IMG/VR virus record: IMGVR_UViG_3300029825_000015
Span: 1 to 46,576 of that record
Strand: one strand, 5' to 3'
Length of the DNA: 46,576 nucleotides
Source: a virus
Taxonomy: Duplodnaviria; Caudoviricetes
Position 1 is the stretch's first letter. Every line of letters starts with the position of its first letter. A program made the translations under genes and the position numbers. Under the pieces are notes generated by a model that saw nothing but the letters and a program-made list of their open reading frames with translations, was not told where the DNA came from and did no database searches. Shown piece by piece: positions 1-46,576 of this stretch.

Positions 1-459
1 GATGGAATTAAAGGACTGGATAGATAGAGGAATGAATGGATGGATGAACGTTGGATTGATCTGAATTGAATATGATCATAAACAAATGAGATAGATGGAA
101 GCTGAATGGGGGGAATGCTACGCTGAAAAATTTGCCTGTTAATATCTGCCGTCTGCCGTGGATACTACGATAATATTAATGTGAATATTTGTGAAAAAAT
201 GGTAATTCCAAAAAAATATAAAAATTTTCGGCTTTATATGCCGAATAAATGTGATATAAATGTCACATTTTCAAAGCATCAAATTTATCCATATTATGTA
301 ATTAATTGTATATTATCTATCCATTTCATCCCATAATTCAACCATTATTTCACCATATTTTTACCATATACAAACATATATTTACTATTAATTTGCCTAA
401 AAATTGGATTTCTTCTTTCAATTTACATACGTTCCATAAGTCATATTATCAGCCATAAT

Positions 460-487
460 ACCGCATAATACTATACTATTATGCGGT
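460..487. repeat. Perfect 11-6-11 inverted repeat ACCGCATAATA-ctatac-TATTATGCGGT
   Basis: Read directly; arms at 460-470 and 477-487 are exact reverse complements. Confidence 0.85.
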
Positions 488-655
488 TTGATTAGACCAT
501 AAAGCGGTACGGGGGGGATGATTTACACTTTTTATTGTATCCTTATTTTTCCTTTTTGCCTCTTCTTACACTTTCCCATCACACAAATTGATTCCGATTC
601 CGATCAATCCCTTCCACTCACAATAAATTCACTCTTCTTCCCTTTCACTAAAATC

Positions 656-1123
656 GCTACAAGCCTTACACCAAGCCACTTACAGCATTTTCATTTTACA
701 ATTTTCACTCAATTTTCTTCATTTTTACCCTTATCGGTAGACCATTCGGACGGAATCCACTAGAATCAATGCTTACAGCGATTTTACCCCTTTTTTGCTC
801 CATTAAATAATCATCAATTTACCATCATTTTCATTCAATTTATCTGTTTTACATATTTACCCACCTCGCAAACCATTGATTCTAGGGCATCTCACCGATA
901 ACGTCACCTTTACTACCGATGCATAGCCAATGATACCCTCAATTTCACATTGTTTTTGCCTTACTTCAATCGTATTTACAACTAATTTCCAATTCCATCA
1001 GATACAGTTAATATCAACGTTTTAAGCATTTTTTGAAGCACATTTTTTATTTGTCAATAAATACGCCATCCGATGTAAAAATCTCAAAATGCGTGAAAGC
1101 ATGATATTATGGGCATTACAGCG
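656..1123. repeat. Cluster of degenerate pseudo-palindromic motifs (core AGAATCAAnGCTTACAGC), about 5 copies
   Basis: Copies near 656-686, 753-780, 867-895 (inverted; CTAGAATCAATG 760-771 vs CATTGATTCTAG 874-885 exact), 1001-1027 and 1091-1123. Confidence 0.6.
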
Positions 1124-1461
1124 AAAGTATAATAAATCACTATTTTTTATCCTTTTATATTTTTTGCATATTTTCTACATTGTATAATCATTCATTATAT
1201 TCCTTATGTATAATTAATATTATTTCAGCATAAATATACTACATATTAATTTCAATCTTCATACTTTTCACTTTTATATTTTTTATTTTATTAATCATTG
1301 TATATCACTGGACTATATAAGTACACTTTTTACTTTTTATAACATTTAATAATTTTACAATTTCCATGATATTCAGTAAATTCCACATAAATTTATCATT
1401 TCACAGCACACGTTACATAAACATATAAATTATCAATTGATATTTACCGTCTAACGACCTC

Positions 1462-2090
1462 TGAGAGACATTCTACCTACTGAGTCGACACATTCTATAC
1501 CTATAAGATTAAAATGCTTTAAATCAATTAAAATATTGAGTATTTTTTTACGCCATTAATTATCATTAACTTCTCAAATTAATAATCAAAATTTTTGCTG
1601 AATCTAATATCTTTCATTTTCCATTTTTCATTCATTTAATCCAGTTCATTAAAACTAACTCGTAATATTAACTTATTTCATGATTTATTCCGGTTTATTT
1701 TAAATTGCAGTAACAATAATGAATTTACGATACGGAATTTAAAGGAATTGACCATGTAGAAGCGATTTTACCACCTAATATGACAACTTGTATGCTTATG
1801 AAAATAAAGTCGCTATTTAAGGCGTATAATTGATAATTTTTTAAATCGTACTTTGCAGCTTAAATTGCATTACATAAATAACTTAGATCAGATACAATCA
1901 ACTCAATTAACCATAAATCTCAAAATATACTCAATTTCTCTTATATATTAAAATTCATAGCTAAGTCTATGACTATACAACGTCTAATTATTCGATTTTC
2001 GGTACCTAGAAGCGATTACAACATAGTATATGACAACTTATAAGGGTACAGAAATATAAGCTCTATTTAAAGCTAAAATTTAATGATTTT
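1462..2090 (+). repeat. Three degenerate ~70-84 bp repeat units starting at 1462, 1757 and 2007
   Basis: Units at 1757 and 2007 align without gaps (TAGAAGCGATT...TATGACAACTT...CTATTTAA); the 1462 unit is more diverged but also gapless. Confidence 0.7.
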
Positions 2091-2164
2091 TAATTAAACA
2101 AAATTTTTCGTCTTAATGTTAAGTTAATATATTACTCTCATATAAATTAAGCACTAAGTATTAG

Positions 2165-2271
2165 TTATACGAAGTACCAATAATTATACGCAGTAGCATT
2201 TATATGGAGTATCATTATAAAACATCGTAAAATACAAAAGCACATAAATTAGATAACTATTATGCAGTAGC
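2165..2271 (+). repeat. Iteron-like short direct repeats TTATACGMAGTA
   Basis: TTATACGAAGTA 2165, TTATACGCAGTA 2184, TTATATGGAGTA 2200, TTATGCAGTAGC ~2260. Confidence 0.5.
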
Positions 2272-2332
2272 TATTCAACTGCCGGTAGACCACAAATTAC
2301 TGAAATAGTAAAACTTATCACTTTATTGATTG

Positions 2333-2477
2333 ATATTCCTACTGTAATAATAAGATACACTTGACATACAACATAAACTATGATATATTTTATCCATAGG
2401 TTGAACAAATTAAATATATAAGTATCAAAACAAAATAATTTGTTTGACCTATATTTATATTCCTACTGCAATAATAA
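2333..2477 (+). repeat. 21-bp direct repeat pair ATATTCCTACTGYAATAATAA
   Basis: Copies at 2333-2353 and 2457-2477, one mismatch. Confidence 0.85.
2361..2389 (+). promoter_or_regulatory. Sigma-A promoter
   Basis: TTGACA, 17-nt spacer, TATATT with TG extended -10. Confidence 0.7.
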
Positions 2478-2922
2478 TATATATATAACATTTTATAGCC
2501 TACTTTTACTAATTAATAACTAGCTTATTAGCATAACCATTAACATATTATTTAAGCAAATACAAAGATAGTAATAGATTAAGACTCAGATTCATTAAAT
2601 TGCGTTAGCAATAACGCAAACGTAGTTTGCAAAAGTGTAATATTTACAATTTATATTATATTTTTAACTATTAAGCATTAAGCACTAATATTTATAATAA
2701 ATAGCAGAATCATTTATACATAATAGTTAACAAATTACAATTGAACAGTAATGCGATTTACAAATTCTCTCTTATTATCTTTATTCTCTATTATTAAATG
2801 ATTCTCTATTATTACGTTCGCCAGCTGAGTCACGTGACGATGTGTGGTAAATAAATGGGTGCCATTGTAACAATGTGTCAATTCACTAAAAATTACGTTT
2901 GTATGCCATCGTGGCAATGGCA

Positions 2923-2931
2923 TGTGGATAA
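2923..2931 (-). promoter_or_regulatory. Consensus DnaA box TTATCCACA
   Basis: TGTGGATAA on + strand, just upstream of the HTH gene; only one perfect copy seen. Confidence 0.45.
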
Positions 2932-2994
2932 CTTTTTGGATATTATTTACATTAGTAATATTTTGTAAACAAATTATAAAGGTGGTGATGAAAA

Positions 2995-3777
2995 ATAAAA
3001 GAAATAACAGAAGCATTTGTAAAATTTGATAAGAAATTTATACGAGATGAAACTAAAGATTTACCAAGCCGGTTATTACTAACTATGGCTTACATTAAAT
3101 TATATAGTTCCATTAGTGGTCGTATTGGATTAAGTATTAGGTCACTAGTTGAAGGATTAGGATTTCGTCCTGACGCTCATAAGGATAGAATAAATGACAA
3201 TGTGATTAAAGCTCTATACTGGTTAAAAGAACGAGAATATATTTATTTTGATGCGGAATTATGGAATAAACAAAAGGTTAAAATAAATGATTGTTTTCAA
3301 ATACAAATTAATACTGATCCTAAAAATGATATATTTAATTTTTCAGATATTTACGTAGCACTCACAGAAACCGAATTTAATTCTATTATTCAAAGTGTAA
3401 AGGAAAGTAAGAAAGAATACAGTCAAAGAAGAATGATATATGATCCATCTGATTTACTTAATGTTTTTCTTAATATAAAGAAATATATAAACTTTAATAA
3501 AAACAGTACTCCTATATGTTTTCCATCACATAGGATACTTTGTAGAGATTGCAATATATCAAGTACCAGTACGATGAATAAATTTATTAATAGACTAACT
3601 AGCATAGGAATACTGTATACATATAAAGCAGGAAAATATATTGATAGTTATAATAATATAAAATATACAAACAACTTTTATGCTTTGCAAAAAGGAATTT
3701 TAACACCAGAATTATGTGATGGCATTGTCAGTGGCTATTATGCGTCACAAGTAGCAACAGTAACTAAATATAAATAA
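2995..3777 (+). CDS. HTH-containing DNA-binding / replication-initiator-like protein
   Basis: C-terminal CFPSHRILCRDCNISSTSTMNKFINRL is winged-HTH-like. Frame is open from ATA 2995, which follows SD AAAGGTGGTGA (track start 3085). Confidence 0.6.
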   Translation: MKEITEAFVKFDKKFIRDETKDLPSRLLLTMAYIKLYSSISGRIGLSIRSLVEGLGFRPDAHKDRINDNVIKALYWLKEREYIYFDAELWNKQKVKINDCFQIQINTDPKNDIFNFSDIYVALTETEFNSIIQSVKESKKEYSQRRMIYDPSDLLNVFLNIKKYINFNKNSTPICFPSHRILCRDCNISSTSTMNKFINRLTSIGILYTYKAGKYIDSYNNIKYTNNFYALQKGILTPELCDGIVSGYYASQVATVTKYK

Positions 3778-3809
3778 GATGATTGTAAAATTAAAATACA
3801 ATAAGGAGA

Positions 3810-4325
3810 TTGAAAAATAAAATGACAAATACAGTAACATATGACAGAGTAATGCAGACACAGAAAACTTTTATTTATGATAATGATAAACACGAATGGT
3901 TAATTATGGAGCAGCCGCTAATTAAGGGAATGACTCCAAAAGATTATTTACATAAACTACTACTTAGCAAGGGCGGTAAATCAGAATTAAAGAAACTATC
4001 AAATGATGAATGGCAAATAATTTTTAGTTATATGAAGTCAATAAATGTACCTACTACTGAAAAAAAGCTAAAACGCCATAATGCTAAGCCTATTGTAGTA
4101 ATGAGAAGATGGTCATTATCAGATAATGATGGTAACTTTGATACGTTGGATAATACATATGTAAAATTTATCAATGATGTTTTAGGTCAACTTAGAAAAG
4201 GAAAAATTGACTACTGCTATTACATATATCAAATTAGTGATCTATTAAGATTTATACCAGATCTTAATGCTGAATTAAAGGATGGAATATTTTATGTAAG
4301 TGTGAATAAAAAAATCAGTTACTAA
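3810..4325 (+). CDS. Hypothetical protein
   Basis: 171-aa ORF with AAGGAG SD; start may be ATG 3822. Confidence 0.75.
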   Translation: MKNKMTNTVTYDRVMQTQKTFIYDNDKHEWLIMEQPLIKGMTPKDYLHKLLLSKGGKSELKKLSNDEWQIIFSYMKSINVPTTEKKLKRHNAKPIVVMRRWSLSDNDGNFDTLDNTYVKFINDVLGQLRKGKIDYCYYIYQISDLLRFIPDLNAELKDGIFYVSVNKKISY

Positions 4326-4385
4326 TGTAATAATAGTATTTAACTATATCAACATAAATTTATATGACTGGAGGTTAATTACAAT

Positions 4386-7085
4386 TTGGCATTAAATAAA
4401 CAAATACATATTTACAGTATGGATACTAATGATTTCTATACTGACAGCGAAAATAAGATTTATCGTAGTATGATGCGCTTTGGTAAAAGAAAAAATAAAT
4501 TAAATAAAATAAATATTAGTAACTATGATGATGTAAAACGTGATAAATATCAAAAATTGTATTCATATATTAATCAAAGATTAAAACAATTAAAATCTGA
4601 ATTAAAATTAGAATTTAAAAAAAGTAATATCTCTATAAGAACTTTAAATCCAAAAAGTCTATTAGACAAAAATGTTATATCTGTTTTTGAATCTTCGTTG
4701 ACAAGAATAATTGGTTTAAAAATTGATGAACTGACGACTGATATCATGGTTGTACAAACATTTTTCTATGAAGTAATAGAGCAATTAATTAAAAATGGTT
4801 TCACATATAATGGTGAAAAGTACAAATACTTTACTTCTAGTGCAGGGCAGATTCGATTAAAAAAAACTGTATTCATTAAACAATCATTATGGGATAAATT
4901 TGAAAAAACATTAATGTGCGGATTAACAATAGATACTATTAATAAAAAAGGTGGAATAAATGTAAATAAATTTTTAGCATATTTAGCTTTATCTAATAGT
5001 GCTACTGATTTATGGGAAGATTTTGATATTAATAGGTGTATTGTAGTAGATGATTTTGAAACTATGGTCACTGGTGAAGTAGATTATATTAGTGACATTA
5101 CATATAAAATTGAACGTAAAAAGATGGAGATTCCAATTACACATACTGATGGTAGTGGAATGATATTACCTGCATTAAGCAAAAAGAATTTTATGGTTAG
5201 GCTTCCGTGGATTAAGGGATTACTTGCATCATTTGATTATGTAAAATTTATTAAGATGTACAATTGCTCTCCTATTGTTACTGATATTTACGGTAAGCGA
5301 TGGAATATAATTGAGGATAATATACAAATTATTTTTACAAAAAGTCAATTTAAAATGTATAAGTATTATAAGTCATGGGATGAATATAAAACATTTTTTA
5401 AGCAGTTCAATTGTCAAGCCGGAATTTGTAACATGGAAGAAGATTATTTTTCAAGAGTAACTATAAACTATCAAATGGTACAAACATTAACTGATATTAC
5501 AAAAGAAGAAGTAAATAAAATTACAGAAAGATCTAAAAATAGGTTATATAATCTTTCTAGGGATAAAACTACAATGCTTAATGCTTTTGGCGTGACAAAG
5601 AGTAATTATGATAAAACTTATCTACAGCAAGCATTAGAAATTTATCCTGAATTACTTCAAGATGAACACTGCAAATACATATTAAGACAAATTAAAAAAA
5701 GTCTAATTAAAAAATATAAATCAGCCAAGCTTGATATATATGGTAAATATACATTTTTAATACCTGACTTATATGCTTTTTGTGAATATCTATTTCTACA
5801 CATTGAAAGTCCTAAAGGTTTATTACAAAATGGTGAAGTATATTGCAAATTATTTAAAAAATCAAAAAAATTAGATTGCCTAAGATCACCACATCTTATG
5901 ATGGAACATGCAATTAGGAATAATGTTATTGATAAAGAAAAATCGAAATGGTTTAAAACGGATGCTATATATACTAGTAGCCATGACTTAATATCCAAAG
6001 TACTTCAGTTTGATGTAGATGGTGATAAATCTTTAGTTGGAGCAGATGAAACTTTTATATCTATAGCAGAAAGAAATATTAAGAAATTTAATATTGTTCC
6101 ACTTTATTATGAAATGAAAAAAGCAGAACCGGTCATACTTAGTCCTAATACAATATGGCAAGGATTGAATGCAGCGTTTAGTGGTGGAAATATAGGTCTA
6201 TATAGTAATAATATATCCAAGATATGGAATAGTGATGTTTTTATTAGCGGTACTTATAAAGATCAAATGGAAGCATTAGATGTTATTAAGTTATTATGTA
6301 TGGAAAATAACTTTGTAATTGATTATGCCAAAACATTGTACAAACCAACTCGACCTGAGCATGTTGATTTATTAATTAAAAAATATATAAATGCAAAGTT
6401 GCCGCATTTTTTCATATATGCAAAAGATAAATCAAGTACTCAAGTAGAAAATATCAACAACAGTTTAGTTAATAGATTTGATAAGGAATTTAAAAATACA
6501 CCTTTAAGATTTTCTATTGATAATTTTGGAAAGTTGGATTATAAAAATTTAATGAATGATAAAAATATTAAAATAGATGAAAAGATTATTGAAATATATA
6601 ATTCATTAAATCGTACATATCATTTCAAAATAAATCAAAAAAATCAAGATAATGTTAATTATATTATAAAATTAATAAGAGATAAATTACTTAGTTTTGA
6701 CTATTATAGTGAAATTGAAATTACAGATATGATAGTAAAACATTTATATACAAAAAAAACACCACATAAAGAAATTTTATGGAAGTGTTTTGGAAATGTA
6801 TTAGTTAATAATTTAAAAAACAATATTCCTGAAAATAGTATTCAATGTAAAAAATGTGGATTACGATTTATACCAAATAAATCGAATCAAAAGTTATGTG
6901 ACAAATGTAGTACATATCAACCTATCGGTATTAAGATTATTAAATGTATTGACTGTGGTAAGGATATTGAAGTGGATGCATTAGATAACCAAACAAATCG
7001 TTGTGAAAAATGTTATGAAATATATCGTAAAAAATATAAGGCAATTAAAGAAAAGGAACGCAGGGATAGGCTTAAAAGTGAATAA
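4386..7085 (+). CDS. yonO: YonO-like single-subunit two-barrel phage RNA polymerase with C-terminal Cys-rich zinc-binding region
   Basis: TDGSG, RSPHL and catalytic QFDVDGD (DxDGD) motifs; 899 aa; upstream of SPbeta-type late genes; four C-terminal CxxC pairs. Confidence 0.9.
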   Translation: MALNKQIHIYSMDTNDFYTDSENKIYRSMMRFGKRKNKLNKINISNYDDVKRDKYQKLYSYINQRLKQLKSELKLEFKKSNISIRTLNPKSLLDKNVISVFESSLTRIIGLKIDELTTDIMVVQTFFYEVIEQLIKNGFTYNGEKYKYFTSSAGQIRLKKTVFIKQSLWDKFEKTLMCGLTIDTINKKGGINVNKFLAYLALSNSATDLWEDFDINRCIVVDDFETMVTGEVDYISDITYKIERKKMEIPITHTDGSGMILPALSKKNFMVRLPWIKGLLASFDYVKFIKMYNCSPIVTDIYGKRWNIIEDNIQIIFTKSQFKMYKYYKSWDEYKTFFKQFNCQAGICNMEEDYFSRVTINYQMVQTLTDITKEEVNKITERSKNRLYNLSRDKTTMLNAFGVTKSNYDKTYLQQALEIYPELLQDEHCKYILRQIKKSLIKKYKSAKLDIYGKYTFLIPDLYAFCEYLFLHIESPKGLLQNGEVYCKLFKKSKKLDCLRSPHLMMEHAIRNNVIDKEKSKWFKTDAIYTSSHDLISKVLQFDVDGDKSLVGADETFISIAERNIKKFNIVPLYYEMKKAEPVILSPNTIWQGLNAAFSGGNIGLYSNNISKIWNSDVFISGTYKDQMEALDVIKLLCMENNFVIDYAKTLYKPTRPEHVDLLIKKYINAKLPHFFIYAKDKSSTQVENINNSLVNRFDKEFKNTPLRFSIDNFGKLDYKNLMNDKNIKIDEKIIEIYNSLNRTYHFKINQKNQDNVNYIIKLIRDKLLSFDYYSEIEITDMIVKHLYTKKTPHKEILWKCFGNVLVNNLKNNIPENSIQCKKCGLRFIPNKSNQKLCDKCSTYQPIGIKIIKCIDCGKDIEVDALDNQTNRCEKCYEIYRKKYKAIKEKERRDRLKSE

Positions 7086-7109
7086 TCGTGGACAGCACCA
7101 TTTAAAAGC

Positions 7110-7198
7110 TAGAATAGCTATAAGCTAACAGAATCAAGGCTTACAGCTATTCTAAATATAAAATAAAAAGTATAGAAATCGATGTAAGCCTTGATTCT
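7110..7198. repeat. Nested inverted repeats of the AGAATCAAGGCTTACA family downstream of the RNAP gene
   Basis: 7110-7154 has 16-bp arms with 1 mismatch; AGAATCAAGGCTTACA 7130-7145 is exactly inverted at 7183-7198. Confidence 0.8.
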
Positions 7199-7274
7199 AC
7201 TGAGGTTAAAGCACTTTTTCTTCGTTTGCCTACAAGGGCATAACACCTAATATACAAAATTATAGGTAATGCTT

Positions 7275-7308
7275 ATAAGAGTGTGATTAATTTCGCACTC
7301 TTATTTTT
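7275..7308 (+). terminator. Intrinsic terminator after the RNAP gene
   Basis: ATAAGAGTGTGA/TCGCACTCTTAT stem followed by a T tract. Confidence 0.65.
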
Positions 7309-7382
7309 GAAATTTTCATTTTCTTCTCTCCTTAGTTAGCGGTGTGCCTTAAAATATAAGATATATCGCTAACAATTTTATT

Positions 7383-7466
7383 GGGTAGGTAAGCCTAGTG
7401 GCGAAGGCAGCTGACTGTAAATCAGTGATATTAGAAACACCGTAGGTTCGACTCCTACTCTACCCA
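7383..7466 (+). tRNA. tRNA-Tyr (GTA); CCA not encoded
   Basis: Acceptor GGGTAG/CTACCC, anticodon arm GCTGA-CTGTAAA-TCAGT, long variable arm, T arm GTAGG-TTCGACT-CCTAC. Confidence 0.92.
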
Positions 7467-7510
7467 TTACCCAAATAACGGGCATTTTACAAACGAAAGG
7501 AACGATTTTT

Positions 7511-7675
7511 ATAATACTAATTAGGCGATTTGAGGCAGATGCATTAAGGAAAAATGGATACAGCAATTATGTAAAGAGAAGCTTTTCACGAAATCCTTCG
7601 TATTATTTGGTTACAAATAGTAAAGCATTAAAGTTTTTTAATGAATACAATAAATCTATTAAGGTTAAAAAGTAG
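7511..7675 (+). CDS. Small basic hypothetical protein (54 aa), probable ATA start
   Basis: SD GAAAGGA upstream; open frame fills the gap between the tRNA and the nuclease gene; not in the ORF track. Confidence 0.55.
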   Translation: MILIRRFEADALRKNGYSNYVKRSFSRNPSYYLVTNSKALKFFNEYNKSIKVKK

Positions 7676-7696
7676 CAGTCAATATATGCGAGGAGT

Positions 7697-9145
7697 GTGA
7701 GTATTATTGGTAAGAAACAAAACCAAGTGACTATACAAGTGATTGGCGGTAATTCTGAATCTGTTACTGGATCATGTTCTGTTATTTCGTATAATGGTAA
7801 TACTGCATTGTTTGAATGCGGTACTATTCAGGATGGAAAAACTGTAAAAGAGAATTATGAATTAAACAAAAAGCTTATTTCTAGCATTAAAAATAAAAGT
7901 AATATTAAATATATTTTCTTAGGACATGCTCATGCAGATCATAGTTGCAATATCCCGGCTTTGTATAAATATAATTGTAACGCAAAAATTATTGTACCTA
8001 GTGGTACTAGCAAAATATTAAAGGAGATGTGGCTTGATTCCAGTTATATAAACCAGCGTGATACAGAACACTTGAATTATAAATTTAATAAAAAATATGA
8101 ACCGCTGTATACGGATGATGAAGTATATAGAGCATTAAGTTATATGGAAGAGTATCCGTTTCATGAAATTATTAAGTTAGATGATCAATTAAGTTTTCGC
8201 TTTGTACATGCAGGACATATATTATTATCTGCACAGACTGAACTTTTTGTATCATATAAAAATACAACTAAGAAAGTTACATTTACATCTGATCTAGGTA
8301 ATCCGATTTTAAATGATACAAAAATATTTGTAGATAAATTTGAGCCGGTTACAAAAAGTAATATCGTAATAGGTGAATGTACATATTCAGCAAAAAATAG
8401 ATCTATGAATAAGAAAGATCTACAAAATGATATAAATAAAATTAAGAGTGTAATTCAACAATTTTGTGTGACAAATGGTAAAACTGTTGTAATTCCATGT
8501 TTTAGTCTTGACAGAATGCCATACATACTATGGTTAATATATTCGATATTTGGAAATGATGAAAATTTTAGAATACCAATCATTGTAGATAGTCCTTTGT
8601 CAATTAGATTATTAAATGTATATTCAGAACTTATGCAAGGTGAAGCCAAAGAAAAGTTCGATGAAATGATGGGATGGAAAAACATTAAATTTAGTTATAC
8701 TCCCGAAGATAGCGTTGGTTATATGTCAGACAATAAAGCTAAATGTGTATTAAGTAGCTCTGGTATGTTGACCGCTGGTAGAAGTGTCAAGTGGGTGCAG
8801 CATGTATTACCATATACGGATAATTGTATTATGTTCATAGGCTTTGCTACTAGTAATACGTTAGCATATAAAATCAAAAATTATAAAAAGCAAAAGACTA
8901 TCAATATTAACGGTAAGCCTGTAAAAAATAAATGTCAAATTGTTGATCTTCATAGTTTTTCATCTCATATGCAGAGGAACGAATTACTTAACTACTATTC
9001 TTCTATTGTTGCAGATAAAATATATTTGGTACACAGTGACAAAAATAAGATAGAGTTTGCGCAGGATTTACGAAATAAAATTTCAGATAAACTTAAAACA
9101 ACTAAGGTAATATGTGTCAATAGGTCAACTAAAATAAACGTATAG
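7697..9145 (+). CDS. MBL-fold beta-CASP family metallo-hydrolase (putative ribonuclease)
   Basis: HAHADH, AGHIL, SDLG, ECTY, SSSGML, SFSSH and LVHS motifs in beta-CASP order. Confidence 0.88.
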   Translation: MSIIGKKQNQVTIQVIGGNSESVTGSCSVISYNGNTALFECGTIQDGKTVKENYELNKKLISSIKNKSNIKYIFLGHAHADHSCNIPALYKYNCNAKIIVPSGTSKILKEMWLDSSYINQRDTEHLNYKFNKKYEPLYTDDEVYRALSYMEEYPFHEIIKLDDQLSFRFVHAGHILLSAQTELFVSYKNTTKKVTFTSDLGNPILNDTKIFVDKFEPVTKSNIVIGECTYSAKNRSMNKKDLQNDINKIKSVIQQFCVTNGKTVVIPCFSLDRMPYILWLIYSIFGNDENFRIPIIVDSPLSIRLLNVYSELMQGEAKEKFDEMMGWKNIKFSYTPEDSVGYMSDNKAKCVLSSSGMLTAGRSVKWVQHVLPYTDNCIMFIGFATSNTLAYKIKNYKKQKTININGKPVKNKCQIVDLHSFSSHMQRNELLNYYSSIVADKIYLVHSDKNKIEFAQDLRNKISDKLKTTKVICVNRSTKINV

Positions 9146-9326
9146 ATTGTATAATTATACACTTTATTCTGGTTTTATTTTTTTATAGTCATGTAAGCGT
9201 ATATTTATCCATTTAAAATTATATGTCAATATACTCATTTTCTCAATAGTAATAACTACTATATTTAGAGTGAATTATTGTAATGTTTGTATAGAAAATA
9301 TTTAAATTAAAGGTAACTGAAAGGAA

Positions 9327-10565
9327 TTGATAACAATAGATATTGATTTACTAAAGCGTTTAGATGATGAATCTGAACTGAAATACCTTTGGCGTATTGA
9401 TGGTTATATACGTGAAGGAAAATTTCAAAATTGGAAAGAAGTAACACCTCTTGTAAATAAAGAGTTATATGATGATGAAACTGACTATTGTGAAGAGTCA
9501 GCATTCCGTAAAAAGTGTAAATACGCTAGAGATTTCTTTGAGGCTGGTGTATTTGATACATATAGAGAAGATGCTTATTTTAAAGAATTAGAAGTACAAA
9601 AAAGGGAAATAGCCAAGGAACGTCAAAAACTTTATAGTACAAAGGTTGAATATACAAGAAATATACGTCACCAAAGTAGATTTGAATTATTTTATGAGAA
9701 TATAAAGGATGCTATTACCACTCTCCCATTGCCTGAATTTCATGCTGATACTGTGAATACATCAGCCGAAAATGAAAAAGAGTATTTATTGGCAATAAGT
9801 GATATTCATTATGGAGCAAATTTTAAGAGTGAAAATAATTTTTATTCAACTAATGAAGCGGAATATAGATTCAATAAACTTTTAAAAAAAACAATAGACT
9901 ATGTTAATGAACACAATGTTAATAAAATGAATGTGTTAACGCTTAGTGATGATATCCAAGGAATATTACGCATTACTGATTTACAATTAAATGAAACAAC
10001 CGTTGTTCAAGCTGTAGTTGAAGTGTCAAGATTGATAGCAACTTTCTTGAATGAATTATCGGCATATTGCAAAATTGAATACTATCATACTCCTACTTCT
10101 AATCATTCACAAACACGACCATTATGTACAAAGGCAAGTGAATTAGGTGATGAAGATGTTGAATACATAATCGGTAACTATATTAAAGATATGTTGGCTT
10201 TAAATAAACGAATCAATGTTCATTTAAACTTTGGTAAGAATTATATTAAAATACCTATATTTAATTTTAATTCTATTGCCTTACATGGTCATACTGTTAA
10301 AAATATTGATACGGCACTTAGTGATTTGAGTATGCTGCATAGAACATTTTATGATTTTTGTTTTGTCGGTCATTATCATTCAAGTAAGGAAATTATTTCT
10401 AATGAAGCATGTATAAATGATACTGAGGTCTTAGTATGTCCATCGTTCATAGGTAGTGATCCATATAGTGATAGTTTAATGAAGGGTTCGAAGGCGGCAT
10501 GTAAGATTTATGTTTTTGATAAATATGAAGGGCATACAGAAACCTATAAATTACAGTTAAATTAG
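9327..10565 (+). CDS. Calcineurin-like metallophosphoesterase (SPbeta YonJ-like)
   Basis: SDIHYG, SNH, LHGH and GHYH motifs; N-terminal coiled coil. Confidence 0.82.
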   Translation: MITIDIDLLKRLDDESELKYLWRIDGYIREGKFQNWKEVTPLVNKELYDDETDYCEESAFRKKCKYARDFFEAGVFDTYREDAYFKELEVQKREIAKERQKLYSTKVEYTRNIRHQSRFELFYENIKDAITTLPLPEFHADTVNTSAENEKEYLLAISDIHYGANFKSENNFYSTNEAEYRFNKLLKKTIDYVNEHNVNKMNVLTLSDDIQGILRITDLQLNETTVVQAVVEVSRLIATFLNELSAYCKIEYYHTPTSNHSQTRPLCTKASELGDEDVEYIIGNYIKDMLALNKRINVHLNFGKNYIKIPIFNFNSIALHGHTVKNIDTALSDLSMLHRTFYDFCFVGHYHSSKEIISNEACINDTEVLVCPSFIGSDPYSDSLMKGSKAACKIYVFDKYEGHTETYKLQLN

Positions 10566-10689
10566 TTCATTAGTGATTAATTGGTCAGCCACTACTCAAA
10601 AGTGTGAAACTAAAAAAGCGGTGTTTTGTCACCAGTAAGTGCGAATTTTTGTATTAAATTAATATTTAAAATGAAGGACTGATTTTGAA

Positions 10690-11106
10690 GTGAAATATAA
10701 AAGAACTGAAAGAGTACAGTTTGATAGCTACTCTTCTACTATGGATTTTATGAATGATGTAATCGAAACATTGTTAGATGAAGATAATATAGACGAACAA
10801 GCAACTATTATTGCGGATAGAGATACAATCGTTAATATTCTTGATTTAATTGATAGAAATTTAATTGATAATTTTGAATTTGAGATTCAATATAATATTT
10901 TTGATGAAATGGATAAAATTAAAAATGATATATACAGACTTGATATTTTAGATGATGGAGAAATTTTTATTGAAAAAGCTGTGAATCATAATGGTGACTA
11001 TTATGATTGTGACGGGTTTATATTTGCTGAGAAACACATAGATATGGACGCATATCAGAATAATAATAGACGTTGTGATGTTATGGTTTTTGATATTGAT
11101 GAGTAA
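10690..11106 (+). CDS. Acidic hypothetical protein
   Basis: 138 aa, strongly D/E-rich, in operon context. Confidence 0.75.
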   Translation: MKYKRTERVQFDSYSSTMDFMNDVIETLLDEDNIDEQATIIADRDTIVNILDLIDRNLIDNFEFEIQYNIFDEMDKIKNDIYRLDILDDGEIFIEKAVNHNGDYYDCDGFIFAEKHIDMDAYQNNNRRCDVMVFDIDE

Positions 11107-11135
11107 AAATGTGAATTAAATTAGGATGTGAATTT

Positions 11136-11561
11136 ATGATTTGTTACGAGGATGCAATTGATTATATAGAAAACAAAAGGAATACTACGTGGGCATTATT
11201 CGATTTTATCGGAGTTCAATATGGTTCGACAGTCAGACTTTTAGATTTTCAAAAAGAGTTTTTAAAGAATTTAATTGATGGTAAAATCACCAATTGTCCT
11301 CGTGGTATGGGAAAAACATTTGTAATTAAACTATACGCTGAATATCTAAACTATGTTACTGACGTTTGTAAATATGATACATTTGATGTTACAGCAGATG
11401 CATACGTAAATAGTGATGATACAATTGAATCTGGTTTGTTGTCGGCTGATTGTATGAAGCAAGCTTTGCAGGCTGATAAGGAAAAAGCAATTGATGAATA
11501 CAATATTAGTGAAAAAATGTTAAACAAGCTTTTAAAAGAAAATGAGCGTGATTTCGCTTAA
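11136..11561 (+). CDS. Short terminase-ATPase-like protein (mini-TerL paralog)
   Basis: LLDFQKEFL Q-motif plus Walker A CPRGMGKTF; C-terminal DKEKAIDEY resembles TerL NRDKALREY. Confidence 0.6.
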   Translation: MICYEDAIDYIENKRNTTWALFDFIGVQYGSTVRLLDFQKEFLKNLIDGKITNCPRGMGKTFVIKLYAEYLNYVTDVCKYDTFDVTADAYVNSDDTIESGLLSADCMKQALQADKEKAIDEYNISEKMLNKLLKENERDFA

Positions 11562-11597
11562 TGAATGATTCAAAATGCTTAAATAAATAATGATTTT

Positions 11598-11630
11598 AGA
11601 GAGTCTATGTTCTACAGCATAGGCTTTTTT
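11598..11630 (+). terminator. Intrinsic terminator
   Basis: AGTCTATG/CATAGGCT stem followed by a T tract. Confidence 0.65.
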
Positions 11631-11678
11631 ATATTCACATTCACCTTGTAAAATATTAGAGAAGGGAGCGTTCAACTA

Positions 11679-12779
11679 TTGGCAAAAAAAAGAGATATTG
11701 AAGTTGATGAATCCATTGAAGATGCTAATAAAATACATGAGTATAAATGCCTAAGATGTGGAAAGTCATGGAAAAATCCCGTTGGGCACTTCTATAAATC
11801 TAAATACTCACAATTATTTATTAAAAATTCAAGGTATAGTACGTTATGTAGAGATTGCGTAGACGAACTCTTCACTATGTATGAAAATAAATATGGCACA
11901 AATACCGCTTGTATATTAATGCTTTATAAATTGGATATACCATATTCATATTCCTTATATAACAGTGTTGTAACAAAAAATAATGTTTTTAATATAGGAA
12001 TGTACTTGAGACAGGCAAGTAATTTAAAACAGATGATGTTTCAAGATTTTTCACAATCTATATTAAGTGGTGAAATAAGTAAATCAAAAGATGATTTTGA
12101 AGAAGAAAAAGAAGTTAAATGGTCTGAAAAAGATAAAAAAAATAGAGACTTTTGTATTGATGTCGTTGGTTATGATCCATTCTATGGTTACCCTGAAGAA
12201 GATAGAAAATTTTTATTTAATCAATTAATGCTTTATTTAGATGACGATGACATAGCTCAAGATCCGTATAAATTATCTCAGATTTTACAAATCATTAATA
12301 ATAACAAGCAAATAAAGCAATTAGATATTAAAATTGCAAATCTTGATCCTCTTAAAGATGTAAAAGATATTAGCTCTCTTAATTCCATTAAAAATAGTCT
12401 TGTTTCAAATAACGATAAAATTGCAAAAGAAAATGAAATTTCAGTTAAAAACAGATCTAATAAAGATGCAGGAAAATCAACACTTACATATCTTATGCGT
12501 GAATTAAGAGGTTTGAAATTTGATAAAGTTGAAGAGAATTATTATAACCAGTTAAGAAGTGAAGGTACACAATGGGCTGCAAACGTATCTCAAAAATCTA
12601 TGCTTGAACATTGTATGTTTGATGAAAGTGATAAAAGAGAAGTATACCAAAATCAATTAGATTTAATTAATAATTTATATAAGGAATTGGATGATACAAA
12701 AGAACAAATACGTTTACTTAAAATTGAGAATGACAGTCTAAAATCTCATGGAATAGAGGTTGCAGATGGCGTATCGTAA
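11679..12779 (+). CDS. Zn-finger protein preceding TerL; putative terminase small subunit (YonG-like)
   Basis: CLRC...CRDC at N terminus, coiled-coil C terminus, overlaps the TerL start. Confidence 0.55.
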   Translation: MAKKRDIEVDESIEDANKIHEYKCLRCGKSWKNPVGHFYKSKYSQLFIKNSRYSTLCRDCVDELFTMYENKYGTNTACILMLYKLDIPYSYSLYNSVVTKNNVFNIGMYLRQASNLKQMMFQDFSQSILSGEISKSKDDFEEEKEVKWSEKDKKNRDFCIDVVGYDPFYGYPEEDRKFLFNQLMLYLDDDDIAQDPYKLSQILQIINNNKQIKQLDIKIANLDPLKDVKDISSLNSIKNSLVSNNDKIAKENEISVKNRSNKDAGKSTLTYLMRELRGLKFDKVEENYYNQLRSEGTQWAANVSQKSMLEHCMFDESDKREVYQNQLDLINNLYKELDDTKEQIRLLKIENDSLKSHGIEVADGVS

Positions 12780-14601
12780 ATTAATGTCAGAGCGGAAAAA
12801 ACGTATTTGTGAATTAGATGCAGAAAGTATTGCTTTTTATAGACGAAATCCTTGTATAGCTGCGAAAGACTTACTAGGAATAAATTTAATTGATAGCCAG
12901 AAATATATATTACAACAAAGTTGGAATAAACCGCATGTATTATGGTGTTGTAGTCGAAACTTCGGAAAATCATTTCTTGGTGCGGTTTTCATGATATTGA
13001 AAGCGATTCTTTATGAGAATCAAGCTATTTATATAATTTCAAGTGTTGGTGACCAGAGTAAAGTAACATTCAGTAAAATTGAAGAAATTATTTTAAATAT
13101 TGGAACTACTTCTGCTTCTATTGGTTCACTAAAAGATATCGTAAGAAAAGAAACTGTAAAAAGTCCAAATAATAAAACTGGATTTAGTCATGCAAGTTCC
13201 GGATACATTGTTGAATTTTATAATGGTAGCACAATAGAAACGTTAAATTCAAAACCAGATAATGCAAGATCTCGCCGTGCTACACTTGTATTTTTTGATG
13301 AAGCGGCATTCTGTAGTGATGAGCTAATTACGATCTGTGAAGCATTTGCAACACAGAATACAGAATTTAGAACTTCTACTGAAGATGATTATAATCCAGA
13401 AACAGAAAAAAGAAGATGTCCTACTCAACTTGTTTATGCGTCATCTCAGGATGACATGAGCAAAATATTTTATAAACATTTTAAGAGTTTTGCTAAAAAG
13501 ATGGTTGCAGGTGATAGAGATTATTTTGTATGTGATATGATATGTGACACTGCAATTAGAACATATATGGACGGTAAACTATATACTCCACTTTTGACTC
13601 AAGATAAAGTAGATGCTGCCATGAAAGGTAATAGAGATAAAGCACTACGTGAATATTATAATGAGCCAACCAGAGATGGTGGAATAGACCAGATTGTTAA
13701 ACTTGGAACTATTCGTAGGAATGAAAATTTCTATTTACCACAACTTAGTTATCAACCTAAGACTAGTATAGTATTAGCATTTGATCCTGCAAGAACGTAT
13801 GATAACTCAGTATTAAGTGCAATGAGAATAGTTAATGATAAAGATTATGGTTATATTGGTGAAATTATTAATTGTGTCAATTTTGTTGATATAGCAAGTA
13901 AAAAAGGTTACAAATTAGATTCTAATAGACAGCTAGAAGAAATTCGTAATTACTTAGATGTATATAACGGACAACATAATGATTATGATAATATTGAGGC
14001 TCTTTTAATAGATCAGGGTGCAGGTGGTGGTGGTGTTTCTACTTATGCTGATAATTTATTAAATGAATGGGAAGGCAGAGATGGTAGAAAACATCATGGA
14101 CTTATAGACAAAAATCATGATATTTATAAAGGATATGAGGAATTATATCCAAATGCTATTGATAAACTTCGTCTTATTAGCCCTAAAAAATATAAAACAC
14201 AAATGGTTGATGAATTTATTGAATTAATCCACCTTGGAGTAATTAAATTTCCATATGAATTTAAGCAAGAATTTATTGAAATAGCAAGAAATAATGATGA
14301 TGGTACTGAATTTATTGATAATTATCAGTTATCAGCAGATGAAATTACTTCTCTGATGAATATTGACTTAATGAAAAACGAAATTATATCTATTTATAGA
14401 TATGATAACGCTGATAATACTCAAAAAACTTATGCTTTGGCTAAAGATAAGGAACATAAAATGAATGATGATAGGTTTTATACTGTTATTATGTTAGCTC
14501 ATTATCTTTACGGTTTAAGGCGTGGACAAACTATTACTCCGGATATAAAGGAAGTTGACTACTCTTCTGCTCCTCGGTGCGTATCATCGGTATCATTCTA
14601 A
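12766..14601 (+). CDS. terL: Terminase large subunit
   Basis: Walker A SRNFGKS, Walker B VFFDEAAF, coupling motif YASS, nuclease AFDPA and DDRFY. Confidence 0.93.
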   Translation: MAYRKLMSERKKRICELDAESIAFYRRNPCIAAKDLLGINLIDSQKYILQQSWNKPHVLWCCSRNFGKSFLGAVFMILKAILYENQAIYIISSVGDQSKVTFSKIEEIILNIGTTSASIGSLKDIVRKETVKSPNNKTGFSHASSGYIVEFYNGSTIETLNSKPDNARSRRATLVFFDEAAFCSDELITICEAFATQNTEFRTSTEDDYNPETEKRRCPTQLVYASSQDDMSKIFYKHFKSFAKKMVAGDRDYFVCDMICDTAIRTYMDGKLYTPLLTQDKVDAAMKGNRDKALREYYNEPTRDGGIDQIVKLGTIRRNENFYLPQLSYQPKTSIVLAFDPARTYDNSVLSAMRIVNDKDYGYIGEIINCVNFVDIASKKGYKLDSNRQLEEIRNYLDVYNGQHNDYDNIEALLIDQGAGGGGVSTYADNLLNEWEGRDGRKHHGLIDKNHDIYKGYEELYPNAIDKLRLISPKKYKTQMVDEFIELIHLGVIKFPYEFKQEFIEIARNNDDGTEFIDNYQLSADEITSLMNIDLMKNEIISIYRYDNADNTQKTYALAKDKEHKMNDDRFYTVIMLAHYLYGLRRGQTITPDIKEVDYSSAPRCVSSVSF

Positions 14602-14623
14602 AGATTGTGGGTGATGTAAAAAG

Positions 14624-16282
14624 TTGAATGTTGATAAAGAAGAAATAAATGAAAATGAAAATTTTGATGTAATATTTGCGTCAGATGTAGATAATGATGG
14701 TGAAGAAACAGTCGTTCTTACTTCGGAACAAATGACAGAAAAAATGCTTAAAGAAGCATTATCTCGATTTGATCCAACCAATAGACAATATTCTGTATTG
14801 TTAAATGGTGAATCATCTAATAGCTATAATAATTATACTTTAGAAAGTTTAAAGCTTTTGGCTAAAAATGCGCAAAGCGATATAAGTAAAATTTTAACTA
14901 TTAATAGTTTGGTGAGACAGACTATAAACGAAGATGATATTATTGGTAAGGTTTATGAAGCAATAGAAGCTAATTTAAATACTAATGTCAGAATTTCATT
15001 TGATGATTTACCACAAAAACCAAAGTATAAAAAAACATATAAAGATAAAGCGGAAACATTAATAAAGAGATTCCATAAAGAAACAAATTTAGATATGGTT
15101 TTATCCTCTTCTATTGTAACAACTTATATTGAAGGTAACTGTATTAAATATCTTCGTTCAAAGAATGGTCATTATGTAATTGATACATATCCGCTTGGTG
15201 TTGCTTTAGTTAGTGACTATTGTTTAAATGGTATCCGTTATATATTGATTGATATTAGAGAGTTAACGAATCAGTTACAAAAAACAGTTCTTAAAGGACG
15301 AAGAAATAAACCTTTATTTTTTAACAATCTCACAGATGAAATTAAAAATAATTATCCAAAAGAAATATATGATGCATTTATTAATAAAGAACATTATGCA
15401 AAGTTAGATATTAGATATAGCAGTTTGAATCAATTTGGTAATTTAAATAGAAAATATGGACTTACTCCTGTATTTAAAGCATTAAAACCAAATATAATGC
15501 TTAATACTTTTGATAAAGCAGATTCTACTAATGCAAAAGCACGTTCTAAAAAGATAATTCATCAAATTTTGCGTAAAGAGACAATGGGGCAAGATTATAC
15601 TAAAAAAGGTTTTGAAGAAATGGCTTATGCTCATGAAACTCTTATGGAAGCGTGGAGAAATCCTACTGTTGTATATACATCTCCTCCGTGTGTTGAAAAA
15701 ATTGAATATGTTGAACCAAAGGTAGATATCACAAATGTGGAAACAATTCAGCAATATCGTACACGAGTTGCTGCCGCATTAGGTATCTCTTTTTTAAATA
15801 CAGATGGTAAACAAACCGTTAGTACTGCTAATGTTTCTATTAGTCAATTAATGAGTGTTATTAATAAAATTGCTAAACAAGAAGAAATAAATCTGCAAAG
15901 ATGGTATGAAATAATACTTGAAGAAAATGACATCCCATTAGAATACTGTCCTACTCCGCATATTATGGATGCAAAATTACTTGAATTCAAACTTAGAAAA
16001 GAATTATCAGAAACATTATTTTCAAAGTTTAGTTGTTCTTATAGAACTGCATATGAATTACTTGGTATTAATGTTAAAGATGAAGTTGAAAGAAGAAAAG
16101 AAGAAAAAGAACTTGGATATGAAGATGTATTTACTCCTCATTCTACTTCTTATAATAGTTCAGGTGATGAAAATTCAAAGGCTGGTAGACCTAGCGGAAC
16201 AACTAATGGTGATAATGGCATAGATGATCAGAAACAGGAATACGATGAAGATTATACTGAAAATAATAGGGTGAAGTCATGA
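14624..16282 (+). CDS. Portal protein (YonE-like)
   Basis: Directly follows TerL, 552 aa, YGLTP motif, C-terminal AGRP tail typical of portals. Confidence 0.75.
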   Translation: MNVDKEEINENENFDVIFASDVDNDGEETVVLTSEQMTEKMLKEALSRFDPTNRQYSVLLNGESSNSYNNYTLESLKLLAKNAQSDISKILTINSLVRQTINEDDIIGKVYEAIEANLNTNVRISFDDLPQKPKYKKTYKDKAETLIKRFHKETNLDMVLSSSIVTTYIEGNCIKYLRSKNGHYVIDTYPLGVALVSDYCLNGIRYILIDIRELTNQLQKTVLKGRRNKPLFFNNLTDEIKNNYPKEIYDAFINKEHYAKLDIRYSSLNQFGNLNRKYGLTPVFKALKPNIMLNTFDKADSTNAKARSKKIIHQILRKETMGQDYTKKGFEEMAYAHETLMEAWRNPTVVYTSPPCVEKIEYVEPKVDITNVETIQQYRTRVAAALGISFLNTDGKQTVSTANVSISQLMSVINKIAKQEEINLQRWYEIILEENDIPLEYCPTPHIMDAKLLEFKLRKELSETLFSKFSCSYRTAYELLGINVKDEVERRKEEKELGYEDVFTPHSTSYNSSGDENSKAGRPSGTTNGDNGIDDQKQEYDEDYTENNRVKS

Positions 16283-16521
16283 TTCTAATAGAAGCTCCAA
16301 ATAAAGAAATATATGATTTAAATGAATGTATTATTACTCAAAATGTTGTGTGCTTAATAAAAACTCCTAATGGAGAGATATATCACTTAGAGGATTGTAA
16401 AATTATTCAAAACGTTGATGATTTGCCTTATACACAAGAACAATTGGCTAATGAAATTTTTGATAAGCAAGGAATTGCTATTGGACTATTAGAGAAGAAA
16501 GGCGGTGGAAATTTGGGTTGA
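16279..16521 (+). CDS. Hypothetical protein
   Basis: 80 aa, translationally coupled on both sides; internal repeat PNKEIYDLNECII / PNGEIYHLEDCKII. Confidence 0.65.
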   Translation: MILIEAPNKEIYDLNECIITQNVVCLIKTPNGEIYHLEDCKIIQNVDDLPYTQEQLANEIFDKQGIAIGLLEKKGGGNLG

Positions 16522-18092
16522 ATGATAATGTTAATATTGCCAGCAAGGTTGTTGAAATTGCTGAGCATACAACTTATTTAGAGTTAACATCGAGAATATG
16601 TTATTACACTGAAGCTAATCTAAATAATGATGCGATTGTATATGATGACACTTCGTTAGATAAAGCCAAAACATTAATTAATATGCCAGTACAGGCAAAA
16701 TATAGAGTAAATGCCAATGGAGATCCTACTCTTGGTGGGCATGAAATGGTTAAACATAAAGATGGTAGTATTGAATTTAAAACTAATTCAATAGGTACAC
16801 ATACTGATGTTTATATACAAGAAGATTCTGTTGAAATAAATGGTGAAACAAAAACACTGCCTTGTTTATTTGCTAAATATAGAATATGGAAAAGATATGA
16901 AAATGTGGCTGCCGTAAGGCGGCTTTTTTCTTTAGGAAAATTATATGGCAGTTGGGAAATTAATGTATACAAATATACATTTGAAAATGGACTCAAAAAA
17001 ATTGAAGATTATGAATTTTTATCTAACTGTTTACTAGGGTACGAATTTTCTTATCCAAGTTATGGTGAAAATGCAGTTGCTCTTGAAATGGCACAAGTTG
17101 ACAATGATCAATTACTAATTGCTGAAGCTCTATCTCAGGATTTAATTTTAATGAAAGGGCAACCAGATAAGCAATTATATAAAGATAATGAAATAAATGA
17201 CACTGAAATAAAGGAGGATAATATGGCTAAGTTAGATAATAAGAATACTAATGCTGCTGAAAATATAGAAACCCCTACAGATATGCATACAGATAATCAT
17301 GTAGCGGAGATTAATCCAGCAGAAACTAACACTAATAAAAACGAGAATAAAGTAGATAATAAAACTGAAGAAAATGTTGCACAGTTGACTGTATGGGATA
17401 CCCGTAGACGTATTGCAGACGCATGTACAAAGAGAATTGGTAAATGGTGTTATATTGCATATATGTTCCCAAATGAAAAGATTGTTTGGTGTGAGTATGA
17501 TGGTGCAGAAACAGAATTAGACTATGTGAAATTTACATATGAAGTAAATGAGAATGATGAGATTACTGTTTCTGAGCCTGAATATGTAAAATTAACTGTT
17601 TCTATTGCTGAAGTTAATTCAAAAATAGCTGAGTTAAATAAAAACTTAAATACAGCTAAGGCAGAACTTGAATTGAAGAATGAAGCCATTACTAAAGCAA
17701 GTGAAAAAATTCAGAGTTTGAATGCTCAAGTATCAGAATTAACGCCTTACAAAGATCAGGTTGAAGCTGCTGATAAAAAGCGTATTGAAAATGAGATTGC
17801 TGAGGAGAAAAAAGTATTAAGAGAAAAGATGCTTAAAGGTAATTTATTTACTGAGAAAGATATAGCTGAAGAAAAAATCACAAAATTAATTGAAGCAAGG
17901 AATGAAGCTGCTATTAACAAATTAATTGCAGATAAGTTCGTTGCTTCTTTTGATAATGAAACAAATGATGGGACTACTGTTACTAATACTAATGCAAATA
18001 GTAATAAAGAGAATATAGCAACTGCTAGTCTTTTTTCAGATGAGATTGAAACAGATGCGACTTCAATCATGAAGAAAGTTTTATTTAATTAA
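16518..18092 (+). CDS. Prohead protease / scaffold fusion (YonD-like)
   Basis: N-terminal LGGHE and GSWEI protease-like motifs, coiled-coil C terminus, lies between portal and capsid. Confidence 0.7.
   Translation: MNDNVNIASKVVEIAEHTTYLELTSRICYYTEANLNNDAIVYDDTSLDKAKTLINMPVQAKYRVNANGDPTLGGHEMVKHKDGSIEFKTNSIGTHTDVYIQEDSVEINGETKTLPCLFAKYRIWKRYENVAAVRRLFSLGKLYGSWEINVYKYTFENGLKKIEDYEFLSNCLLGYEFSYPSYGENAVALEMAQVDNDQLLIAEALSQDLILMKGQPDKQLYKDNEINDTEIKEDNMAKLDNKNTNAAENIETPTDMHTDNHVAEINPAETNTNKNENKVDNKTEENVAQLTVWDTRRRIADACTKRIGKWCYIAYMFPNEKIVWCEYDGAETELDYVKFTYEVNENDEITVSEPEYVKLTVSIAEVNSKIAELNKNLNTAKAELELKNEAITKASEKIQSLNAQVSELTPYKDQVEAADKKRIENEIAEEKKVLREKMLKGNLFTEKDIAEEKITKLIEARNEAAINKLIADKFVASFDNETNDGTTVTNTNANSNKENIATASLFSDEIETDATSIMKKVLFN
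17223..18092 (+). CDS. Nested in-frame scaffold protein from an internal start
   Basis: AAGGAGG SD immediately upstream of in-frame ATG 17223 (MAKLDN). Confidence 0.6.
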   Translation: MAKLDNKNTNAAENIETPTDMHTDNHVAEINPAETNTNKNENKVDNKTEENVAQLTVWDTRRRIADACTKRIGKWCYIAYMFPNEKIVWCEYDGAETELDYVKFTYEVNENDEITVSEPEYVKLTVSIAEVNSKIAELNKNLNTAKAELELKNEAITKASEKIQSLNAQVSELTPYKDQVEAADKKRIENEIAEEKKVLREKMLKGNLFTEKDIAEEKITKLIEARNEAAINKLIADKFVASFDNETNDGTTVTNTNANSNKENIATASLFSDEIETDATSIMKKVLFN

Positions 18093-18115
18093 TCGAAAAA
18101 ATAGGAGGATACGAT

Positions 18116-18589
18116 ATGTTAAGAGATTTTATTGTTAATGGTGCTAAGGCTCCTGAATCTATGTATAGAGCAGATGCTGAATTAAAAACAGGTATGGCTG
18201 TAGTAAAAGATGAAACTACTAAGTCTGTTGATGTTACAACAGAGGAAACTGTAGCAGATATATTTTTCGTTGATAAAGAAAGAGTTCCAGAAGGTGTTGA
18301 TTGTGCTAGGGGAGATATTCCTGATTATGACGATGCTTTCACTGTTATTAAGGACGGAGAAAGACTTGTTCTTGAGAAATATCATGCTGGCGAAACTTTC
18401 GGAACAGATCAATTTAAAGTCGATGATTTTAAAGAAGGTACAGCTATTGGTACAAGAGTAGCATTTGTTAATGGCATTGCAATTAAAGCAACAAAACCGT
18501 CTCAGTATATTTTCAAAGGTTTACACAATGACAATAAGCACACTTTAATCAAAATTGAGGTGTCTGATACCGCCGTTGCAAATGCGTAA
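18116..18589 (+). CDS. Capsid decoration/cement-like protein
   Basis: 157 aa, beta-rich, strong AGGAGG SD, immediately before the capsid gene. Confidence 0.55.
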   Translation: MLRDFIVNGAKAPESMYRADAELKTGMAVVKDETTKSVDVTTEETVADIFFVDKERVPEGVDCARGDIPDYDDAFTVIKDGERLVLEKYHAGETFGTDQFKVDDFKEGTAIGTRVAFVNGIAIKATKPSQYIFKGLHNDNKHTLIKIEVSDTAVANA

Positions 18590-18615
18590 TTAAACAATAG
18601 AGGAGGATTAAAATT

Positions 18616-19608
18616 ATGTTAAATACAGAAATTGCTGAAATCATGAAAAAAGATAATATTCTTTTTGATGTTGCTGAAAAAGTTGAATATAAAATTGATT
18701 TAAACGCTGAGGAAACTGAAATCGCAGAGGTTTCTAACGCATGGGCAAAACAAATAGGTGAAACAGGTAAGGATCCGGAAGGTACCATTGCTGCTTATAT
18801 TAAAAAGACCGTACAGGATGAATTATATAATGCTCCTGATGAATTATTGGATAGAATTTTGAATAAAGGTTCTATTGGTGAATTTGATTATACGGAATAT
18901 GATACTACGCCTAAGAATACTCTTATCGCACATGAAGCAGCAAAAGGCGGTGTTGTAGAACGTAGTTGGATTGACTTTTCTGTAATTAAGCCTGTTATTA
19001 AGAATAGACAGGTTGAAACTGATTTGTCTTATGTTGATTTAAGAAAGAATGGTTTTAAGTCTATTGCTAATTTAACGGTCTTTATGAAGGAAGCTTGTCA
19101 GAATGTTCTTTTTTATGATTTATTGACTCAAATTGACACTGCTATTATCGGTGGTGATCAAAAAATTGATGTTACTGGTAAACTCCCTACATTAGAATCT
19201 ATGGACGCGATGTCTTTATATTTGAATGATAGAGCTGATGATTCTGTTATTATATCTTTAACTAAATATGCACAGGCAATTAGACGGATGGATGGTTTTG
19301 CTCAGTATATGTCTGATCAGATGAAGAATGATTTTAATAGATATGGCTTAGCAAAAATATATGATGGTATTGGTATTGCTGCTATATCAGGTGCGAGACG
19401 TCAGGGCAATGGAGATTTATTAATTCCTGATAAGAAGCTTTTCGGTATTGCTGGAAAGATTGGCAACTTAGATATGAAGGGTGAGTTACATGTATTCCAA
19501 GATATGAATAACCAGGAGGAACAGGTTCATTTAATGTTAAAGGACTTTACATATAGCTTTGCTATTACAAATATTGAGAATGCTGCAAAGATGGTATTTG
19601 CGCAGTAA
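18616..19608 (+). CDS. Major capsid protein (YonB-like)
   Basis: 330 aa, strong SD, followed by a terminator, SPbeta-type synteny. Confidence 0.75.
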   Translation: MLNTEIAEIMKKDNILFDVAEKVEYKIDLNAEETEIAEVSNAWAKQIGETGKDPEGTIAAYIKKTVQDELYNAPDELLDRILNKGSIGEFDYTEYDTTPKNTLIAHEAAKGGVVERSWIDFSVIKPVIKNRQVETDLSYVDLRKNGFKSIANLTVFMKEACQNVLFYDLLTQIDTAIIGGDQKIDVTGKLPTLESMDAMSLYLNDRADDSVIISLTKYAQAIRRMDGFAQYMSDQMKNDFNRYGLAKIYDGIGIAAISGARRQGNGDLLIPDKKLFGIAGKIGNLDMKGELHVFQDMNNQEEQVHLMLKDFTYSFAITNIENAAKMVFAQ

Positions 19609-19620
19609 ATGGAATTAACC

Positions 19621-19655
19621 ATAGAGGGGAAGTGTAACAACTTCTCTTCTATTTT
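19621..19655 (+). terminator. Intrinsic terminator after capsid gene
   Basis: ATAGAGGGGAAG/CTTCTCTTCTAT stem followed by TTT. Confidence 0.65.
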
Positions 19656-19675
19656 AATTGGAGGTAAATTTTTTA

Positions 19676-20401
19676 ATGCAAGAAACAGAAAAAATTAATG
19701 TTTTAAACTACAATGAAAATCTAGTTTGCTCTAATATTTCACCTACTGAAAATGTTGCATTTGAGCCTTCTGCTGATGGTGAAATACCAACTGTTATTCC
19801 ATTAACTATAGATCAAATCAGGTATATGAATAACTCTCCTGTATTTCGTATTGGTTTATTACGTTTTGAGGAAGAAAAACAGAAAGAGATTTATGAGAAT
19901 ATTTGTAAAATAAGTAATTGGGAAGATATTCTTACTAATGATCAAATTCGTGACATCTTATTAAAACCTACGCTTAAAGGACTTGAGAAAATTGTAAACA
20001 TTAAAGATGTATCCGAGTTTGAGCGTGTTCGTGCAGTTTATCATAAATTAAAACTTGAAAATAATTATGATGTATCTGTTCGTGTAGAGAGAATTATTGA
20101 AACAAGATATAGAGAATTAATGAATCGTAAAATTAATACATCAATTAAGTTGACTACTAAAGATACAACAAAAATTACTAATGAAAAAGATATTAGTAAT
20201 CTTAAAGAACAGAATGCAATTATGCAGAAACAGTTAGCCGAGATGCAAAAAGCAATGCAAAAGATGATGGCGAGTCAAGCTGATAATCTTGAAAATGTTA
20301 ATGTAGAAATAGAAGTGTCCAAAGCAAAAGAAGATAAACCAGCAAAGGACGCTAAAAAAACTGATGAAAAGAAAAAGCCAACAAATAAAACCAAGAAGTA
20401 A
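19676..20401 (+). CDS. Hypothetical head-associated protein (YonA-like position)
   Basis: GGAGG SD favours ATG 19676; Lys-rich C terminus. Confidence 0.6.
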   Translation: MQETEKINVLNYNENLVCSNISPTENVAFEPSADGEIPTVIPLTIDQIRYMNNSPVFRIGLLRFEEEKQKEIYENICKISNWEDILTNDQIRDILLKPTLKGLEKIVNIKDVSEFERVRAVYHKLKLENNYDVSVRVERIIETRYRELMNRKINTSIKLTTKDTTKITNEKDISNLKEQNAIMQKQLAEMQKAMQKMMASQADNLENVNVEIEVSKAKEDKPAKDAKKTDEKKKPTNKTKK

Positions 20402-20430
20402 TCTGTAGCTAAGTAAGGAGGTGTGTGCCT

Positions 20431-20934
20431 ATGGCATCAGATACTACTTCTTTTGATATTATATGTGATAGGTTTTACAAACGATTAGAAAAAGATGATG
20501 AATTTTTTAATTACTATAATATTGAGATGTCAGAAGCACAAGAATTAGCACATAAAAGAGCAAAAGGATATCTTATAGATGTTCTTGATAAACTTTCACA
20601 GGTTGGTGATTTACAAGTTGATTTTTCCGACTATGATGAAGAATTAGAAGTAATTAACTTTGAAATAAAGCCAAAGGAAATTCGCCTAATAGTTGACTTA
20701 ATGTTTCAAGAATACATGGAAAGGGATATTCCTTTATTACATGCTTTTAAAATTAATTTTACGCCATCAGATTTAAACATCATTACTCCATCCACTGAAA
20801 GAAGAACATATACCGATTTAATTGACTCATTAAATACCAAAAATGAAGCCAGTTTGGATAACTATAAAAATAGAGATCGTAATACCGGTAAATTATTAAA
20901 GGTTATCGACTATTCGAAATATGGTGATGAATAA
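20431..20934 (+). CDS. Putative head-tail adaptor
   Basis: Synteny and size; AAGGAGG SD. Confidence 0.5.
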   Translation: MASDTTSFDIICDRFYKRLEKDDEFFNYYNIEMSEAQELAHKRAKGYLIDVLDKLSQVGDLQVDFSDYDEELEVINFEIKPKEIRLIVDLMFQEYMERDIPLLHAFKINFTPSDLNIITPSTERRTYTDLIDSLNTKNEASLDNYKNRDRNTGKLLKVIDYSKYGDE

Positions 20935-21983
20935 TGTTGGACTTTGATTATTTTTATAAAATACAAGGCTCTTATGGGATGAAAAATAAGCGTGAAAAAG
21001 ATTTGGCGAAAATTAATTATGAAATGTCAAAACATTTCGAAGATACCACGGATTGCAAGGATGTACTAATCAATGGAGAACCATCTCAGTTAATTATTGT
21101 AAAAGATACAGATTCGAATGTCTATAGTAAAAAGATTAAATCAAGGCATGATGATAAATTTAATCTTGGAGATTATGTTGAGTGGAATAATCAACATTGG
21201 ATTGTTTTGAAACTCGATCCAGATGAAGATACATGGAATCGTGGATATATGTATTTGTGCGATATATTACTTTGTTGGCAAAATAAAGCCGGCGACATTA
21301 TATCGCGTTGGTGCTACTCAGAAAATTACACAAAATATACAAATGGGATAAAGGAAAATAAAGTAATAGATGTTGGTGATAATCAATATGGTTTATCTCT
21401 TCCAGTGGATAATGAAACTAAAGTATTAAAACGTAATTTACGATTTGCAATAGATTATGAAGGTGCAGTTGTTCCTGATGTTTATAAACTAACTAATAGG
21501 AAGGTTTTGCTTAATGATTATAGATATTTTAATCGAGGTGGAATAATTAATTTAACATTATCTTATAACGCTTTTAATGATAAAACAGATAAATTAGTTA
21601 CTCTTGATAATGGTCAAAAAGTATGGATATGCGACTATTTTGATATGAATAATAATCCTACTACACCAGAAGATAAAAAGACATATGCAAATATTATATC
21701 TAGTGGCAAACTAATCATTGGTTCAAAAGAATATATTACTTTTATTGCTAACTTTTATGATACAGATGGAAATTTAAACAATACTATTACTCCTGTATGG
21801 GAAATTATTAAACCTAATATAAGCAACGTTGATAATGATATATCAATTGTCTATGAGAATGGGTTATGTAAAATTAAGGTTGCTGAAAATTATGATTTAA
21901 TTGATAAAGATATTATAATTAAAGTAAGTGATGGTAATGATAGCTATATTGGTGAAATCACAATGAAAATGGAAATGTGGTGA
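20934..21983 (+). CDS. Putative head closure/neck protein with C-terminal Ig-like domain
   Basis: FNLGDYVEWNNQHWIV beta-barrel motif; beta-rich C terminus. Confidence 0.55.
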   Translation: MLDFDYFYKIQGSYGMKNKREKDLAKINYEMSKHFEDTTDCKDVLINGEPSQLIIVKDTDSNVYSKKIKSRHDDKFNLGDYVEWNNQHWIVLKLDPDEDTWNRGYMYLCDILLCWQNKAGDIISRWCYSENYTKYTNGIKENKVIDVGDNQYGLSLPVDNETKVLKRNLRFAIDYEGAVVPDVYKLTNRKVLLNDYRYFNRGGIINLTLSYNAFNDKTDKLVTLDNGQKVWICDYFDMNNNPTTPEDKKTYANIISSGKLIIGSKEYITFIANFYDTDGNLNNTITPVWEIIKPNISNVDNDISIVYENGLCKIKVAENYDLIDKDIIIKVSDGNDSYIGEITMKMEMW

Positions 21984-21987
21984 TAAT

Positions 21988-22464
21988 ATGGTTATATCTG
22001 ATGTTGTAAAATGTAAAAAAAAAATTATGAATAAATTAATTGAAATTCCAGATGTATTTTTATTAATAAATAACAAATGTATATCTAAACCATCTGAAAT
22101 GATGTTCGAAAATATATTTCCATATTTTAAAGTATCAGATGCTAGGAAAACTGTTAATAATTATATATGTTTTGATTATAATAGTAGAATTTCTTCAAAA
22201 AATAGTTCATTTAAGGATATTACAATAAATATTGGTGTTATATGTCATAAAGATGATATTAAAACGCCATGGGGTTCAAGGCATGATGTTTTAGCAGGAG
22301 TTATTATAGATTCTTTAATATGGGAAGATATTTTAGGATTTAATCTTGAATTAATTTCTGATATTGAAAATATATTACAAAATGATTATCATACTCGCAC
22401 ATTACAATTTAAAAATCTTGCTATAAATAGTATTAATAATGGGGTGCACTCAGGTGTATATTGA
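21988..22464 (+). CDS. Putative tail terminator/completion protein
   Basis: Synteny and size (158 aa). Confidence 0.45.
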   Translation: MVISDVVKCKKKIMNKLIEIPDVFLLINNKCISKPSEMMFENIFPYFKVSDARKTVNNYICFDYNSRISSKNSSFKDITINIGVICHKDDIKTPWGSRHDVLAGVIIDSLIWEDILGFNLELISDIENILQNDYHTRTLQFKNLAINSINNGVHSGVY

Positions 22465-23182
22465 TGATCTTATTATATATAGAGGTAAAGATTATAAAGT
22501 AAATGACAAAATCATTATTAGACAGCCGACAGTTGGTGAAATAACTGACTACGGCGAACAAAACTTTTTCTCAATGGTACATATGCTTACAAATGTGGGT
22601 GCGGATTTAAAATGGCAACTTGATGAAGTTGGTATTGATTATACTAAAATAAACGATTATGAACTTTTCTATCATTTATGTAAAATTTATAAAAAAGAAC
22701 AAACACAAATAATTTTTTATGATTTAGATCTTACTCTGTTTGAGTGGTGTAACTATACTCCAACCGGAGAAGATATCTTATATGATAAATATAATGATAT
22801 CATATTGGATAGATATGCTTATGCAGTAATAATGGAAGTTCTGAGAAAAACTTATAATTTAAAACGTAATAATGAATTACCAGGTAATGAAGCAACTAGA
22901 TTAATATTAATTGAAGATGCAAAAGATGAATATGAAATAAATAAAAACAAACCATATATATCACAATTATTTAATTTGATATCGACAATGGTTAATAGTG
23001 ATGGTTTTAAGCATGATGAAGTAACTGTTTTCGATATGAAGATAGGTGCTTTCATGAATAGTGTTAAAAGAATAGAAAAGATTAAACGTGCCGAAATATT
23101 ACTACAAAGTGGATATTCTGGTTATGGAGTAAATTTAAAAGAAATTGATAAAAAAGAATTAGACTACATGGGAGAACTTTAG
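22454..23182 (+). CDS. Hypothetical virion-module protein
   Basis: ORF in late operon; GGGGTG SD favours GTG 22454. Confidence 0.6.
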   Translation: MYIDDLIIYRGKDYKVNDKIIIRQPTVGEITDYGEQNFFSMVHMLTNVGADLKWQLDEVGIDYTKINDYELFYHLCKIYKKEQTQIIFYDLDLTLFEWCNYTPTGEDILYDKYNDIILDRYAYAVIMEVLRKTYNLKRNNELPGNEATRLILIEDAKDEYEINKNKPYISQLFNLISTMVNSDGFKHDEVTVFDMKIGAFMNSVKRIEKIKRAEILLQSGYSGYGVNLKEIDKKELDYMGEL

Positions 23183-23223
23183 AGGTTCTTTTTTTATGTA
23201 AAAAATTAAGGAGGAATAAAGAT

Positions 23224-23997
23224 ATGGATATGAATCCTAATGAATTAATACTTGATAGAGTACGTGAATTGATATTTACAGATTTATCTGACGGTCATGT
23301 TTTAGGCAGACTTACATCTCTTGAAGATGCATCGTTAAACACAACTGCTGAAGGTACCGATATTGTAGACTCAATTGGCGCTGTTATTACTACATTATAT
23401 AGAGCTAAAACTGGAGAATTTACTGCAACCAATAGCTTATTTAGTTTGGATTTAGCAGCTCAACAGTTTGGTTCTACTAAGGAAGTAGCTAGTGAAGAAA
23501 ATAAAATTCAAACTCCGGTTAGTGAAGTTTTGACGGTTAATAAGGATGGTAAAATTATACTATCTCATGTACCGTGTAACCAGATTAAATATATTTATAA
23601 ACTTCAAAATAGATCTTTAGCTAAAATGTTCACCGTTGGTACTACTGTATCTGAGACTGAATTTACTATTTCAGAGCAGGAAATTACTGTTCCTACAGGT
23701 GTAACCGGTGAGATATATGTAGAATATGAATATGAGGCTGATGCTGCCGTTAAGGTAGATAATAATACGGATGAGTTCCCAGAAATGGTTGGTGTAAAGA
23801 TCTTCTGTATCTTTAAAGACGTATGTAATGAAAATATTAAATATGCAGGAAGTATTGTTTCTAAAAAGGCAAAATTAGATCCTTCTTCTGTTCAGCTTGC
23901 TCTTACGTCTACAGGTAAGCATCCGTTCAAAGTTAAGTTTAATAAAGAGTGGTGTGATGGGAAAGAAACACTTTTTAGCACAATTATAGCAGCTTAA
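23224..23997 (+). CDS. Major tail (tube) protein
   Basis: Strong GGAGG SD, T/A/E-rich beta protein, hairpins on both sides, synteny. Confidence 0.65.
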   Translation: MDMNPNELILDRVRELIFTDLSDGHVLGRLTSLEDASLNTTAEGTDIVDSIGAVITTLYRAKTGEFTATNSLFSLDLAAQQFGSTKEVASEENKIQTPVSEVLTVNKDGKIILSHVPCNQIKYIYKLQNRSLAKMFTVGTTVSETEFTISEQEITVPTGVTGEIYVEYEYEADAAVKVDNNTDEFPEMVGVKIFCIFKDVCNENIKYAGSIVSKKAKLDPSSVQLALTSTGKHPFKVKFNKEWCDGKETLFSTIIAA

Positions 23998-24066
23998 ATT
24001 CTACGTATTTATACATAGTCTATGGGCAGTTAACTACTGCCCTATTGTAAAAAATGAGGTGTACTT

Positions 24067-24411
24067 TTGGATAATATAAATTCATATTGTGTTATTTGTG
24101 GTACTGGATATCATTGTTGTATAAGTTGTCCTGAAAATAGAAGTTCTTCGTGGAGATTAATTACTGATACAGAAAACCATTTTAAAGTCTATATGATTTT
24201 ATGTGATTATCGTGATAAGAAAATTACGAAAGAAGTAGCATTAAAACAATTAAATAATGTTGATATTACCGGATGGGAAAATTTCAAAGAAGGAACTAAG
24301 CAATTAATTGCTGAAATTTTAACGAATGATACTACTGATGAAGTTGAAGAAATTAAAGAAAATAATAAAGTAAAAGAAGTTAAAAAGCATAAGACAAATG
24401 TAAAATTATAA
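24067..24411 (+). CDS. Small Cys-rich hypothetical protein
   Basis: CVICG...CCISC motif. Confidence 0.7.
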   Translation: MDNINSYCVICGTGYHCCISCPENRSSSWRLITDTENHFKVYMILCDYRDKKITKEVALKQLNNVDITGWENFKEGTKQLIAEILTNDTTDEVEEIKENNKVKEVKKHKTNVKL

Positions 24412-24437
24412 TAATGAATAGTGGTAGAAATAAAAAT

Positions 24438-24499
24438 AAAATAGGTTATATTACTCGTTATTCATTATTATGAATTTAAGTAATATAGCCTATTTTTTT
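24438..24499 (+). terminator. Long hairpin / intrinsic terminator
   Basis: AAAATAGGTTATATTACT / AGTAATATAGCCTATTTT stem followed by a T tract. Confidence 0.6.
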
Positions 24500-24518
24500 A
24501 CATTTTAAATGGAGAGAG

Positions 24519-24746
24519 GTGTATTTTATAAAAACTTATAGTGACATTTTCGGGCATTGGTATGAAGCAGAGGAAGTACGATATATCCCTAATATGAAGC
24601 AAAATTATCGTTATCTAAATAGTGGAAAATGCAAAGATCAGTTGGTAGATATTATTTGTGGAAATGATGACAAGTTGGTTTTTGTTTGGAAAAAATCAGA
24701 GATTATGGATGAATTATATTCTCTCTGGTGTAAAAGGCAACTATAA
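24519..24746 (+). CDS. Hypothetical protein
   Basis: 75-aa ORF; SD spacing suggests ATA 24528 as an alternative start. Confidence 0.65.
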   Translation: MYFIKTYSDIFGHWYEAEEVRYIPNMKQNYRYLNSGKCKDQLVDIICGNDDKLVFVWKKSEIMDELYSLWCKRQL

Positions 24747-24767
24747 TTACAAAGGATGTTGATGTAA

Positions 24768-25355
24768 ATTAATACAATAAATAATGAAGTACATAAATTA
24801 AAATTAGTTTCACATATACCACCATCAGTTAACCATTATCTTGCATATCGTGCAATTATTAAAAATGGTAAACCTATGGCAATGAGTTATAAAACTTCGG
24901 AAGCAATAAAATATCAAAAAGCTTTTGCTACTTATTCTAAGAATGAAGCACAAAAACAAAATTGGATTATGTCAAATAACAGATTTCAGCACTATTATGT
25001 AGATGCTGTTTTTTATTTTCCACGAATAGACCAAGATTGCAATAATTACTGGAAATGCCTTTTTGATGCAATTACTGATAGTAAAAGTGTTTGGTTGGAT
25101 GATACTCAGGCATGTGAACGTGTAAAGGGTATTCGCTATGATAATAAAAATCCAAGAATTGAATTAGAAATATATCCTGTAGATTATATCGGTATTTTTG
25201 ATAATAATACCCAATTGGAATTATTTGAATCTAATTGTATCCATTGTAATAGATATAGAAACGGAAATTGTAGTCTACTTAATAAGGCAAAAGAAGGACG
25301 TTTACAAGAAGAAATTAGCGATAATATATGTTCTAAGTTCAAAGAAATAAAATAA
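24768..25355 (+). CDS. rusA: RusA-family Holliday junction endodeoxyribonuclease with Cys-rich C terminus
   Basis: PPSVNHY motif upstream of the track start, DQDCNNYWK and WLDD motifs, NPRIELEI; frame opens at ATT 24768. Confidence 0.8.
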   Translation: MNTINNEVHKLKLVSHIPPSVNHYLAYRAIIKNGKPMAMSYKTSEAIKYQKAFATYSKNEAQKQNWIMSNNRFQHYYVDAVFYFPRIDQDCNNYWKCLFDAITDSKSVWLDDTQACERVKGIRYDNKNPRIELEIYPVDYIGIFDNNTQLELFESNCIHCNRYRNGNCSLLNKAKEGRLQEEISDNICSKFKEIK

Positions 25356-25372
25356 TAATTGGAGGAAAAATA

Positions 25373-26128
25373 ATGAATAGTGAAAAAGTAAATATAATTA
25401 ACAATACTAAAGAAATTGTTTTTGAAAATAACGATATTAAGGTCAAGGAAAAACTTAGTTTATCAGAAGCTATTCAATATGTAAACGTTGTATCAACGAC
25501 TGTGGTTAATACTGTATATACTCCGATATACCAAAAATTGATTAATATAGATTGTTTTATTACGTTCTATACTGATATTACAAAAACAAGTTTAGAAAAT
25601 ATTTATGATCATTTATATGAGTATGATGATTTAATTCATAACTTATTAATGTCTGATAGAATAGATAAAAATCAATATATTGACATACAAAATGCAATAA
25701 ATGATGAAATTTCATTTAGGAAACAGGTACTAATTAATCAGAGTAATAATACGGTTGCTGATTTAGCTACTAAATTACTGCAAAAAGAAATTGAAGTACA
25801 AGATCTACAAAAGGGAATATTGGAACAGCAAAAGGAAATAAATGATACAATCCCTCCTGAATTACAGAAGAAATTTATTGAAAAGTTTAATAATTCTGAA
25901 TTAACTAGTGATGCGATCGTTACAGCATACTTAAATTCCGATTGGCATAAATCTATGGAACAAGGAATTATTGACGATAAAAATAAACAGATTAAAGAGC
26001 TGCAAAAGATCAAATTTCCACAGGATCATAAAAAGAAAACTGTTAGAAAATCAAATACAAGTACGAATAAAAGTGTAAATGATAAGAAAACAGATAATAT
26101 CATTGCCGTAGATTTTAAGGAAGTATAA
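25373..26128 (+). CDS. Hypothetical protein (possible tail assembly chaperone)
   Basis: GGAGG SD; helical; lies between tail tube and tape measure. Confidence 0.5.
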   Translation: MNSEKVNIINNTKEIVFENNDIKVKEKLSLSEAIQYVNVVSTTVVNTVYTPIYQKLINIDCFITFYTDITKTSLENIYDHLYEYDDLIHNLLMSDRIDKNQYIDIQNAINDEISFRKQVLINQSNNTVADLATKLLQKEIEVQDLQKGILEQQKEINDTIPPELQKKFIEKFNNSELTSDAIVTAYLNSDWHKSMEQGIIDDKNKQIKELQKIKFPQDHKKKTVRKSNTSTNKSVNDKKTDNIIAVDFKEV

Positions 26129-26130
26129 TT

Positions 26131-26625
26131 ATGGCTACTAATTTTATTAAAAACGGTAATGAATTAGAGAAATTATTAGAACAACAAATAATTCATTGGT
26201 TAAATAATATTGCATCCAATATTGCAGAGAAATATATAGAAGAATTTTTAGAGAGCGAATTTTATTCTAAATACTCTCCTCGTAGTTATAAAAGGACACA
26301 ACAAATACTACAGAGTATTGTTAAAACTAATATAGAGAAAAATGGTAATACATATTCTATTATGGTTTATTTAGATCCCACTATTACACAAGGTTATTAT
26401 GGAGATATCGGTCAAAAGGAAGCAGGTTATCCTCCCACTAATGGTAATACATTAAAGGTATGGGAGAATATGAATGAAGGCTGGCACGGTTTTGCCGGAC
26501 AAACTGATGGACATTTTTGGGATAGACTTGTTGAGGAATTAGATAAGGAAGGTAAATATGATGTATTTGCTGATTTTGCTAGATATCTAACAAATAAAGG
26601 AATTAAAACAGTTAAACTAAATTAG
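26131..26625 (+). CDS. Putative neck/tail completion protein (HK97 gp10-like)
   Basis: YSPRSYKRTQQILQSI motif; size. Confidence 0.5.
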   Translation: MATNFIKNGNELEKLLEQQIIHWLNNIASNIAEKYIEEFLESEFYSKYSPRSYKRTQQILQSIVKTNIEKNGNTYSIMVYLDPTITQGYYGDIGQKEAGYPPTNGNTLKVWENMNEGWHGFAGQTDGHFWDRLVEELDKEGKYDVFADFARYLTNKGIKTVKLN

Positions 26626-26695
26626 CATCAAACCGTGCTTTTAATCAACCTTAATTTTGATTGAAAATAACTAATTTTTATCGTTAATTAACGCC

Positions 26696-26763
26696 TATGA
26701 GCCATTATAGTGTCATATTGGTATTAACTTATATGTAGCCAATTTAAGAGCCTATTTATAGCT
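26696..26763 (+). repeat. Fourth copy of the ~70-bp element of 1462-2090
   Basis: TAnnAGCnATTA...AACTTATA...CTATTTAnAGCT, with the same end-to-end spacing as the 2007 copy. Confidence 0.5.
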
Positions 26764-26833
26764 TATAAAGGTGCAAACGGTAAATGAGCGTGGTACTGCT
26801 TAGTGTACTGTTCAAAATAATAAAATAATTTTT

Positions 26834-26867
26834 AAGGCAATAGATTTCATCGTCTATTGTCTTTTTT
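26834..26867 (+). terminator. Intrinsic terminator
   Basis: AAGGCAATAGA/TCTATTGTCTT stem followed by a T tract. Confidence 0.65.
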
Positions 26868-26912
26868 GTTGCGGTAGTTTATTTAAATTTAGTCTTAAAG
26901 GAAGTGATTTTT

Positions 26913-27947
26913 ATGGGTAGATCAACAGTTTATAATAATATTACAACACCAGAACTAATTGAACAAATATTAGAAGAAAATAAAGAGTTATATAAAGATT
27001 TTCTTGCTTATTTATCAAGTGTAGACAGGTCGGTTAAAACAATTAAAAGTTATGAGAGCGATTTAGAAATCTTTTTTGTATGGAATCTTCAATACAATAA
27101 AAACAAGGATTTTATTGATATAACAAAACGTGAGTTTGCTAAATTCCAAAATCATGCTTTAAATACTTGGGATTGGAGTCCAAATAGAATAAGGCGTGTT
27201 AAATCAACCCTATCTTCACTTTCGAATTATATAGAAAATATATTAGATGAAGAGCCAAAATATAAAGGATACCGCTCTATTATTAAAAAGATAGAAAATC
27301 CTGTTAAAGAAACTGTTAGAGAAAAAACAGTTTTAACTGATGAGCAAGTTGGTTCGCTACTTGATACTTTAATAGAACAAAAACAATATCAGCAAGCTTG
27401 TATAGTAGCTTTAGCAGCAATGAGCGGAGCGAGAAAGAGTGAATTATTAAGATTTAAAGTAGATTTCTTTTCAGATGAAAATATAGTTTTTGATTCGTTA
27501 TATAAGACTCCAAAGATATCAACAAAAGGGCGAGGAAAAAATGGAAAATTACTGAATAAATATGTCCTTTTAGACTTTAAAAAATATTTTGACTTATGGA
27601 TGGAAGAACGTGACGAATTAGGCATCGATAGTGAATGGTTATTTGTTACAAAACAGAATAGCGAATGGAAACAAATGAAAATAAGCACATTAAATAGCTG
27701 GGCTATAACATTTTCAAAAATATTAAATGTAGATTTTTATTTTCACTCACTCAGACATCAACTTTGTACTCGTTTACATAAACTTTCTCTTCCACAAGAT
27801 ATTATTCAAGAATACTTCGGATGGGATTCTGCTGAAATGCTAAAAATTTACAACGACATGGATTTATCGGAAGAGTTTGGAAAGTATTTTACTAAAGATG
27901 GAATCATTGAAGGTACGGTTGGAAATATTAATGATATAAGTAATTAA
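26913..27947 (+). CDS. Tyrosine recombinase (YomM-like, XerC/D family)
   Basis: SGARKSEL (R), TKG (K), HSLRH, FGW and KIY (Y) catalytic motifs; N-terminal core-binding region. Confidence 0.9.
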   Translation: MGRSTVYNNITTPELIEQILEENKELYKDFLAYLSSVDRSVKTIKSYESDLEIFFVWNLQYNKNKDFIDITKREFAKFQNHALNTWDWSPNRIRRVKSTLSSLSNYIENILDEEPKYKGYRSIIKKIENPVKETVREKTVLTDEQVGSLLDTLIEQKQYQQACIVALAAMSGARKSELLRFKVDFFSDENIVFDSLYKTPKISTKGRGKNGKLLNKYVLLDFKKYFDLWMEERDELGIDSEWLFVTKQNSEWKQMKISTLNSWAITFSKILNVDFYFHSLRHQLCTRLHKLSLPQDIIQEYFGWDSAEMLKIYNDMDLSEEFGKYFTKDGIIEGTVGNINDISN

Positions 27948-27989
27948 TTATCAATAATTTAATAATGAGCGGTTTTAATATAAAAATAT

Positions 27990-28014
27990 GGCACCCATTT
28001 TGTGGGTGTTTTTT
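27990..28014 (+). terminator. Intrinsic terminator
   Basis: GCACCCAT/GTGGGTGT stem followed by a T tract. Confidence 0.65.
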
Positions 28015-28046
28015 ATTGTAAGAATATCCACAAAAGGGGTGATAAG

Positions 28047-31000
28047 ATGGATAAATTTGGTATATTGTTATTGGCTGCCCTAGAAAAAAATGTTGGTAAA
28101 AGCATTCAAGATCAATTAAATCAGATAAAAGATTTATCTATAAATGACGTTAAGATAAAAATTAACGCAGATAATATTCAATCCGAATTAAAGAAATTTG
28201 AAAATAAAGCTAAAGGTACAAAAATTGAAATCTTTGATTCAGAAAAGTTAGACGAACAGGGTAGAAAATATTTTACCAAAACAACTAATATTTTAAAACA
28301 GGTTAAAGATTATTATAAAAAGAATGGCGCTATTAGCGTTGATATTAAAGATACCGAAAAAAGTAATGGTCAGATTAGAAAATTTACTGCTACTGTAACT
28401 GAAGCTACTGGGGTAATTAATAAATTTAATTTTGAACGTGCAAAAATTAATACTGGCGGTGCAAAACCTAATTATGGTTTTGTTCAGTCTGAATTAGTAA
28501 CCTCACTTGATAAATTATCTGGAACAAAACTTAAGCAGACAGAAGATTATTTAAGTAGAATTAGTAATAAAATTAAGGATATTAACAGTAAAGCATTTAA
28601 TCAGTCCAATCCGCTAATAACTGAAGATACAACAAGTAAATATAATAATAAATTAGATGAAACATTAACTCGAATTAACGATATTAGATCCTCTTCTATT
28701 ATATTGTCAGATACTCATAAACGTGATATTAACAATATGGTAGCTGATTTGGAGAGGTACCTTAAGGAATTAAAAGAGTTACAATATGCCGCTACCAAAT
28801 TAAAACCAGATACATTTCAAGATACAAAAGCTACATTACAAGCACAATTAAAGACAAATACTCAGAAATGGACTCAAAGTGGTATTCTTAGTGGTGACTT
28901 TAAGAGAAAAGTAGAAGAAGCCAAGCAGTTACTAGATAATGCCACTGATCCATCACAATTAAATAAGTTTCATGCAGAATTCAAATTATTAAATGAAGAT
29001 TTTAAGCAAACTAGAGATGCAGAAGCTTACGCCAATCAATTAGAAAACATTAAATTACGTGCTAGTGGTGCCGGTCAAAGTTTTCAAGCATATTTAAGTA
29101 AATTAAAACCAAGTGCACTAAGGGAATTTTCAATTGAGATTCAAAATATTTCAGATCAATTTGATAAAGTAGCTAAAACTGGTGATAAAGTTGAATTTAG
29201 TAATGCTAATAGTAAATTAGCAGAATTTAAATCAACTATGAAAGCCACTGGAAATGAAACTGCTTCATTTACTCAGATAATTAAACAGAATATTCAAGCA
29301 TTTTTAAATTGGTATTTAATCGGTAATGTAGTATCAAATACTGTAAGGCAAATCAAACAAATGGTCGTCAATGTTGTAGAACTAGATGACAGTTTAGTAG
29401 AATTACGAAAGGTATCAGACCTAACAGGTAAATCATTAAATAATTTTGTTAAGGATGCATATGATGCTGGTGAAGCAGTAGCTCGTACTGGTAAGGATGT
29501 TGTTGACGCTACAACCCAATATAAACGTGCAGGATATCAGCTTGAAGAGAGCTTTGATTTAGCTAAAACAAGTTTAGTTATGATGAACGTTGGTGATGGT
29601 ATTAGCTCAGTGGAGCAGGCTGCTTCATCATTAATAGCTATATTAAAGGGTTTTAAGTTATCTGCTACAGATGCTATGTCAGTAGTTGATATGATCAATA
29701 ATGTATCCAATAATGCTGCTATTGATTTTGATAACATAGCTGATGGATTACGAAGAGTATCTGGTACTTTATCGCAAACAGGTACATCAATTCAGCAAAC
29801 TATAGCATTACTTACTGGTGGTTTTAGTCAGCTCCGTAATATAGAATTGGTATCAAGAGGTTTAGTTACTATTTCTCAAAGATTACGTGGTGTGAGTGAA
29901 ACTGGAGAAACAATTGATGGGCTATCTGCTAAATTACAAAGTACATTTAAAAGAATTGCTGGAATAGACATAGAAACTGCTACTGGCTTACGTTCCACTT
30001 ATGATATTTTACAGGATATGGCGAATGTATTCCCGACATTAACAGAAAGACAAAGACAATATCTTGGTGAACTTGCAGCTGGTAAGGATCAGGTTAAAGT
30101 ACTTAATAGTATTTTGAATGGTTGGGAAGATGTCGACAAAGCTACTTCTTTTGCTCTTAATGCAGAAGGATCTGCTTTAGAAGAAAACGAGAAAGTTCTC
30201 GATAGTATTCAGGGAAAAGTAAATGCATACAAATCAGCTTTCCAATCTTTATCTAATGATATTGTAGATGAAGATCTTATTAAATTTATTGTAGATTCTG
30301 GTACTAATATTTTAAAATTATTAGATGATACAATTGAAAAATTGGGACTATTTCCAACTTTAATAACAGCTATTTCTGGTGTTATTAGTGCTAAAAATGC
30401 TGGATTTTTAAGATATGATAGTATAAATGGATGGTCAAATGCATTTAGTTCTTTTATTAAAAATGCAAAATCAGCTAAAACAGTAATGTCTAATGAATTA
30501 GCTAATGAATTTGTAAAATTTAGGGATGAAATGATTAGGACAGGCAAGAGTGCGGAAGTACTTGCTGAGGAATTTGGTTCTAATGTTACACCAGCTATTA
30601 TAGAATTTGCTAAAACTGGAGATGCTAGTTCATTAACTATTAAGGATTTTGAACATTATTTAAATGGTATGACCGTTTCTGCTCAAGCTGCTTCAGTAGC
30701 TATGAAAGCATTGTCTATAGCCGTTAATATGCTTATTGGCTTAGGCATTAGTTTGGCTATTCAAGGTATTGTAACCGGAATAACCAAATTGGTTAATGCT
30801 AATCAGGATGCTATAGATAAAGCAGAAGAACTAACAAAAAAATATCAAGATATGATGGATACCCTTAATGCGAATCAAGGTACTGTTGAAGGTTTAAAGG
30901 AAGAATTCGAAAAATTATCCAAGGGTGTTAGTGACAGCGGTAAAAATATATCTTTATCTACAGATGAATACAAAAGATACCAAGATATTGTAAATACAAT

Positions 31001-34000
31001 AGTTGCAATAAGTCCTGAATTAGTAAAAGGTTATGATAATGAAGGAAATGCTATTGCAGATAAGAACTCTTTAATTGAAGAATCTATAAGATTAATACAA
31101 GAAGAACGTAGAGAAAAGTTATTAGATCAGACAACAGATAAAAACAACTGGACAATAGCTAAAGGTAATATAGCATCATTAGATCAGGAACGTAAAGAAG
31201 CAAAAAAATCAAGAGATCAAGTTGTATCTGAATTATTAAGGTCAATGACTCATGACAAAAACGGAAAGTATATAAATGATTTGTCAGAAGAAATATATGA
31301 TTCGTTTATGTCTGCATTTCAATTAACAGAAAATAAGATGATAGATAAATCATCTACTTCTGGTTATTCTGGCTTGCTTACAGCAGTTTTAGCACATGAC
31401 GATAATCGTAAAAAGATTATTGATGCATTAGAAAACGATTTTAGTGTTGTTAATCAGTTTGTTGATGGAGTAGATCTAACAAATATCACCAAAGAATATC
31501 AAGACTATGTAAGATCATTAAAAGATGTAGAAAATGCAGAACAATCATTTAATAGTCAATTAAAATTGGTAGCTCAATCATCTGATTATTATGATAAATT
31601 ATCTGAAGCAACACGAAATTTTGTTAATACTTATATTGATGGTTTCAGATTAACAGGAAAAGAAACAAGCGATCAAATAGAGAAAATGACAAACTCTATT
31701 TTATACTTTGTTGAGACTTTATCTAATAATTCAGATGCTCAGATTAAGATAGAACAGTTATTTAATTTAAAGAGTAATTTACCTGTTGATGAATATGTAA
31801 AACAATATCAAGAAATTGTAGAAGAAATAATTAAAGCTATAGATGGTGCTGACGGAACAGGATTAAGTACAGAAGAAGAAATAAGTATTCGTACAAAACT
31901 GAATTTTAAAATTGATAATACAATTAATCTACGTCAAGCCGTTAATGATAAATTAAAAGAATTAGGTATATCAGATAGTGATAATTATATCGGTGAATTG
32001 TCTGCTGCTGATTTAAAAATTGTTTATAGCTTTGTAGCAGATGAAAATACATTTACTTCAATTGATGATATAAAAGATAAGCTTGAAGAAGCAAAGCAAT
32101 ATATAGAAGAACCAATATCATTGCAGGTACAATTAGAAAGTGAAGAATTCGGGCAATATCTTGCTGATGTTGATAAAATACGTAATGCAATATCAAAATC
32201 TTCTGAAATGACATCTTCTGAAATTGCTTCTCTCATGAAAGATTTTTCTCAATATTCTGACATATTTGAGCAATTTAGTGTAACAGGAGAAAAAGGTGTT
32301 GGCAACCTTGAAGGTGCGTTGAAGGCGTTGTTAGGAAAAATATACGAAACAACTACCGAAGCGTTAGGATTTAATCAAGTTCTCAAATCAATATATGATG
32401 AGACTATGAATACAACCGATTCAACGTATGAATTATCAAATGCTATGCAAGCATTGTCAGATAGCAATGACTTAATTAAGGATTTAAAAGAAGAATATAA
32501 AGAATTAGGTACTATATCAACAGATTCGCTTAATAGAATTATTAATACATATCCACAGCTTACTCAAGTTGTTACAGATTTTATTACAAAGCAAAAAGAA
32601 GGAACAGATGTAATAGCTGCACTTGATGAAGCTTATAAAATTGATGTAGATAATTATCGTAATGCTGTACTTTCAAAAAAATCGCTAGATAGTGATTTCT
32701 ATAAAGAAACAATAAATAATTTACCTGATTGGGTAAAAAATTTAGCCGATAGTTATCAAATTGATTTAGATAATTATACAAATTTACAAAAAGCAAAATT
32801 AGGTCTTGATAAAGAACTTGCTATGAGACAAACACTACTAAAACCTTTTTCTGATGAAAAATTCATGTCAAATTTACCTTTTGGTGATAGATTGGGTTAC
32901 AATAATATAAAAAGATATTATGAAACCAGTATTAATGATATTCAAAAGATTATTAATAGTATAGACACGAGTTTAGATACATCAATAAATTTAAGGGACT
33001 ATCAAGCACCGCCAGATAAAAAAAGCAAAAAGAAAACTGATCCAAAATGGTTAGTTGATTATAAAAATGCCAAGGCTGACTTAGATCATCGTCTAGCCAT
33101 GGATAAAGTTACAGAAGAAGAATATTATAAAGAGCTTGAAAAATTAACTAATAAGTATTTAAAAAAGCATAAAAAGACACATCTTGATTTATATCGTAAG
33201 AATGTTGAAGAAATCTATAAAGGTATGAAAAAAATAAATTCAGATGCTATTAAAGCTGAATTTTATGATTTAAAATATTCTTTCGATATGGACAAAATAG
33301 ATGAAGATACGTATTATAAAAGACTAAAAGATCTCAATGATAAATATTATAAAGATTCGAGTATTAAAGAGTATCAAGATGCTTATAAATCTAATTTATT
33401 AGAACTACATAAGTGGGAAATTGAGCAAGATGAAAAGAAATTTCAAAAGAAAATTAAATTATATGATAAGTATCTTGAAGAAATAGACCATATTATAAAT
33501 TTTATTGATCCTAATAGTGTTGAGCAAATTACTCTATTACAGACTGGATACGCTCAGGCTTCTAGCAAGGTTAAAGACTTAAATACTGAAATTGACAAAC
33601 TGAATAAGCAATATAGTAAAGGAAAAATTTCAGAAGAAACATATACTAAAAGACTTGAAACATTGACTTCACAACTCTTCTCTGCTACTAATGCAATGAA
33701 GAATTATTCTGATTCAATAATTTCTGCAATGAAAGCTAGGTATGATGAACAACGTAATAGCTTAGAAAAAGCACAAAAAGATGAATTGGATAGTCTCGAA
33801 AATTCGCATAAAAAGATTATTGATAATCTTGAAAAACAGATTAATAAATATAAAGAAATTGTTGATGAAAAGAAAAAATCATTACGTGTTACTAAAGAGG
33901 AACATGAATATCAAAAGAAAATAAATGAACATACAAAAAATATTTCTGATTTAGAATCACGAATTGCTGATTTAAGTAAGGCTGCTACTAGTGGCGATAG

Positions 34001-34970
34001 AGAAGCACAGGCAGAAAAACGTAAACTTGAAGATGAACTAGCTAAAGAGAAAGATAACTTAAAAGAAACACAATATGATAGAGAAGTAGAATTAGCTGAA
34101 GATGCATTGGACGAATCATATGATGCTTATCAGAAAATGCTTAAAAAACAGATTGAAGATCAAAACGATATTTATGAAAGAAAAAAAACATTAGCTGAAA
34201 AGGAATATAATACAAAGCTTGAAAATATAGAAAAACTTTATGACAATGAAAAACAGTTAATTATTGAAGCAGCGGAGTTAACTGGCTCTGAGTTCTCGAA
34301 AGCATTTACATCTATCAATGAGACATTGTCACAATATGGTATGAGTGTATCAGATGATTTCAAAAATGTTTATAATTCTATTGGTAATTCAATATCTGGC
34401 ATAGCTAAGGTATCTAGTATACTTGGTGATGGTTCTAAAAAGGGCAAAGATACTAGTGGTTTAAGTCAGCTTAATCAATGGCTAGGATCTAGAGGATATA
34501 ACACTGTTAATAAAAAGCAAATGGTTGAGATTGCACAGGCACTAGGACTGACAGAAATTAAAAGTGTTAAAGATGTACAGGATACACCTGCCGGACGTAA
34601 AAATAAAAATCTTATTTTAAAAGCGTTAAAGGATGCAAAATTTGAGTCAGGCGGATATATAGATGCAAGTATGGTTAGAAGTGTTGGAGAACATGGATTA
34701 GCATTAGTTAGACATGGAGAATCCGTACTGACGGTTGAACAGGGTAAATTATTTAGAGAATTGATTACTAATATAAAACCTTTAAATAATCTTGTAAAAT
34801 TAAATTCACCTGTTAATCATATGACTAATAATAATGTATCTCCAAAATTTGTATTCAATCTTAATGGAGGTACAATTACTAAGGATGCAATGCCTGACTT
34901 TAACAAAATGGTAAATGATGCGACTGAAAAGGTTACAGTTGAACTATTGAATATGGTACGTAAAAGGTAA
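28047..34970 (+). CDS. Tail tape measure protein
   Basis: ~2300-aa helical protein with TP901-type core (ELDDSLVELRKVSD...); SD AAGGGGTGA favours ATG 28047. Confidence 0.92.
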   Translation: MDKFGILLLAALEKNVGKSIQDQLNQIKDLSINDVKIKINADNIQSELKKFENKAKGTKIEIFDSEKLDEQGRKYFTKTTNILKQVKDYYKKNGAISVDIKDTEKSNGQIRKFTATVTEATGVINKFNFERAKINTGGAKPNYGFVQSELVTSLDKLSGTKLKQTEDYLSRISNKIKDINSKAFNQSNPLITEDTTSKYNNKLDETLTRINDIRSSSIILSDTHKRDINNMVADLERYLKELKELQYAATKLKPDTFQDTKATLQAQLKTNTQKWTQSGILSGDFKRKVEEAKQLLDNATDPSQLNKFHAEFKLLNEDFKQTRDAEAYANQLENIKLRASGAGQSFQAYLSKLKPSALREFSIEIQNISDQFDKVAKTGDKVEFSNANSKLAEFKSTMKATGNETASFTQIIKQNIQAFLNWYLIGNVVSNTVRQIKQMVVNVVELDDSLVELRKVSDLTGKSLNNFVKDAYDAGEAVARTGKDVVDATTQYKRAGYQLEESFDLAKTSLVMMNVGDGISSVEQAASSLIAILKGFKLSATDAMSVVDMINNVSNNAAIDFDNIADGLRRVSGTLSQTGTSIQQTIALLTGGFSQLRNIELVSRGLVTISQRLRGVSETGETIDGLSAKLQSTFKRIAGIDIETATGLRSTYDILQDMANVFPTLTERQRQYLGELAAGKDQVKVLNSILNGWEDVDKATSFALNAEGSALEENEKVLDSIQGKVNAYKSAFQSLSNDIVDEDLIKFIVDSGTNILKLLDDTIEKLGLFPTLITAISGVISAKNAGFLRYDSINGWSNAFSSFIKNAKSAKTVMSNELANEFVKFRDEMIRTGKSAEVLAEEFGSNVTPAIIEFAKTGDASSLTIKDFEHYLNGMTVSAQAASVAMKALSIAVNMLIGLGISLAIQGIVTGITKLVNANQDAIDKAEELTKKYQDMMDTLNANQGTVEGLKEEFEKLSKGVSDSGKNISLSTDEYKRYQDIVNTIVAISPELVKGYDNEGNAIADKNSLIEESIRLIQEERREKLLDQTTDKNNWTIAKGNIASLDQERKEAKKSRDQVVSELLRSMTHDKNGKYINDLSEEIYDSFMSAFQLTENKMIDKSSTSGYSGLLTAVLAHDDNRKKIIDALENDFSVVNQFVDGVDLTNITKEYQDYVRSLKDVENAEQSFNSQLKLVAQSSDYYDKLSEATRNFVNTYIDGFRLTGKETSDQIEKMTNSILYFVETLSNNSDAQIKIEQLFNLKSNLPVDEYVKQYQEIVEEIIKAIDGADGTGLSTEEEISIRTKLNFKIDNTINLRQAVNDKLKELGISDSDNYIGELSAADLKIVYSFVADENTFTSIDDIKDKLEEAKQYIEEPISLQVQLESEEFGQYLADVDKIRNAISKSSEMTSSEIASLMKDFSQYSDIFEQFSVTGEKGVGNLEGALKALLGKIYETTTEALGFNQVLKSIYDETMNTTDSTYELSNAMQALSDSNDLIKDLKEEYKELGTISTDSLNRIINTYPQLTQVVTDFITKQKEGTDVIAALDEAYKIDVDNYRNAVLSKKSLDSDFYKETINNLPDWVKNLADSYQIDLDNYTNLQKAKLGLDKELAMRQTLLKPFSDEKFMSNLPFGDRLGYNNIKRYYETSINDIQKIINSIDTSLDTSINLRDYQAPPDKKSKKKTDPKWLVDYKNAKADLDHRLAMDKVTEEEYYKELEKLTNKYLKKHKKTHLDLYRKNVEEIYKGMKKINSDAIKAEFYDLKYSFDMDKIDEDTYYKRLKDLNDKYYKDSSIKEYQDAYKSNLLELHKWEIEQDEKKFQKKIKLYDKYLEEIDHIINFIDPNSVEQITLLQTGYAQASSKVKDLNTEIDKLNKQYSKGKISEETYTKRLETLTSQLFSATNAMKNYSDSIISAMKARYDEQRNSLEKAQKDELDSLENSHKKIIDNLEKQINKYKEIVDEKKKSLRVTKEEHEYQKKINEHTKNISDLESRIADLSKAATSGDREAQAEKRKLEDELAKEKDNLKETQYDREVELAEDALDESYDAYQKMLKKQIEDQNDIYERKKTLAEKEYNTKLENIEKLYDNEKQLIIEAAELTGSEFSKAFTSINETLSQYGMSVSDDFKNVYNSIGNSISGIAKVSSILGDGSKKGKDTSGLSQLNQWLGSRGYNTVNKKQMVEIAQALGLTEIKSVKDVQDTPAGRKNKNLILKALKDAKFESGGYIDASMVRSVGEHGLALVRHGESVLTVEQGKLFRELITNIKPLNNLVKLNSPVNHMTNNNVSPKFVFNLNGGTITKDAMPDFNKMVNDATEKVTVELLNMVRKR

Positions 34971-34976
34971 TATATT

Positions 34977-35011
34977 AGGCTGCTATTTCTTCATCGGAAT
35001 AGCAGCTTTTT
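34977..35011 (+). terminator. Intrinsic terminator
   Basis: GGCTGCTATT/AATAGCAGCT stem followed by a T tract. Confidence 0.65.
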
Positions 35012-35035
35012 AAAATAATAAAAGGCGGTGTTAAA

Positions 35036-35818
35036 ATGACAATTAATAAAGGTATGAGATTTTTATATGCCGGTCAAGATTCCGAAGAATTTGAAGTAAT
35101 GCTATGTTCTATTGGCAATATAAATACTGAAACAAATGATGAGGAAACTTCTTTAGTAACATCAAAGTCTCCATTTAAAGATTCGTGGGATCTACATTAT
35201 ATTGAAAACACTGCACCACTTAACTTTACATTAACCATAGCTGATATTAATGGTTTATATTTAGATAGTGATAGACAACGTATATTGAAAAGATGGTTAT
35301 GTAAGGATAAAAGATATTGGTTACAGGTAGACCAAGATGATTTAACGGAAGTTTATTATTATTGTATTATGAATAATCCTCGACCGGTTAATAATGCTAA
35401 ATTTACAGGTGGAATGGAATTAAATGTTATATGTGACTGTGGACATGCATGGTCATATTTACATAAAGAATTTTATGAAACAAACAATGGTGTATTGACT
35501 TTTGATTTTAATAATGTGGCTGATTATGATAATTATATTTTATATCCAACAGTGATAATTAATCCAACTAAAAACGGTAATATATCTATTAGAAACAATA
35601 CTACTGGTGACGAAGTTGTAATTAAAAATTGTATAACTAATGAAATTATAACAATTGACGGCAGAAGCGACAATGCAGAGACTACTTCTTATAGACGGTT
35701 GCTTGATGATTGGAATAAAAATGTTGTTGAATTAATTACTGGTGTTAATAACTTGACTCTTACAGGTAATTTTAAAATGTTATTTGAATATAGAATGCCA
35801 ATAAGGGTTGGTGGATGA
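35036..35818 (+). CDS. Distal tail protein (Dit-like)
   Basis: Follows tape measure; FLYAGQDSEEF start, YPTVII and LITGVNNLTL Dit-like motifs. Confidence 0.78.
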   Translation: MTINKGMRFLYAGQDSEEFEVMLCSIGNINTETNDEETSLVTSKSPFKDSWDLHYIENTAPLNFTLTIADINGLYLDSDRQRILKRWLCKDKRYWLQVDQDDLTEVYYYCIMNNPRPVNNAKFTGGMELNVICDCGHAWSYLHKEFYETNNGVLTFDFNNVADYDNYILYPTVIINPTKNGNISIRNNTTGDEVVIKNCITNEIITIDGRSDNAETTSYRRLLDDWNKNVVELITGVNNLTLTGNFKMLFEYRMPIRVGG

Positions 35819-35821
35819 TAG

Positions 35822-35857
35822 AAAGCAAAGAGATTTTTATTTTATCTCTTTGCTTTT
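35822..35857. terminator. Bidirectional terminator
   Basis: AAAGCAAAGAGAT/ATCTCTTTGCTTT between convergent genes. Confidence 0.7.
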
Positions 35858-35862
35858 ATTAA

Positions 35863-36579
35863 TTAAATATCAATATGAAGTTGACCTTCAAAATATATTG
35901 GTGCTTTATTTATATAAGCGTTACCTCTATAGTCTACAGAATTAAATGTCAGATTATAGTCTATATATGTTTCTTCATTTACTAAAAAGTAATTATTAAG
36001 TATGCTTTTATAATATACAGTTTTTTCTTCTCCTGACTTAATTGTAATATTTTCTGAGATTTCTGTATTGTTTGGTGATTCGTATAATTTAACAATAGAT
36101 GATTGTTCCACATTATCCTTGTTAAATACAAATGCATTTTTAGTAAGTATTACATCATGTTCACTTGTATTGTTAATTGTCATTGCAACAGTATTTGTAA
36201 TATTATTATCGTCAAGAACAGTTTCGTCAATATTAATTTTAGAATCAAACATAACTTGTTGTTTTACACTTACATTTAATACATATTTTGCATTTCCGGA
36301 AGTTCCTGTTATTTTTACATCTCCCATTGTGATGCCGGTGACTACACCTTTTTTGTTAACTTTAGCGATATCAGGATTCGAAGATTTCCATGTTATTTTA
36401 TTTTTGTTTCCAGATATGCTAAGTTTAATTGTATCACCAATATATATATCTGTAGATTTTTCATCTAACACAATGGATTTAGATGCAGCTGATACATTCA
36501 AAACAGGAATAAAGTTAAAGATACAAAATGATAATACAAATAATGTAATTAATGTTTTTATTGAATTAAACTTTTTCAA
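35863..36579 (-). CDS. Secreted Ig-like (Big_2) domain protein, moron
   Basis: Signal peptide (MKK, hydrophobic core, VSA cleavage); ITWKSSNPDIAKVNKKGVVTG Big_2 motif; GAGGAG SD. Confidence 0.85.
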   Translation of the reverse strand: MKKFNSIKTLITLFVLSFCIFNFIPVLNVSAASKSIVLDEKSTDIYIGDTIKLSISGNKNKITWKSSNPDIAKVNKKGVVTGITMGDVKITGTSGNAKYVLNVSVKQQVMFDSKINIDETVLDDNNITNTVAMTINNTSEHDVILTKNAFVFNKDNVEQSSIVKLYESPNNTEISENITIKSGEEKTVYYKSILNNYFLVNEETYIDYNLTFNSVDYRGNAYINKAPIYFEGQLHIDI

Positions 36580-36611
36580 TTTTATCTCCTCTCATTTGTA
36601 TTGTATATTAA

Positions 36612-36640
36612 ATTATACCACAATAATACAAATTTTGCAA
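36612..36640 (-). promoter_or_regulatory. Sigma-A promoter of the first Ig-like moron
   Basis: TTGCAA, 17-nt spacer, TATAAT with TG extension. Confidence 0.8.
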
Positions 36641-36661
36641 CTATTAACTGAAAGGCGGTGA

Positions 36662-39600
36662 GTGATTTTGATATTTAGATACGATAAAAATCATAAATTG
36701 AGACAGAATCAAATTTTCTTGGCTAATCCTCAAAAAGATTATATTGGTGTTCTGACAAGTGCTAAGAATATTAAAGTAACTTTATTTATGAATGATCTTA
36801 ATACTGCTTCATTTCGAATTTATAAATTTGAAAATAATATAGAAAATAAGAATTATACCGAACTTGAAATAAAAAGATTAGTTGAAATTAGATATATTGG
36901 ATGGTTTCAAATTTCTAATGTCAAAGAACATGATGACGGAATGTATTCATATAAAGATATTACATGTATAGCATTAGAGAACGAATTAACCGGTAAGCGT
37001 ATAGATGATATTAAGGGTGTTTTTGCATTATATGATATTACCGACACTGAACATAGTTTATTACATATAATTACAAGACAGACTGATTGGAAAATTGGAC
37101 ACGTAGATAATGAGTTAGTCGAAAAATGGCGTACATTTTCAATAGACTCTAATAAAATATATAATTTTCTTGTACAGGATGTAAGCAAATCATTTAGTTG
37201 TTTATTTTTATTTGATGTTTATGAAAAGACTATCAATGCTTATAAATTAAGTAATTATGGTGAATTAACAGATATCATTATTTCAAAAAAAAATATATTA
37301 CAAGAATATATTAGAGAATCAAGTTTGGATAATATTATTACAAAACTTCGTGTAACAGGCGCAGATGGATTAGATATTCGTGCGGTAAATCCTACTGGTT
37401 CAAATTATATTATCAACGTAAATTATTTTAAGAATACTGGTTGGATGTCACAAGGACTTGTAGATGCATTAGATAATTATGAAAATGCGCTTAATTCTAT
37501 TGCAAAAACATATACTACTACTCTCTCACTTTATAAACAACGGCAGAGCGAATTAACTGTATTAAATGCAGATTTAGAGACACTAAATGCAAATAAAAAA
37601 GCAAAGGAAAATGTTCAGGGTTCATATGTTCAATTATACAATGGCACTCCTCCTTCAACATCTAATGAGTATCAATTATACATAGAAGCAGTAAACGAAT
37701 TAGCAGATACAAATAGACAAATCGCAATTAAAAAAAAAGAAATTCTTAATAAGGAAAATCAAATTGATGACATTAGACAGCAATTAGATGACATCGGTAC
37801 ATCATTAGATCAATCTAAATATTTTACGAAAGCACATTTGACTGAACTTGAAGTATTTTTAACTGAGAATGATGAATATCAAGATTCAACTTTTATTGCC
37901 ACAGATACTATGACAGCAGAAGAAATTATTGATATGAAGCTAGAGTTGTTAGAAAATGCTAAAGAAGAATTAAAAAGGGCAAGTCAACCTCAGTATACGG
38001 TAGAAATATTAGCAAGTAATTTGTATTCAATCATTGATGATGATACTAGAAAATTGTCTTATGACAAATGGAAAGAGCAACTTCAATTAGGAAATATAAT
38101 AACAATTAAATTTGAAAAAGGGTATATTACAACTGCTAGGCTGATAAAGATTGAAATAGATTTTGATAATTTGGCTGATTTAAAACTTACATTTAGTGAT
38201 AAGAGTAGATTTGATAATGAACTTACTGAACTTGGTGAATTAATTGCGGATGCTGGAAGAACTTCTAATTCTATGTCATTATCTAAATTTGGATGGGATA
38301 AAGCATCTAAGTTAACTTCTCCTGTTCAAGAATTTATAACTAGCACTTTAAATGCCACAGTTAATGCTATACAATCCAATGACAATCAAGATATGTATTT
38401 TGATACCTATGGTTTACATATGCGCAAATGGTTACCAGATCAAAATAAATATGACGATAAACAAGCGTGGTGGACTAACAATATATTGTTATTCTCTGAT
38501 GATGGTTTTAAGTCTGCTAAAACTGGTATAGGACAATTTACTACTGAAGCAGGTGAAACATTTTATGGATTTATAGGTGAAGCAATTATTAGTAACATTG
38601 TTGCATCTGAATCTTTAACTATAAAGAATGCCAATAATACATTTATTGTAGATAAAAATGGTGCTTTATTGATTGATGCTAATTTTACAATTACAAGAGG
38701 AAATAACAAAATAGTTCTCGATCCTATAGAAGGATTTAGTATTTATAATAAAAGTGATAAAGTTATATTCCTCGATTCCAATGGTGATGCAAATTTTAAA
38801 GGGCATATTACCGCTAGTAGTATTACATTAACAAATGCTATTGGTCTAACTATTAATAATGGTAATGGAACTTTTACAGTAAGTGCAGATGGTCATATTC
38901 ACGCTGAATCCGGTGATATTGCAGGATTTATTATGGATAATAATGTTTTGTGGGCAGGTGAAGGTACTAAATATATTAGGATAAGTTCTGATCATACTTA
39001 TATAAATGATCAGTATGGTGCTATTGACTTAGGACTTTCACCTGAAATAAATCCTAGTACTGGAATGAAAGATACCATTATACACCTTAGATCAGATGGA
39101 TATGCACGTTTTGGATTAAACGCACTAGATGGATCAGTTAAATTCAACTATAAAGATCAAGATTTTACCGGTAAGAATAAAACATTTACATTTTATACAA
39201 AAAACTTTAGAATAGCTAATGATGGATTGGTAACTTCGACTGGTATAAACTTAAAAAACGGTAGTCCAATACGTGGATATAGTACAAACGGTATTCCTCA
39301 TAATTTAGTTAATTTTTCTCCCAATGATAATGTAGTTGTTGGACAGGAAAACGATCCTCAAAATACACATATTTATGGATTAGATGAACTTGCATTCTAT
39401 ATTGGATCAGATAATAATAAAGCATTTATTATGAGTCCAGATAAATTTAGTTTTAAATTGCCTATAGAGCTAAATGGTAATTTAGATGTTGCAGGTGATT
39501 TAGGAGTTAAAGGTAATGAAACTGTGTCTGGAAATTTAAGTGTAAGTGGGAAAACTACAACTAATACTCTATCATCTTCTGGTAATATTACAATGGGAGG

Positions 39601-39835
39601 TAATTTAGTAGCAACACAAACATGGGTAAAGGCTCAAGATTATGCAACTAAAGCAGAGTTGGACTCGGCTAAGACTACTTATTATAATCAAGGTAAAGCA
39701 TATGGTGAATCATTACACGCTGGTGATTATAGTAGAGGGTATAATTCTGGTGAAAGAGACGGCTATAGTAGAGGTTATAGTGAAGGTTATGCTAAGGGGC
39801 TTTCTGAAGGTCAAAGTCAAGGTGGCACAGATTAA
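36662..39835 (+). CDS. Tal-like baseplate hub / tail spike protein
   Basis: Follows Dit; N-terminal hub region (IITKLRVTGADG), coiled coil, Gly-rich beta repeats, C-terminal GYxx repeats; start may be TTG 36668. Confidence 0.75.
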   Translation: MILIFRYDKNHKLRQNQIFLANPQKDYIGVLTSAKNIKVTLFMNDLNTASFRIYKFENNIENKNYTELEIKRLVEIRYIGWFQISNVKEHDDGMYSYKDITCIALENELTGKRIDDIKGVFALYDITDTEHSLLHIITRQTDWKIGHVDNELVEKWRTFSIDSNKIYNFLVQDVSKSFSCLFLFDVYEKTINAYKLSNYGELTDIIISKKNILQEYIRESSLDNIITKLRVTGADGLDIRAVNPTGSNYIINVNYFKNTGWMSQGLVDALDNYENALNSIAKTYTTTLSLYKQRQSELTVLNADLETLNANKKAKENVQGSYVQLYNGTPPSTSNEYQLYIEAVNELADTNRQIAIKKKEILNKENQIDDIRQQLDDIGTSLDQSKYFTKAHLTELEVFLTENDEYQDSTFIATDTMTAEEIIDMKLELLENAKEELKRASQPQYTVEILASNLYSIIDDDTRKLSYDKWKEQLQLGNIITIKFEKGYITTARLIKIEIDFDNLADLKLTFSDKSRFDNELTELGELIADAGRTSNSMSLSKFGWDKASKLTSPVQEFITSTLNATVNAIQSNDNQDMYFDTYGLHMRKWLPDQNKYDDKQAWWTNNILLFSDDGFKSAKTGIGQFTTEAGETFYGFIGEAIISNIVASESLTIKNANNTFIVDKNGALLIDANFTITRGNNKIVLDPIEGFSIYNKSDKVIFLDSNGDANFKGHITASSITLTNAIGLTINNGNGTFTVSADGHIHAESGDIAGFIMDNNVLWAGEGTKYIRISSDHTYINDQYGAIDLGLSPEINPSTGMKDTIIHLRSDGYARFGLNALDGSVKFNYKDQDFTGKNKTFTFYTKNFRIANDGLVTSTGINLKNGSPIRGYSTNGIPHNLVNFSPNDNVVVGQENDPQNTHIYGLDELAFYIGSDNNKAFIMSPDKFSFKLPIELNGNLDVAGDLGVKGNETVSGNLSVSGKTTTNTLSSSGNITMGGNLVATQTWVKAQDYATKAELDSAKTTYYNQGKAYGESLHAGDYSRGYNSGERDGYSRGYSEGYAKGLSEGQSQGGTD

Positions 39836-39859
39836 ATAAGTGGTCGGTAAACTTTAAAA

Positions 39860-39893
39860 ATAAAAGGAACTGGATATTTTCAGTTCCTTTTAT
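39860..39893. terminator. Bidirectional terminator
   Basis: TAAAAGGAACTG/CAGTTCCTTTTA between convergent genes. Confidence 0.7.
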
Positions 39894-39898
39894 ATAAA

Positions 39899-40690
39899 CT
39901 ATTCAAAATTATAATCATATACAAGTTTGCAACCTGTTGTTACTTCTACATCAAATTTAACATATTTTTTGTTACCAATAATTTGACTAAGGGTTTTTGT
40001 ATTTTCATTACCAAAATACTTAACCAAATCATCATCGTTGATCATGTTATATATTGCATCGTCACTGTCTATATATTCAGCAATCATTACAAGAAGATAC
40101 TCGCCATTACGTACTTTATTAAATCCATAAGTGGATATGTTATTATTACCTTCGTAATAAAAAGATGATTGTTTATAAAAAGTTTTTGGATCTTCATTTT
40201 CAATTAATATATTTTTTAATTCTTTTAATTCATATATAGGTTGTTCTTTATCTTTAGGGATTAATAATAAATCTACTGTACAAGGATTTACTTTATTTTC
40301 GTTATTAGTGTCAATATATGTTACTCCACCTGTAATACTTCCTACTTGTTCAGGTATTACAGTTACGTTACATTTATATTTCTTTTTTTGATAAGTTGCT
40401 GTAATTGTTGCTTCTCCTGCGGATTTGCCAGTAATTCTTCCATAATTATTTACTGTTGCGACAGATTTATCACTAGATCTCCATTTCATATCAGATTTTA
40501 TAGGCTTATCATCTTTTAATAATTGTACGTCATAACAAATTACTTTTTCTTCAATTGTTAATTCAGTGAGGCTTAATTTAATGTTACTCTTTTTTGATTT
40601 TGCATATGCTATGGAGCTACCGGTATATGCTGTAAAAACTATTGCTAATACGAGTACTAATGCAATTTTTAATTTATTTACTATTTTCAT
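39899..40690 (-). CDS. Secreted Ig-like (Big_2) domain protein, moron
   Basis: Signal peptide ending AYA; MKWRSSDKSVATVNNYGRITGKSAGEATITA Big_2 motif; AGGAGGAG SD. Confidence 0.85.
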   Translation of the reverse strand: MKIVNKLKIALVLVLAIVFTAYTGSSIAYAKSKKSNIKLSLTELTIEEKVICYDVQLLKDDKPIKSDMKWRSSDKSVATVNNYGRITGKSAGEATITATYQKKKYKCNVTVIPEQVGSITGGVTYIDTNNENKVNPCTVDLLLIPKDKEQPIYELKELKNILIENEDPKTFYKQSSFYYEGNNNISTYGFNKVRNGEYLLVMIAEYIDSDDAIYNMINDDDLVKYFGNENTKTLSQIIGNKKYVKFDVEVTTGCKLVYDYNFE

Positions 40691-40746
40691 TGGTTCTCCT
40701 CCTTTGTGTAATAGATAGTGAACGTTGGTATGATGTTATATACCAA

Positions 40747-40775
40747 ATTATACCACAATTATAACTAAAAATCAA
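40747..40775 (-). promoter_or_regulatory. Sigma-A promoter of the second Ig-like moron
   Basis: TTGATT, 17-nt spacer, TATAAT with TG extension. Confidence 0.75.
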
Positions 40776-40938
40776 CAATAAAAAAACAATATTGTAAATT
40801 GAAGACTCGCTACGCACTCTCGTGACTTTAGTCATGAGTTAGTGGCGACATATGTTAATATAAAAACATAATCAATATACTGAAAACACTTGATTTCTAA
40901 ATATACATATGTTATATTATATTTAGAGGTGATAATAT

Positions 40939-41343
40939 ATGGCAGACATACATAAAGGAAGAGGATATGTGTATTCAATACAATATCATATAGTATGGTG
41001 TGTAAAATATAGACATAAAGTAATTAATGGCGAAATAGAAAATAAATTAAAAGAAATAATATATAAAATAGCAGAAGATAATAATTTTATTATCGAAGAA
41101 ATGGAAACTGATTTAGACCACATACACTTATTAATAGAATGTAGTCCCCAACATTACATACCTAATATAATAAAAGCATTAAAAGGAGTGTCTGCTAGAC
41201 TATTAATGAAGGAGTATGGATGTGTATTAAAAAGGAAATTATGGGGAGGACATTTATGGAATCCTAGTTATTTTATCGCCACAGTAAGTGAAAATACAGA
41301 GGAACAAATAAGAAATTATATTCAAAGTCAAAAAATCAAATAG
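40939..41343 (+). CDS. tnpA: Y1 HUH transposase TnpA
   Basis: YHIVWCVKYR, DHIHLL (HUH), LWNPSYF, IRNYIQSQ (catalytic Tyr). Confidence 0.95.
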   Translation: MADIHKGRGYVYSIQYHIVWCVKYRHKVINGEIENKLKEIIYKIAEDNNFIIEEMETDLDHIHLLIECSPQHYIPNIIKALKGVSARLLMKEYGCVLKRKLWGGHLWNPSYFIATVSENTEEQIRNYIQSQKIK

Positions 41344-41363
41344 AAAGGTAGGTGAATTTATCT

Positions 41364-42509
41364 ATGAAAACTGTAATAAAAGGATATAAATATAGAATAT
41401 ATCCAACCAAAGAACAAGAAGTGCAATTAGCTAAAACTTTTGGTTCATGTAGATTTGTTTATAATCAAATATTAGCAAAGAAAATAGAATTATATAGAAC
41501 AGATAAAAAATCTATAAGCAAAACAGATTGTAACAATTATTGTAATAGAGAATTAAAAAAGCAACATCTATGGCTCAAAGAAGTAGATAAATTTGCTTTA
41601 ACTAATTCTATTTATGATTTGGATAGAGCTTATCAAAATTTCTTTAGAGAAGTAAAAAAGGGTAATAAAAATCAAGGATTCCCCAAATTTAAGTCAAAGA
41701 AAAATCACTATTATTCTTATAAAACTAATTTTACAAATAACAATATTAAAGTAGATTTTGAGAATAATAGAGTTCAGCTACCTAAATTAAAATGGTTAAA
41801 AGCTAAACTTCATAGACATTTTGATGGTAGAATATTGTTCGCTACAATAAGCAAAACTCCTAGTGGTAAATATTTTGTTAGTTTTAATGTAGAATGTGAA
41901 CATAAGGAACTAAAACAAAACAATAACTCATTAGGAATGGATTTAGGAATTAAAGATTTATTAATTACGTCAGATGGCGAAGTATTTGATAATAAAAAAT
42001 TAACATATAAATATGAGTTAAAATTAGCTAAATTACAAAGACAGATTGCTAAAAAGAAGATAGGTAGTAACAAATGGAAGAAACAAAGAGTTAAAATTGC
42101 TAGAATATATGAAAAAATAACCAATATTAGAAAAGATAATTTAAATAAGATTTCTCACCAAATAGTTAAGGAAAATCAACTTATATTTAGTGAAAATCTT
42201 AATATAAAAGGTATGGTTAAAAATCATAATTTAGCAAAATCTATTCATGATTGTAGTTGGTATGAATTAACAAGACAACTAGCTTATAAATCAGAATGGA
42301 ATAATCGTATTTATCATAAGGTTGATAGATATTATCCTTCAAGTCAATTATGTAATGTATGTGGATATAAAAATAAAGATACTAAAAATTTAGGTGTTAG
42401 ATTTTGGATATGTCCTGAATGTCATACAAAACATGATAGAGATATAAATGCTAGTATAAATATTCTTAATCAAGGATTAAAGGATTTAGGATCAGATAAG
42501 GCAGTTTAA
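41364..42509 (+). CDS. tnpB: RNA-guided endonuclease TnpB
   Basis: YKYRIYP N terminus; RuvC D-E-D in GMDLG, FSENL and DRDINA; CNVC/CPEC zinc finger. Confidence 0.95.
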   Translation: MKTVIKGYKYRIYPTKEQEVQLAKTFGSCRFVYNQILAKKIELYRTDKKSISKTDCNNYCNRELKKQHLWLKEVDKFALTNSIYDLDRAYQNFFREVKKGNKNQGFPKFKSKKNHYYSYKTNFTNNNIKVDFENNRVQLPKLKWLKAKLHRHFDGRILFATISKTPSGKYFVSFNVECEHKELKQNNNSLGMDLGIKDLLITSDGEVFDNKKLTYKYELKLAKLQRQIAKKKIGSNKWKKQRVKIARIYEKITNIRKDNLNKISHQIVKENQLIFSENLNIKGMVKNHNLAKSIHDCSWYELTRQLAYKSEWNNRIYHKVDRYYPSSQLCNVCGYKNKDTKNLGVRFWICPECHTKHDRDINASINILNQGLKDLGSDKAV

Positions 42510-42660
42510 ATATATAAAAACAATAGGGTAGGAACTATCCAAATTAAGACGCCCATGGAGTTAGTAGGTTACGAGGACTATGAAGTGGGAAAATGATAGA
42601 GTAATCTTGAAGCACGCGACTTTAGTCGTGTGAGGTTCACAGAATTTAGAAAGTTGCCTG
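42510..42660 (+). ncRNA. TnpB omega/reRNA scaffold plus flanking guide (5' boundary uncertain)
   Basis: Established property of IS605 right ends; guide would begin AGAATTTAGAAAGTTG at 42641. Confidence 0.6.
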
Positions 42661-42773
42661 TAAGTAAAAATGAAAGGATTTATTTTGCTAAGAAAGATAA
42701 TGAAGTGAGGATTTACCTTTATGGTAGAGATATTATTGATAAAGATTTGTGGTTCTTATTTAAAAGGAAATAA
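42642..42773 (+). pseudogene. 3' fragment of a small gene cut by the IS right end
   Basis: Open frame EFRKLPVSK...FKRK ends in the 18-bp boundary motif; no SD on the left flank of the IS. Confidence 0.5.
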
Positions 42774-42804
42774 AAGAGTAATTCTATTAGATTGGAGAGA
42801 TAAG

Positions 42805-43050
42805 ATGGACGTAGAAAAACTGAAACAGAAGATAAAAGCATTAACGAGCAAATTAGAAAAAGAAGAAATAAAACTAAGTAAAGCAACGCCAACAAAACCA
42901 TTAATTAGTGACGAATCTGATTATAATAGTAAAAAGAAAGAGTTGATTCATAAGTATACTTATTTTTGTAGCTACTGTGGTGAGCCTATAAGAAAAAATT
43001 CAAAGAAACATATGTGCGGTCAAGTTCACGATTGGAGTGAAATTAATTAA
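42805..43050 (+). CDS. Small Zn-ribbon hypothetical protein
   Basis: GGAG SD before ATG 42805; CSYCG...HMCGQ motif. Confidence 0.7.
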   Translation: MDVEKLKQKIKALTSKLEKEEIKLSKATPTKPLISDESDYNSKKKELIHKYTYFCSYCGEPIRKNSKKHMCGQVHDWSEIN

Positions 43051-43096
43051 ATAATACGACCAAAACTATATTCTACTTTAAGAAAGGGCATCCATT

Positions 43097-43276
43097 ATGC
43101 AAAAACAAGATATGTCAGAAATGTGTGAATTTAAAAATGTAGAGTTATATTATAAACTTCAAAATGGTGAAATAACACAAGAAGAATATGATAATTATTG
43201 GGACAACTATTGTAGTAAATGTGAATATATGAATGAAATTTGTATGTATGGGGATGGAGATGAATTATGGGATTAA
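43097..43276 (+). CDS. Hypothetical protein (59 aa)
   Basis: AGAAAGGG SD, open frame overlapping the next gene start; below the track cut-off. Confidence 0.6.
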   Translation: MQKQDMSEMCEFKNVELYYKLQNGEITQEEYDNYWDNYCSKCEYMNEICMYGDGDELWD

Positions 43277-43482
43277 TAACAAATTTACTTACTAAGAATA
43301 AAACACAAATACCTTTGTTATATGTGACATTCGATTATAAGAAATTTACTGAAAATGGTAAGATTGGTTCTTGCATGGCGAATGCACATCCTGTAATAAG
43401 GAATGATGAAAATGTTATATTAAGGATAAATGAACTGATCGACTACATAAGAGACAATTATGATATGGATGATATTATATAA
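43267..43482 (+). CDS. Hypothetical protein
   Basis: GGAG SD; 71 aa. Confidence 0.7.
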   Translation: MGLITNLLTKNKTQIPLLYVTFDYKKFTENGKIGSCMANAHPVIRNDENVILRINELIDYIRDNYDMDDII

Positions 43483-43495
43483 AGCAATTATATTA

Positions 43496-43590
43496 GTCTG
43501 GTGTTATACCGAGAGTGGGCTGCTCTCAATCAAAATCAATCGTATACAATAACCCAAAGTAACCCTCCCACTTTGGGTATAGCACCAGAT
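43496..43590 (+). ncRNA. Candidate structured RNA (long closing stem with G-U pairs, C-rich loop)
   Basis: GTCTGGTGTTATACC pairs with GGTATAGCACCAGAT; internal hairpins. Confidence 0.5.
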
Positions 43591-43600
43591 ATTTGGACAT

Positions 43601-43781
43601 GTGGTCAGTGGCGAAAGTATAAACGCAGTGAAGACAATAATCTGCTCCCATACGGTGGAAGAAATCTATTAGTGTTGATACTTATGTACGCACGAAATAG
43701 TCTTAATGAAGAGATTGATGTCCGCACGAAGAAACATCCATGCAGGAGTGTTACAGTAGGTGAAAAGCCTTGCCTGACCAC
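43601..43781 (+). ncRNA. Candidate tRNA-like RNA with a large insertion at the anticodon position
   Basis: GTGGTCAG/CTGACCAC acceptor-like stem, GCG/CGC D-like arm, GTAGG-TGAAAAG-CCT T-like arm. Confidence 0.45.
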
Positions 43782-43801
43782 TTTAAAATGAAAGGAGATT
43801 T

Positions 43802-43942
43802 ATGAGTAATACACATTTTATTACTATTTCCAAAGAAGAATTTGATAAGATTGAAGTTGGAGATAGATTAGTTATTCAGAATGATGAAGATAGATATTGT
43901 TATGTAGTTTATGTTGAAAATAATGATAATCATAAAATGTGA
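43802..43942 (+). CDS. Hypothetical protein (46 aa)
   Basis: AAAGGAG SD; stop codon lies inside a boundary motif. Confidence 0.6.
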   Translation: MSNTHFITISKEEFDKIEVGDRLVIQNDEDRYCYVVYVENNDNHKM

Positions 43943-43969
43943 GTTCTATACGATGAGGAAGGAGTTGTT

Positions 43970-44137
43970 ATGAAAGTATTTGTAATTGAAAAAGATTTTG
44001 GTAGTGCAGGATGCTGGGGAATATATGAATCAGATTGGAAATTAACAAACATTATATTTACTGATGAAAGCAAGGCGAAAGAATATGTTAAGTACAACGC
44101 TGATTATTACAGATATAAAACAATAGAGACAAAATGA
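43970..44137 (+). CDS. Hypothetical protein (55 aa)
   Basis: AAGGAG SD; stop codon lies inside a boundary motif. Confidence 0.65.
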   Translation: MKVFVIEKDFGSAGCWGIYESDWKLTNIIFTDESKAKEYVKYNADYYRYKTIETK

Positions 44138-44171
44138 AATACAAGATTTATGAGATATTGGAGGTGGAGCG

Positions 44172-44345
44172 ATGAAAGATACAAGTATAACTACGATTAT
44201 AGAACGATTGAGAGAAAAGGGAGCCACTCATGTATATAGAATGATGGGTGACGAAGTATACATAGAAAAGTCAACTTTGAATTTAGCAGCGAGTTATTTG
44301 GATGATTTTTTATTAATATTAGAAAGTTTGGAAGAAGAACTGTAG
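44172..44345 (+). CDS. Hypothetical protein (57 aa)
   Basis: GGAGGTG SD; open frame; followed by a boundary motif. Confidence 0.65.
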   Translation: MKDTSITTIIERLREKGATHVYRMMGDEVYIEKSTLNLAASYLDDFLLILESLEEEL

Positions 44346-44393
44346 TAATATAAAATGCAAATTTCATGTTGTTTCCAGAAAGGAAGTGAATCA

Positions 44394-44846
44394 ATGAAAA
44401 TACAAATAAATGATATATCTAAATTTAGAATACTAAAGGTAAAAGATTGGTCTATTACTTTTGAATATGACGGTCAACAATATTTATTACATAGTTCATC
44501 AGAAACAGGAGAAGGTAGTTGGCAAGAATTGTATAAAAGAGATGTAGATAAAAATGGGAAATATAACTTAGAACATATATTAACTAAATCATATGCCAAA
44601 GATCATTTACCATCTGACTATATAAGGAATTATCACAAATATAAAACTTATGTTTATTCACAGATAGATAAAAGATACTTCATTATGAGATTAATATACA
44701 ATGATTTTGCTGAAGGAATTTTATCTGATGAAGTAGATAGTGTAAAGAATGAAATTAAGCTAAAGTATGATGAAATTAAGTTATACAGAGATAAAATTAG
44801 TTTACTTGAGAATGCCATTAGAAATTTAAAGCAGTTTAAAAAATAG
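44394..44846 (+). CDS. Hypothetical protein
   Basis: AGAAAGGA SD favours ATG 44394. Confidence 0.75.
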   Translation: MKIQINDISKFRILKVKDWSITFEYDGQQYLLHSSSETGEGSWQELYKRDVDKNGKYNLEHILTKSYAKDHLPSDYIRNYHKYKTYVYSQIDKRYFIMRLIYNDFAEGILSDEVDSVKNEIKLKYDEIKLYRDKISLLENAIRNLKQFKK

Positions 44847-44888
44847 AATCAATTATCAATTTTATTAGGAAAATTGGAGGCGAGGAAA

Positions 44889-45116
44889 ATGAAAATTAAA
44901 CAAGAAATTGACCTAGATATTTCAGCAAGCGATGTGGCAAGATTAATTTATGAAGATTGGGCAGATGGAGATGTGATTGACTTTTTGAATACAATTGGAT
45001 TATATCAAGACGATCTAAAAGATTTATTATCCGCAGCTAGAGATAGCTTATATAAATTGGATAATAAAGGAAGAGAAGCATTATCAATTATTGAATCCTA
45101 TTTTAGAAAGGAATAA
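44889..45116 (+). CDS. Hypothetical protein
   Basis: GGAGG SD favours ATG 44889. Confidence 0.7.
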   Translation: MKIKQEIDLDISASDVARLIYEDWADGDVIDFLNTIGLYQDDLKDLLSAARDSLYKLDNKGREALSIIESYFRKE

Positions 45117-45176
45117 TAAAGCAAATCAATATATCAATTTATTCAAAATCGTTAATATAAAACATAGAAAAGGAGA

Positions 45177-45506
45177 TTGAAAATGGATAAGTATATACCA
45201 AGTATAGGAGATGTTGTATTTGATAACGGAATACCAGTTGTTGTGATTAAAATGGTTAGCTATGAAGACGCCGGTAGTTGTGGTTATGCTAGAAAATATC
45301 TATTATGTGATGAAAAATACATAAGAGAAAATCAAGGTATTGTCACAATTAAAGATCTGGAACAGTATGGAAGATGGGTTAGTATAAACGGATTGCCTTT
45401 TCCTGACATTGATAAAGTGAATGATATTGCTCCATATAATATTAGTCAAGTTGAATATTATAATGTCGAACAAAAGGTTGCGAAAACAGTTACAATTTAT
45501 GAATAA
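45177..45506 (+). CDS. Hypothetical protein
   Basis: AAGGAG SD; start is TTG 45177 or ATG 45183. Confidence 0.7.
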   Translation: MKMDKYIPSIGDVVFDNGIPVVVIKMVSYEDAGSCGYARKYLLCDEKYIRENQGIVTIKDLEQYGRWVSINGLPFPDIDKVNDIAPYNISQVEYYNVEQKVAKTVTIYE

Positions 45507-45553
45507 TAATATAAAACTTTACTTTGATTGGATAATTAGAAAGGAAAATCAAA

Positions 45554-45829
45554 ATGGAATTTAGAGATTATTACATACGAAAGAAATCAGAAATTCAAAT
45601 TGCAAAAGATGAGATTGTTGAAAACATAATGAAGCAGCAAGGTATGTATGATATGTATTTTCTAGGATATATAGCTGTTATTGAAACACTAGTAAATTAC
45701 ATTGATAAAGAATACACTTTAGCATTGTTGAAAAATTTAACAGAATCACCTGAAACAAGTGAAATAATTAAGAAGTTAGCAAATGATTTGATTGACAAGT
45801 ATAGTAAAGAACCAAAGTTTGAGGTGTAA
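45554..45829 (+). CDS. Hypothetical protein
   Basis: AGAAAGGA SD; 91 aa. Confidence 0.7.
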   Translation: MEFRDYYIRKKSEIQIAKDEIVENIMKQQGMYDMYFLGYIAVIETLVNYIDKEYTLALLKNLTESPETSEIIKKLANDLIDKYSKEPKFEV

Positions 45830-45877
45830 AAGCACAGAGAATAACGCATTTATACGTTTAAGAAAGGGATATTAAAC

Positions 45878-46054
45878 ATGAATAGAAATCAAATGACCAA
45901 GCAACAATTAATTGATTTAGAAGAAAAGTATTGTACTAATTTATCTATTGGCGGATCTTGTTGGGCTTGGTGTCCATATAGAGAAAATGGTATGTGTGAA
46001 TTAGATATGAAGTTTGTTTTACATGAAGCAATCAGATTATTAAAGGAACAATAA
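45878..46054 (+). CDS. Small Cys-containing hypothetical protein (58 aa)
   Basis: AGAAAGGG SD; stop codon lies inside a boundary motif. Confidence 0.6.
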   Translation: MNRNQMTKQQLIDLEEKYCTNLSIGGSCWAWCPYRENGMCELDMKFVLHEAIRLLKEQ

Positions 46055-46090
46055 AACAACTGTTTATTGGTAGAAAGGAAGGAAAAATAA

Positions 46091-46429
46091 ATGGATAAAG
46101 CATATTTAGTTTATGAATCTTGGAGTATTACAGCAGATTCGAGTGTGGTAGGAGTTTTCTTGGATGAAAAGAAGGCAGATGAATACGTAGAGATACATAG
46201 CGAAAAGAGAAGACAAGAAAATGAACGTTATGAGAAGTGTTTTAATTGTAGAAATAAAATATGTAAAAGCGATGAAGAAGGAAATGGATTTAATTTTAAA
46301 GACACCTGTGAAAATGCTGTAATTAAAAAGGATAGACATGGGTTATATTGTGAAAATGATAATTCAGACTTTTATGAAACTGTATATTCAAATGATTATT
46401 GGAAGGTAGAAGTTGATATTTTAGGATAG
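46091..46429 (+). CDS. Hypothetical protein with Cys cluster
   Basis: AGAAAGGAAGG SD; 112 aa. Confidence 0.72.
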   Translation: MDKAYLVYESWSITADSSVVGVFLDEKKADEYVEIHSEKRRQENERYEKCFNCRNKICKSDEEGNGFNFKDTCENAVIKKDRHGLYCENDNSDFYETVYSNDYWKVEVDILG

Positions 46430-46473
46430 CATGAAAGAACGATTTCATGCGATATTAACAATATAAAACTATA

Positions 46474-46495
46474 GAGTGTAATTTAAATTACACTC
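46474..46495. repeat. Perfect 22-bp palindrome GAGTGTAATTTAAATTACACTC
   Basis: Read directly; no spacer. Confidence 0.85.
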
Positions 46496-46576
46496 GCAAG
46501 TATTCTTGATAAAACAAGATAGAAGGCGTGGGTTTCGCCTAGTAGATTATATCTGCAAATACCATAATACATATTT

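Follow-up and report, generated by a model that had tools for sequence, protein, structure and literature searches.

The array and its sites

The window, by which we mean the whole 46,576-nucleotide stretch analysed (IMG/VR record IMGVR_UViG_3300029825_000015), is a portion of an SPbeta-like (YonO) phage. Its plus-strand gene for a YonO-type single-subunit RNA polymerase (4386..7085), given here for context only, is 49% identical to SPbeta YonO, and the phage therefore belongs with the SPbeta-like group; the polymerase is accompanied by an SPbeta-type structural module with YomG-like and YomM-like genes. Toward the right end, an IS200/IS605 element (tnpA and tnpB; 40939..42509, plus strand) truncates at its left an array of 12 co-oriented small plus-strand ORFs (42805..46429) of 81, 59, 71, 46, 55, 57, 150, 75, 107, 91, 58 and 112 aa. 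Family searches with these 12 ORFs gave no convincing match; no relatives of the 150-aa ORF were found among viral contigs, with the protein collection returning only itself, and for the 112-aa ORF the single locus retrieved (L326) was a weak match and unrelated. The record G001 spans the structural region only and stops short of the array.

The original prediction described an integron-like array in which each gene is delimited by an 18-bp palindrome, two 6-bp half-sites around a 6-bp centre. All 11 quoted 18-mers are present. Under an independent matrix trained solely on 246 sites of eight other phage records, those with centres gagtaa (42770..42787; ATAAAA-gagtaa-TTCTAT, overlapping the stop of a 5'-incomplete gene that has 180 aa in the relative L324), tgtgag (43932..43949), tacaag (44134..44151), tgcaaa (44350..44367), ctttac (45511..45528) and gaacga (46431..46448, the top score of the window) rank in the top ~10 of 46,559 window positions. 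Another site, with centre tatcaa, lies at 44848..44865. The register first given as 46050 was one base off and is corrected to 46051..46068 (ATAAAA caactg TTTATT), because in L324, too, caactg is the centre that follows taacgc, at the corresponding position in the order. Three sites score weakly: degenerate copies with centres atatca (45125..45142, rank 367) and taacgc (45836..45853, rank 479), and a candidate with centre actata (43059..43076, rank 1395). Only taacgc is backed by relatives, with the same centre in L324 and G033; the actata candidate, found otherwise only in L324 in identical context, is unsupported. A further site, ATCAAA ccgtgc TTTTAA (26627..26644, rank 16), lies just past the stop of the gene that precedes the recombinase gene discussed below. 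Delimitation of every gene does not hold, as there is no site at the 43267/43276 overlap or in the 43482-43802 gap.

Gene ends in the array outscore matched interior windows (13 junctions versus 41 controls; Mann-Whitney p=2e-5), as do those of the held-out continuation of the window, L325 (p=0.006), bearing out the proposed enrichment at boundaries, while gene ends at 3-40 kb show no excess over interior windows (29 versus 690, p=0.11). The one-mismatch pattern is not enriched across the whole window (18 versus 14.1 expected), and since this count is flat but gene ends are enriched, the signal is positional. The array ORFs indeed have no evident promoter, promoter-like matches being at chance level (28 versus 28.0 expected). 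No plus-strand terminator-like match was found in the array, an Rfam search gave no match, and for 10 of the window's 11 sites the folding energy is no stronger than -3.1 kcal/mol.

Sites with individual centres across the phage group

The consensus ATRAAA-N6-TTTYAW recurs through the SPbeta-like group, SPbeta included, with 30-39 perfect copies per genome and 334 of 361 copies outside gene interiors. Across 247 junction types of Bacillus phages, the logo extends to a weaker 11-6-11 dyad whose outer 5 bp are weak and lineage-specific. As first proposed, this is the geometry of a simple tyrosine-recombinase core site (inverted arms of ~11-13 bp, centre of 6-8 bp), and the available text of PMC2731167 and PMC6449649 gives the same 11-6-11 geometry for dif. 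Unpairable A.C arm combinations are as frequent as expected (70 versus 69.4), which leaves no hairpin covariation; the arms need not base-pair and are therefore double-stranded protein sites rather than hairpins.

Every copy within a genome has its own 6-bp centre, and neighbours differ. Among the 42-54 sites per genome in 11 Bacillus SPbeta-like genomes, no centre is repeated in gene orientation, an absence that is not significant by itself (0 versus 2.0 expected); with orientation ignored there are five duplicates in the 11 genomes. Fifty-seven centres recur in at least three of the 11. Sites span the entire genome and frequently enclose several genes, with 66 of 223 module types holding a single gene, and adjacent empty sites occur.

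Centres behave as addresses

When comparing sites among the 11 genomes, we found that where one flank is shared and the other unrelated, 199 of 247 pairs have identical centres, against 0.8% otherwise, in counts that are not independent events since the genomes are related. This holds for a shared upstream with an unrelated downstream flank (96/111) and for the converse (103/136), and pairs sharing neither flank have an identical centre in 424 of 53,019 cases. A spacer travelling only with the upstream gene was rejected, the centre being shared in both directions. Nine four-gamete cycles were found; at the site, the flank on one side assorts independently of that on the other, and the 6-bp centre behaves as an address. 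Variants of the left arm accompany the upstream flank, and those of the right arm the downstream one, which places the switch between the two arms. Same-centre pairs with both flanks unrelated number 349, and their exact identity has a median of 18 bp. These comparisons are consistent with exchange only between identical centres and with crossover between the arms; short-homology recombination predicts the same identity.

The shuffling of cassettes that had been proposed is contradicted by centre order, which is concordant in 21,249 of 21,374 pairs (99.4%). Alternative contents occupy 33 of 136 slots, and of 922 pairs of homologous genes 901 occupy compatible slots, with some genes having moved between distant slots.

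The window's own relatives behave in the same manner. L324 matches the window up to base 45528, the final base of the ctttac site, and past it carries a different 148-aa gene followed by taacgc and caactg, the window's next two centres. At taacgc (45836) L324 differs on both flanks and G033 on the downstream flank. The 91-aa gene has a 79% homolog one slot later in L324. A block shared with G033 and L137 starts at the right arm of the tatcaa site (44860), and at this left breakpoint G033 has an irregular site whose centre is not shared with the window. G033 and L325 have ttgcag, ggatga and actacg in common, in the same order, and two different cytosine methyltransferases occupy the same slot in the two.

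Breakpoints and hybrids

The proposal that sites are gene-exchange breakpoints is supported by L324 at 45528 and by two-sided junctions with a shared island of 10-70 bp, 62 of 72 of which contain a site. For short islands of 10-29 bp, the motif is found in 36 of 41 junctions, and ribosome-binding-site islands are rare at junction hotspots though present at nearly every junction. A breakpoint is carried by 345 of 457 junctions with a site versus 710 of 1,591 without one. Only 383 of 1,761 pairwise homology-block ends fall at sites, which make up ~2% of the DNA. Cryptic sites were rejected as the source of the non-site breakpoints (0.2-0.4% versus 0.5-0.9% in the control).

In deposited phi3Ts/SPbeta laboratory hybrids, crossovers lie within homologous stretches of 1.4-18 kb and so tell nothing about sites, apart from one crossover in a 39-bp homology island without a site; short segments of 7-25 k-mers, probably parent-sequence differences, were left uncounted. 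The available text of Dragos et al. describes 15 of 16 phi3Ts-SPbeta junctions as homologous and one, in the region following yosA, as 'nonhomologous'. SPbeta has a tattcc site 90 bp beyond the yosA 3' end, with exactly 18 bp in common with the tattcc site of phi3T, and this junction, as far as that text locates it, may coincide with the site. At six sites common to SPbeta and phi3T, the flanks are unrelated and identity is limited to 14-23 bp.

A candidate recombinase

The enzyme is probably the YomM-like, Xer-like tyrosine recombinase encoded on the plus strand just before the tape-measure gene (26904..27947), in the structural module 15 kb from the array. Its residues R177, K208, H281, R284, W307 and Y316 are invariant among 16 aligned homologs; SPbeta YomM has H-x-x-K instead of H-x-x-R. 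The best NCBIfam matches are XerA, XerS, XerC and XerD models, all far below cut-off, with no IntI-specific model among the matches listed, and the PDB matches are XerA and XerH. Recombinases at the tape-measure-adjacent position cluster in a quick tree (19 rows, SH-aLRT 91).

Recombinase and sites tend to co-occur, suggestively and with counter-examples. All 25 recombinase-selected contigs >100 kb exceed the reversed-pattern control in matches, and the large records G024, G028 and G007, without a PF00589 match, are site-poor. G024 nonetheless has nine of nine motif matches at junctions, yet no PF00589 match, and nine related-looking records (G047-G051, G054, G055, G072 and G073) have a close recombinase homolog and only 2-8 matches per strand; no alternative motif emerged when G047 and G024 were searched de novo for dyads. 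The Bacillus phages G059 and G052 each have 21 of 32 centres in common with the SPbeta set, and their recombinase subtypes are different.

Probable centre-matched exchange and its alternatives

On balance, with modest confidence, we favour a reading of the palindromes as fixed, address-coded joints between which related phages exchange genes, likely by centre-matched crossover and probably through the phage's Xer-like tyrosine recombinase. We infer that recombinase subunits would bind to the arms as double-stranded DNA and cleave where arm and centre meet, with strand exchange succeeding solely between equal centres. With unequal centres within its genome, a phage would neither delete nor reorder itself. 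Two related genomes in one cell, whether prophage and incoming phage or a co-infection, would be the setting for a swap: crossover at one address and then at a second would replace the entire interval between them, even without homology in its contents. The process would amount to natural heterospecific cassette exchange. In engineered RMCE with heterospecific lox or FRT sites, equal arms with unequal spacers bar excision and permit a swap with a matching donor; RMCE is artificial and uses two sites, whereas an SPbeta-like phage genome would, under this mechanism, have ~45 natural addresses. Genome multimers would also be resolved by this activity, whichever the address, and this, speculatively, may be why it stays under selection.

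The alternative that survives best, which we judge unlikely though a serious contender, is that the arms are kept as regulatory or architectural binding sites of a phage or host DNA-binding protein, that centres are inherited by descent, and that swaps arise by short-homology recombination (through a phage annealing protein or RecA) in islands of 18-30 bp. The laboratory crossover in 39 bp without a site, the Sak4-like annealing protein annotated in SPbeta, the sharing of addresses by different recombinase subtypes and the location of most block ends away from sites all speak for it. There is also the precedent of PeSL cassettes in T4-type phages: in the available text of PMC2839356, these linkers likewise recur between genes among ORFans and mark modular exchange, being ~100-bp promoter-plus-terminator repeats that recombine mutually and yield mini-circles. 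Unlike the PeSLs of that text, the phage sites have 18-28 bp, no promoter or stable stem, unequal centres and positional replacement, and the array holds no ~100-bp repeat with a sigma-70 promoter and terminator stem-loop. Against short homology, short-island junctions concentrate on the motif despite the near-ubiquitous ribosome-binding-site islands, the median island is just 18 bp, and a strictly kept 6-bp gap, the extension to 11-6-11 and a centre free to vary are features of a recombinase core. A YorG query, moreover, matched only G009 among the non-Bacillus records tested, and a regulatory role leaves the dozens of stop-codon copies without promoter excess, and the adjacent empty sites, unaccounted for.

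It is quite improbable that a host recombinase pair of Xer type acts on the sites, as happens at the pdif sites of Acinetobacter plasmids. Such a pair would account for addresses that do not track the phage recombinase subtype and for the G024 sites, and the geometry is the same. In the accessible portions of PMC9455709 and PMC6449649, pdif/dif modules (XerC/XerD) likewise comprise many 11-6-11 sites bounding exchangeable accessory modules on one mobile replicon. The phage sites differ from that description in their symmetric non-dif arms, dozens of position-unique centres and conserved order, in a replicon that is a phage, and in a likely enzyme, the candidate recombinase, that is phage-encoded. 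Distinct XerC and XerD arms, as in dif and pdif, are lacking here, and the right arm TTTYAW is unlike the TTATGTTAA arm of the classical dif sequences available from PMC2731167. The pdif centres described in those portions form two clusters, as against the 57 recurrent centres here.

An exclusive role as a repressor site or as an RNA element for processing or antitermination, both raised in the original prediction, is very improbable, with SPBRE/MrpR as the type of repressor operator considered. SPBRE, the operator of MrpR (YopR) in SPbeta, does offer a precedent in the available text of PMC10516654, being likewise an element repeated between genes in this phage family and bound by a repressor of recombinase fold, but it is a different 15-bp sequence at promoters, with 10 sites and no exchange role reported in that text. 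All 10 MrpR-bound promoters share this 15-mer, with a 6-6-6 site near only three, and identity of our sites with SPBRE was rejected. An RNA element sits poorly with the weak folding, the arms without covariation and the Rfam result, and breakpoints at the site are left unexplained under either role. A sole operator or RNA role is thus largely refuted, and a secondary regulatory role beside exchange is possible.

An integron comprises IntI, attI, attC sites folding as single-stranded hairpins and a Pc promoter beside the array, with cassette reordering and circular intermediates. The array resembles one in its site-RBS-ORF units of small promoterless genes on an element with a tyrosine recombinase; it differs in having no folded attC, IntI or adjacent platform and no reordering, and in its multi-gene slots genome-wide. 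That single-gene cassettes leave as circles and re-enter in a different order is hardly credible despite this layout, the single-gene module types and the rare moves between slots, given a conserved order, homologous genes in compatible slots, no hairpin covariation or integron-integrase-specific match, an Xer-like recombinase 15 kb away, and unequal neighbouring centres, which mean that a single gene lacks matching flanking sites and would not be expected to come out as a circle.

Implications for phage modularity

How unrelated phage modules are swapped at precise boundaries is a long-standing question; linkers are a proposed answer, with PeSLs as an example. Should short-homology recombination prove responsible, the sites would be another case of this linker kind. 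The joints here are explicit and addressable, in a model phage with full genetics, and because six SPbeta/phi3T sites combine 14-23 bp of identity with unrelated flanks, the mechanism is testable by PCR. The address code of phage sites, shown here by genome comparison, appears new; we found no description of it in a literature coverage that included few subscription papers.

An anti-defence cargo of the array, suggested earlier, is plausible by analogy: in phi3T and in four further genomes such a slot, gatagt-tattta, houses the counter-defence gene nip. Two other genes, one of 295 aa in phi3T and one of 120 aa in SPbeta, adjoin sites; they match Gad1 and DSAD1, respectively, by length only. 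It is slightly on the probable side of even that SPbeta-like phages of Bacillota have a natural multiplexed cassette-exchange system, in which dozens of heterospecific sites, together with a tyrosine recombinase of the phage, would define numbered slots and allow slot-for-slot swaps of unrelated accessory and anti-defence genes without self-deletion or reordering. If a recombinase is responsible, it would be a new enzyme for which many orthogonal sites exist in nature, and one dedicated to modular phage evolution.

The 6-6-6 palindrome and the gene array it delimits

The window, a virus record of 46.6 kb, encodes an RNA polymerase of the YonO type (49% identical to the one in Bacillus phage SPbeta), a terminase with a structural module, and a tyrosine recombinase ahead of the tape-measure gene. 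Next come an IS200/IS605 element and, downstream of it, a run of co-oriented small ORFs with no convincing match in our family searches. Some close homologs of this recombinase come from records with a Clostridiales or Lachnospiraceae label, so the host is likely clostridial. Within 40939-42635, the IS200/IS605 element connects the structural module directly with the early array, at a point in the array's middle; in the related locus L324 the array extends further left, and comparison with L324 shows the gene at 42630-42773 to be the 3' portion of one coding for 180 aa. The long stretch upstream of the YonO cluster (1-2700) is AT-rich and free of genes, with its GC skew reversed, and may be an origin or packaging region, and a secreted-looking Ig-domain (Big_2) protein is encoded on the opposite strand past the last tail gene (39899-40690, minus strand).

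All 11 palindromes quoted in the original prediction are present in the window, including one placed in the wrong register (starting at 46051, not 46050) and one, at 43059, that is unsupported as a site. Two junctions of the array lack a site. When one mismatch is allowed, the window as a whole shows no excess of the pattern (18 versus 14.1), and position-aware tests were therefore used. Scored with a matrix built from 246 sites in eight records other than the window, six of the quoted sites were among the very highest of the 46,559 window positions, and array gene ends scored above interior controls (p = 2e-5). Gene ends also outscored interior controls in L325, the held-out continuation of the window (p = 0.006); those at 3-40 kb of the window showed no excess (p = 0.11). 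A 311-nt array gap (43485-43795, plus strand) contains no 6-6-6 site and gave no match in an Rfam search; it folds much more stably than shuffled sequence (z = -3.35, 0/100) and is a candidate structured RNA or mobile-element remnant.

The motif is present in SPbeta, and 11 Bacillus SPbeta-like genomes carry 30-39 perfect copies of ATRAAA-N6-TTTYAW each (about 2 expected), with 334 of 361 outside gene interiors; phage Perkons has 49. A pattern scan of viral contigs yielded, among the matches listed, further phages with dense site arrays at stop codons. One phage record, G002, has 50 perfect copies in 51 kb, a very dense array that includes locus L035, where neighbouring 'empty' sites have no gene in between (2010/2041, 6034/6068 and 8389/8410). 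Identity of the site with the MrpR operator was ruled out: the ten promoters named in the available text of PMC10516654 have another 15-mer in common, and only three have a 6-6-6 site nearby.

The centre of the site is an address

Across 521 sites at 327 junction types in 11 Bacillus genomes, we found that the 6-bp centre is an address. Of 111 pairs with the same upstream and unrelated downstream flanks, 96 agreed in the centre, as did 103 of 136 with the reverse arrangement and 424 of 53,019 with neither flank in common; pair and junction counts are not independent events because the genomes are related. Between SPbeta and phi3T, six sites (tgcata, tcgtac, agactg, tattcc, ttcaat and gtttta) have unrelated flanks and 14-23 bp of identity. 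Same-centre pairs with both flanks unrelated (349) had a median identity of 18 bp, and left-arm variants track the upstream flank, right-arm variants the downstream one. Nine four-gamete cycles among these sites indicate that exchange at the site is recurrent. Centre order was concordant in 21,249 of 21,374 pairs, and alternative contents occurred in 33 of 136 slots (intervals between two sites). Of 922 pairs of homologous genes, 901 were in compatible slots; a few genes have moved to another. A gene pair of 93% identity lies in widely separated slots in BUCT083 (7186) and Goe11 (121744). No centre is repeated within a genome in gene orientation, which is not significant alone, and five duplicates appear once orientation is ignored. 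Pairing covariation is absent from the arms (A.C combinations: 70 observed, 69.4 expected). Phages only ~80% identical to SPbeta in aligned parts each keep 21 of 32 centres (chance, 6%), and distant lineages have their own centre sets.

The window's relatives behave similarly. L324 is 99.4% identical from 42635 onward, with exact identity up to 45528, where the ctttac site ends; past this break come an unrelated 148-aa gene, taacgc and then caactg, the window's next two centres in the same order. A 91-aa ORF in the window's ctttac-taacgc slot (45554-45829) has a 79% identical homolog one slot later in L324, between taacgc and caactg (10852-11127). Another relative, G033 (locus L137), has 44860-45869 in common with the window, a block that starts in the right arm of one site and ends just past another; at its right end the centre is the same and the downstream DNA new, and at its left end (44860) the centres differ. 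L325 prolongs the window by 8.5 kb and has ttgcag, ggatga and actacg in the same order as G033; the cytosine methyltransferases in the first slot differ between the two.

Breakpoints at and away from sites

Among 87 two-sided junctions, 72 have an island of 10-70 bp in common, with a site inside it at 62, and 2 of the 15 with shorter overlap contain a site. Near-identical tracts end at sites in 83 of 826 cases (7.4 expected), and breakpoints fall at 345 of 457 junctions with a site versus 710 of 1,591 without. We lean, with somewhat better than even confidence, towards the sites being places of spacer-matched site-specific crossover. In the main rival, which is possible but doubtful, the arms are a protein-binding site and genes are swapped by short-homology recombination, as proposed for PeSLs in the available text of PMC2839356.

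Sites account for 383 of 1,761 homology-block ends, and the Bacillus comparison led us to reject cryptic sites as the remaining breakpoints. In five deposited laboratory hybrids, crossover occurred in long homology and, on one occasion, in an island of 39 bp that lacks a site. As far as the available text of the Dragos preprint goes, 15 of 16 hybrid junctions are homologous and one, following yosA, is non-homologous; the SPbeta tattcc site (116414-116431), with exactly 18 bp common to phi3T (107931-107948), lies in the region following yosA and is possibly that junction.

A candidate enzyme

For the window's recombinase (26904-27947, plus strand), 2,685 homologs score E<=1e-40. An alignment of 16 sequences shows R, K, H-x-x-R, W and Y to be invariant, and the nearest solved structures are XerA and XerH. 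Of 31 recombinase-selected contigs >100 kb, 25 were searchable, and all 25 had site matches above a reversed-pattern control. Eight site-rich YonO phages lacking a close homolog (G053, G059, G060, G061, G052, G020, G044 and G035) have a different tyrosine recombinase that groups with the window's (quick tree, support 91) and occupies the same gene position wherever neighbours are readable. A PF00589 search gave no match in G024, G028 and G007, all with few sites. Several findings count against a link between enzyme and sites: G024 nevertheless has nine matches, all at junctions; identical addresses are found alongside three different recombinase subtypes; YomM of SPbeta carries H-x-x-K; and nine records carry the enzyme yet few sites. 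The evidence for the link is suggestive only. The dyad in Bacillus phages extends weakly to 11-6-11, the geometry of dif sites in the available text of PMC2731167 and PMC6449649; action by host Xer itself fits more poorly and is unlikely.

In five Bacillus phage loci (L540, L541, L545, L227 and L218) sites flank the recombinase gene itself, and three divergent subtypes occur at that position. Homologs with an internal stop occur in G043 (20554-21513), G045 (99880-100740) and G025 (1735-2703), the first two still site-rich. Just upstream of the window's recombinase gene lie two adjacent site-like dyads (26627-26661) and a perfect 6-6-6 palindrome whose arms differ from those of the sites (26840-26857; ATAGAT/GTCTAT, one mismatch), possibly reflecting autoregulation or a slot boundary.

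Cargo and proposed exchange

The nip gene, described in the available text of PMC11984713, sits in the gatagt-tattta slot of phi3T and of four other genomes, and genes adjoining sites match Gad1 and DSAD1 by length only. The window's own array ORFs gave no sign of a counter-defence function like that of nip in the family searches made. The literature searched, of incomplete coverage and including the available Kohm preprint text, does not describe this element. A purely regulatory role fits the data poorly and is very unlikely, and the integron-like system originally proposed fits poorly too and is barely credible. Under spacer-matched crossover, sites alike in their arms but not in their centres would keep a phage from deleting or reordering itself, and a cointegrate formed at one address and resolved at another would swap the interval between related genomes.
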